Position numbers and translations under genes: made by a program | NCBI GenBank assembly: GCA_011109175.1 | Contig: RDEW01000018.1 | Location: 617,304 to 681,303, forward strand | Origin: Dicyema japonicum | Lineage: Eukaryota; Animalia; Dicyemida | Direction: 5' to 3' | Length of the DNA: 64,000 bases | Shown: positions 1 to 64,000 of the stretch, piece by piece | Layout of the letters: every line of letters starts with the position of its first letter | Numbering within the stretch: the first letter of the stretch is position 1 | Notes under the pieces: generated by a model | Databases searched by the model: none | Seen by the model: the letters and a program-made list of their open reading frames with translations, nothing else | What the model was told of the DNA's origin: nothing

Positions 1-1452
<1,452 letters not shown>

Positions 1453-1739
1453 TTTTGTAATTACAAATGGGTTTTTTATTATTAATTACTAAAACCATAT
1501 GTTTGGAATTGCTATTTATATGGTGGTTCACATGCCTGAGAGTGAATTTCTCTAAATGTTTGTATGGGGATGCTGAACCAGATGTGTAGTTCGCTCACTG
1601 CCGGCTATTGTTTTCTTTCACGTTATAATGTCTATAGTTTGGTATTTCTGAGTATGACTATTATTAAACGCTTTCTAACTATTGATCCCTACTATGATGG
1701 CAACGCAGATCAATTGGAAGAGCCTCTATGATTCATGCA

Positions 1740-1900
1740 CGTCATCATGGTTTTTGAGAGTAACTAGACGTCCTATTCTCTTAAGAAAAGACAGTGATTT
1801 TTTAGCTTATGTCTCGACAACAATAGCTGATGCATGAGTATTTCGTTTTTATCTCTTTTAGCCCTCTCAGCGTTTTCTCATAGGCTTCCCGACCAACATC
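1740..1900 (-). mobile_element. Degenerate C-terminal RLE fragment of a CRE-type retrotransposon
   Basis: Broken translation AERAKEIK..AIVVET..SLSFLKRIGRL resembles the end of the element at 37.9-40.5 kb. Confidence 0.5.
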
Positions 1901-2369
1901 GTAACTTTCTAATCATTAACATTAGAATAAGGTAAATATATTTTTGAATAAAAGAACATTTTAAAACTCGAAATGAGGTCGGATTTTCAGTATTTTATAG
2001 ACGGGGAAGAGCTATTTCAGAATATTCTACCTATATTACTGTAGGAATTGCATCAATGACTAATTTTTCTGGAATTTTTAAAAAATCTTTGTTATGAAGA
2101 GGGAACTGAAGACCTGATATTTTCGATAATGCCTGTGTTTATTATACGGACAATCTCCATGTTCCATTACCTCTTACTCACCGTTTCTCATTCCAATTGA
2201 GAATTTATTCAAAACGTGGAAAAACTATTTGTTTCCAAAGGAGGTGTTGAAAACGAGAAAATTAAAAAAAATAAAGTTTGTTTTTATCCTTTAAAAATTT
2301 GTTTTTTACTATTTAAAAATTTAGTGACGCTATTGATCGGGAAAGTTACGCTAATGGTCGGGAAACTCT

Positions 2370-2640
2370 AAATGTCTCAGGATATACAATATTCCAAGTC
2401 TTTTCATCTGTCGCATATATAAGATTATCTCTCAACCATGAGACAAATAACCTGTTTCTTAGGATACTTTTAATGACAATCTTTGACTTAATTATCGTCA
2501 AATGGAAACTAAGTTTTGCAGCACTCGTATCTTCAACTTGAACGGCATCTCATATGAAAATTATGTTACTTTCTGGGTGAATACGTCTTCTCTCTTTGTT
2601 CTGTTAAAAATGTCGCTTCTATAAATGATGAATTAACTTT
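2370..2640 (-). mobile_element. Helitron Pif1-helicase C-terminal remnant
   Basis: Broken translation IEATFLT..EMPFKLK..LSHG..KTWNIVYPE matches the RepHel C-terminal pattern. Confidence 0.6.
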
Positions 2641-2699
2641 TTATTACTGATTGACCACTTGTTCGAAGATCCGACTGTGATCGCATTCTTAAATTCTGA

Positions 2700-2940
2700 T
2701 ATACTGCTTTTTTCAAGTCTTAGAATTTCTTAGTGTGGGTGGCTTCAGGAAATGCTTTTACTCTCTTTGTTACTTCTGTCTGGTGATGTGGAACCAAACC
2801 CCGGTCCTAGATCATCTCCTACGATTATGTTGCTAAATGTGAATGGAATCTGTACAAACACTGGAACCGCGCTACCAGATTGCAAATCTGAAGGCGGATA
2901 AGCACCATTGTATGGTACAAAGCTACTGTAGCAGAAGTGG
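2700..2940 (+). mobile_element. 5' fragment of a Vingi/Ingi-like LINE with canonical 2A motif
   Basis: 2752-2850 reads MLLLSLLLLSGDVEPNPGPRSSPTIMLLNVNGI, i.e. 2A motif followed by first APE endonuclease motif. Confidence 0.8.
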
Positions 2941-2989
2941 TATCACTTTAAAAACATTCCTTGCGTGGTTTCAAGGGAGGAACATCGTG

Positions 2990-3500
2990 CCAAGCTGAAG
3001 TCTCTGTGGGAGCGTGGGAGATAGCGTGATTAGTTAATTTGGCGTTACCGTGGTCTTTGGAATTTTTCATTTCATGCTCATTCGTTGTTCTTTGTATAAC
3101 AATCAAACGCGCACTGGAATCTTCCGGACACCCTACCATAGTGGAACTCACTGGCCCGGACAAGGGGAACAGAAAGCGACCGAATGGAGTAATAATATTT
3201 CTGTTCGAGGAAGGGAAACCATTAGTTTGGGATGCAACATGTGTCAAATCTATATCACGACGGTACTTCCCGCCGAAGAGAGCTAAAGAAAAGAATTATA
3301 GAAGACTCCTCGACCGATATGCCTTCCACGCGATTTCTGTTGAGACAAACGGAGCGATGAGCAGTAAGAAACTCGGACGTATTGCCTCACTCAGAAGCTA
3401 TGTTGACCGTGAAACGAGATGGCTCATCAGTTGGTCTCCATAGTGGTATCAATAAAGTCGGGAAACGCCGCATCAATAAAATCGGCGGGAATAAAATAAT
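2990..3500 (+). mobile_element. CRE-type retrotransposon 3' fragment (RLE domain)
   Basis: IKRALESSG..KRPNG..GKPLVWDATCV..KEKNY..AISVETNG..RETRWL, collinear with 37967-38450. Confidence 0.85.
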
Positions 3501-3539
3501 TAAATTCTAACAGTTATATTTTTTTGTAAAATAATCTTG

Positions 3540-4285
3540 GAAATTGCCTTCTGTAATATTCGTGCATATATTCCATGATCGCCGAGTTAGTTAGGTCTAG
3601 ACTCCTTAGAGCCAACTCTGACGAGTAGTTCAGTTTCAGATAATAGCATTTGCATCATGCGCAGACTGTCTTCATCGACAACGTCTTTCAACACGGTAAG
3701 TAATTTACTCGTGTTGATGCTGTCAAAAGCCTTGCTCATGTCGATTCAAAGGATATGAAAGGATCGTTTGTATTTCTGACATATTGCGTGATCCAGCGAT
3801 GGATCCATACAACATCAGTTGTGGATATTCCAGGCCTGAAACCACTCTGACCGCAAGAAAGATATCGATTGACCGACATTGATATGCGACCTTGAACAAT
3901 AGTCGATAGAGTTTTTCTTAGAGTAGTGACTAGCACAATAGGTCATAAGCTTCCGAAGAGTCCCCGTCTTTTGCCCGGTTTATGAACGGGTATTAATATT
4001 CCGGTCCCGATTGGAAACGGGGGGTGTAATGCAAAAGCCTTGTTCAGTATTTGTGCTAAGAAGCTCGCCAGAATATCGGGAGCGTATTTGAATAATTCCC
4101 CCGGGACTCCATCACATCCTGCAGCTCTGTTGTTGTTCATATGGTGGAATGCTTCTAGAACCTCCGAATGTGTTACTTCGTTTGAAGAGCTCCGCGGATG
4201 CCCAATAAATATGGGTGCATAGGTATCATCTGTTTGGAATTGTTTCTGAAAGTGGTCAGCAATTCGTGAGGCTTTGTCCCCATCA
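3540..4285 (-). mobile_element. RTE-like non-LTR reverse transcriptase fragment
   Basis: NNNRAAGCDGVPGELFK, LIPVHKPGK, QSGFRPGIST, IDMSKAFDSI; interrupted by stops and frameshifts. Confidence 0.85.
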
Positions 4286-5470
4286 TCCAATATTAGGTGT
4301 TCCGATTTGTAGAAGGAATAGCGAATCTCCAGACAGTAGGAATTGAGTTCCTACAGTGGTGTAGGGGCCTATCTTCTTAAGTACAATAGAGGGAATTCCA
4401 TCTGGACCACTTGCGCAAGACGATTTCTGGTTTTGAATTAGCCTTCCGCACAACGTCCATTGAAAGGCTGCTCGAGGTTGCCTCGAGTTTTGGTTTGTTG
4501 AAACTGTGGGAGGACCCACATTTTTCTGGTATATGATGAAGCCACGAATAAAATTTTATAATCTTGTTTAAAAAGTTTTTGTTCTCTAGGTCTTCGCAAG
4601 GATGCGGTCCCAAAGAGTTGGTAGAGCCCCGAAGAGTATTCCACATCCTCGTGAGGGGAGACTGTTTGTTTAAAGTGTACATAAGGTTATTCCAGTCTCT
4701 TTCCTGTTTCACCTTAGCCTTGTATTTGATTTCTCTCCAAGGCTCGGATCCTCTCCCTGGTTTCTCAAGACTGATTCTGCAGGCTTTTTAGGCAATTTCT
4801 TTCTTTCCTTCTTTCCTTCGTAAGTGAGTCGGGTGCGCGGGATGGCTTCTTCGTGAAGTGGATTAGCTTTCTTTTGATAAAAGTCCTCATGCCCTCTCGC
4901 AGTACACAATTGAAGTAGAGTAAAGCGTTATCGAAAGGGTTGAAGCTGTTAGGGTCTAACCATGCTTTAACTAATACTCACTATAAATAATTCTTTTGGC
5001 TTGATTTATTGGAATATCTCACTGTTAAGGTAAATTGAGTCTGTTAGGAAGTTTCTAGGGAGTTATTGCTTTTATTATTCTTTACCAGTAAGCCTAGTGG
5101 TCGGTGTTGAGGTGGTGACTCACTTTATTGCACGAAATGTCTGCTTAGTTTTATGGTGAATGAAAGTCTTTATCTTCTTTCTTCTTAGAGCATAGACGAG
5201 GTGGCCGACTCGGAGGGACATGTAAAAATGAAGTGTTAGATGCACGAAAGATCCGGTTCTTTAGGATCACAAAATTGAAAGAATTTGAGATCATTCTTCA
5301 GAAGCAGATATAGGGTGGTAGTTAATATGATGTTGGTTATAATAATCCTCCTTAATGATTTTAAAGTCATTTTGGGGGATTGATTAATTGGGAGAGTGAT
5401 TTTTGCAGATACTCAACGGAGTGAGAGTATCCTCCTAATCACAATCGCCAAGGTTAATCTTGATGATTTT
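4286..5470 (-). mobile_element. Degenerate Vingi-like LINE fragment (endonuclease, linker, start of RT)
   Basis: MWNTLRG, KSSCASGPDGIPSIVLKKIG and HLNTDH motifs, collinear with the better copies at 34.5-37.3 and 44.1-47.5 kb. Confidence 0.65.
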
Positions 5471-5749
5471 TGAATCACAAGATCGATTCAATAGTAAAAA
5501 CTAAATATTGAAGATTGACTACATTTAGCCCATAACAGTCCCTAACAATGACTTTTACTCTTATTTAGGAAACAGATTACATCAACCTCTACTTTTGCAT
5601 CGATCCCACGTGGTCCCTTACGTAGGATTTGCGCAAAAAATCACTTTTACCTCATTATAAAATCACGTAGTATTTTATAAAATAAATTACTAAATTTATT
5701 AAGTATTATGACAAAGAGAAAACAACCTTATCACTTTATTATATAAAGA

Positions 5750-6556
5750 TTATCGCCTTTCCCTCATACGTTCATATTCCTTACGTAATTTACGCTCATA
5801 AGAGGTCTCCCTTGTACGCTTATGACGATCTTCGCATGATGGGGATCTACTATGATCATAAGTATTACCTCCGTCGTCTTCTCTTTTCCTTTGAAGGAGA
5901 TCTACTCCTTTTGTAAGGATAAGGGCCAATCTCCCTAAGTTTTAACTCAATGTCCTTATGAACAGGGACAGGAATGCGAGGGAATATTGTATCAAACCAG
6001 TCCAGTTTGTTTAACCACTGACGAAGCATCTCCCCAATGGACATTTCACAACCTCCGCCAGCCTTAACATCAATAACCTCATTGTCATTCAAATAGGGTT
6101 CAAACCACCCCCAAATAGTCTTAAGTTGAGTATATCTAATGTAACGACAATAAATACCTCAAATACATGAAACCCATAGCTCTAATATACGGAGAGTCTC
6201 TATGAGTGATAATTCCCTTCAGTTGCCGACCAGTCAACTTCATCATGTGTAGCTTGAGTAAAATACAGAATGAACTAGAGATTACTCCACCACAACCAAC
6301 TCCCCTAACCTTAATCATTACAATATATATACAGCGCCACACATTCCACTTGGTGCTCCTGGATTTCTACTGCCCTTTTCCCATGGCTCCAAATGAGTCA
6401 CTTTATTATATATTTCATCTATTATATCACTGTAGGCGTTTATTTCCACAAGATTGTGTTTAAAATATAACGATGACTGAATGTTGGCCAGAATTAGTGG
6501 ATTTATGTTCATTGACTTGTCATTTCCACAGCAGGAAGAGGTTCATTAGGAGGCAT
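5750..6556 (-). CDS. PRPF38B: Pre-mRNA splicing factor 38B; 3 tiny introns; one apparent 1-nt frameshift near the start
   Basis: GNDKSMNINPLILANIQSSLYFK, HLEPWEKGSR, GMCGAVRGVGCGG, DSPYIRAMGFMYLRY, LDWFDTIFPRIPVPV, RS-rich tail. Confidence 0.93.
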
Positions 6557-6639
6557 CACTACAAATATATACTATTTTTTAAATTTAAATAAATATTATA
6601 TTTATAGACATATTAAATAAGATTTAACTTTTTGTTACC

Positions 6640-7085
6640 CCTCCCCAATTTGAATCATCAAATGAGGGAAAAAGTTGATGGCTCTTTTCGTTCCTTCCGG
6701 AATGGGTGACACCTTTTCGGGTGAGCCACAAGACATCTCGTTAAGCACACATCCAGAAATTAAGCTCCACAAAATCAATTCAATATACCAGAAAACTATA
6801 TTTATGGAGGGTCTCATTCTGGATCAATGGTTAATTCTATACTTGCGGAAGCTACGAATCGTAGTCGCGGAACCGGATTCCTTCGGGTCTGTAAGGAGGA
6901 AGGAAACCCGCATAGCTTGTCCTTTTCCAATGCAAAAGAAAGTCGATTAATTAGGAAGTTCTCCTCCACAATTGGATTCCTCTGCAGGGATGAGATAAGG
7001 CTCTTTCGCACGGTAGTGGGAACAAAAAAAGACCACAGACATTGGATGGCTAATTCGATGCGGGAACTTTACCTAACTTCCTGAT
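6640..7085 (+). mobile_element. Probable LINE C-terminal fragment
   Basis: GFLRVCKEEGNP..A..SRLI aligns with GFMRFRKKQGNP..A..SALI at 16.5 kb (downstream of LINE RT C-terminal motifs); GTKKDH shared with family B repeats. Confidence 0.5.
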
Positions 7086-7129
7086 GTTTTTCTGTCTTTT
7101 TTTCTCAGTGATCATGGGGTTCTAAATAA

Positions 7130-7500
7130 ATAAAGATATCTTTGTAAAACTACAAAAATTCTCCTTGATTATGGGTTTTATTTTAAGAAGCTTGTTTGTG
7201 CACAGATGGTGCTCCGTTTATGGTTGGACAATATGCTGTTGTTGCTACCAAATACGAGCTGAAATAGACAAAAATCATTGCTTGTTTTGGTAAGAAATGT
7301 GTGTAAACAATTTTTTTCATTTATGAAAGTAAAAAAAACTACTCAAAGAAAAATACTCACTAATAAAAATTTATCCAATATAATAAAAGTTGGAACTACA
7401 AAAATAGCTGTACCCGACATATCAAAAATTGTATCCAAAAAGATGTCAATACTCTGAGAGTAGCCAAGATTAAATGGTGGTGATTAAATAATTAAGTTTC
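7130..7500 (+). mobile_element. hAT transposase remnant
   Basis: CTDGAPFMVG motif near 7200. Confidence 0.55.
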
Positions 7501-7579
7501 TCTTATTTTTTTTGTTTTTCATTATAATAAATAAATATTTAAAAAAAATTAATATATCAGAACTAATTCCCTTGATGAG

Positions 7580-7740
7580 GGCCAAGGAAAAGAAATACGT
7601 AGTGCTACGCGACTGATTACCTTATATCCCATTGTTGTTGAGACGACTGGAAGAATAAGTGGGAAATTGCTTCGTTTCATAAATAAGCTTGGACGCCTAG
7701 CAACGTTGGTAATGTCGGCTGGGATCACGTTTGATGGGTT
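7580..7740 (+). mobile_element. CRE-type RLE C-terminal remnant
   Basis: RAKEKKYVVLRD..IPIVVETTGRISGKLLRFINKLGRL. Confidence 0.7.
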
Positions 7741-7986
7741 TTTGTGTTAATTTGTTAAATTCGTTTGTTAGCGATAATAAATCGAATAATAACAAAAACT
7801 TGTTGAAAGAATTATAGATTTTTTTGCCAGTCGTTTTTTCTTTCATAGGTTTAATAGCAAATAATTATTCCTTGACAGTTATATCATGGAAAATTAAACG
7901 GGAAAATACACATAGTTTCGCGATATCAATCGTATCCTTAAAACTCAATCGATTGGGATTGACCAGTTGGCCACCCCGCCCTAACA

Positions 7987-8193
7987 AATGTGAGAACTGA
8001 AAGGCTGCCTATGTGAGAATATTATAGTAATGCTCGTAGAATCAGGGTGTCAGAAGGTGCAAGGTTTAGTGGATGCGATTACACAATGATGGTACTGAAA
8101 ATTTCAGACTAGGGTACTCTAACTCCCAGAGTGACTGCCTATAAGATATCTGTAGCGGTCACAGGGAGTGAGCTCCGTCTGAAAATAGCCTTA
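7987..8193 (+). pseudogene. Disrupted copy of the unknown ORF at 9343-9661
   Basis: Same peptide (NARRIRVSEGARFSG..) with in-frame TGA and TAG and loss of the original stop. Confidence 0.7.
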
Positions 8194-8284
8194 AAAATGA
8201 TTAAATTGTTTTGCAATAAAGCAGTGAGAATAAAAGTAAGTCAATTTGCAAATCTGCGTAACCAAACAAATTTTAAAGAAAATA

Positions 8285-8850
8285 TTAAATTTCTAAGGCA
8301 AAAATATCATCAAAGTCTTGTTGAGTTACTTTGAAAATATCGTTGAGGATGGAAATATCCAACAAAGTAACAATTCCGACAATAGAGATAACCTGATTCA
8401 AGAAATACACACTGCTGTATCTCCTCATTTGGATATGCATAATCAACTCCTCGTACATCTGCAAATTGACCTGCTCAATCCTTTTTGGATCTTTAGGATT
8501 GGTCCCCACTACAAATTTAGTTATGAATGTCAACCATATTCACACATCATCATTCTGTAAATCTGGTTGTAGTCAGCAGATATGAGGGACATGATGTTGA
8601 GGAGATCGAATAGTGCTTCAAGGCGAAGCACAAAATCGTAAGGGAAGTTTTTCCAGTTTTGAAAAATTTGGGAAAAACAAATGATCGGCTGAATAAAAAA
8701 AGATTCAAGAAGCAGTATAGCTGAGAATCTCTTAGCAATGATGTTTTTTTTATCCTCCAAGTCCATGTCCATATCCAAAGTTAGTCCATTTTTCAGTCTT
8801 TTGTGGAAAGAATATTTTATTTTCCTGATTACATCTTCATCTAAGATCAT
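8285..8850 (-). CDS. 179-aa protein resembling a nuclear receptor ligand-binding domain, copy 1 (intron 8509-8534)
   Basis: 26-nt GT-AG intron joins the two track ORFs in frame; pattern LEDKKNII..FSAILLL..SADY..D..RIEQ..L..HI..SILNDIF aligns by eye with NR2-type LBDs. Confidence 0.65.
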
Positions 8851-8990
8851 TATCTATCACACTGAAACGTAGATAGTAATTTATGGTAAAACCTTAACGT
8901 TGGTCAACAATGACGTTATAATGACGTCACAATATTGCCACAACAATTCATTTCATAATTTTAAAAAGTTCATTTCTCTATTTAAAAAAA

Positions 8991-9342
8991 NNNNNNNNNN
9001 NNNNNNNNNNNNNNNNNNNNNNNNNNNNNNNNNNNNNNNNNNNNNNNNNNNNNNNNNNNNNNNNNNNNNNNNNNNNNNNNNNNNNNNNNNNNNNNNNNNN
9101 NNNNNNNNNNNNNNNNNNNNNNNNNNNNNNNNNNNNNNNNNNNNNNNNNNNNNNNNNNNNNNNNNNNNNNNNNNNNNNNNNNNNNNNNNNNNNNNNNNNN
9201 NNNNNNNNNNNNNNNNNNNNNNNNNNNNNNNNNNNNNNNNNNNNNNNNNNNNNNNNNNNNNNNNNNNNNNNNNNNNNNNNNNNNNNNNNNNNNNNNNNNN
9301 NNNNNNNNNNNNNNNNNNNNNNNNNNNNNNNNNNNNNNNNNN
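8991..9342. other. Assembly gap (N run)
   Basis: Run of n; single n also near 11128, 13070, 16766 and 18562. Confidence 1.
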
Positions 9343-9661
9343 NGCGGCAAAAAGGTTGCCATTTGTTTGGAATAACCGGGAGTCCCACAGGAGTCAGTAT
9401 AAAGCCCAATCCTCATTAATATCTTTCTCGCTTAACATCCCTCAAACCAATGTGAGAACTGACAGGCTGTCTATGTGCATGCCACTGTATTCTAGTAACG
9501 CTCGTAGAATCAGGGTGTCGGAGGGTGCAAGATTCAGCGGATGGGATTACACAATGGCGGTGCTAAAAATCTCAGATATGGGTACTCTAACTCCCAGAGT
9601 GACTGACTATAAGATATCTGTAGCGGTCACAGGGGGTGAGCTCCGTCTGAAAATAGCCTGA
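9343..9661 (+). CDS. C-terminal about 105 aa of an unknown protein (5' part in gap)
   Basis: Open frame to TGA; differences from the copy at 8.0-8.2 kb are mostly synonymous third-position changes. Confidence 0.65.
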
Positions 9662-9753
9662 AAAATGCTTAAATTATTTTGCAATAAAGCAGTGAGAATA
9701 AGAGTAAGTCGATTTGCAAATATGCGTCACCGAACAAATTTTTAAAGAAAACA

Positions 9754-10319
9754 TTAAATTTCTAAGGCAAAAATATCATCAAAGTCTTGTTGAGTTACTT
9801 TGAAAATATCGTTGAGGATGGAAATATCCAACAAAGTAACAATTCCGACAATAGAGATAACCTGATTCAGGAAATACACACTGCTGTATCTCCTCATTTG
9901 GATATGCATAATCAACTCCTCATAAATCTGTAAATTGACCTGCTCTATCCTTTTTGGATCTTTAGGGTTGGTCCCCACTGTAAATTTAGTTATGAAAGTG
10001 AACCATATTCACACATCATCATTCTGTAAATCTGGTTGTAGTCAGCAGATATGAGGGACATGATGTTGAGGAGATCAAATATTGCTTCAAGGCGAAGCAC
10101 AAAATCGTAAGGGAAGATTTTCCAGTTTTGAAAAATTTGGGAAAAACAAATTATTGGCAGAATAAAAAAAGATTCAAGAAGCAGCATAGCTGAGAATCTC
10201 TGAGCAATGATGGTTTTTTTATCCTCCAAGTCCATGTCCATATCCAAAGTTAGTCCATTTTTCAGTCTTTTGTGGAAAGAATATTTTATTTCCCTGATTA
10301 CTTCTTCATCTAAGATCAT
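9754..10319 (-). CDS. 179-aa protein resembling a nuclear receptor ligand-binding domain, copy 2 (intron 9978-10003)
   Basis: As copy 1; spliced length 540 nt; phase-1 intron at the position conserved in many nuclear receptor genes. Confidence 0.65.
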
Positions 10320-11129
10320 TATCTATCACATTGAAACGTAGATAGTATTTTATGGTAAAACCTTAACGTTGGTCAACAATGACGTTATAATGACGTCACA
10401 ATATTGCCACAACGATTCATTTCATAATTTTAAAAAGTTCATTTCTTTACTTAAAAATCTATTTACTATATTTTTTTAAATAATATAAAACCGCACATTT
10501 TAATGTTAATCCAATTAATCCAGAAATCCTTAATTTATACTTTTTTCATTAAATTATAATAATCTATATTCCACGAACTCTTAATCACATGAGGGCTATC
10601 TGAGGATTATACGATTCTATTATTTAAAGAATAATCTCATGCAAGGACCTGAATACTTACAGTGCCACTATTGGATGCTTTCAAAGGGAAAGTCAAGAGT
10701 GGACTAGATGGGTTACATAATGATTACCGAATCGCTCTCCAACCATAAGAAACTCACCGCAATGGGCAGGAGTTCGCTATACAAGAGTTATTGGAATTCA
10801 CCTACAAATGTTATTGTGTGAACGACAGGATGATAGTCTCGGGAACTTATTTAGCGATTAAAAAAAATATCTTATTTAGGAAAAATTAAAGAAAATGTCT
10901 GTTCGTTTTTTTTGCCGTGTGTAATTAGTAGGGCAATTTAAGTGCTAAAATGAATTTGGAATAATTATTTTTTAACTTTGTTAAAAAAAACATACATTAT
11001 AAATGCTATAAGTGCTATTTTTAATTTTAAATGCTAATTTTTGTTTAAATGCTAATTTAAATTGCAGTTAATAATGTGTTTACGGATTCCGAAACCTGCA
11101 GGTCCAATCGAAAATTTCAAACCGATCGN

Positions 11130-11600
11130 CACGAGGAACCATGACCGTGGTTTCCTGTGTTTCTGCAAAGTACCAGGATCGTCACTCAAATCTCCCTTAT
11201 TCAGGACCTATTCAAAAACACTCGTAAAAAATGTCTCATCCCATTATACAAACAATCAATCAGGACTACGCTTAATTATGCCTTCCCATGTTGGCCCCAC
11301 ATATCACTCACTATGCTAGGAAAACTACAACAGATGCAGAACTTAGCATTGAGATTTATAAAGGGAGGTCTAAAATCTACTCTTGTGACCACCTACGCTA
11401 GGAGACGAACATTACGTAGAAATGCGAGGCTTACAATATCTCCAACAATCACTTGACCCTAAGAAACCTTATCATTAGTCAACCGCACGAATATCAATAT
11501 AATCTTTACTGGCCTCCAAATAACACTCAGGAAAATCTTATCTCCACCAAAAACTGAACCTAGAATAATGAAAGTGTTCATGTCCACTCGCCATATGGAG
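11130..11600 (+). mobile_element. Vingi-like LINE post-RT fragment
   Basis: LYKQSIRTTLNYAFPCWPHIS..KLQQMQNLALRFIKG. Confidence 0.8.
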
Positions 11601-11639
11601 ACAACAAAATTTTGGGCGCAGACCTCCTGATCAAATTGA

Positions 11640-11980
11640 ACTTCAGTCTGTTATATGCAAGAATGTGTTGGGAGATTGTGAATACTCGACATTCCTTTCA
11701 TTGGATCCTAAAAGGGAACAATTATCCAAGACCAGAAGCATCGTTTTGCTTTGTTCAAGACAGAAACATGTTCTACGGAGATCATGATGGGATGCGTAAT
11801 CATTTTAAAAGTGAAAGAGAACCATGATGTCAAAGGATGCTTCACAAAGATAAGAAGACATAACAAAGTCGCCTAATGTCTACACTTCAATTTTTAGGAG
11901 TTTGGCTTTAAAAAACGAGAGAAAGTTAGAAGCTCTTTTAGTGCAGTTTGTTATGATGAACAGCGTTGAATGAGGGTTAA
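11640..11980 (+). mobile_element. R4/Dong-like RLE retrotransposon fragment
   Basis: WILKGNNYPRPEASFCFVQDRNMF, homologous to EAMYTYMQDRNIF near 56.1 kb. Confidence 0.7.
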
Positions 11981-12099
11981 CATCCTCATCATGACTGACA
12001 TAGTCATTTGGGGTAATCCAGACTTGTTCGTCTTTTATAAAATGAGTAATCAAATACTCTTAGTCCTAGTGGAGATAATATCTCCCGAATCTTCAGCAA

Positions 12100-12320
12100 G
12101 AGGACACTTGTGTAATAATTAGTAGTGGGTTCGATTCCAACCCCGCAACCTACAAGGTCAAGGATTCCGTTCTGGTCTGTGTTTTTATATATTACTAAAA
12201 GCGGCAGTTAATCCACCTACCTCAGGAGATGTCTGACTAACATCTAACTCTTCCCTACTCCACCGGAGGGGTTTTCTCATGGCGGATATGAACCGATGCT
12301 TTGAAAGGATGTATTTAAAG
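12100..12320 (+). mobile_element. tRNA-headed SINE remnant related to family B
   Basis: B-box GGGTTCGATTCC 12127-12138, then ctactccaccggaggggttttc shared with family B. Confidence 0.55.
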
Positions 12321-12353
12321 CAAACCTCAATATTTAAAACTAAAACATTCGTT

Positions 12354-12720
12354 CTATCGAAGCTTATACATCACCATATTTATCTTCTTTTCCAAATAAT
12401 CGTCCCAATCTTTAATTTTCTCCTCATTCGCCTTGATTTCCTGCTCAATATGAGACAAATTAAAATTATTGGACAAATCTTGATTCTCAATGCAACATTG
12501 GGAATAGTTGGCTGATATTTTGTCTATGTATTGCTCCATCTCATTTTCAATTTCAGATATTCTTTCAGAATCGAAAACATTGGCAAAAAAATACTTGAAT
12601 GTATAGCAAAGGGATTCGAACTAAGGGCCATCAGACCTCTTGATGTGTTCTCAATTCAGTTAACCGAGTACTCTGCTGTTCTGCTGATTCTTCTGCCCGA
12701 AATTGTAGTGCATGTGTTAA
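12354..12720 (-). CDS. Partial coiled-coil gene of unknown function
   Basis: Charged heptad-like frame SERISEIENEMEQYIDKIS..EQEIKANEEKIKDWDDYLEKK with a possible upstream exon. Confidence 0.35.
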
Positions 12721-12779
12721 GTGCTTAAGAGACTTAAAATAAGTATTTTATTATTGAATTTGTAAGATAAGTATTTAAA

Positions 12780-12900
12780 TAAATAGCTCACATTAATTTT
12801 AGTTAATAAAGTTTTATTTTCTTAAAAAAAATTTTCGGTCCGCGAACCAATTGCTAATTATTAATTTTGGCCTGCAGACCAAAAAGGTTGAGAACCACTG
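12780..12900. mobile_element. End of a Buster/hAT non-autonomous element
   Basis: Terminal GGTTGAGAACCACTG (12886-12900), closely matching the TIR of the 40.8-43.0 kb element. Confidence 0.7.
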
Positions 12901-13600
12901 TCTTAGAATATCGTTTAACGGCGTAGAAACACATTTTGTTACACGGCCGATTCTAAGACTGTACAAAGCATGCTCCTTGTTGGAGTTCTGTAGATGAGAA
13001 AATGATGATTTTGCCATGTGACAGGATAGACTTTTTTCCGTAGGAAGAATTTACATAGTCGTATATTGANCCACTGTCTTAGAATATCGTTTAACGGCGT
13101 AGAAACACATCTTGTTACACGGCTGATTCTAAGACTGTACAAAGCATGCCCCAAGGGGCTCCTTGTTGGAGTTCTGTAGATGAGAAAATGATGATTTTGC
13201 CATGTGACAAAATAGACTTTTTTCCGTAGGAAGAATTTACATAGTCGTATATTGAGAGGAAGTGGATGAAACAATCCTCTGGGCTGGTTGTGGGTTTTCG
13301 ACAAACATTGAATCATATTAACTATCATCCTGACCGTGCAGGTTCTGATAGGCCATTCTCTAAACTCTTTCAATTTTGAACTGGATGTTATTCGAATCAA
13401 GATCCAAGTGCGTCAGATACTTCCTTCTGTTTTTTTCAGAGATGACTGCGTCACTTTGTCCATGCTCACGAGAAGTAGACAGGGATCTTTATTCATAATA
13501 AAGCTAAGTAGATATTTCGTGAAATTGAGGAACACCACCACCTCGACCTTCCACCAACTAAGCGCCTGCCTAACTGGCATTACTGATAATTAACAATTTT
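12901..13600 (-). mobile_element. CRE-type RT fragment, partly duplicated around a single n
   Basis: QQG.PLGHALYSLRISRVTRCVSTPLN matches QQGDPLGPLLFALGIHGVSACLKSPLN near 39 kb. Confidence 0.7.
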
Positions 13601-13713
13601 TTATTCTTATTTTCACTTACTGTGGAACAAGGTAGGAATAAAGGGCTTAAAACCTAAATTGTCAGATTTACCGCCATAAAAGAAAATAGCTAAATTTAAA
13701 AATTAATTATTAG

Positions 13714-15024
13714 TTAGTTTTTGAGTTGATATCCAAAATTAGGTCGAGGAGGTGGTGTCCCTACCAATTAAATTTCGGTCAAACTAGCAAAAGTGCTTGA
13801 TATTTTCCGTCCTTCCACCTCTGACACATCATTTAGGGCATCTGTGGCATCCTTTCTTGTGTTGAAGTTTACGAATCCATAACTGAGAATATCACTACAT
13901 TTTTACCCTCGTGACCTTCCTGTTTCGTGGTCCAATATTATGGCTGCAGAAACGGCATTCGGGAACGCAGCCTTGAGTCCTTCTCTAGTCGTTAGGGGAG
14001 ACAGGTATTTGACGAAAATGGAGACCCCCTGTTTTCTTTCCGGTGTCACTGGTTCATTTGTGGCTATAATCGATAGTCTTCTATTCTTAAAAGGTTTCCC
14101 GATCTGTTCTAATGTTGCTGGTAACCCTCCGGCGGGGACCACGACTTTTGCGTACCTAGGCATATTTAACCATTATAACTTGTTTTTTAGCCGTATTCTA
14201 CTCAAAACAATTCCTTTATCCTTGAAGAAATCACTTATCTCCTGAATGGTCACATTGGGCTGTAAATTGCCAATTACGACTGTAACCGGGGAATCTTGCT
14301 GTAATTATTTTATATTACCGTTTCTTTCGTCAACCATAATGCCTTCATTTCTTCCATTTGCAGAATTTTGACTATCACTTCTTTGTGCTTTGTTAGGTGC
14401 ATTATTTGACGAGAATCTTTTCGACTTCTTTTGAAAGTTCCTTGAAATGACTGTTTTTTGCTTTTTGGAAGTGTTTTTTGAAGCGGTTTTATCTGATGAG
14501 TCTATTTTGTAAGAAGTTCTATTACCTGAATCACTGCTTAAGGAGTCTTCCTTGGGCTCTTTTACTTTTTGTGACGTCGGGGGAGTTCTTTTTTTAATGG
14601 CGGGTTCATTCGAAAAATCTATCATTCATGAAGGGTGATTACCGGAATCAGTGCTTGATGAATCCTCCTTCTCCTTTTCAACTTGTGACGGTCTCTGATG
14701 AGCTCCGTTTTTAGTGACAGGGTCTTTCTTTGAGTCTTCAGTAATAATCAGATCATCACCAGGGTTGCTTGAGCTCGATGAAGAATCGGAATCGGGTTGA
14801 TTCACTTCAATCGATTCGCTCGAGGTTTTATCCGTCTGTTTTTCTGAATTCTGATCTTTTTGAATTTTCACTATTCCAATATTCGTACACCTAAAAGGTT
14901 TTCTATCTGAGTTTTTTCTCCTTTTTTTCTTGATAATAATTCGAAAGACTGCAATAAGTAATCACTTACGTGTTGACTCGGAAGAATCTGAGTCATCAGT
15001 TATAGAAACTGTGCGAGGCTTCAT
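13714..15024 (-). CDS. Nucleolin-like RNA-binding protein: S/D/K-rich N-terminus plus two RRMs; multiple tiny introns
   Basis: TVVIGNLQPNVTIQEISDFFK (RNP2), SIFVKYLS..DHETGRSRG|YGFVNF (RNP1); introns of about 20-24 nt restore the frame. Confidence 0.8.
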
Positions 15025-15219
15025 TTTTGCTGAAATGGACGTTCAGAGAATTTATACCCGCCAAATTTGCGTAGATTACTTCCAGACTAAGGAAGTATTT
15101 AAAAGGAAGTATTGATTGAGCAAGTCAATTTTTTTAAATTGTGATTATAATTAATGTTATTGTTAGAAATTTAACATCACGTTTTTGATTATCAAAATTA
15201 CATAATAAAAACCGATTCA

Positions 15220-15515
15220 TATAATGGCTAATTGGTAGAAGTTTTCTGTTTTTTGTCTGTTCCTCCTCTCTCTTCCTATTAGAGTGGCGTCATGTGATCC
15301 ATTTGTCTAGGTGGCGCCCAGTGCCAGGCCGGCACGAAAAAGGATCATTTGCTTTCCTCCACTCCACTGGAGGCGTTTTCACAACTGCAAATATGGACGT
15401 CTTTTACCCTTTATGTTGATTCCGGATGGACTGTGTTTCTGTAGAAGTGGAAACTGGATAAACTTAATTAGTTGTTAATTTTACTTCTTTCTCGTTGTAT
15501 CCGGGGTTAATAAAT
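15220..15515 (+). mobile_element. Family B short non-autonomous retroelement (LINE 3' tail)
   Basis: Highly similar to the reverse complement of 61195-61480 and to 18950-19170. Confidence 0.8.
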
Positions 15516-15659
15516 TAAATTAATTGAATTAAATATGATCACTTGATGATATTATCGATCAAAACTTTTTTGGGTCATGATTGCCGATGACTCTAAGGAA
15601 CCACTCTCTGCTGGACATGGCGGCCAGTTTCCTACATGTTTGTTAGCTAGAAGTAACTG

Positions 15660-15870
15660 AATTCTTTATTTACGCCAGGTTTAAAATCTTTGGTAAGCCC
15701 AGTACACAGTTACAACTAACTAACTAAAATATCCAAGGGAGAACGTCTGCTTGTATCGACCAGCTCCATCCTCCAATAGTCCATTACAGGCTTCCAAAGA
15801 GAAGCGGAGAATTATGTTTGCCTTTTCGTCGAGTACATGACTTCATTCTTTAGCGGATATTATCTATTAT
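15660..15870 (-). mobile_element. SINE family A, 3' part
   Basis: Shares gcctgtaatggac..tgggcttaccaaagatt with copies at 21.3, 29.2 and 32.0 kb. Confidence 0.75.
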
Positions 15871-15899
15871 TAAACACATAAATTATTTTTATAAACACA

Positions 15900-17160
15900 A
15901 AAATTTAACAACTACCAAAAGTTCCTTACATTCATGGCTGGCCGCTTTCAAAATTGAAACACATTCCCCCCCGACAATTTCTAAGAAAAGGAAATGTCTC
16001 ATTAAGTCATTTTTTCCTCTTCTATCATATTGACATTTGCGTATACAGGAGTGACCAAAGATCCTCAAAGAAAAGTGAAGATGTGAAAATGATGTTAACA
16101 AGATTAGAAAAATTGAAGAGGTCGTTTCCAGAGAAAATTTAAAAGTTCTATTCTGGACTGTTTTCACGGACTAGCTGGAATACGTTGCCAGTACGAATGA
16201 AACAATTGGAAGTGGTCCCAAGTCAGATGACTCTGGTAATATTCATATGTTCTGACCAGCCTAAATCCTAAAGAAGCTTGCATTTAACATCTCGAAAAGC
16301 CGAAGAAAACTATTAAGTAGGTGGTGGAAAGTAAGGTTGCACTACGAAAAAAAAGGCTACCACGAAGTAAGTTAAAGGTAACCAATATAATGGTGGATTA
16401 TGAGTACAGAATAACACCTATATGTGAAAGTGGTATAAGAAAATTTGAAAATTACTTCACATAAACAAAGGAGTTATTCCAATCTTAAAAAAAGACTACT
16501 GTGGCTCATATTAGTTGACCGCGGTTTCATGCGTTTCCGCAAAAAACAAGGAAACCCATTAAGGGAAGAAGTTATCCATGCGGAGAAATCAGCCCTGATT
16601 AAAGACATCTTGATCGAATTCTCTTACTGGAATTCCGGAGGGCGATGGGATCGCTGGTGACCTCTTAACGGGATCAAACCTCTTTTTTATATCGATGCAG
16701 ATTTTTCCATTAACAACAGCCATGCTGTTAGAATAAATTATTCCGAATAAAAGGTATCAATGATANGTTTCCGCAAAAAACAAGGAAACCCATTAAGGGA
16801 AGAAGTTATCCATGCGGAGAAATCAGCCCTGATTAAAGACATCTTGATCGAATTCCCTTACTGGAATTCCGGAGGGCGATGGGATTGCTGGTGGCCTCTT
16901 AATGGGATCAAACCTCTTTTTTATATCGATGCAGATTTTTCCATTAACAACAGCCATGCTGTTAGAATAAATTATTCCGAATAAAAGGTATCAATGATAG
17001 AACCGTTAACACGTTGTGATAGTTGGACTCGGCAGAAACCACTCGTGTCTCCTGTAGGAACCCTGGTGTCTTTCGGCATAGAAGAAAACATTTGATTCGT
17101 GAACTGGATAGTTCCTCCTCTTTTTGGCAAGATGATCTACACATCGTCATTCCGAAATTC
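15900..17160 (+). mobile_element. Highly degenerate LINE 3' region with internal duplication at an n
   Basis: LEY.A..MKQLEVVPSQM post-RT motif; about 240-bp repeat either side of the n near 16766. Confidence 0.5.
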
Positions 17161-17439
17161 AAAAATACTAATTTTGACGTTTAAAAAATTTCACGGCTAA
17201 CGTTTATTTCTGCAGCTACCACAGACCCCGTTACGATTGACTCTGATACATTTTTTCATAATCTACGAATAATAACAAGAAAACCTCAGAATACTCCAAA
17301 TTGCTAATTTGTATCCCCTAACCCTCTCATTTGTGTTACTTCCTATGAATCCGAGGACATTTCAGCCAACAACACCGATAAATTTTCCCTTTTTTAGAAA
17401 TTAGAAATCCGCTGTTTATCTGAACAAAGCAAGCTGAGG

Positions 17440-18325
17440 AAACTTATATTTTATATTCCACAGTCGATTTGCAAAAGTCCTTCAATTGGATGCCCAGTTA
17501 CCTCGAATGAGTTCAAAATGAACAATTTTTTGTTTGCCAAGCCAACATACTTGTAAGAATAATTCACTACCAATAACCCCTAGGAGTGGAAAACACATAA
17601 AAACTTGCCTTTTGCATATTTCGTGATTATTTTTTATGCAAATAAGTCTTAAATTACTCTTAGGCGATCTAAAAGTCAAGGTGGCTGATAACCATAATCC
17701 TCAGTGAAATCCCCATTGAAGAGCTAAAGTAATATAATTTACTAAACCTTGTCGTCTAGTACGGCAGTCGAAATTTATTCTAATGACAATAAAATTATTT
17801 ACTTTAAGAATATCAGATTTCTTAACTAGATCTCTGGAATCGACTCATTAACGTAATTTTTTCTTTTGGCTTTCGAATTTCCACATGATGATGAAGTGGG
17901 GTAATTAATTTAATAGCTGTGGACACTCAAAACTGTTTAAGAGTTACCCCCATGATTGAATGAATAGGTTAATAGCTGTAGATAGTATAGTCAAGATCCC
18001 AGCAATATATTACATAGAATTTCTTCCAGCCGAAGCTAGGGGAGCGTTGAAATGGTAGTCTACCTTGATGAGAAAGTTGTGGATTATCAGATAGTTACTG
18101 CGACCTCATATTACATAAAATTTCTTCCAGCCGAAGCTAGGGGAGCGTTGAAATGGTAGTCTACCTTGATGAGAAAGTTGTGGATTATCAGATAATTACT
18201 GCGACCTCACTAATTAATGCAAGAAACTGACGCTATCAAAACATTTAACCTGAAAATTGTAACACAATATAAAATAAGTGATTCTACACTTGAATAGTTG
18301 AAATGTCAATAGTAAAATCATTTTC
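17440..18325 (-). CDS. Possible multi-exon gene of unknown function
   Basis: Series of 19-30 nt GT..AG segments between short open frames and a hydrophobic start (MILLLTFQLF); exon chain not resolved. Confidence 0.35.
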
Positions 18326-18799
18326 AGTCGACGAATTTTGATTTATTCGCTTTCATCCATTTAATTCTCAATCTTTAGACTTGTGCTTAATTGCTCATTG
18401 GATGACTATTCAATTGCTTGCACTTAGAAAAAAAATTTAGCTCTATAGTAGCAATGCTTTCAAAAACTTACCAAAAATACACCAATAATCTAAATATATG
18501 CCTGCTTTGTTTTGTCTCACATATCTATCTTTTTCTAAATGAAATTCAGTTTTTTCTAGATNTTCAATTGCTTGCACTTAGAAAAAAAATTTAGCTCTAT
18601 ATTAGCAATGCTTTAAAAAACTTATCCAAAAATACACCAATAATCTAAATATATGTCTGCTTTGTTTTGTCTCACTTATATATCTTTTTCTAAATGAAAT
18701 TCAGTTTTTTCTAGAGTGAAGTCTACAAGAACTAAATTATTTTTTTATCATAGAATTTATCACACTAAATGTGGAGCTTCTGCAAATTATTCTCAAGTT

Positions 18800-19175
18800 C
18801 TTTCAAATTAGGCTTGACAATTTTCGATCCCGAATCCTATGTGCTTCTAAAACTACCCTTCAGAGTTAAGGGTTTCCAATGTATCATGATGAACGGGGAC
18901 ACATGGTGCCATGTGACTATTCGACTTAAGATTTCTGTTTGTTTCTTCTGATCCTCAATTTCTCTTTCAAATATAGTGGGGTCTTGGTGGCGTCCAGTGC
19001 CAGAGTGGCACGAAAAAGGATCATTTTCTCTCCCCCACTCCATTGGAGGGGTTTCTACAAATGGAAGAAATGGACATCTTTTACATTTTATGCTAGTTCT
19101 GGATGGACGTGTGTGACATTGTTGACTATTAACTTCTTTCTCGGTGCATCTGGGGTTATTAGTAATGTCTCCTGA
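18800..19175 (+). mobile_element. Family B element with degenerate B-box
   Basis: ttcgatccc near 18823; body ggcacgaaaaaggatcatt..ggatggac..cttctttctcggtg. Confidence 0.7.
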
Positions 19176-19441
19176 GTCCGTCACCTCGTCCATGCTTGCA
19201 AGAAAAAAAGACAATGGTTTTCATCCTTCGTAAAGCTAAGTATACATTTCGAGCAATAGAGGGAAATCATGTATTCTTTAAAGTGCATTTTCAATCCGAA
19301 GTCATTATGTACCAAGATTGAAAATTTTACAAAAGAGGTTACAAGTTTGTATTTTTATAATCAAAACAGGTGGCTCAAATCCAAAATGTAAATTATTTGA
19401 TTAAAAAGTCATAACGTTATTTTTGATTTTTGAATTTCCTG

Positions 19442-20481
19442 TTAAAATCCGTGTTTCTTTGATAACTTATTTTTTGACTTTTAAGCTGAATATAATACAT
19501 TTTAAATAACCTTTTTTTGATACATTCGCTCATAGTACTCCAACTCTCCTTCTCCAGCCTGTCTTGTGTTTTCAACTTCTAAAAATATTCTCACACAAAA
19601 CCAAATTGCTTAGAAATTTCCAAATTGTTCGATTGATCGCCTACAACTAACAGTAGTGTCTACCGATTCCGCTGGGATCTAGCCTCATGTAGCCTTCTGC
19701 TAAACTCGAAAATCCAGTGAGTCCCCCCATCGCTTTATAAGGCACATCTTGACCCACCGGCATCCCACGTGCCTTCCTTTCGTCTTTGGTTTCTATCATC
19801 ATTCTGTGACAATTTATTGTGTCTCCGCAAGGACAGGTGAAACTACTCGTGAATTTTTTGCACGTGCATTTCACTCGAATAAGTCAAACCATAATACTTT
19901 TTAGACATTGAAGTGAATTTATTTCATGTGCATCTACGAAATGTTTGCAGTGACATCGAATTGGCTGGGATCCGTTTGTTGGGAGATATTTGAAAGAATT
20001 ACAAGGACAATTTTTTACTAAGCAAGGGAGTCGTCTTAAAGATTGTTCAGGGATCGATTCTAAGTCGGTATGATGTTCCTTATATCTTGATGGTTCAACT
20101 TAGGAAGGACACCTGTGTTGACAAACGCATCGTGTTTCGGGGCCAATTAGCTTGCAATCCATTCCAGAAGATGAGGTCCAACTCACGAAAAGTCGATTGC
20201 GTATTCTCTAACATGAATTTAGCTATACTTTTATCACAATGTCTTTTTTGTATTTTTCATATTCCTCGGGAGTAAATGGAATTCCTCCGTCGTCCTCTCC
20301 CACAATTCTCATTAATTTTTAACTTACACCTTTTTTGTATTTTTCATATTCCTCGGGAGTAAATGGAATTCCTCCGTCGTCGTCTCCCACAATTCTCATT
20401 AATTTTTAACTTACACCTTTTATATTCAGCATAATCACAAGCAGCTTTGAGACTATCAGAATTCAAATTTATTCGCTCCAT
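19442..20481 (-). CDS. FAM221A: FAM221A-like protein; tiny introns; 87-bp internal tandem duplication
   Basis: EYKRIVGDDDGGIPFTPEEYEKYKK, NRLFVSW..GMDCKLIGPET, GQDVPYKAMGGLTGFSSLAEGYMRLDPSGIG. Confidence 0.92.
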
Positions 20482-21061
20482 ATTTTGTTTTTGTTTCCTA
20501 GCAATTATTTTAAAATTATTTCATTCAAAAATAATAATGATGATTCAATATTATTAGCAGAATAGTAGAAATCATGGATATATTTTGTTCTCTAATCGAT
20601 TTCCTGTGTGATCACAAGCACAGATACTTCTGGGTAGCAGTTAGGTCTCTCGATGAGCACAGGATGAAAATAGAAAGAGCGATCAATATATTCAGAACGA
20701 AAACGTCCAGTCCTTGGAGTTGTGGAAATTATCCTAATGGAAGGGGGATGAGTATTTTTTGTTCACCATAGCAATGAGTGCCGTGAATTCCATAACGCCA
20801 CAAGAGAATAGCAAAAATAGAGTAAAAGATAAATCTTTGAACAAATTGCAGGTTGAAGGAATGAATTTACTTAGATCATTTGGGTCACCGAGGAAGAAAA
20901 ATAAAAGTGATCACAGTTCCTACAATTACAATTGTCATCTTACGTTTGTTGTCCTCAATTATCCACCGCTGCCTAGAGGTTCCTCCATGGTCATTGTACA
21001 GGAAATCGATTGGAGAGGATAATTTCTGGGGGTGGTCTACTTTCCTTTGTATAATAATAAT

Positions 21062-21277
21062 AATATAATAAAGCCTTTTCACGAGAGCCATAGTATTTAT
21101 AGCTCCGCATAGGAAGGACACACATTTTATTTAAGTAAAGAACAGTTAATTTTAACTAATTGTAGAACCAAGGAATGATCTTCATTTCTTTTTTTTCTTT
21201 TTCTTGTGTGAGTGTCCTTTCTAGACAATCCAGTTCCGCAGTGAGTATCCACCGATGACGGCGTCACTCGTCAAACC
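21062..21277 (-). mobile_element. SINE family C, 5'-truncated
   Basis: Near-identical to 59465-59682; (ATT)n-type tail. Confidence 0.85.
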
Positions 21278-21294
21278 CTTTCCTTCGTATATTA

Positions 21295-21700
21295 GTATTA
21301 ATCCCAGGCTTACAATCTTTGGTAAGCCAAGAACAGTCACAACTAATTAATACAAGGAAAAAACCTATGGAGAAAATCTGCTTGTGTCGACCAAAAATAT
21401 CTTCCAATAGTACATTACAGGCTTCCGCTTCAAAAGAGAGGCCCGCCTTCTTCTGTTTTCATCACACGTCCCACCGTCGCTAACATCACTTCATTCTTAG
21501 GCGGAATAGTTTTCATTATGTAATCTTCATCAGAAAATTTGGTCAGGGAGAAAGTAGGAAGATCTCTTTCAACTACTGTGTCGTCCCAGTGGGATCTGTT
21601 TGACAAGAATTGACCTTCGCTGAAAACTCCATTTTTCGGATTTGAACCCACGACCTTCATATACGATGTCATTAGACGTTACGGTCAGCCAGGTGGACTT
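21295..21700 (-). mobile_element. SINE family A, near full length with tRNA-like head
   Basis: Minus strand tggctgaccgtaa..aaggtcgtgggttcaaatcc (B-box 21638-21648) followed by family body. Confidence 0.8.
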
Positions 21701-22009
21701 TCTTTTGCCTGAGAAAGAGATGGGAGAAGTGGGTTTCTTCTATAGGAGATTTTCAAAAAAACGAAAAAATCAGGCTCCGGATATTATTTCATATTTTTAA
21801 TATTCATATTTTTAAACATTTAAATATTATATAATACATGCACATGCATTTTCATGTTGTAGTTGTGTCTATATATTTTTGCATATGATGATTAACGAGA
21901 TCCAACTCTGATGTCTGATTAGTTTATGTCTGATGCAATTATTTACTGTACATGTAATTTGATTTAGTAAATGCAATTATATTGACCATTATCTTATACA
22001 TGTAACCCA

Positions 22010-23110
22010 TCTAACAAAACTGGTTCAATTCATTTCGGACGGCCTGAATACCCCAAATCCACACGAGAAAACCGTGTTGATCTTAGTGCATGTAGAGAAG
22101 GCTTTTGACTCAGCACCCCGGAAGATCCTTACAGCAAAAATTTTTAAGACATCGATCCACCATAAATTCAAATCATGTTGGCTAACTTTATCAACGGTCG
22201 AATGAGCCAAGTGGTGGCAAATAACCAAAAATCAAAACCACGATATTTTCCAAATGGAGTTCCACAAGGATCACCGTTATTACCATGCTCTTTAATATGT
22301 TCCTCAGTGACCTATTATGCCCAACTACCAAAGAAACAGTTCTTTTATCGTATGCGGATGATCTCGTGGTCGCAGTGAAACTTCGAAGAATCGAGGAGGC
22401 GACACGGTACGTGCAAGATTTACTAGACCAGATGGGTCGCTGGTTCCTGGAGAACCATCTGAATATATCACAAGGAAAGACACATGTAGTGACGTTTAAT
22501 TCAACACGAAAAGAATTACGGGCAACACCAAGAATAACATTGCATGACACACCGCTTCTTACTAAGAAGACCCTTTCAATCCTTGGCGTCATCCTGATCC
22601 CCTACTCACATTTACCCATCAAGTGGACCTAGTAATTGCGAGGATCCAAAAGAAAATTTGAATTCTCAAGTCTTTCATTCACTCTCCAGTATCTTCCCGC
22701 CCATCGTTAGAGCTCTATACAAACAATTCTTTCTATTTAGTATCAAGTACGCCTGTGCTGCATGGATTGCCCCTTCATCAATTTCGGCACAGAGCAAGCT
22801 GGAGGTTTTACAAAACTTTCATGACTACTGCTCCCCGTAGTCATGACCGATTACAGGTCACAGTTGTCTTCGATGAAAGACATCCATTGGAAGGTCAATT
22901 CTGAGTATCTCCCAGGTAGGTGCGTTGTACGTCTATTCCGCTTCATGATACATTATATTTGTGGGAACTCCTCCACTGGAGTAGGGAAAAGATGGATTTT
23001 TCGGTTGCTGGCAAGGTATTGAACGTCTCTTGAGTTAGGTGGATCCAATTGCGCCGGTAGAAATTGAAGAATTCAAAGAGTAGAAAGGAAATTCTTGGAC
23101 TAATAATTGA
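22010..23110 (+). mobile_element. Vingi-like LINE RT and C-terminal fragment
   Basis: EKAFDS, GVPQGSPL, LLSYADDLVVA, ILGV, YACAAW; frameshifted. Confidence 0.9.
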
Positions 23111-23380
23111 TTTAATATATTTAATAAAATAATATTACTGAGTTTTTTTTAAGATTTGTACATCTCAAAAATATCAACTTTTAATAATCAACTTGGGACG
23201 AAAAGGCTAATAAATCTGGTTACCCGTTTACTGTTTTATTAAAGTTTTAGTTGGCTGGATGAGTTAGGGATCCGAGGATAACTGCCATGACGTTTTGTGA
23301 TTTTTTAGTCCTGAACTTGAAGGTAAGAACTAGTACTTCATGGGGTACCAGAAAGACGAAAATAAACCTACTACACACAG

Positions 23381-25583
23381 TATTATTATTATTTAAGCCA
23401 AAGAAACACCTTCTTAACCACTAACTAATATTCAGGTGATCCCGGCATCTCTCAATAATCGGGCCATCTTTTCTCGATGATCCGACTGCGACCCCACATA
23501 TTTTCTATACGGACGGGGGTCTTTTTTCCTCCTCTTCTAAAATTACCTCCAGTTGCCTCTATCATAGACTAGAATGTTCTGGGGGTAATTTCTTTATCCG
23601 TATATTTTTCCAGTAATTTTATTGCTCTTGACTGGATCTCTTGAATTTTTATTAGGTTCGTTGCCGCCAGGTTAGATCCCCATGTAGAGGTCCCGATACC
23701 TGGCGGATAAATTCCTCTACAGTTCCAAAGGAAGGCTTTTACAAAATTGATCTCCTTTGCACAGATTAATATGATGGATTCCACATGGGCTGAGAAACAG
23801 AGGAAAGTATCAAAAGTTACTCCCAGTATCTTCTGCAACTTCCTTTGTGGTATAGTTACTCCATTTAACGTGACATAAATTGTTTGCGTTCCCATTTTTC
23901 TATTCTTAGTGACTGCTGACTTTCCGGAACATGCATTTAATTAATTTTCGCAAAACCATCCATATATGTTATTTAGTATTCCTTGTAGTCTTTCTTTAGC
24001 ATGTTCGACATCTACATCCCCAGATGCGACAAGGAAAGTAGGGACGTGACTGATTCGGATACAATGTTTCATAAATTTATTTAGATTGAGCTGGCATTGT
24101 TCTTTGTTATCTTCGTATTCTGGGTTCTTCAGACGTTTCAACATCTTCCACATATTGGAAATTGCGGTCTGATTATTCATGAATCAGAGATTCACATGAG
24201 TTTTATCCTTCAGGTGTTGTTCGTTTTTTCGTGATCAGAATGTTTAGTGCCCTGATTCGATTAATGACCTTTCTTGATCGATGCGTCATTCTCTTAAGGG
24301 TGTTTCTTTCTATAATTATTTTCTTTGTTTTTGAGTCGTATTTTAATTTTTCGTTTTTTTTATATATGCTTTTCGGATAAAAATTTTTCTCCCGTAAATG
24401 ATTGTTTTGTTGAAATAGCATACATCTCCTCTGTCTATGGAGGAGAAATTTTCAGGGTGGAAGTTTTGCAGTTTTGAATCAACAAAATTTGTAAAGTCAG
24501 TCCAATTTGCATTTTTGTAATCATAGAAATTAATAGGCTTCGGTACAAAACGTGGCTCGCAGTTCAGCTTTATTATCATTGAATGGTGGTCACTCCGGAG
24601 GTCATAACGTACCGTCCAATTAAGGCTCGGGGAAAGACTAGGCGAGAAGATTGATAAGTCTGGAGATGTCACCATGTCCTTCGTGTTATATGGTGTCCTA
24701 GTGTTCTTTTTCGGATTGTTGATGATTATTAAGTTTTGCATTTGGAAGATGTCACCATGTCCTTCGTGTTATATGGTGTCCTAGTGTTCTTTTTCGGATT
24801 GTTGATGATTATTAAGTTTTGCATTTGGAATACTAGCAGGTTTCCTCTGTTATCAGCGGCCTGGTAGTGGAACCAAGAAGGGTGCTTCGCATTCTGGTCT
24901 CCACATAAAAGCAAGTTCTCCAGTTTGTCCAAGGTCGATTGGTCAAAGAAGAATTTTTTCTTACAGGAGCCCGGAAGAGAAACATAAACATTTTTCCAAT
25001 GGAAGTTATAACAGAAATTCATTAGCTCCATGTTCGAGTCTTCCATTAGGCTCTTGTAAGAAGAAGGTTTCTCGAGGTATTTTATTCCTTTTCACACAAG
25101 AGTCAGTTGACTCCCTCCTTAGCCAGATGGGCGGTCGGATCTTATTGTGTTGCATCTATTAAAGAGAGGAGTAGGAATGTTATTTGAAAGCTTCGTTTCC
25201 TAAAAAAGGAAGAGTCAGTAGACTCCCTCCTTGGCCAGATGGGCGGTCGGATCTTATTGTGTTGCATCTATTAAAGAGAGGAGTAGGAATGTTATTTGAA
25301 AGCTTCGTTTCCTAAAAAAGGAAGATATCTACTCTGTTTCTCTCCAAGAATAAGGAAAGTTCGGCAATCTTTCCTCTGATCCCATTTATGTTTACGCTCT
25401 GTATTGTTAACTTATTTGGGTTTGGATTTTGATCAACGTCTCCTGAGGTCAATAGTCTCAATCTAGAAAATGTTCCAACATTTAAAGAATGCCGTCCAAT
25501 GGAAAGTCCTTAGGTTGGTAAGGAGAAAATGGTTCTTTTTAGATATAGTTTACCAGAAACGGTGAACCACATGACGCACGCTA
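23381..25583 (-). mobile_element. Vingi-like LINE with 5' signature, degenerate 2A, APE, internal deletion of the RT core and (TAA)n tail
   Basis: LLTSGDVDQNPNP, CGDQNAKHPSW, DLRSDH, KILGVTFD; frame jumps from pre-RT linker to post-YADD sequence at 24030. Confidence 0.9.
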
Positions 25584-25868
25584 AATTAGTTTTAGGAAAT
25601 TTTGACAAAAGATGGAAAGACACACAAATTGAGTATTTTATTGTATTAAAACAAGGGATAAACGAAAAGGGTTATAGCTAAGACAAAAAGATTGGAATGT
25701 ATATTTCCGAGGGAATTCGTTCGCAATCCACGCAGCCGGCTTCCTCAACTAACATTTGTTTCTTTGTTAAAAAATTATTTTATTCAAAAAACAAAAAAAA
25801 AACAAAATTAGTTTTTAAAATGGTTAACCATATTTAAATAAAATTTTTACTTTTTAAATTTTGTTAAA

Positions 25869-27885
25869 ATGTTATTTTCTCTTTTTAGTTTATTAACTGT
25901 ATTTTGATGGTTAACAATTTAATTTTTAGATTTTACTTTTTTAACATAACAATCCAAAATGGTTATAGTTCATAGTGAATTTTAGAAAAAATCTTAACGT
26001 GCTACTACACGAATTGGGCAGTTTACAGACGAGGGAATGCCAAATACGATGCCAAGTACATGTATCCATACCTCTGTACACATATAATCTATGCTTTTGC
26101 AAATATTGACGCTCAGACTTTAACTCCAGTCCCAACTGATCCCTGGTCTGATTTGCCAGGTAATGAAAAATGACTTAAATAGACGGACTTGACAATTTTA
26201 GAAAAGTCACTTCACTAAAGAACATCAATCCAAATTTAAAAGTCCTTTTGTCAGTCGGGGGATGGGAAAGACTTTTTAGTGAATTCCAATTAATCTCAAG
26301 CAATGAGGAGAACAGCAGATTATTCGCCAAAAATACAAAAAATTATATCAAAAAATATAATTTTGATGGATTTGACGTTGACTGGGAATATCCAAATGAT
26401 AAGGAAAATACACTCGAATGATGAAAGTCATAAATGGAAATAATCTTAGGCTTTGAGTGAAGAATTCAAACGGGATAGTTCAGAAACTTATTTGCTGACT
26501 GCTGCAGTATCTGCTGGAATAGGGAGAGCTTCAGTTTCCTATGACATTCCGAGTGTTTCCAAGTAACTGTGTTTACTGAACCGAAATAGATACCTCGATT
26601 ACATTAACATCATGACATATGATTTTTTTGGTCAATTTTCACGCGTGGTTGGTCATCACAGTGGATTATATTGTCAGAATGAAAATGATCGAGACTGCAC
26701 AGTATCTATATTTCTTAGTTTAGGATTTTGCTGTGAGATATTGGCACAGTCAGGGAACTCCACTGTCGAAGATCCTTATTGGGATCCCTACATATGCTCA
26801 GGGATTTAAAACTAGAACAAAAAATCCACGTGTTGGAGATGTAAAAGTTGGGGGAACTCCAATGGGGCATATTCTGTACAACAATGGGATTTTATCTTAT
26901 CTCGAAGTTTTATAATTTAATTAAATTTAGTATTGTAACGAAGGATACAAAGATGTTTGGGATGACATCCAACAAGTGGCACATGGAGAGAAGGACTATT
27001 ATTGGCTCGGATACGAGACCATCAGAAGCATTCATGAGAAGGTTGATCAAATTTTAAATCTCAGGCAAATTATGTCAAAGACAACGGATTGGCTGGAATG
27101 TTTGTGTGGACCTTAGATTTTGACGACTTTAGCGGAAAAGAATGTCACAACGGAAAAAGTCCTCTAATTGGAGCAATCCACAAGGAACTCGATATTTATC
27201 CTGGAATTGTAATTTTTTGTCTAAATCAAGAATTGGGAGACAAATTTGAAGACTGGGTCAACTTATGATGTAACCACATCGATTAAATTAAGTGTATCTC
27301 CCAACACTGTGGATGATAAAAGTAAATCCAGTATATAATTTAGATAAAATCTGCAAAAGTATCGGATTTGTTGCGCTTTATGGATGCACGAAATACATGA
27401 ATTGTGCACAAATTGGAAGTAAAGGATTTGTCCAGGCCTGTGGAAGTGGCTTACTCTTTGACGTCAAAACAAGCACGTGCAATTGGAACTTTTTGGTGAA
27501 GTGTGATAGCTCAGAATCTGGAACAAACTCGAATACTGAAAAAGGTTAAAAATTGTGTCATTTTGAGAAACCACTACAACAACTACGACTACGGAAAAGA
27601 CAACGATTAGAAGGTCAACTAAAAACGAGCCTACCACAGTGAAGACAACTACAACCACTGAGTCTAAGAGTGATGGTGATGTCTTTGATTCTGGTTAAAT
27701 TATGATTTAATGAAGCTGGGAATTGTAATAAAATTGGATATTTTGCTGTTGACGGGTGCAAGAAATTTGTTATCTGTGGATACATTGGTCAGATAGCTTA
27801 TCCTGTTAATTGTCCAGGAAACTTGATTTTTGATGAAACTCATAAATACTGCAATTATCCAAACATGGTTGAATGCAAAGTCTAA
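25869..27885 (+). CDS. GH18 chitinase with Thr-rich linker and two CBM14 chitin-binding domains; many tiny introns; apparent 1-nt frameshifts
   Basis: CYYTNWAVYR, LCTHIIYAFA, KVLLSVGGW, catalytic FDGFDVDWEYP, INIMTYDF, GMFVWTLDFDDF; two Cys-patterned C-terminal domains. Confidence 0.92.
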
Positions 27886-28384
27886 GTTAACTTACTTCTT
27901 CGTTCGGTATACTAATAATAACTCTTTTCGGATATCACTAACAATTTAAAAAATTCAAAAATTTATTAAACTTCCAAAGAGTTATAAACTTGTAAGCATC
28001 TTTCGCGATTTAAAGCGCCGTTTTACGATTTGTATGGAAATACACTCAATCATCCATTTCTCTTATTGGCTGTTGCAACAATACTTTTTGGATTCAAATC
28101 TCTTTCCTTCCTACATAAGATCTTTTGACATCAAAAAAGATGACTATGTGAATCTAACATTGGTTCTTAGTTCAACTGTTTAATTTGTGTTTTACTATGT
28201 TACAGACAAGTAGATCAAATGGCTAATTGATCAAAAGTTTATTGTGACGCATCACTACTACAAAAATTTCTACATAGCTTCATGAAGATGATAGTTAATA
28301 TGTATTTTGCTAATAATAATTCGGTTTAAGAATATTTACATCGTTTTCAGTTCTAATATATTCTTTAGATCTTCATGGTAACGC

Positions 28385-28700
28385 AGTATAGCATGTTTGG
28401 GGAAAAAGGCCTGATGGCTTCTAGTACGAATCTCGCTGCTGTACATTCCAGCTGTAGGTTCCATGCATCTACGATGTTTTGGCTTGACGAGCGCCGCCGT
28501 CATCAGTGAGCATCTTTCTACAGAACCGGGTCGTCTATAAAAGGAGTCACACTAAACAAAAAGAAAAAAAACAAAGAGCATCCTTGATTCTTCCTCATCG
28601 TTTAGTTATGATAACTGTTCTTTGATTAAAATAAAGTGTGTGTCTCTCTTAGAAGAGTTATAGCTAATATGGCTCTTCGTAAAATACATCATTATTATTA
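28385..28700 (+). mobile_element. SINE family C, near full length
   Basis: Degenerate A/B boxes (tagcatgtttgg..gtacgaatctc), body tgacgag..gccgtcatcagtga, aataaagtgtgtgt, (ATT)n tail. Confidence 0.75.
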
Positions 28701-29229
28701 GATCCGCATAAAAACAAATAGACTCTACAATTACCAATAATAATGTTAAATTGATCACAATGTGAATTAGCTTGCATACTCATTTTATTCAATATCTTCT
28801 TAAAACATCTAAAGCGCAGAATAAGCATTGCCTATTCCATAAATATGAATGAGGAATAATCTAACTTATTCGATGGAATTATCACATCCTCAAACTATGA
28901 AGTTACAAGCAGGTCTCGTCATTTGATGAGCTATTTATTTGTTAATATATTAGTGTTATTGATCATATAAATAAACTTCGGATATTTATTATCTCGATGA
29001 GAATATCAGAAACTTGATTCAAACTACTTGGAATAAAATGGGAAAAGGGAAGAGTTCCCTTATCATAGAGGATTACGTTTATGACCATGTATCAATATTG
29101 CTTGCACCGTAAAAGAATTGCAAGATAATTTTTTCTCATCTAATTGACTTTTTTTATGTTTGATTTAATCTTAATGTTAATTAATTTAGACGCTTGAATG
29201 GATAGAAATGTGTCAAAAAATTCGTTCTA

Positions 29230-29570
29230 AAATACATCAGATTCCATCCGTGAGAAGGCGAGTACTTCTAGTATGACGCAGTCGTTGAAAGGGATCTTCC
29301 TACCTTCTATCTGACCAATTCTACTGTTGAAGATTACCATTTTGAAAACTCTTCCACCTATGAATGCGACAGTAAGGCGAGAAATGAAAATGAAGAACGC
29401 GGACCTACTTCTCCACATCTCCTCTGAAGTTGAAGTCTGTAATGGATTATTGAAGGATCGAATTGGTCTGCTAAACAGATGTTCTCCTTTGAGTTCTTTC
29501 CTTGGATTTATTAGTTGTGACTGTTCTGGGCTTACAACACAGCCTGGGATCAATATATAAAATAAAAAAG
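29230..29570 (+). mobile_element. SINE family A
   Basis: Collinear with the reverse complement of 21300-21600. Confidence 0.75.
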
Positions 29571-29784
29571 TACTAAATAGATAAGGTCCGATGTTTTAAA
29601 ATTTGCATTCCAATTAACAAAAAATGTAAATGGCATCTATTTAAAAATCACTCAAAAATCGAAGGAGACCAAAAATCTGAGTTTTATTTAGGTGGGGATT
29701 TAATACGTTGACTCACACGAATGTGATTCAATTGAATTTTAAAGAAATCAAACTTTATTTTAAATGAAACATAATTCCCAAATA

Positions 29785-31763
29785 TTATTTATTTTTAATT
29801 TTGAAAAGTTTGATTTTAATTCCAAATATTTCCGATATTAAATTTGATATTGTCGAAAGTACAATTACCCTAAGAACATCAAAAATGATTAAGTTTTCAA
29901 AATAATCAAAAATTCGAAAATTTGCTTCGGCTTGCTAAAATAAATAGAATTAACTTAACCTTAATGACCTTAACAGTCAAGTCCAAAGCTTTACACGTTT
30001 TCAGATACAATTCTCTCTTCCAAGGTTTATAAAGTGTTTTTTGAAATAGATTGAACTAAAATTAACGAAATTCACAACTTTTTCAATAAGCAAAACATCG
30101 CAGTTTTTTACTGATTTACTAAGTTTTACTTTCACTCTCAATAATTGCGTAAAATAAAATCCAATAATTACAAACCACAGTATTATCTGCAAATCAGTGG
30201 AGTTCTTTACGACATACTCATTGACTACTAAAAACTGGATAAGTAATCTACCAAAAAATACCCGATAACTGATCCATACAGCATATGACAATACTGTGTA
30301 TAATGCTAAAGAAAAAATCAAATCAGCAGCTATTACTTGTTGGTAATCCTACTTTATATAAATGATAAACTTTAATGAATAAACGAATAGACAACCACTG
30401 GCGAATGTTTCTCACTGACTTTATTCTGAAGTGTGGAATTTTCGCTTTATTCGCCGCTTTGAAGGCTGAAATTGTTTTAAAATTTTTCCAATAAGAAATG
30501 TGCTGAATCACTAATCAACTAACCTTGGAATATATTTTTTCCGAAATATTCAGTAAAACAACAACATACAACGTAAAATGTATTTTCTCGATAATCACGA
30601 TTAAATTAAACAGTTGGTCTCTAAAATATTTATTAACAAAAACATCTTGGTCGGTCCCAACGTGAGAATTAACAATTCTTGTGAATTCAAAATGTGGTAA
30701 TTTTTAAACTTATAATATTCAAACAGTTGGTCACTCAATCCAACTGCGAGTGATGACAATAAAATTAGTAATATTTGGTATTTGTGACAGAAAGATTTGT
30801 TCGTCACTTCACGAATTATTAGACTGATCTCTTTGGTGGAATAATTGGTTTTGCAGAGAGTTTTATCCTTCATTATTCTACACCGAACTTTAAATTATCG
30901 ACCAGTCAACCTTCATCTTCAATTATCTATTTTATTTGAAAATAAAAGAATACCTGATCCGAGTCCGCGTTTGAGTTCAACCCGGTTGCCAACGAACTTG
31001 GACATCCTTGAAGGTCGTCATCCTTAATTTACAGCAAAATTTTACCAATATTTTTAGTTCACCCTTGTTAGATCTTTGCCTAACATCCTCAAAACTGTCA
31101 CATGCACTACACGGTAAAACCATAAGCAACTCGCTTCGACAAATTTCAGTAGCATTTTCAGATTTTTCAATTTCGCTTAAAATTAGAGACAAATAAACGG
31201 GATAGTTTCAATTTTAATAGAATAGCAGTTCGTAAAACTAACTGTGAAAATAAAAAGTAGAATGTAAACTGTCAGTTGGTTGAAATTAAGTAACTAGCAT
31301 TAAAGAGCAAATACTTCTTCATTTTCCACAGAATATATACAAATAAAATCATGCAGACATTAAACATATAAAAAAGCAGATAGTGGATGTAAGCGGCCAT
31401 CTTAACTTTCTTAATCCACCTAAAATTACATTGAATATTAACCATTTGCAGTAAAACGGGAGAAATATGGTTTTCGTCAATAATTCAATAAATAAACTTA
31501 AACTTATGGAGTCATGTTTTGGGAGTTTTTCACCTGTTGAGTGACACAAGTACCTATTATAAAGTCAATGTCTATCGATTCATAGTCGTCGTTTATTTTC
31601 CGTTCAGCCTCAAACTCTGGTTGATGATTCACCTAATATGGTCAAATTTCAAAAACAACATGAATAATCTCCTCATTGGAATACTTCGTCAAAGCATTAC
31701 AATCTTCATTCTATAATTCTTAAAGATCGTTACTGCGTGAGATTGTTGGTTCGGCTCAGACAT
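29785..31763 (-). CDS. PHTF: PHTF-family membrane protein; many 20-27 nt introns
   Basis: IDIDFIIG..IFLPFYCKWW, KAKIPHFRIKSVRNIRQWLSIR, C-terminus LRVIVLSTISNLISEIFGIKIKLFKIK match PHTF1/2 motifs. Confidence 0.88.
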
Positions 31764-31949
31764 TTTCTTATGATTTAAATTTTGCTAATTTATATGTGTG
31801 TTAAATCGAAATTAATTACTAAAACAATCGTTTATAATGAAAATAAAATTTACAGCATTGTTAAATTAATTCTAAAAAATATCGTTAATTGGATAAACAA
31901 TCAAAGTTTAATTATTTTCAATTTAATTCTTTAATGCATATTATTTACC

Positions 31950-32210
31950 ACTGGTGATGAATAACATTATGAAATCTCTTACGCCTATGAATGAAGTGAG
32001 TCCACGACCGTAGGACGTGTACTGAAAATGGAAGAGGGGGGACCTACTTCGAAACCTTTCTTTGGACCTGTAATGGACTACTGGAAGATGGATTTGACTG
32101 GACAAACATATGTTCCCTTTGAGTTCCTTCCTTGGATTAATAAGTTGTGACGGTTTATGCTGGGCTTACCAAAGATTGTAAGTCTGGAGTTAACAAAATA
32201 AATATTTGTG
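31950..32210 (+). mobile_element. SINE family A, 5'-truncated
   Basis: cgcctatgaatgaagtga..tgtaatggac..tgggcttaccaaagattgtaag. Confidence 0.75.
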
Positions 32211-32459
32211 CATAGCAAATCATGAGAGCGTAATTCAAGGAGTCGGCGATTTTCTGATTCTGCATTTGTGGTGGTGAATCGCCTTGTTATTGTCACGGCA
32301 TAAGTGGTTACTGAGCATAATTCGTTTTAAAAATAAAAGGGGGTAATGAATGGAAATTTATGTGATTAATGTTAGTTGACTTGTAAAGGCAATATGGCTT
32401 GTACCATTTGTAGATTTTATTACGATTTTAAACTACCGAAGCTGAGAGAGTAACTGGTT

Positions 32460-33350
32460 ATGCATAGTAACCACTTATCAAATTTACCTTCAAATGACTG
32501 AATAACATCATTTTATTAATCAGCTTGTTTTTGTGTAATTTAGTTTGTTTTTGTTATTACTGCCAAAAACATGCGACCTATAAGAGTTCTGAGTGCCTGT
32601 AACTCACATTAACAATTTGTTTGCCCACAATATATATAATTATGAATTCCATATTTTTAAATAGAATTTCACAATATGTACAAGTTCCATCATCTTGCAA
32701 TCTCTATCAAAGCGTGGAGGAGTCTAACAAACAGAATAATCCGAGGGGTTTGTATTTTGAAATATCTGGTAGAATTGGAGGGGGAATTTTCGACTCCCAA
32801 TGGAGATGATCTACTGCGTATGTAAAGCACAACCAGTAATAGTTTTAATTGGAAATTTTGATTTCGTTGATGTTTAATGACATTTGAGTTCAAAAAGGAA
32901 GGAGATCAAGACGGATAAACACAGTTCAAAGATCTTCACACAATTGCTCCCTTGGATTGTCTAAAAAAGTTCTTGAAATTTCACGGAGCGATGGACGGAA
33001 AAATCCCTCATGATCTTTATTTTTTCAGGGTGATAATGGTGGTCGACTGCTTCCATAAATTAAAAACCTTAGTAAATATTCGATTCCGCATGGACCAAAG
33101 TCCCACAGATGTAGCGTGCAGAGCCCAAACCAGTTGATGATTTGTGGTTCTCAATAAGATCAAAGACTGTTGTGATTGATATCATAAAGGGTGGAAAGAC
33201 AGTGGTATTATGATTCTCCATTTGTGGAGAAGTGAGTGACTTTGTTTATCATTATACGACTGTGAAAAATTAGGTAATCAGCATGTTCTTTGAGTGACTT
33301 ATCGTTTTGATGTCGGAAACATAGTTAACTTGGGCACTGATAATGGTTCT
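32460..33350 (-). mobile_element. Highly degenerate LINE (APE/RT pieces)
   Basis: Scattered endonuclease and RT-like motifs in broken frames. Confidence 0.5.
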
Positions 33351-33599
33351 AAAAGTTCATAAGAATTCGTGAAGTTTTAGTGTCATGGTTTAGTTTGGGT
33401 ATGAATTTCTTCCGTTTTACCTAGTTTTAAATAAAAATGGAAGATGCTATTTCTTATTGTGTTAGTTTAGTTCTGTCAAAGGGAGGTCGTCCAATGTGTA
33501 TTTTTCTTTATTAATGACTGAAGAAAGGGTTTGTACCGCGAATGTATCCTTTTAATATAATTACTAAGGCAACATTATTATTGACTTAAAAAATAAAAA

Positions 33600-34470
33600 T
33601 TGCCCTTGAAAAGTCAATTTAGTTGATCTTAAAATTTTAAAATTCATTATTTTTGTGATATCATTAGAATTCATTCTTTTATTAATATAATTTTTTATTC
33701 CACATAGTCTTCTTTAAAATCCAATTTTTTCAAATAATTGTTGTGCATTATTTATAGTAAAATTAGTCGATTCTAAATCATCAAGCAAATGTAATAATGG
33801 TGAATACTGTGATATTATCGTCGTTAGATCTTCATGAAGTTGTCCATTAAATAAACATTCTTTCGCTTTTTTAATAAACAAAGAACCTCCTTCTAAGGAA
33901 GAGCATATTTGAATAACATTTGAGTGCTCGAAAAATGATGACATTGAGGGCTGCGTGACGCAGGGCTCGACTAGCACTTTGTCGGCAAGAGTAATTATTT
34001 TGGATATATTTTGTTGAGCTAAAATTTCAATTATATGCGGTAAGTAAACTCTGAAGGAAGTGGATGCCCAATACTTTCGAATAAGTTGATAATTGCTCGA
34101 TTCCTCAATTTATAGAGTGGAATGTTTGCGGATATAAATGCTTCCGTTACGTCTGTTGCAAATTTATGAAGAAATCATTTGGAACAATATTCAATTGTTT
34201 TTTATTTGTGGATATATTTATTCGTGAAGAGTGCTTCTGTGTCTCCCTATGTTTGTTCACAAAAAATTGTTTTTTGCAAGTTACGGGTAACTCACATAAT
34301 TTACAAAAAAAGCATTCCATTCGGTGTAATTGAAATTTTTTTGGGATATTTGTCACAAATATTTTTAGCTTCACTCCACAAGAACCAATCAAAGTAAAAA
34401 TTAGTTCTCTGGATAATTCATATTTTTCTGAGTTGAATAGTGTAATTTTTAGTTAAAATCGTTAATATTT
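33600..34470 (-). mobile_element. hAT-like transposase remnant with CGGBP/BED-type zinc finger
   Basis: FCKLCELPVTCKKQFFVNKHRETQKH; downstream frames broken. Confidence 0.65.
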
Positions 34471-37333
34471 TTTTATTTATTTAACACCCAAGACCACGGT
34501 AAAACCAAAACTAACTATCACGTGATCTCAATGCGCTCCGACAAAATCCTCATTCTTTCCCGGTGCTCCTCCCTCGTACTCACACAAGCTCTTACATGGC
34601 GGCTGACTGTATTTGCAAGGCCACCTTCCCGCATGCCAGAGTTTTGTTTAATGAGGGCCTCCAGAGTAGTCGATCCGGTTCTGTGTGTCCCACAAGATTA
34701 CCGCTCCATCATTCTGAAATCCTTCTTTTAAACGTCCTCGATTTTCGTAGTGTTCGTCCATGATAATGAAGGTCCCCACAACGCACACGCGTACGAGAAG
34801 CATGGTTCGATGCATTGTTTATAAATGTTCATATAGACCGGGTGGGAACCTGTCTTCCATATTCCAGATAAACATTTTAATACATTGATCCTCTTCTCGC
34901 ACTTCAAAACAATGTTTCCACGTGTGGTGACAAACATAAGTGCGTATCCAATGTCACCCCCAGGATCTTCTGACATTTACTGAGGGGGATTTCAACGTTG
35001 TCCAATTTTTACTTGACAGTCATCTTCCCCAACCATTTGTCCAAAGTAAACATAGACGTGACCGACTTTCTGGAATTTATCGTGAATCGGTTCTTCATTA
35101 CCCAGGCGTTGAGTCGGTCCAGGTTAATTTGTAATCTTTCTGTAGCATTTTGGATATCCCGATCACGCGAGGCCAAAACAATGTCGTCCGCATATGAGAG
35201 TAGAACATCGTTATTGGATTCCGGTGTCGGGAGGTCGGCCAGGTATAAATTGAATAAGGCGGGGATAAAAGAGATCCTTGGGGACACCGTTTGGGAGAAG
35301 ACGTGAGACTGATTTCAGTCCTTCCGAGGCATACACGTCCCTTTGTCCACTTAAGAAATTTGTTATCCAAAGTTTAAACTTCCCCGGGATCTCGGACTGG
35401 AAAATTTTCTTTGATAATATTTTACTCGAAATAGAATCAAAGGCCTTGTTAATATCAATAGAATATAAGACTGTCTTCAAATGCCTTGGTTTGTTTGAAA
35501 ACCCATCTCTAATGAAGTTGGTTAATTTCTGTAGGTACGTTGATGCAGAACAATCGCTCTTGAATCCGTGTTGAAAATCCTTTTCTGGTAAGAAAGCCTT
35601 GATTCTCCCAAGCACAAGCCTTTCCTGAATTTTCGATATGGAACATAACAATGACAATGGTCTAAATGATGCCGGATCTTCCTTAGGTTTCCAGGTTTCA
35701 GTATAGGTCGGATATTGGCTTGCTTCCATAACAACGGTATTATTACAATTAATTGAATAGTTATACACCGACGTTAGAAAACCGACTCCAATATCTCCAA
35801 GGTTCTTCAATAACAACTGGAATGTTGTCGGGACCGGCAGAGTACGTTGTTCTTGTAAAATGCAGCGCATTCTTCACGTCTTCACCGAGAAGTAAACTGG
35901 TTAGAATCCTTCTTCAGTTTTCTCCATGAAGAGAGAAGCACTTCCGACTTCCTGTGTTCCTTGTACGAATTTTTTGTGTAGAATTTTATCAAATTGTTAT
36001 TGTCTCGTTGAATGTAGTCATCCTCGGGGAAGTTTCTTTCCCTTTGCAACATTTTGGATGGCTTTCCACACTTCTCCGGTTACGGTTGCGATTTAGCTTT
36101 TTAAGAATCCGATTCCACTTCAATTTCTGGGCCTTGAGCTCTCTGGTCCTTTATTTCGTTGTTTAGAGCTCTGATCCGGAGTTTCGTTTTTAATGTGATC
36201 CAATTAGATTTTTGAGGTGATTTCTTTCTTTGATCAATGCCGACTTCCCTCGACCATTGGAGGAGTTTAGACGATGCTTGAGAATAACCAATGATCTTGC
36301 TTCTAGGATTGTGCAAGTAAAGTATTTGATCGCTTTTTCTAGCGATTTGAAGCTGACCAAGTAACAATTCTTCAGTCTATCATCAGAAATTGCGCGATAC
36401 AATTCCCAATTAGCAGCTTTGTAGTTATAACTAGCAGGTGTTCTCCTCACTCTGATTCTCTCATGACCTTCATCACAATTAGATTATGGTCGCTTCTTGT
36501 TTCGTAGAGGACTGACCAATCAATTTTTGATGAAAGCGACGATGAGCAGAGTGTTACATCCGGGAGAGGTAAGCTGATCCGTCTCTCTGAGTGGGGTCCT
36601 TGTATTTTTCGCTGGATCGTTCAGAATCGTTAGGGAGTCCGATTTCAATAACAATAGCTTCCCTCTCGTGTCGGCCTGTTGGGTTGACAACCATAATGGG
36701 TGCTTTGCGTTTAAATCTCCACATATGATTATCTCATCGTAGATAGCCAAACTTGATAGGTTTGGAATAACATAGTCCTTTGGGCAGGAGCCGGGAGGAA
36801 ACAAGTAGATATTTACGAAGCACATACTTCCTTTCGTTGTCCAAGCGAGATTCCAATTTGCCTCAGTAACCTCGTCATTTCCAACAAGTTTCCTCACTTC
36901 CGAAGTAATGTATTTGCATTTCAGGTTCTTTTTGAATAGAGTAAGTAGTCCACCCCCTCTTCTCTTTTTATAGTCCATCCTGATTGCCTCGTATCCAGGG
37001 AATGAAGGAGTGGAATCATGCATGCGGAGTTTAGTTTCTTGAATCATGGCCACGTCGATCTTCTGATTTACCAGGATTGAACGGAGTTCCCTGACCTTGC
37101 CTTTAATTTTGTTGATGTTTAGTTGGAGAGCAGTAAATTTCATTTCACCACAGTGGACTGAGGGTTTTCGCCGGGAATGTTTGGACTTTCTTGAAGCACA
37201 TCGCCGGGGGGTCGATAATAACTCCGGGGAAAAGGGGTCTAATGGTCCTTTTCGGGAAGGTATTAGAAGCCCTCTGGGCATTGCCAAATCCTTTTGAATT
37301 TTTTGAATTGGTGGACCACATAACGCCACGCTA
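34470..37333 (-). mobile_element. Near full-length single-ORF Vingi-like LINE (APE + RT), frameshifted
   Basis: LQLNINKI, IQETKL, GGGLLT, ICGDLNAKHPLW, SFRPLSLLC, QHGFK, DINKAFDSI, PNGVP, LSYADDIV; A-rich tail. Confidence 0.95.
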
Positions 37334-37489
37334 CAATTTTTTTTAATATTTTAAAAACATAAAGTAGCAAAAAAACAGTCAATATGAATAGAGTGTCATT
37401 TTAATGATATTTTATTATTCTTAACTAACAAAATATTTTATTAATATTTAAAAATAATTTCTTGGTTGAGGTGGTGACGTCCCTCTTGA

Positions 37490-40400
37490 AAAGTATGTCT
37501 GAAAAACACGAAAATTGCAACCTAAATGACTTCTCTCTTTTAACATTCAATGTCAAAGGACTCTCTAGTGCATGGAAAAGAAAAAAAACTTTGTGAAGAC
37601 CTTTCAAAATACAAGATATCAATCGGATGTCTCCAAGAGACAAAAATATCGAAGGAGTTTGAAATCTTATACAAGAGAACATGAACTGAGCCAATATCAT
37701 GTTAGATTATTGATTCAAGATGGAGGCTCTTTGGACACATACTCCGCCACGATATGGGGACCCCAGCCAACATAGCAATGGAGGAGTATTTTGTCTTAAA
37801 AGCTTCTCGTTTCCGCGGCCGGCCGAGGACAACACTGCCGGTTATTCTAGATGAAGATCTCAGGATACGCTACGGAACATGGCAACGGATCGAAAAAGAT
37901 GGGGGACGTTAATTAGATTGAGTGCTTTTCATTATTATAAGGAAAAAGGAAAAAGAATAGTTAATTTTAATTCAGCTGTTGGGAGATGCACAAGCTATTC
38001 CCACGGACAACAGCCAACGAGAGCCTCTCCTTGAGCCATCTCGTCTCACGAAGATCACCAGTTTTGTCAGTTAGTAGTTTTCCCAAATGGTTCAGGAACT
38101 TCAGCGTTTTAGGGCCAAAGTTCCCCGAAGTTTCAATCGCGACAGGTGCGAAAATGTACCTGTCGCTGATATCCGAATATTTAGCATTTTTTACTTCCTC
38201 TGCTTGAGAAGAAGGTCTGCCCGGTGAATTATTTTTTTTGCTTGGGGCGAAAGAACAGACACAGGTCACATCCCATACAAGGTTTCGCCCTCGCTCAAAA
38301 GGAAAGGAGGTCAGGGCGTCTTCCGTTGTCAAATAGACCAGTCGGTTCGATCCGGCAACGGAATCCAGCCGATTCTAATGCCCTCTTAATGATGCCGTTC
38401 ATTGCCGAATGTCGAGAAGATCTGCCAATTTTGCTCCGGCATGAGAGGAGGTGGAGACCCAGTTCGTCCGATAGACAGCCACATTTGCACCTCGATTTGG
38501 TGCAAACAGGCAATCCGAGGTGTAGACATACAGCTGTACGAAGTGAGTCATCATCCAACAATCCACCAACTTCTTGACATGGGTAAACCCCAAGCCAAGA
38601 TCCATCAACCGCCTCCCTCGAATTTTGAAAACAATCCAGGCGATGTCCATAGAGCCGGCTGACTAGGTTGGATGCCAGAGCATTCCATCTATGGATCATC
38701 CAAGACGATTGTTGGTCTGGATTACGCGGCTCGCTAAGCCCTTCACTCCGCCACACGTCCATCTATTCAACCAAGTCATTGGACAGTTTCCGAGATGGAA
38801 GCTTTGAAAGAATTGAGTCCACTTGGTTTTTGCATGAAAGTTTTGAGGCAAAATACGCCGGGCCAGCAATTTGGCAGGGAGTAGTAAGCAAACGACGCAC
38901 GTCCTCCAAAACTGTATCTGGATGTCCACCAATGATTCCGTCATCCAAATACCATAAATTTAAAGGTGATTTTAAGCATGCGGATACTCCATGGATCCCC
39001 AAAGCAAAGAGAAGAGGTCCAAGTGGGTCGCCTTGTTGAACACCAGTTCGTGATTTAATGATGGCATCGTGGAAAACCAATGATGATGGATTAGAATATG
39101 AAAGGCGTACAATCTCCCAAATATGTGGTAAATTTTTTTGGCATAACTCCAATAAATGATCTCTCCTTATGGAATTAAATGCGTTCTTAAGATCTACTTT
39201 GCAGACAACAACGTCCTCTTTGCATTGGGACGACGACGTGAAAAAACTCCTCACTGCGTGGACACAAGCCTCTGCACCGCCACGAACTCCAACGCCCATC
39301 TGTATAGGACTGAAACTAGGAAGTAATCTTTGAACCCCAGAAAAGCAAGCGACTTTAGCTGCAAGTCTCCTAAACACGTTTCCAATAGCAATCGGTCTGA
39401 CACCGCCGTCAGGCTTTCGGAGAGCAACAAGATTAGCAGAAAATAACATATCTCGACCGAAAGGAGACAAACATCCAGAAAGAATTTTGTTGATCAGTTC
39501 GCAAATAACATTCGAAAGATCCTTTCCGACAGATCCCATCATTGGAGCTGTGAGATCACGTAGGTGACCGGGTCTCAAGCCATCGATACCACCTCCACTA
39601 CTAGGACGAAATGAACGCAGGGAGGTGATTATATCTTCGTTAGAGGCGAGCAATTGTTCCTCGTGGAAAGGTTTTATAGTTCTCAAGTCTTCGGGGGATC
39701 CGGGGTGTTTTTCTCGTAAAGACAGGAGCGTTTCAGGGTGTTTTTAAGTGTCCCAGGATCACAAACTAATAGCCGTACAGCACCACGAATATCGCCTTCC
39801 ATAAGTTTCATCCTGATTAGTTTCTTTATTAAGCGAAGTTCCTCCGTTTTCGGACGCTTTGAACTCCGGGGTGCAATTTGAGTTGATTTTAAAGCAGTAA
39901 GTGACATTTTATGTTCATTTAGAAACAGTCTAACTCTCTTTTTGATATTCGTTGCGAGAGAAGTGGATGCTTCCGTTGGTCTTCTGATCCCAAGAGTGAG
40001 TGACGGGAAAAGGAAAAATTTGACCCATTCCGAAGAAACGGCGTCAGGCTTCAAAACATCCTTGATGGTGGAGATCAGAGCCTCGGCAACAGCAGTTCTC
40101 GCACCTTTGGGAATCTTCACAGGAATGGTCACGTCCGAGCGCGTTCGAGAGATCAGTTTCAGAGCTTCATCAGGATCTGCTACGAGAGTAGGGTCAAACG
40201 GTTCAATGCAAGCAGTTTGATTGGAGTAAGAAAAAGCAGTACCAGATGAAAGGCATGGTTGGCAGTTCCATTTTGTCATATTGATAAGAGCCTTCTTGGA
40301 CACTCCTACGCAAGACCTGTGATACCATCTTGAACATGCTGCACAAGCGATCATCCTTTTTCTCATATTAGTTACGTTGCACTTTTCACATGGGTAGGTG

Positions 40401-40585
40401 TTTTCCTTCCTTTCTTCATTAGTCTTCATTGTTGTGTCTGTATTTTTCGTAACAACCACGTCGACAACACAACACCACACCACGTTTTTTTTTTGTACAA
40501 GTTAATTAGATTGTTAACTTTTCGTGTTGCACATGCTTTGTCATGATCTTGGCATCGCGTACGTGCCTATAATAATAATAATTTT
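37490..40585 (+). mobile_element. Internally deleted RTE-like element (37490-37920 and 40501-40585) split by the CRE insertion
   Basis: TFNVKGL..CLQETK; RGRPRTTLP..DRKRWGTLIRL continues after 40513 to a stop and a (TAA)n tail. Confidence 0.75.
37921..40500 (-). mobile_element. CRE-clade RLE retrotransposon (PHD finger, RT, Zn knuckle, PD-(D/E)xK nuclease) with 13-bp TSD; disrupted
   Basis: PHD CEKC..CAACSRWYHRSC..WNCQPC; VRPIAIGNVFRRLAAK, DLKNAFNSI, GVQQGDPLGP, WYLDDG; RRPD..WDVT..AEEVKNAKY..PVAIETSG; GTTAATTAGATTG at 37908-37920 and 40501-40513. Confidence 0.92.
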
Positions 40586-40769
40586 TAAAAATAAAAATTA
40601 TTTTATTTCTGCACATGGCTCTAAGTTGCGTCAGATAATCGAACATCTAAAAAATGGGTATCTTGATGCGTCGCTTTCAAGAAAGAGTATATTTTTGGAA
40701 TACCAAGGGCACCGTAGTTTCAAGGCCAGTTTGAGAGGTATCATTTATAAAATAATGTATAGGTTAAAT

Positions 40770-42975
40770 CTGTGATTCTCAACCGTGGTGCATGTGCACC
40801 ATTTTTGGTACATGAAAAATACTCGAATGGTGCATGGAAAAAAATTGGTACATGGTATTATTTTTTTAATATTTTTTATTATCAGTAATTAGTTCATTAT
40901 AATGGTTAACCATTATCATTTAATACCTATAAATACTCGTGTCAATCACATGTCCGGTGGTAATTCTCGTACTCCTCGGATTTATCGCAAAGATCATCTG
41001 AAATACTGATTTATCCCTTCCAGTGGAGACAAATCTAAGCCTTTTTGCATAATCTGCAAGAATTCTTTGGCTAATAGTTCTATGAAATTGTCAAGATTAA
41101 CACACCATTTGAGGACTAGACATCCAAATTTAGTCGGATCTTTGCTTGAATATTTTCAAAATATAAAAAACAAGATTGATAAACCTACTACCCTTCAAAA
41201 GTTAATCAGTCATTATGCTCTTGCACGAAAAAGTATTCCTTTTAACCTATTTCATGGATGGGTTACTTTCATCCTACAAAATTGCCCATATCGTTGCTAA
41301 AAATAATGCTACCCATGTTTCGGGTGAATCGTTAATAATACCTTCTATCGCAGTTTTTTACAGATATGTTGGGACATAATCCATCTGAAATTTTACAAGT
41401 AGTGCGACCATTTTGATGTTCCTAGAATTTACTTTGAGTAATTATACGATTCGTTGCCGAATTGACGAAATGGCTTCCTAAAAAATATACTTAGAAAAAC
41501 TGTTTTTCCTTGCAGATTGACGAATGTCTGGTATGTGATAATAAATCTATATTAATGGCCTATGTTAGGTGGGTATTTTAAATAATATTTTGTTTAGATT
41601 TTTTGACGAACAAGTAGTTTTTTGTGAAGAGGTTTTGTTTATCAACCTTTGATTACAGATTCTACCGGAGAGTCAATTTTTAATGTATTGAAAACGTATT
41701 TTGAAGAAAAACAAATTCCATTTTCCAATTTAATCACATGTGCTACTGACGGTGCAATGGCCATGGTTGGGAAGTAAAAAGGATTTGCGTCTTTTTTGAA
41801 ACAAAAATGTCCGAATTTAATTCATATTCATTGCGTATTACACCGCCATCATCTGGTTTCAAAAAAAATCTCCGCTTTTTTAAATCAAGTGCTGAATCTC
41901 GTCATAAAAACGATCAATCGAATTAAAACAAGTCCAAAATCTGATAGATCTTTAGGAAATTTTGTATAGATAGGAATGAAGATTATTTAAGACTCTTGTA
42001 TCATAATGAAGTTTATTTTAGCGTTTTTTATATTCTTTAGGTTCGCTGGTTGTCCAAAGACACTGCTTTACAAAGATTTGTAAACTTTTACCAGCTATTT
42101 TGGACTTTCTTGAATCGGAAAATGAAGAGGAATAGCAAGATCGATTTCAGAAAATAGAAATATCTATTATTTTTATTGGATTTTTGCTAAATTGAATGAA
42201 ATTTCCTTGAAATTGCAGGGAGATTTTGTAACTATGTTTGACGTGAGAGTTACAATAATTACATTTTGTGAAAAGTTAAAAAATCACAGACATAACTTTG
42301 AATCAGGAAAATACGATTTTCTATATCTAGTATGTGAAGCATTTAATCAATTTGATATAAAAATTTTCGTTGACCATCTAATTAATTTGGAAAAGGAATT
42401 GACAATCAGATTTGAAAACGTGATTAATATGGAAATACCAAGATGGATGATAAATCCTTTTTTGACAGCACTGTAGGTGCAAATTGATTTGTAAGATGAA
42501 TTTATTGGTATTTTTATCATTTTTATTTTTTATAGAAATTAGATATAATTATTCTTAAATATTTTGTTTGAAAACCAGGATTTGTCTACCTTTTGGCGAA
42601 AAAAGGAATTTAAAGACAAATATTCAAAGATTTAGGAACAAATAATTAAAATTTTATTATGTTTTCCAACGACATATCTTGTGGAATCAGGATTCAGCGT
42701 AGTAAACAAGATATTGAGCGATGAACGTAACAAGCTTAATATCTGCTCGCGACGAGATGTCAGATTATTTTTAACACGCTTGGACCCTGATATTCAGAAA
42801 CTAATTAAAATGCATGAAAAACCAAGGCTCTCATTAAATAGTTAAAAAAAAGATTTTAAGTCCCTAAATTTAATTAAAAAATAAAATAAGTCTTTGTTTC
42901 TTTGGTACACGAAATAACTTGGTTTGGTACGCTGACTTTTTTTTGGTACACCAAAAAAAATGTTGAGAATCACTG
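40770..42975 (+). mobile_element. Buster-type hAT DNA transposon with pseudogenised, intron-containing transposase
   Basis: TIR C(T/A)GTGATTCTCAAC / GTTGAGAATCACTG; 8-bp TSD GGTTAAAT (40762-40769, 42975-42982, last base shared); motifs CIIC..LANSSMK, CATDGA, HCVLHRHHL, HNEVRWLSK, FPTTYLVESGFS. Confidence 0.95.
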
Positions 42976-43299
42976 GTTAAATCAATCTCTTAAAAAATGG
43001 TTATCATCCGTTTTTTTTACTGAAGGAAAAAATGATAAAGAAAAGAAGATGGAAGAATCGTTGAATGTAAGAGACAGAGTCAATTTACGAATGGACTGTG
43101 ATTACAATAAAACATCGATAAAAGGTCCATTATATGAGCACTTGGACACTACAGATTATCTAGTAGTGGATATACAAGGAACTATGGTCCACATAGATGG
43201 TGGCAACTCTGAAATAATGATAGTCCACCATAGGCGAGTTAAAAGATTATTTTAATTGACTTTCCATTCAAGAAATATTTTTTTATCTTTTTGGCTTAA

Positions 43300-43700
43300 C
43301 GTGGATATCATATTTAGTTGTTGATTAGGAATAAGATTAGGCATTGATTATGATTGATGTTAGATAAGTAACTAGGAATGAGATTGAGTATTAATTATGG
43401 TTGATGTTGAAAATTACTTTAGGGATGAGATCACACTTAGGTATTTTTAGAAAAGGGATTTGAATTCGTCAAAGTTATGATTAGAATTAGAAATAGATGG
43501 TTAAGGGATAGGTTTTATGATACTTTAGGTTTAAGAATAAAAAATACGGTTTAAAGTTAAGGTTTATATTTAGGGTTATAAATTAGGGTTAAGGATTAAT
43601 ATCATAGATCAGGGATTATGGATATGGTAAGGGATTAGGGCTAGGGTTAGGGATTATGGTTAGCGATTAGGGTCTATGTTTCGAGTAGGAGTTTTAACGG
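43300..43700 (+). repeat. C-poor low-complexity tract with degenerate TTAGGG-like units
   Basis: ttagggtt..ttagggtt..gggattagggctagggttaggg. Confidence 0.6.
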
Positions 43701-44103
43701 TATGTTTATTTATTTTATTTATTTATTTTACACACATGTAACTTATTTTAGTTAGTAAGGGAAAGGGCCTGAAAATAATAATTTTTTAATATTAAAAGTT
43801 AATTTTTGCTTAATTTTTTTAAATGTTTAATAGATTGTCCGACATTAATTGTATTGAATTGTTTCAGGTTGTCATGATACCATATTTTGCATGAATAATT
43901 AAGGCAGACATCCAATGAATTTGAAAAAATTGGTATATTTAACTAAAAATAATTAGAATAAGGAAAAATGTTATAAAAATGCAAAAAATCGATGGATTTC
44001 CACGTACGGACGGTGACATATAATTTATATTATTTAAATTTTTATTTAAAAATTGACCTAAAAATCTAAAAAGTTGATCTAAAAAACTTTTTTGAAAAAT
44101 AAT

Positions 44104-47100
44104 GTCGCGTGTTCACCTACGATGTGGTGGCATTGCACAATTTATGTGAAAAAGATCTGCAAAATCCCTATCCCTTCTTCATTGAGACTTGGATGGTGTT
44201 GTGCATTACTACTTATTTCCTACTATATCAAACCGAATCCAGGACCGCCATTGATTATTGTCCAAATCAACATAAATGGAATTTGAACAAAGATTATTGA
44301 ACTTAGAGGATTTTTTCAGTCCAACTCAGTGGATATCGCTTTAATTCAAGAATCAAAGCTTACTCATGAAGATTCAATTCCAACGTTTCCTATTACGTGC
44401 TCCGGAAAGATCGAAAATTTGGAAGAGGTGGAGGCTTACTTACCATTGTCCATAATCAGATTAATGTTGTAGACTTTCAAATTACACATCACGTTTTATG
44501 GACACTGAAGATCCATTAGAACAACTCACAGTGAAAATAAAGTTACACTCACTCCCAATTATTATTATTATTATTTAAGCCAAAGAAACACCGTCTTAAC
44601 CAATAACTAATATTCAGGTGATCCCGGCATCTCTCAATAATCGGGCCATTTTTTCTCGATGCTCCGACTGTGATCCCACGCATTTTCTATACGGACGGGG
44701 GTCTTTTTCCTTTTCTCTTCTGAAATTGTTTCCAGCTGCCTCTATGATAGACTCGAGTGCTCTGGGGGCAATTTCTTTATCTGTATATTTTTCTAGTAAC
44801 TTTTTTGCTCTTGACTGGATATCTTGAATTTTTGTTAGGTTCGTTGCCGACAGGTTAGATCCCCATGCAGCACATGCATAGCCTATTGTTGGCTCGACAT
44901 ACTGCTTGTAGAGGGTCCCGATACCTGGAGGATAAATTCCTCCACAGTTCCAAAGGAAGGCCTTTACAAAATTGATCTTCTTTGCACAGGTTGATATGAT
45001 AGATTCCACCTGGGCTGAGAAACAGAGGAAAGTATCAAAAGTTACTCCCAGTATCTTCTGCGTTTTCTTCTGTGGTATAGGTACTCCATTTAACGTGACA
45101 TCAATTGTTTGCGTTCCCATCTTTCTATTCTTAGTAAATAGAGTGACTGCTGACTTTTCGGAACATGCATTTAATCGATTCTCGCACAACCATCCAAATA
45201 TGTTATTTAGTATTCCTTGTAGTCTTTCCTTAGCATGTTCGACGTTTACGTCTCTAGATGCGACTATAGCAAATGTGTATATCCCTATAAAGGCTATTGT
45301 CCTAATCTTGAACACTTCACAAGATTTGAAAAAGTTATAATTTGTGGAGATATGAACGCAAAGAGCCAATTTGGTACACAAATCAACTATTGGACCAAAG
45401 AGGATCTATTATATTAGACAACATTTACGACTTGGTAGTCCTCAACAACAGGAATAAACACACAAGAACTCCTTCAAGAAATGGTGACTCTCCAACCTCA
45501 CCAGATCTGACTCTTGCCGCCCCATCAATTGCTTCGACTATTACATGGGACGTTATCTACGATTTGCACACAGATCACAATCCAATACTTTGAAAATGCT
45601 GGGAAAACACAAGATTAATGTAACTCGCAATACTTTCATCAATTTCTCACGTGCGAATTGGCTTGAGTACATGATTTTTATTGAAGACTCCCTATCCTCT
45701 TTCCGAATAGAGAACTTTTCCTCGATAGATGCGGCCGTTGGATTTATTAATGAAAAGATTTTGCAAGCCCGAAAAAAGACTAATCCAATGCGGCGATTCA
45801 AGACTTCTTCAGATAAATTTGACACAGAAACGAGGGTCCTTATTGCAAGAAGAAATAAACTATAGATAAAACAGCATCCTTGAAATACTGAAATTACAGA
45901 TCTGAATAAGGAAATTACCAAAATGATCAGAAATAAAAACAAAAAATAGGAGGCTGCTTTGATGTCTGTAAACAGACACACAAAGACATCATCCTTATGG
46001 AAAACACTACGGAAACTCAAAAAGATTCCATACAGCATACACCAGGAATTAATCCTGACACACTTATGAAATTTTATGTCAGTTTAAGCCACAAACCATA
46101 TTTGAAACTGGATCATCAACATAAGAAGAAAAAATATCTATACATCGAATATTCAAACCACTGGAGGTATTTCATGCAATTAAATACATGAAAAATACAA
46201 AATCCAAAGGGGCGGATGACATGTCAATAACTGAATTGAAACACTTGGGGTCAATTGCAATCGATGCCCTTACTGAGATTTTCAATTACTCAGTGAATAA
46301 AAATGAGATTCCCTCATTATGGAAAAAATCACTTATACATCCAATACCTAAAAAGAACAAAGCTTTAGACGACCCCTGGAGTTATCGTCCAATATCGATT
46401 CTTTGTGGCCTTTCAAGAACATTGGAAAAATTAATCCTCCACAAGATTAGTCATTCGCTTGATCTTGCAAGTTTCCAACATGGCTTCAGATCGGGATACT
46501 CAACTTCAACACATCTAACAAAACTAACTCAGTTCATCTCGGATGGACTGAACTACTCAAAACCACATAAAAGAACGGTACTTGTCGCTCTGGATTTCGA
46601 GAAGGTGTTTGATTCGGTACCGAGGAAAACTCTAACAACAAAAATTTTTGACACCGATATTCATCCGAAAATCCATTAATGGTAGAAGAGGCCAAGTTGT
46701 TGTGAATAATAAAAATCAAGACAACGATACCTCCCCAACGGGGTCCCTCAAGGATCCCCTTTATTACCAATCATGTTCAATTTATTTACAAGAGACCTTC
46801 CAAATTTAAACATCCAAAATACCATCCTTCTGTCTTATGCCGACGAACTCATTGTCGCAGCAAGACACCAAGACTATAAAGAAGCTGCACGAAGGTTCAG
46901 GAGACCCTCGATATTATGAACCCATGGTTCCTCAAAAACCACATGAAAACATCCCCTGGTAAATCGAGCACTGCGATTATTTCCTCCTACAAGAAACATA
47001 CATCTTTCGATCCTAAATTAACTTGGAATGGAGAGTTTATCCCAGTTAATAAGAACTCATCAATCCTTGGAGTTACATATGACCCGTTGATGACGTTCAC

Positions 47101-47495
47101 ACATCATGTAGACACAATAATTTAAAGAGTTCAAAAAAAGATGGGGATCCTCAAGACCTCTGCTGCAGAACAAATTAGAGGTCATACAAAACCAATGCCT
47201 CCGGATCCTTCTTAAATGTGACAGAACGACGCCTACGTCACATTAGATCTCAAAAAAGTTATGGAACATCTCGGTGGCGAACAACAAAAATTCTTGAAAA
47301 TGATGCGATCTTCCAGTAACCACCTTGAAGATGAGTTTCTTGCCTACCAGAAGTTGCTCGCAAATTTGAGATCAAACCTTCCCCCTTTTGGACAAAGTCG
47401 AAACAAAGGAGGACGCACAGACACCGGGATCACTTAATTAGACGATAACTTTTCCCTCTTTTCTGTGTTCCCGTGGTTGTAACAATAATAATAAA
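44104..47495 (+). mobile_element. Near full-length Vingi-like LINE (about 40-aa leader, 2A-like, APE, RT), disrupted, (TAA)n tail
   Basis: MWW..LLLISYYIKPNPGP, IQESKL, GGGLLT, CGDMNAK, DLHTDH, SYRPISILC, QHGFRSG, GVPQGS, SYADE, ILGVTYDP. Confidence 0.93.
44558..45264 (-). mobile_element. 5'-truncated copy of the 23.4-kb LINE family nested antisense in the endonuclease region of the 44.1-kb LINE
   Basis: High identity to 23381-24030; (TAA)n tail; host frame KIKLHSLP..TIANVYIP resumes after it. Confidence 0.92.
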
Positions 47496-47937
47496 AAAAA
47501 ATTATAGAAACCTTTTTTTGACATTTTTTTTAAATTAATCATTATTTTTAGACTAAAGTCTAACTCTGAATTGAAATTGACTTTATTGACTTATGTTGCC
47601 CTAATAATTACTTTCGACGACGATTAGCTTGGATTTAGTTTATTTTGGGATATTATTAGGAAACAAAATAAAGTTAAACAAACAAATTGTGATCCTTGTA
47701 GTCTACGAGCAAGGTTCCGGATTGTAGACTAAAGTTAGTTAGTTTCTCCGACTTTACTATCATGTAGGAGGCCGGTTGCCATCAAGAGAGAGAAAAATTG
47801 AATTTTTTTATTTGGATGATTTTTATTAAAAATATTTGCGAGTCAAAATTCCTGAATCAATTTCTTTTTTAATAAAAAATATATTAATATTTTAAATAAT
47901 TAGATTTAAAATTCAAATAATTCATATATCTGTGTGT

Positions 47938-49512
47938 ATGTTTTTCGTGTTTTTTTCAGTATTTCCGTTAATATTGTCTGATTATTATGAAGAAATAATA
48001 ATAAAACCTATTTCGAGAGCAGAAACACTATTTACCTATAATTTTGTATTTGAAAATCTTAAATACGATTACTTTCTTTTCCCCACTAAAAAATATTTTT
48101 TTGGAGAATAATATAAGATTCTTGCATTTGGGGATGTCAACGGGAGTCCTAGAGTATAGACATGAACCCCTTTCAATGCAATCCAACACAGAATTGAAAA
48201 TAGACTTCATAAGGTAATCCTATTAATCACTTTCAGTAATTCCACTGATAATAAACGGAAATTTGATAAAACAGTTGCTGCACTGTCGACTGTTTTGTCT
48301 GGATCTTTTTTGAATATGAAATACTCAGATTGTCTATTTTTCAACATTTCGGACGTATTTCACTATAAAGTGGAGAATCTCTGTATCATCTATGATATGA
48401 CCTACAGTCTCTGCTGTGAGAATATCTTTACTTTAGTCAAACAGCTTCCTTGCAGTGACAAAGTATTCGTACGGTTCATTTTAGGCTGGGATAGCTCAAC
48501 TTGTAGACAAAATCAAAATTCTAACTGCTAATTTCCATTCCATTGACTTGGTGTATTATGAGAGTTCTGATGGAACTCATTCACTAAATATTTCCCTCTC
48601 TTTCACAAACAGCTATAGTTTCTCTATATTATACAATCTTTAGGTTCAAGTGACTTTGTTTATTTGAACAGTGTATGCCCAGCCTCATCAAAATCAAGGA
48701 TAATTGTGTTCGACTCGAATGTAACCCGAAAATAATATTTTAGAATAATTATACAATCTGTGATTTTGCTGACATAGATACTTGTACTTCATCTTATTTT
48801 AAGGGCATAACGGATAACCCACCAGAATTTAAAAATGTCAAAATTTCCCGATTTTTACGTGGTATTACATTTTATAACTGAAATAATCAGGGTTGCATTG
48901 AATAAGCGAGTCATTGATACCGAATTTTATAACCCCACCGACCAGGATGTCGAAGTTTTTTATTATGATTACTTTCCTTCAAACGTTGACGCCTATTACA
49001 GCTCCCTGAGATTTTTTAACAAAAACGGGAACTTGTCTACTAAAATGTTAAAATTTCTACCGAGGACATTGAATTATCCTTTTACTATTCGACAGGTCAA
49101 TGTGGTTGTCCCGTGTTATGAAAAAGTTAATTTGTTGATAACGGTGATGCCGAGAATGTCTCACTCCACAACTGATATAGCCGGATTCGACGGAGATTTC
49201 AGAATTGGTGGAGGGTTTGGAGCTGTCGTGAATCCGAATAATCGAAAAGTGTTATATTATGTTCGTTCCAACATAATTACACTCAAATCATTAGTCCACG
49301 ATGATTTTACTGCTACTTCAAATCTTTTTATTATATTATTCATTTATGGGATGCTCCTTTGTGGAATTGCTAAAATTACATCTTTCCAATATACACGGGC
49401 TCAGTCAGAGGAGAAGAAAAGTGCAATAATTTTAGCCAAAATTCTTAAGTTATCTCCCTATATCGGATTTCTTGTGATTGTTTACCGCGTTTTTGATTTT
49501 GATTTGTTCTAA
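47938..49512 (+). CDS. PIGT: Divergent GPI transamidase subunit PIG-T/Gpi16; tiny introns; apparent 1-nt frameshift near 48080
   Basis: Signal peptide, YYEEIIIKP, YFLFP, CCENIFTLVKQLPC (cf. CTENLTPWKKLLPC), TEFYNP..V.YYDYFP..YYSSL, DDF..N then TM helices. Confidence 0.75.
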
Positions 49513-49519
49513 TTTTTAT

Positions 49520-49790
49520 TAATTTGAATTTTCCGTTACCTTTAGAGGAGTCATGGTACTTCTACATGCATTTACGTTCCTATCTGAACAGAATCGGAAT
49601 ATCGTACTCTTCACTTTGCCCATCATGCCTTCGTGACGTAACCGGAGTATGGGAAAACTCTTCTCCGACTTTTTCACGGCATCAAATACATCCGTTAGAT
49701 TTCTGGGAGCGTCTGCTCTTGACTGTGGCGTTCTAGTTAGCCACCAGTTTCCTTCACTGGAATGGTTCTGCATTTGCAGGGGACATTTTA
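49520..49790 (+). mobile_element. Vingi-like LINE C-terminal zinc-knuckle fragment
   Basis: HLRSYLNRIGISYSSLCPSC..PLDFWE. Confidence 0.7.
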
Positions 49791-49985
49791 TCTTAGAGTA
49801 AAGGACAGTTATACTAACGTAGAAAGGGGACCAAGGATTTTTTTATTTTGGTTGCATTTGAGTCTTTGTAGAGAATCTGATTCCGCAGTGAGGTATCGCT
49901 GATGACTGCGTCAGTCGTCAATAATGTGTGTAGAACCTTCAGTCTCAATGAACAGCTGTAAGATTCGAACCCAGAAGCATCTGAA
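49790..49985 (-). mobile_element. SINE family C with clear B-box
   Basis: Minus strand GGTTCGAATC (49962-49971) followed by family C body. Confidence 0.75.
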
Positions 49986-50080
49986 ATTTGTCCGGCACTT
50001 ATGAGATTGCATAATTTGAAATTCATAACAAATTTTTAAATAATGAGATTAATCCAATTTATTAGTAATAAAGTGTTAAA

Positions 50081-51660
50081 TTAATTTTCATCGGTAAGCA
50101 TCAAAAGTGGGGTTTCCAGTAAATTTTTGCACTTTTTAAGAAAATTGCATGCAGTAAATCCGTCAATTACACGATGATCTCCCGAAAATACCATTGTAGA
50201 ATACGATCTCTCGACAATTTCTCCATTTATGTTTTTTTCGAGATTTTTCTAAAATTTAAATTATTTTTAACTAAAACCTGAGTTCTTCCAAACGAAAGTA
50301 TTGCTGACTGCGGTGGTACAATAATGGAATTCCCCATCAAACCCCCAATCTTACAAGGTTAATAAAATTCACTAGTACAGGAGCAGTATTAGAAATTGTG
50401 AATGTCCCTCCAGAGAGATCGTCGACTGTAAATTTGTTGGCCTCTCCTTTTTCGATAATTCTTGAAGACATCTTGAAATTTGTACTAAATTTTTAGATTG
50501 GACGTTATGGACGACTGGAACGATCAATCCAGTTGGGGTATTCATAGCCACTCCTATGTTGTGTTGATTCTAAAATGAATAGTTTATATAATTTAAACGT
50601 TAAAAACGATATTTTCGTGTTTTCCATCAAGCATTGAGTTAACAATTGGGTATTCATTGAGAGCCATGGAACAAGCCTTTGAGAAATTAGCCTCAAAATA
50701 CAACCTTTATCAATAAACTGGTCACTGTTAGACGAATTGAGTATTTTTCATTAGCGTAAGCTTTAAGCGATCTAAAAGAAGCCATCATGTCATCCGCATT
50801 GATATTTTCGTGGACGTAAAAATGTGGAATTTTAATCGATTCTGTCATTAAGTCGTACATTTTTTTTCTAGATCCACGTAGAGGTAAATTTTCTAGTTTG
50901 TCTGCTACACATGTGGTTTGGGCAGAAGCAGTTTCACCTTCTACAGTCTGAAATGAATAAGTTAACTCATATAGTTTAGAACATCTTCATTCAGTACCCG
51001 ACCGTTTTTCCCTGTTCCAACAACGTCATCTAAATTTATCTGAAACATTTCAAGAGTATTACGTTATTTTCCTTGGCAAGTTTTCGAACCGCTGGAGTCG
51101 CAGCTGCAAACTGTTTATGCAATTTTGGTGTTTCTGAATTGGGTATATCTGATTCTGAGGAAGTTTCCGACTTTTGAGATGAATCTGATTTATCTTCTGC
51201 ATCGTCTTCAATTTCAATATCGACAAGAGGCAGTCCAACCAGAGCCAAATCTTCAACGTCGTAGTAGATTTTTCTTATAGTTCCGGAATACCGTGATGAT
51301 ATTGTCACGTTAGCTTTATCACTGGACACATCACAAATATTTTCGAATTCGTTGACTTTCTGGCCGACCACAACATACCTGCGGTTATATAATTAAAATT
51401 AATTATTAATGATGTAGAAAATATGGAAAGTCAAAATTAAAGTTTGACACAAAAAAATATAAAATATTATTCATAACTTACCACTCCTTAACTGTAACTT
51501 CTTTAATTCCTTCCCCAATATCCGCCAGTTTATATGGAAATATTCTTCCAAAATAAACTTAATTTAAGTAACTAAGCATATACCTGAACTTGTTCCAAAA
51601 TGCCTTAAACTAAAAAAGTGTAAATTAAAATATTCACTACTGCTTAGTAAAATGAAACAT
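50081..51660 (-). CDS. DBT: Branched-chain alpha-keto acid dehydrogenase E2 (dihydrolipoamide acyltransferase), mitochondrial
   Basis: [18 protein letters not shown], lipoyl site [33 protein letters not shown], catalytic DHRVIDG; tiny introns plus one of about 100 nt. Confidence 0.92.
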
Positions 51661-53289
51661 TTCCGAAACTATAGATAATTGCTTTAATATTTTTGCTGAA
51701 TATTTATTTTTCTAAAATTTTCTAAAAATATTTTAGAATTAAATATCATATTAAATATTACAAAAATTAGCTAAAAATCATGAAAATATTTTTAATATTT
51801 CATTTCTAGTCTTTAGGTCATTTTTGATAAATATCATTAATCAATCGATATAGCTTGTGTGAACGTTCCACCTGGTTTCTATTTGCCACATTTATGTTTT
51901 CCATGGTTTTAATGCTGGAGATTGGATATAAGCATATGTTATCTCCCTTATAATCAATGAATCAACACATTTCGGGAAGTGAGATCAAAATAGAGACCTA
52001 TGCTGTCAGAAAAATATCATATTTGAATATTCTCAAGTATGAATTTATATAGGAAATAAAAATTGATTCTTCTCTATTGAAGAATCAATTGAGGTTTCTA
52101 GTTGTTTAGCTCAATCGATAGAGGTGGATATTGGCCGCCTATGCTTCGAACGGAAAATTCGAGAATATTTACAAAAAATCTGAAAATTCATTCGATTATA
52201 AGGTGTCGCTTCCTACATATTTGAAATATTTCTTATTAAACTGAGGCTTGTTAGAATTATAGAAGGTGTCAAGAGATGCACGTGACTGGCGACATCAAAC
52301 AAATTTAGTCTTAATTTTAAGGTAGAAGATAAAAATCTAAATAAATATGTTTGGAATCAATACCACGGAAATTAATGTCAACCACACACCTAATTAACAA
52401 TTTGTTTTTAATTGTCGACATTAAATTCGTTTTTTGCTTTTCGTCTTTCAACTCCATCAAACTCTAATGAAAAAGAGTCTATAAACATATTTATGGAAGT
52501 TGAAGTGATTGAAATTCAAATAAAATAATTTCTAAAAGTTTTAATTGATAATTCATTGAAGGTTTGTTGCTTTACTCAATAGTTCACAACTCCTAACTGT
52601 TAGCTACTTTGCTCAGTTGTTAATTTTAAAAATTTATTTTATTATTTTGTGGTAAAAAAAATACCACAGCCATTAAAGAACTACACCTTACTGGCAAACC
52701 ATTATTTCTGAAACATTATTTTGACTAATCTTAGTGAGTTAAAAGAATTATTGTAAAACCCCTCGAATTATATAAAATTCATGCGATAAACAAATACATG
52801 AGAAAATTCTTCAATCCTCCAGGTTACCTATTCTATTTTTTATTAAACGTTTTTAAGTCAATTTTTTTAAGTTTCCGTGATAAAATAAATCAGAAAAATT
52901 TTTGAAAAGAGTAAAATCAATATCATATTACAAAATTTAGAGTTGTCAAGACCGAAAAAGCTATTGAACAGCAATTTTCTTGAAAATGCTATATTCCCCC
53001 TTGAAAATTGTAGAATTACGAGAAAGATATTTCGTTCAATGATGAGATGGGACATTCTCTTCTACATTAACAAAGTCATAGATAATACGAAGCTCTTGTT
53101 TATATGGATCGGATATCCCTAATTCTTTATAGCGCACAGACTGCCTATGAAGAAATAACCACTCACATACAAACCAGTGGATATTAAGAGAACGAAGATT
53201 ATGGCAAAGGTGGAAGTCAATAATTCTGAGCTCAAAGCCCTTGTTGAACACAAATGTAGGACGTGGGATAAAAGTAAAGGAACACTTTT

Positions 53290-54500
53290 GGTAAAATGTA
53301 TGTTAAAATGTCACGGGAGAACAGATGGAAAGTTAACGAGCTCATTATAATTAAGTAAAATGTAAAGTGATGTTGTTGAGGGGATACTTAAAAACGTGGA
53401 GTCATGTGTTCATCATATTTTGTACAACTGGGGGTTAGATAGTCTCCGTCTTTTGAAGCGAAGACGATATTATTGTCGTATGCGAGCAGTATGTGCAAGT
53501 TGAAAAGTGCTGGCGATAGTGGAAACAATGTGAACTTTATTGGATATATAGCGAGTCCTCGAGCTCAAAAATGGAGTGGGAGAAAGTGGTGAGGATGGGG
53601 AATGAAATGTTCAAAAGGCGTGGTTGGATTTAAGACTAGGATTTATTCTTGATACATTCGATAGTTAGTTTCCCTAAGATTCGGAAAAGAGGATGACTTT
53701 AGAAGGAAAATCGACTAACAGACGGAATCCTGCCTCTGGAGTTGGGAACTATTGAGATCTTAATAAAGTTATAAATAGTAAACATGATTCAGTCAACGAA
53801 TCTTCGGCTTAATGCTTTTTAAATGAATTTTGGGAATTGGGAAAATTTTTTTTGTGAGATAAGAGAGCACAGTTAGTTGAGGCACTCCGCACTTCCATAA
53901 TCATATGAATTATTTGGGTTTCACTTGTACCATACCCCCTAATATCTTTTCTTTTAGTTTATTCTTTCTTACATATTTCAAGGTATAATCATGATCCAGA
54001 AAAAAAGAAAATGTGACTCTCATCCTTCCAAAAAAACCTCCAATTCCACATGATTAAAAAGTCTTCCATGATAAAGTTTATGGTGTCACCTTATCTAAAC
54101 GGAAGGCAGTTTTTGATTAAAAAATTTCTCTAAATGTGGATTTCATTGTGAGGTTCGGGGGAAATTTTTAATCGTACTCTTTAACTTGTACATACTTGAC
54201 ATGCAACCACCTCCAGAGGAATACTGCCTTCTCCACTCATACGCCAATGACGGTGACTATCTGGCTGCCACTCTGGAAGTGAACACCTTGGTTTGCTCAA
54301 TTGCGTCTTCAAGTATATCCTGCGAAGTCTATTCCAACCACGCAAAAACACTGCGGCACCATTCTCAATATCCCCACAAGAACATGACTACTTTAATTTT
54401 ACTTAACTCTACTTTTTATAGCGGATTCGATGGGGTTTACATAACTTCTTTTAGCCCACTAAGATTAGTCAAAATAATGTTCCAAACATAATGGTATGCA
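53290..54500. mobile_element. Two short degenerate LINE RT fragments (53290-53560 minus, 53990-54500 plus)
   Basis: SPALFNLH..AYDNNIVFASKD and VLFNLYILD..SYAND. Confidence 0.6.
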
Positions 54501-54559
54501 AATAATGTGTAGTTCTTTTATGGCTATGGTATTACAAAATCATGTAACATGCGTTCGAT

Positions 54560-56730
54560 TCGATGGCGTTAAAACTCTCTTGAGTTGGTAAAAATGTTAA
54601 AAGGAAAAAAGGAGAAGGGTCACTTGCGTTACCAGATGGTATGAATTTAATTCTTGCCATATCCGAGAGCGTTGTGGCAGCTGACCCAAAAGAATGGGCG
54701 AAGCAGGTAGTCCTGCAGGTACGTGGCAGGCTATTCCAAATGCCTGGAATGGTTGGCCATACTTGGCGGAGCTCTGCAGTAGCAGATTCATTACTGCTAT
54801 ATCTGTGAGTGAACTCAAGAAAATGGCTGTAGGCAAAGAGGGTACTGGTCTAAAGGGGCGGGGACCAGATGACCACAGCTGTCAAAGAGAGCATGAGTAC
54901 CAGAGCTGTGATAGGTTGCAGCTCAAGCATTTTTTATGAGGTCTTCACGCGGAAATCTCGCTGCAGCGGCAGATGTCCCACTTGAGGACCGTAGATTTAC
55001 CCGCAAGATCCCTCATTGTAAGGTTTACGGAGTAGTGTTAACCTGTATCAATAAGCTGTGGCTTATGCGGTGGAAGATAAGGCAGTAGGATCACTGGGTG
55101 ACATCTCCCTAGTGCTGTATGTGCACAGATCATCTATGAGGAATTGACGGACAAGCCCAGACCAACCAGTAAATGGAGAAAGCAGAATCTGTGCCAAGAT
55201 TGCTTGGAGACAGACTGAGCTGGAGGCACTAAAGGCACATAAGTAGTAGTGGCGAGAGGGTTAGAAGAAAAGCACCGTCTATAGTAAAGGGCCTAATTAG
55301 TAAACTCCGTGTTCCCTAATGGGACCTCAAAGAGTTGAGGAGGGCAAAGGTGGAGTTAGAGGGGGCAATAATGGTGTATATGAGGAAACTCTATACACAT
55401 GAAAGTCGGTGTACGAGAAGGAGAGAAAATAATCTGTTTGAGTTGTTTCAGTACAAATCCTTTTATCGATGACCTGAAGATGTATGCTCGAACAGCCGAG
55501 AGCTCTATCCATGGGGTCTGTGTTCTTTGAGAGCATAGGACAATTTGAATTATTCAAAGTCAGTGACTAACACCCAAGTATGTAGCGAGTTAGTAAGAGT
55601 CCTAGTGGAACACGAAAGATATAAGTATCTGGGTATTACCGAAACTCCAAAGTCTCTTATAATGCCTGAGATAGACAAATTACTGAAGGCAGCCGTAAAA
55701 GAGCAGCTTTATTATGTAAGACGTCTCTAAATGCAAGGAATTTGTTTTTAGCATTAAATGAGTATGCTGTCTCGCTGCTAAACTACTACATAAGTGTTGT
55801 GGAGTTTGAGCCCAAAAAGTATGATGAGATGGATGTTATGATCCGTGGAGTACTCAGAGAGAACCATGTCCATGTGCGGCAGCCAATAAGGAGAGACTAT
55901 ATTTACCCCGTGAATAATCGGCCGTGGACTGTGTGGAGTAGTCCAACTAAGTGAGCGTATCCTAATGTGAATGCACGACACCTGATAATAATAATAACAC
56001 GCAAAGACCACGGTTATATCTTCAGCTGGGACAACCCACATGTCACCTTAATCGTCGACATATGCTAAAATACGTGACAACTCACTTCTATCGAGGCGAT
56101 GTACACGTATATGCAAGACCGCAATATTTTTTTGGTCGATCAACAAATGCATGTCCCCATTGTAGTCAACAGGCATGTCGGTTGATCATTTAGCCACTGG
56201 TGCGGATCTATGCTCTGCCACGAACTGTGTGGAAGCATAACGAGAGTAAGAGTCTTCATCTTTTACTATGCAATAAGTATGATTCGTCACACAGAAAGTT
56301 GCGGACTCATAAGTGCAATCTGTACTAGAGAACACAGGTCCAAATTAAGTATAGACAGTGTTATCCGTATCTCGGTGCTAGTCAAGCACAATAAACGCGA
56401 CATTGTTATACACGATAAAGAGTCTGGTCAAGCTATTACGTCTCAAGACCGTTTGCAGACTGTGGAGTGGAGAAAAAAGAGGAAGTAATGACTTGTTGCA
56501 AACGAGATGGGCAGATAGTTGCAAGTCCTCGTTATTTCAATAGTAAATGACGTAAGAAGGAATTGCAACAAAGTACAACAAGGTTATCTAAGCATTAGGG
56601 TAGATAGGAAGCTCCAGGCCTATCTACAGTCCACTGTATTAAAGGGTTCATAAGAGCCTGACACTGGAGTATAGAGCAGAGCCCGAGATGCCACATTGGG
56701 CAGAGGGTTCAATTGACAAGGCGCTCTCGA
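54560..56730 (+). mobile_element. Degenerate R4/Dong-like RLE retrotransposon
   Basis: LFIDDLKMYA, YKYLGITE, ALNEYAVSLLNYY, QDRN, KHNKRDIVIHDK, ITSQDRLQTVE..K.RK.DLLANE. Confidence 0.85.
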
Positions 56731-56749
56731 GTGTTTCAGCAACTAGATT

Positions 56750-57099
56750 AACCTGCCTGATGGTGTGACGTCCTCGTTTCTTCCTGTACAACGGTTAAGA
56801 AAAAATCTGAAAAACTCATTATACAATCAACTCAGGCTAATGACGTTCAACGTACGTGGAATATCGAAAATTGACAAGGAAAGTACTTCGTGACGATCTC
56901 GAGAAATAATAAAATATCTATTAGCTGCTACAGAGACGAAAATCGAAAATGACGCGATGAGACATGGAACAACTACCGACTGATTCTTCACAACTGAATG
57001 CAAGCACGCATGGATTTGCCCTACATGAATTATCTCAAAAAATTACATCGCTATTAGAAAGTCAACGACCGAATATGTGTCCTACAAGTCAAACTAAAT
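56750..57099 (+). mobile_element. RTE-like endonuclease 5' fragment
   Basis: LRLMTFNVRGISK; similar to 37.5 kb. Confidence 0.6.
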
Positions 57100-59418
57100 G
57101 GGTTGTAGGAAAAAAAGTCAAGCGGAAAAAAGTCAAGTCGTCTTTTTTTAGTTATATCGCATTTTTTATACTAGAAGTCCCGTAAGCGGAAAAAAGGTCA
57201 AGCGGAAAAAAAGTTTTTTTTTTTTGAAAATTTTTCCCTTATAAATTTTCGAAATTTAGCGCAAAACGGAAAAAAAGTCAAGTCCGTTAATTTCGTTACG
57301 GACTTGACTTTTTTTCCGTTTATAAAATAAGATTTTTATTCATGATCGTTTCATTTTAAAGTAAGCGAGTTTAGAATAACAAATTATTTAAATAGTTAAT
57401 TTTGGCTAATGTTAATGAATTAAAATGTCCCGCCACAACTAAAACTACACGTGGTGGAAATAAATTCTAAAAATAAAACAGATTTTTTCTACTTTTAAAA
57501 TTTTTTAAAATGTTATAAACATATGATTTTTATTTAACGAGAATCAAGGGATTATTTAATGTGAATCAAAAGAATATTTAATATTCCATGCAATTGCTTT
57601 TAGGGCTTCTCCTACTGTTTTTTTCCGTCCTGGCGATCCAGACATATATTTAAAAGCCTTTTTTGTCTATCAATCGTTTTTTTATTTGTTCTTGTTGAAA
57701 TTCTTTTTCCAAAGGAATCCTGGTCAATAATAGTTTTCGTCATTTTTTCTTCTTTTTGGAATGACGATATAATATTCCATATCGATGGATGACGATATCC
57801 CGTCAAATTGTATAATTTATTGTTCCACCCTTCACAATAGTTATTTGTTCTTTGTTTATTATTGAGTGTAGCTTCATACACATTCCATAAATTTGGAGGA
57901 AACAATGGAGCAATGTGCTGTATTCTAACAGCTAAGGGTTTTCTCGATCATTTAAGCAACGATAATAACCGCGAACATATGTTCTATCAAAATAATCTAA
58001 TATATATTTTGAATCTGGAACATTTTCTGGCATATTATTCATTAGGAATTCTATTCCTTCTTCCATATCTTGAATGGGTAAAAATGCAAGAGCGTCTATC
58101 ATTGCGCAAAAAATGTTAAAATTAATATTTTCTTTATATTGTTTTACTAGATGCAATTCTTGAATTTTTCTCCAGGTTGACTGTCTTAGATGATAATAAC
58201 ATCCTCTAATATGTATTCGTCTCCCAAATACTGCAAGGACAGCTCGAAATACCGAATCTTCAAAGTCTGCCATAATAGTTTCAAGACAAAATTCCAAATT
58301 CAAATTATGAATTGCATTTTGAATAGCCTCAAAAAATTCTTCGTAAATCTTTCGTGATTTAGAAGGTAATATTCCATAAATAACTGTAATTGCACTGGCA
58401 TTGAACTGAATCCTGATAAAATAGATTTGCTTGAAGATACATGGTGCCATGGAGAAATTTCCATCCATATACCATGATTTTGAATTCGCCAATAACGTTA
58501 TATTAGTTTTGGTGCTGAATATCAATATTCTATCGGTTCTTCTATGATTATCATAAATTAAAAAATTTTCTGAATATGGACGAAGAGTTATAGATAAGAA
58601 CGATGGAATATCTCCGAGATCGAAAATATTTTTTGGAATATGTAGAGACAAGGGTTGATTCCTTAGTGTTCGCTTGAAAGAATCTACAGAAGGGAGAATA
58701 ATTCTGGTTGCTGTTTCACATTGAGACACAACCTTTGAATAGATTTGTAAGAAATTTTCTTGACTCGTTTTAGCAATAAGTTTTGCTTCGTTGAACAACT
58801 TCATCAGTTTTATTTGACTTTCGTCAAATTCGTGAATGTGAGAAATTCTTCTTCGGGAAATTCAAAATTATGATCTGTTCTTAGTCTTCCTCTGCATCCT
58901 TGTGAAGATTTTTTACACATTTAAAAATTATATAGTTTTTTGTCCGAGTGCTTTGTATACATAAACCCTTAAAACAAATTTTCTTTCCTCCATTGTTAGT
59001 TGATATTATCTCCATTTTGTCTCTTATTTTTGGGCAAGCATAATATTTAAAATACGCCTAATTATAACCTTAAAATCCGTATTGATTAAGTCAAAAAGAT
59101 TAAACCAGTGAAAAAAGTCAAGGTCAAAAAGATTAAACCAAAGCGAAAAAAGTTAAGTCAATTTTATTATTACCTTGAAATTCTTAAATTGATTTAGTCA
59201 AAGCGATTATACCAAATCCGTTTTGCGCTAAATTTCGAAAATTTATAAGGGAAAAATTTTCAAAAATGGAAAAAAAGTCAAGCGGAAAAAAAGTCAAGTA
59301 TTGAAAAAATTTTTAAAAATTAAAAGATGCTAGTAGTATCACAAAAATGCGATATAAACTAAAAAAAGACACTTGACTTTTTTTCCGCTTACGGACTTGA
59401 CTTTTTTTCCCGCACTCC
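57100..59418 (-). mobile_element. MULE (Mutator) DNA transposon with FLYWCH + DDE transposase, frameshifted; long repeat-rich TIRs
   Basis: WYMDGNF, IMADFE, GCYYHLRQS, RTNNYCEGWNN; inverted ends built from GGAAAAAAGTCAAG units; no matching TSD seen. Confidence 0.93.
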
Positions 59419-59682
59419 TGCTGTTCACCTGGTGGAAGGTTCCACGCATCTACGATGCAGAACTGGTTTGACGAGTGACGCCGTCATCAGTGAATACTCA
59501 CTGCGGAACTGGATTGTCGAAAGGACACTCACACAAGAAAAAGAAAAAAAAGAAGTGAAGATCATTCCTTGGTTCTACGATTAGTTAAAATTAACTGTTC
59601 TTTACTTAAATAAAGTGTGTGTCCTGCCTATGCGGAGCTATAAAATACTATGGCTCTCGTGAAAAGGCTTATTATTATAATA
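59419..59682 (+). mobile_element. SINE family C, head truncated at the MULE end
   Basis: Matches 21062-21277, 28430-28700 and 49790-49960. Confidence 0.85.
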
Positions 59683-59689
59683 CTGAGAC

Positions 59690-61170
59690 TCAAACTTATC
59701 CAGTCGCAATGTATTTTGTTCCAAAGTCCTTTTTAGCCCGAACCTATTTATTAATGTTTTTAATTCATACTTTATTCCCATGTTAAAAGTATATTTACTA
59801 TTATGAACATTCATTTTCCTGTTCATAGCTTTGTAATAATTAGAATTTTCTTCAATCGATTTAATTTCGAGATTGAATCTCTTATCTGACTTATCTAGAT
59901 ATAAATTTTTTAAATCAAACTACGTGAATTTTCAATAGATTCTAGAGTCGAACAATTAACCAAATCGTCAATTTGTTCTGGAATTGCACACTAATCACTT
60001 AAATTATCTAAGTCATAATGTGATATAAGTATAACTATTAATTATTGAATTTATTCCCTTAATTCCTCGATATCTTTCATAAAGGACTTTCGTTAGAAAA
60101 TGAATGGACCGATATGTTATAACTGTAGACAGCACTTTCTAATTTATCAAGCCACTTTTTTTCACTGTTATCCAGCATTTTTAACAACTTCCTCGTGATC
60201 GTCTGATTAATTCTTTCGACAATTCCTTATGCTCGTGGATTGTTAGGCCTTCCGTGAATTTGCTTAATGTTAAAATTTTCGCAAAGTTTTGTTATTTCTT
60301 GATTTTAAATTCAGAACCATTGTCCGACTGAGGAAATTTACATGGCCCATTCAGGCGGAACAAAGATCTTAAGTTTTCACATACTTCTTTACCAGACTTA
60401 TTATAGAGTGGTCGTACGAAAGCGAATCTATAAATTAAAAAAGCAAACCTACTATATATGTCAATGACCGTTAAATTCCATTTGAAGTTTTCATTTAATG
60501 TTGAAAATTTCAGGTCTATTAGATCTACCTGAAAAAGTTCATTTGGAGAAGAAGCAAACACATGGTGATTTATATCTCCAATTATAAAAAATCACGAACT
60601 TTTAAAAGACGCGAAAATTTGCAGACTTCACAATTTCGAATGACTTTTCTGACATTCTTTACAGTGAAGTATCTTTGTCGGCATTCATACTCAATTTTGA
60701 TGACTCCTCCGTGTGAAAAAACGATTTCGCAACATGCTCCATTTCGGTTTCATTATCCAGGGATATGACTAACTTGGAATCATTTGATTTAAGATACAGT
60801 CTAAAATTATTGCAAATTTACAATACCTGTCATTGATAATGGAAAAATTCTCTATCTTCTTTACAAGCCTATATTTTCGGTGACTCGGAAGATTTTCGGG
60901 AAATTTATCATACAAAGCATCTATTAAAGTTTGATATTCAACGCAATCTTTCACAAAACATTTGTAAGAAGCCATTGCAACAAAATAATCTTCTATACTA
61001 TAAATCACGCTAGAAATCTAGGTTTACCGCTATAAAAAAATAAAATCTTTATAATCATAACATTTATGAATAAAAAACTAATTTAACAGGATTAAATTAT
61101 GATATAAATCGGATATACAAAATTAAATGTCGGATAATCAAAAGACTTTTCAAGGTCGAAAAATGTAACA
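59690..61170 (-). mobile_element. Ginger-type integrase DNA transposon remnant with a 26-nt intron
   Basis: HGG..CEVC zinc motif, QVDLID, TVIDIYSRF, QSDNGSEF, GIVERINQT; no RT adjacent; terminus TGTTACA on minus strand at 61170; intron 60801-60826. Confidence 0.8.
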
Positions 61171-61190
61171 GGATGCGTTACGCGCCCATG

Positions 61191-61512
61191 TGACATATTA
61201 ACCCAGGATACACCGAGAAAGAAGTTAAAGTAAATAACTAATTAAGTATATCCAGTTTCCACTTGTACAGAAACAAAGTCCATCCGGAATCAGCATAAAA
61301 GGTAAGACGTCCATTACATGCAGTTGTGGAAACCCTCCTGTGGAGTTGGGGAGAACAAATGATCCTTTTTCGTGCCGGCCTGGCACTGGGCGTCACCTAG
61401 ACAGGTGGATGACATGACGCCACTCTAATAGGAAGAGACAGGAGGAACAGACAAGAAAGCAGAAAACCTCAACCAATTAACCACGCAACACCACATGCGC
61501 CACGCGGCTAAT
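61191..61512 (-). mobile_element. Family B element carrying the LINE 5' signature fused to the LINE 3' tail (RIME-like)
   Basis: Starts AGCCGCGTGGCGCATGTGGT, ends ..ETGYT*-ttagtt..cctgggttaat like LINE 3' ends. Confidence 0.75.
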
Positions 61513-61614
61513 CGCAAAATTTATATTAGAATGTAATATTTTTTTAATTTAATAATTTTTAAATATATTATTAATTATATTTAAAACCCATAATTAATTA
61601 GAATAGATCGTGTC

Positions 61615-62159
61615 ATGTCTATTAATGAAGTTAAAATTGATGTGAATGTGAATAACCAAAATAATGACAACCCAACCATTCTATCTAGAATAAAGAGTGC
61701 CAAACACTTTCAAAGTCAGCTCTTCCTCATTCAAGTCGCCCAAATTGTAATAAATCGCATAAAATTAAGGTGATTGACATCATTGTTATCATCTGTGCCT
61801 CATCAAACTTCGGGTTCGCACTTAGTGGGGGAGTATTTGTCAACTTTGTGGCCTCATCATCTGCAGTACTCATAACCATCCAATTTTTTTTATATTTCAC
61901 AACTCTCAACCAGAAAATCGAGCATAGAAGGTTCACAATTGGAGAATTGGGAGGAAATATTTTGTTTTGTGGCCTATATTTTATTTCTGGTATTATTTCT
62001 GGCGCCAACTCTAACACAAGGTAGAGTGGGGCTTCTCCGGGGGTATTATCGCCACCACAGTTTGTGATGTTGTTATTATAGGTGTTCTGTTGTGTTGCTT
62101 TAGTCGTGAGGGGTTTTTTAACTGTTAGACTCCTCATGTCCTTCAGAATCAGTAGTTGA
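61615..62159 (+). CDS. MARVEL-domain tetraspan membrane protein; tiny introns; apparent 1-nt frameshift near 62020
   Basis: FQSQLFLIQVAQI|VIDIIVIICAS..FVNFVA..ELGGNILFCGLYFISGI..ATT|VFCCVAL; four hydrophobic segments. Confidence 0.7.
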
Positions 62160-63550
62160 TTTATTTTTTAATTAATATTTGGTTTATCTTTCGTTTCCTG
62201 ATTGGTCATAGTGCATTTATAGAGTCTCTCCTTGTCCATCGGAGGGTCGGTGTAGTTAGCCACTATTGTGTCGGATTGGTATTTCTGAGTGCTTATATCC
62301 TAAGAGATTATACTCTAAATATTTGTTGTACAAAATAATTGGAATTATTAGGAATTATTCTTATGTTCTCCGTCCGACTTTGTCGTGGGCAGGAAATCTC
62401 AGGATTGATTTGTGTGTGCAACTGCCTTATGGTTGTAGAGAATATGTGACAATTCAAAATCCCCAATAATGTGTAATTTGATGTTATTATCTTAATTGAT
62501 CCTGACTTTTGATTTTTGCTATTTAATTAATGCTTTGTTGACAGTCAGAAGGGGAGGGACGGTCGTGGAGTGGGAGTAGGGCAGATTATGAGAAAGTGCA
62601 TTGTCAATCATGGTTAATTATTTCCTTAAACAATAAACTTACACAAATCCCTTTACAAAAGCAGATATTAGATTATAATATCAAAATAGCTTATTTATCA
62701 TTTCTGAGAATTTAGATATGAACAAATGCGAGATAATGAACTGTTTATGCATTATGGTTATTGGGTATTAAGCAGATTGCTTCCGCTTAGTCATAGTCGC
62801 CTTCTGAGTGGATGAGAAGATAGATTGCGGGCGATATTGAAATTCTGGAGAATGGAGATGGTCTCCACAGCACGTGTGGGTTGAATTGTCCGCGCAATAT
62901 CTACTGTTTCTTGGTTGGTGGAGCATGAATTGTTAGTAATGTCTATACTTATGTTCCCGAATAAAGATTAATGTGTAATTAGGCAGATGACGTAGTTAAG
63001 TTGGCCTTTATGGTTTTAGTTATAAAATTAAGGTATTTGAAAGAGTCACACTTCGCCTTTGTTCTTCACCTTTTAAGAACTTGATAAATTCCGGAGACTT
63101 AACCTCAAAACATTCCCCTGAATTCACTGGACAATCTCATGATAAGACGAAGAATGTGCTAACTTGAAATATTTGCATCTAAAACAAGCAAACCCTTGAC
63201 TATTGATAATTATGATTTTCATAATAGCACTTACTTGTAGATAATGCAAAACGTTAAATGACTACAACGTAATCTCATAAAATGTAATACGTATATTATT
63301 CTCTTATTACATCATTCGCCCACTTTTGACTATATAGTCAACTATTTATATAAATTATCTACGAAGTTAAAATCCTAAAATGATCTGGAACTAGATTACA
63401 TCTTTAAAGAGATATACCGCCAAACACACGTCAAACCGCACAAGACGTACCTGACAACCAATTCAACACGAAAACCTATTTTTTCTACAGTTTATCGTTT
63501 GTATTTTTGCTTAAGAGAAATCGTCTTGATATCATTTTCTTTCAATTTTA

Positions 63551-64000
63551 CTAATTATTAAAATGATTAAAAATAAAGACATTTTTGAATTTATTAACTA
63601 GACCACGGGAAGCATACGTCGAAGACAGAAAGGCTGGGAGGGCGAGTTTAAGTGGCGAGCGTATCCCAATTCCTCCATAACGAAGTGGTAACTTGCATTT
63701 GGTCCACCATGCTTTATCCAGAGGGATGTTAAGTGTTTCTTCAACAGAGGTCCTCAGCTTCTCATCGATAACTCTCAAGAAATCCATGTCTGTGAAACAT
63801 GGGGACGTCCGTAGAAAAAAATAGGAGTCGGGTAAGGTGAAAATTCTTGAGGATGAAGAGAGAAATGTGGGAGTCCAAAGCCTTTAGATTGTGCGTGAGC
63901 AGCTGTAGGATTCACTCTTCTCCTCCAGGACAGTTGACATGTCATACAGAGGAGAGGAAAATCTCCTTTTCTAGTCGGGTGACTTTGATGTCCTGAAGGC
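63551..64000 (-). mobile_element. CRE-type retrotransposon post-RT fragment (runs off window)
   Basis: LRTSPCF..LRTSVEETLNIPL..KLPLRYGGIGIRSP..LALPAFLSS. Confidence 0.85.

What the first reader, a model, noticed from the sequence alone, without database searches (positions are those of the whole stretch)
8285..10319. Duplicated nuclear-receptor-like genes with a ligand-binding domain but no visible DNA-binding domain
Seen: two intact 179-aa genes, each with one 26-nt phase-1 intron. Inference: the protein aligns by eye to NR2-type LBDs (DLEDKKTII..FSAMLLL vs L..DQ..LL..WSELFVL; SADY vs SAEY; D..RIEQ vs D..HIES; SILNDIF vs SVIEQLF), without gaps over about 88 C-terminal residues of remembered COUP-TF. 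The intron falls on the codon aligned to the Asp after KAIVLFTS, where I recall a conserved phase-1 intron in NR2F/RXR genes. In-frame stops directly precede the ATG and no C4 zinc finger is visible upstream of copy 2 before transposon debris begins. LBD-only receptors are known (NR0B), but such a divergent duplicated version in a micro-intron genome could be an undescribed lipid/hormone sensor or dominant-negative regulator.
Basis: partly seen in the sequence, partly recalled or inferred. Interest (0 to 1): 0.75.

Follow-up and report, generated by a model that had tools for sequence, protein, structure and literature searches.

The report
Duplicated bare nuclear-receptor core gene
An animal genome with tiny introns carries two 95%-identical neighbouring genes whose predicted 179-residue protein is likely the stripped-down ligand-binding half of a nuclear hormone receptor, with no DNA-binding finger found nearby; it would act by pairing with other receptors, as known truncated receptors do, so it is an extreme example of a known design.

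Summary
Observation confirmed: two open 179-codon genes (minus strand), each with one 26-nt phase-1 intron, in a ~1.0-kb repeat 94.6% identical; pN/pS 0.26. Other introns in the window are 21-25 nt. The receptor reading holds for the C-terminal ~110 residues. A blind ESM Atlas search with exon 2 returned Hormone_recep clusters (0.95; 28 of 30 hits). The best gapless match to NR2F ligand-binding domains puts the intron-split codon exactly on the Asp where 85 of 99 NR2F loci have a phase-1 intron. DAX-1's single intron lies at the same site by residue count. Against: Pfam, PDB, a 1.84-billion-protein search, an NR2F HMM and HHalign found nothing, single-exon folds were uninformative, and the first 70 residues match only by eye. 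No C4 zinc finger was found in the window by a splice-aware search with working controls. There is no RNA evidence. Best reading: a DNA-binding-less, helix 3-12 receptor core acting as a dimer partner or repressor. NR0B membership is not shown (no N-terminal LxxLL boxes). Such receptors are known (NR0B, snail, tandem spider-mite HR96-LBD-1a/b), and this scan noted two in other genomes. Host is probably a dicyemid or myxobolid.

The parts
8535..8850 (-). Copy 1 exon 1 (codons 1-105 and first base of 106; predicted LBD helices 3-8)
   Evidence: register with NR2F helix 7-8
8509..8534 (-). Copy 1 26-nt phase-1 GT-AG intron
   Evidence: window introns are 21-25 nt; same site as the NR2F intron
8285..8508 (-). 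Copy 1 exon 2 (predicted helices 9-12 and stop)
   Evidence: 98.6% protein identity to copy 2 exon 2
10004..10319 (-). Copy 2 exon 1
   Evidence: no database hit alone
9978..10003 (-). Copy 2 26-nt phase-1 GT-AG intron
9754..9977 (-). Copy 2 exon 2 (Hormone_recep-like by language-model features)
   Evidence: score 0.95, 200 of 256 features shared, 28 of 30 hits
7979..8988 (.). Repeat unit 1 (3' flank, gene, 138 bp of 5' flank up to the gap)
9439..10457 (.). Repeat unit 2; run contigs suggest the shared unit continues to about 10650
8991..9343 (.). Assembly gap (353 N); probably longer in the sequenced sample and not bridged by any listed contig
10380..10398 (.). Paired CRE/ATF-like sites (TGACGT-N5-TGACGTCA), 61-79 bp upstream of the ATG; possible promoter element (motif name recalled)
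   Evidence: 2 matches in the window, one per copy; 0 in 100 shuffles
8911..8929 (.). The same paired sites upstream of copy 1

Best explanation
The two genes likely encode a very divergent nuclear-receptor ligand-binding domain (predicted helices 3-12 only) with no DNA-binding domain found in the window, and the protein would work as a ligand-independent partner that docks onto DNA-bound receptors and likely represses them. Shown: gene structure, duplication, excess of synonymous change, no C4 finger in the window. Strongly inferred: LBD origin of residues ~70-179. Inferred by eye only: residues 1-70 as helices 3-5, so that the protein starts at helix 3. Inferred from known receptors: exon 2 supplies the helix 9-11 dimer surface and a C-terminal amphipathic helix 12; DAX-1, SHP, TLX, PNR and TR4 also lack helices 1-2 and sit in an autorepressed, ligand-free state that recruits corepressors. 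The recent duplication would raise dosage.
For: ESM Atlas, exon 2: top cluster 0.95, 200 of 256 features, 28 of 30 hits in the PF00104 set (36% of the top cluster's members carry it), recognition 2611. The unanchored best gapless diagonal against 12 NR2F LBDs puts the NR2F Asp on codon 106 in 10-11 of 12. Exon 2 alone and residues 69-106 alone each pick that same offset. The 90-residue block was matched by 32 of 1000 shuffles. 85 of 99 NR2F loci have a phase-1 GT at that Asp, 13 read through, 1 other. Human NR0B1's single intron is at c.1168/1169, phase 1 in codon 390 of 470; sea bass has it at residues 221-222 of 301; the equivalent Asp of zebrafish NR0B1 is the 80th residue from the end (my count). 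pN/pS 0.26, P = 0.008. Splice-aware DBD search of 10320-13760 scored 29.0, against 29.3-51.3 in 16 background windows and 100-113 for controls keeping Cys plus 30% of codons. Nothing above 39.1 in 22 minus-strand tiles. No zf-C4 among 31 upstream CxxC frames. Loss of helices 1-2 and autorepression in the repressor receptors: PMC4335298, passages.
Against: No Pfam family for either exon at E up to 10. No PDB hit. 0 hits among 1.84 billion proteins for exon 1; none. Exon 1 Atlas best 0.78, no family. A 12-sequence NR2F HMM gave 0.5 bits, reached by 203 of 2000 shuffles; local alignments had z of -1.5 to 1.1. HHalign was reached by 86 and 76 of 100 shuffles. Identity is only 12-14 of 109. Each half-block alone is not significant (275 and 226 of 1000), and residues 1-70 pick another offset (859 of 1000). 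The aromatic helix 3-5 signature is eroded. No partner, ligand state or expression was tested.
Confidence: 0.5

Rival explanations
1. An LBD-only ligand sensor: it binds a host lipid or xenobiotic and switches a DNA-binding partner on, like spider-mite HR96-LBD-1a/1b.
For: A tandem LBD-only pair controls detoxification genes in Tetranychus urticae (PMC10435515, passages). 8 of the 9 amino-acid differences between the copies lie in exon 1, the predicted pocket-forming half.
Against: The protein is about 11 residues shorter than NR2F between the helix 4 and helix 8 motifs (58 versus 69) and seems to start at helix 3, as ligand-free repressors do. The intron site is shared with NR2F and NR0B1; I did not test it for HR96.
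Confidence: 0.15
2. These are the 3' exons of an ordinary full-length receptor whose zinc-finger exon lies in the gap, beyond the window, or is too diverged to see; copy 1 would be a partial duplicate.
For: The gap 8991-9343 is not bridged. There is an AG just before the ATG, and splice chains can add up to 16 residues. In Dicyema japonicum Pfam finds 8 zf-C4 genes but only 4 Hormone_recep genes (supplement table row), so some full receptors there may have unrecognisable LBDs.
Against: No DBD signal on the minus strand of the window, with working controls. The next gene upstream on the same strand, an RRM gene, ends near 13770. Introns of the one gene mapped here are 21-25 nt. None of the 5 extension chains per copy has CxxC. 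Both copies are under apparent purifying selection.
Confidence: 0.12
3. One locus, two haplotypes set side by side by the assembler (an LBD-only gene, but not duplicated).
For: The copies flank an N gap, and four single-N joins elsewhere in the window include three inside 93-98% direct repeats (13070, 16766, 18562). No listed contig joins the two copies.
Against: In the deepest run the two versions have depth 354.5 and 329.8, against 367.8 for the PRP38 contig, and the shared exon 2 contig has 678. Ratios of shared contig to PRP38 in the four runs are 1.57, 1.84, 1.58 and 1.39 (one sample, and contig depth is only a rough guide). The 3' flanks part at 7979 and 9439.
Confidence: 0.13
4. An unrelated helical orphan protein; the receptor likeness is chance plus helical periodicity.
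For: All alignment-based database searches were empty; gapped tests against NR2F were not significant. Two stretches are very hydrophobic (19-residue mean about 2.0).
Against: The blind Atlas hit is to the very family named in advance; the tool puts a first hit of 0.95 for shuffled proteins at about 1 in 100, for any family. Two separate segments choose the same register, and the intron falls on the exact base of the NR2F intron.
Confidence: 0.1

Closest known systems
NR0B (DAX-1/NR0B1, SHP/NR0B2, annelid Nr0b1/2)
   Same: LBD without C4 fingers; DAX-1 genes have two exons with one phase-1 intron at the same LBD site by residue count; DAX-1 and SHP lack helices 1-2; the group exists in spiralians.
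   Different: No N-terminal extension and no LxxLL before residue 80; 179 residues against 301-470 for fish and human DAX-1; far more diverged; orthology untested.
NR2F (COUP-TF/seven-up) LBD
   Same: Gapless register over about 110 C-terminal residues and the same intron base.
   Different: No DBD; 12-14 identities in 109; helix 3-5 signature eroded; gapped tests not significant. NR2F was the only group I could compare directly, so nearest-group status is not shown.
Tetranychus urticae HR96-LBD-1a/1b
   Same: Tandem direct duplicates that encode an LBD and no DBD; shown by RNAi to control gene expression in trans (PMC10435515, passages).
   Different: HR96 (NR1) origin, recognisable LBD, part of a 47-gene expansion, 82-85% identical to each other against 95% (170 of 179) here.
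Lymnaea stagnalis LBD-only genes
   Same: Three genes without a DBD, one most like COUP-TF (PMC11589774, passages).
   Different: Recognised by ordinary domain searches; no function reported in the passages read.

Membership tests
Nuclear receptor LBD (PF00104) | Profile match to Hormone_recep | tested here: inconclusive
   Each exon alone: no Pfam hit. The whole spliced protein was not scanned against Pfam; against a 12-sequence NR2F HMM it was not significant.
Nuclear receptor LBD (PF00104) | Language-model likeness to LBD clusters | tested here: met
   Exon 2: 0.95, 200 of 256 features, 28 of 30 hits. Exon 1: no family, 0.78.
Nuclear receptor LBD (PF00104) | Three-layer helical sandwich fold | tested here: inconclusive
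   Single-exon models without alignments: exon 1 pLDDT 56, three helices, generic matches only; exon 2 one long helix. The whole protein was not folded.
NR2F / NR0B gene structure | Phase-1 intron in the codon after helix 8 | tested here: met
   NR2F, direct; DAX-1, by residue count. Shared by both groups, so not diagnostic.
Canonical NR2 receptor | Two C4 zinc fingers N-terminal to the LBD | tested here: not met
   None in the 64-kb window; the gap and DNA beyond the window were not seen.
NR0B | LBD without a C4 DNA-binding domain | tested here: met
   As above, within the window; no cDNA.
NR0B | N-terminal region with LxxLL-like NR boxes | tested here: not met
   No LxxLL in copy 2 and one at residue 80 (predicted helix 7) in copy 1; possible upstream extensions add at most 16 residues. 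NR boxes in DAX-1.
NR0B | Clusters with DAX-1/SHP in an LBD phylogeny | not testable with these tools
   No NR0B or other non-NR2F receptor sequences were available to scripts; two scans for more receptors gave none.
NR0B | Binds and represses other nuclear receptors | not testable with these tools
   Needs experiment.

The most novel reading that the evidence does not exclude
A minimal nuclear receptor: a drastically reduced parasite (probably a dicyemid) has pared a receptor, possibly its NR0B orthologue, down to a 179-residue helix 3-12 core with no DNA-binding domain and no NR boxes, kept it under selection and doubled it. It is invisible to Pfam and BLAST-type searches, so receptor inventories of such parasites are undercounts, and this core would define the smallest working LBD.
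Probability: 0.3. Interest if true: 0.65.

Novelty: new variant of a known kind. Interest (0 to 1): 0.42.

Why it matters
If right, it is a natural minimal version of the receptor ligand-binding domain, useful for asking what the domain needs in order to dimerise and repress. It also shows that receptor counts in fast-evolving parasites miss genes that only intron position and language-model features reveal. The principle (receptors without a DNA-binding domain, also as tandem pairs) is already in print, which caps the surprise.

Full report
Observation. The minus strand holds two genes, 8850-8285 and 10319-9754. Removing a 26-nt GT-AG phase-1 intron gives 179 codons in each. Introns of 35, 44 and 53 nt (and 59 nt in copy 2) also open the frame, but the seven MCM4 introns at the start of the window, mapped against two homologues with the same result, are 21-25 nt. 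The genes lie in a direct repeat, 7979-8988 and 9439-10457, with 955 of 1009 aligned bases identical and a 353-N gap between them. The coding copies differ at 17 codons, 8 synonymous and 9 not; pN/pS is 0.26 and the excess of synonymous change has P = 0.008. No third copy is in the window.

Are there really two copies? Four public runs of one sample hold the stretch. They show no intron-skipping joints, so they behave as DNA. Where the copies differ, two contigs appear: in the deepest run at depth 354.5 and 329.8, against 367.8 for the neighbouring PRP38 contig. Where they are alike there is one contig at 678. Ratios in the three shallow runs are 1.39-1.58. The tool warns that contig depth is no copy number, so this is a hint for two loci, not proof. 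16 of 17 listed variants that I checked in the gene and its near 5' flank are copy 1 letters. No indel inside the coding region was among those listed (33 variant rows and 10 indel rows were not shown). Two versions continue to about 10650, some 335 bp upstream of the ATG, where repeats begin. No listed contig bridges the gap.

Organism. MCM4 is animal-like (120 listed of 4394 hits), and the window is rich in LINE reverse transcriptase and endonuclease pieces. PMC13644364 (parts 1-2 of 3 read) reports introns under 30 nt in animals only from myxobolid myxozoans and dicyemids. PMC6736024 (passages) gives 36.7% GC, 49% repeats and many LINEs for Dicyema japonicum; PMC6543705 (passages) gives a 27-nt median intron for Dicyema sp. 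No myxobolid MCM4 was among the hits. My estimate, an inference only: dicyemid about 65%, myxobolid about 30%.

Is it a receptor LBD? Ordinary searches say nothing: Pfam, PDB, 1.84 billion representatives for exon 1 and two word-based searches. These saw single exons only; the whole protein was not scanned or folded, which leaves the full-domain match open. I fetched 120 NR2F-type loci from metagenomes; 112 gave the motif in a frame and 12 long ones served as references. Gapped tests against them are not significant. Three results point the other way. First, a blind ESM Atlas search with exon 2 returned Hormone_recep clusters: score 0.95, 200 of 256 features, 28 of 30 hits; exon 1 returned no family. 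Second, the best gapless diagonal, found without anchors, puts the NR2F Asp after helix 8 on codon 106 in 10-11 of 12 references at three block lengths and in both copies. Against a mean profile the 90-residue block was reached by 32 of 1000 shuffles, and exon 2 alone and residues 69-106 alone each chose the same offset, though neither is significant by score (275 and 226 of 1000). Third, 85 of 99 NR2F loci that hold the helix 8 motif in the same frame have a phase-1 GT in that Asp codon, 13 read through (some are transcripts) and 1 is shifted (the loci need not be independent species). Codon 106 is the codon that the 26-nt intron splits, also in phase 1. Residues 1-70 match helices 3-5 only by eye and fail the test (859 of 1000). 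AlphaFold2 on single exons was uninformative. I put LBD origin at about 0.9.

Is the DNA-binding domain absent? A splice-aware search allowing 18-40-nt introns scored 29.0 in 10320-13760, within background (29.3-51.3, 16 windows), while controls that kept the cysteines and 30% of other codons scored 100-113, and 44-122 at 20%. All 22 minus-strand tiles scored 27-39; the plus-strand maximum of 51.3 is a chitin-binding domain. Pfam found no zf-C4 in 31 of the 35 minus-strand CxxC frames (4 that are not upstream were left out). Splice chains of up to three introns give 5 alternative starts per copy, at most 16 added residues, none with CxxC. The next gene on this strand, an RRM gene, ends near 13770. 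Paired TGACGT/TGACGTCA sites lie 61-79 bp upstream of both ATGs and nowhere else in the window, as a promoter might have; the CRE name is recalled. The search profile came from NR2F fingers only, the gap is unseen, and there is no cDNA.

Mechanism. PMC4335298 (passages) states that DAX-1, SHP, TR4, PNR and probably TLX lack helices 1-2, are ligand-free and autorepressed, and recruit corepressors through helix 12 or the empty helix 1 pocket. The protein here seems to begin at helix 3, keeps the helix 9-11 region that is the usual dimer surface (established knowledge) and ends in a hydrophobic-xx-hydrophobic-hydrophobic motif at 171-175. The simplest reading is a receptor core that cannot bind DNA and modulates receptors that can, most likely as a repressor (0.5 overall). 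A ligand-sensing version is the main functional rival. D. japonicum has 8 zf-C4 and 4 Hormone_recep genes by Pfam (supplement row), so partners would exist if the host is a dicyemid; the same numbers warn that full receptors there can have unrecognisable LBDs.

Comparison. Human NR0B1 has two exons joined at c.1168/1169, phase 1 of codon 390 of 470 (PMC10265046, passages); sea bass DAX1 has its one intron at residues 221-222 of 301 (PMC1891300, passages); in zebrafish NR0B1 the Asp after helix 8 is the 80th residue from the end (supplement of PMC13012086, my count). The gene thus has the DAX-1 layout, and NR0B exists in annelids (PMC13012086, passages; its SI Appendix PDF with the full tree could not be read) and oysters (PMC7827873, passages). 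But NR2F shares the intron, the N-terminal LxxLL region is missing and no tree was possible, so I do not file it as NR0B. LBD-only receptors are also reported from a snail (PMC11589774, passages) and, as 47 genes with a functional tandem pair, from spider mites (PMC10435515, passages). Searches for 'myxozoa' or 'Dicyema' with 'nuclear receptor' (listings only, plus passages of PMC9887271 and PMC8363021) showed no description of such a gene; most subscription papers are not covered.

Verdict. A real, selected, probably duplicated gene; very likely a minimal LBD-only nuclear receptor; a new variant of a known kind. Interest 0.42.

Noticed in passing
window 1-1450 (+): MCM4 gene with seven introns of 21-25 nt; the spliced part is open and 63-66% identical to the best animal MCM4 matches.
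   Followed up: yes
window 5865-6545 (-): PRP38-family gene in short exons (Pfam PF03371); used as the single-copy depth reference.
   Followed up: partly
window 26567-27885 (+): GH18 chitinase with two CBM14 chitin-binding domains joined by a Thr-rich linker.
   Followed up: partly
window 13768-14961 (-): Gene with RRM pieces and a Ser/Lys-rich N-terminal part, nucleolin-like by eye.
   Followed up: partly
window 51036-51392 (-): Lipoyl and E3-binding domains of a 2-oxoacid dehydrogenase E2 subunit, so mitochondrial-type metabolism is kept.
   Followed up: no
window 38763-40501 (-): Retroelement with a PHD finger upstream of a reverse transcriptase, split over two frames.
   Followed up: no
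window 13070, 16766, 18562: Single N at the joint of 93-98% identical direct repeats; likely false duplications at contig joins.
   Followed up: no
window 57932-58861 (-), flanked by inverted repeats 57126-57270 / 59217-59383: MULE transposase piece inside inverted repeats.
   Followed up: no
window 48811-49512 (+): 233-codon open frame with a hydrophobic C-terminal part and no convincing Pfam match (best E 0.011).
   Followed up: no
window 10420-10310 (-) and 8951-8841 (-): Both copies allow an upstream ATG with two short introns (33 and 20 nt) that would add 16 residues; untested alternative 5' end.
   Followed up: partly
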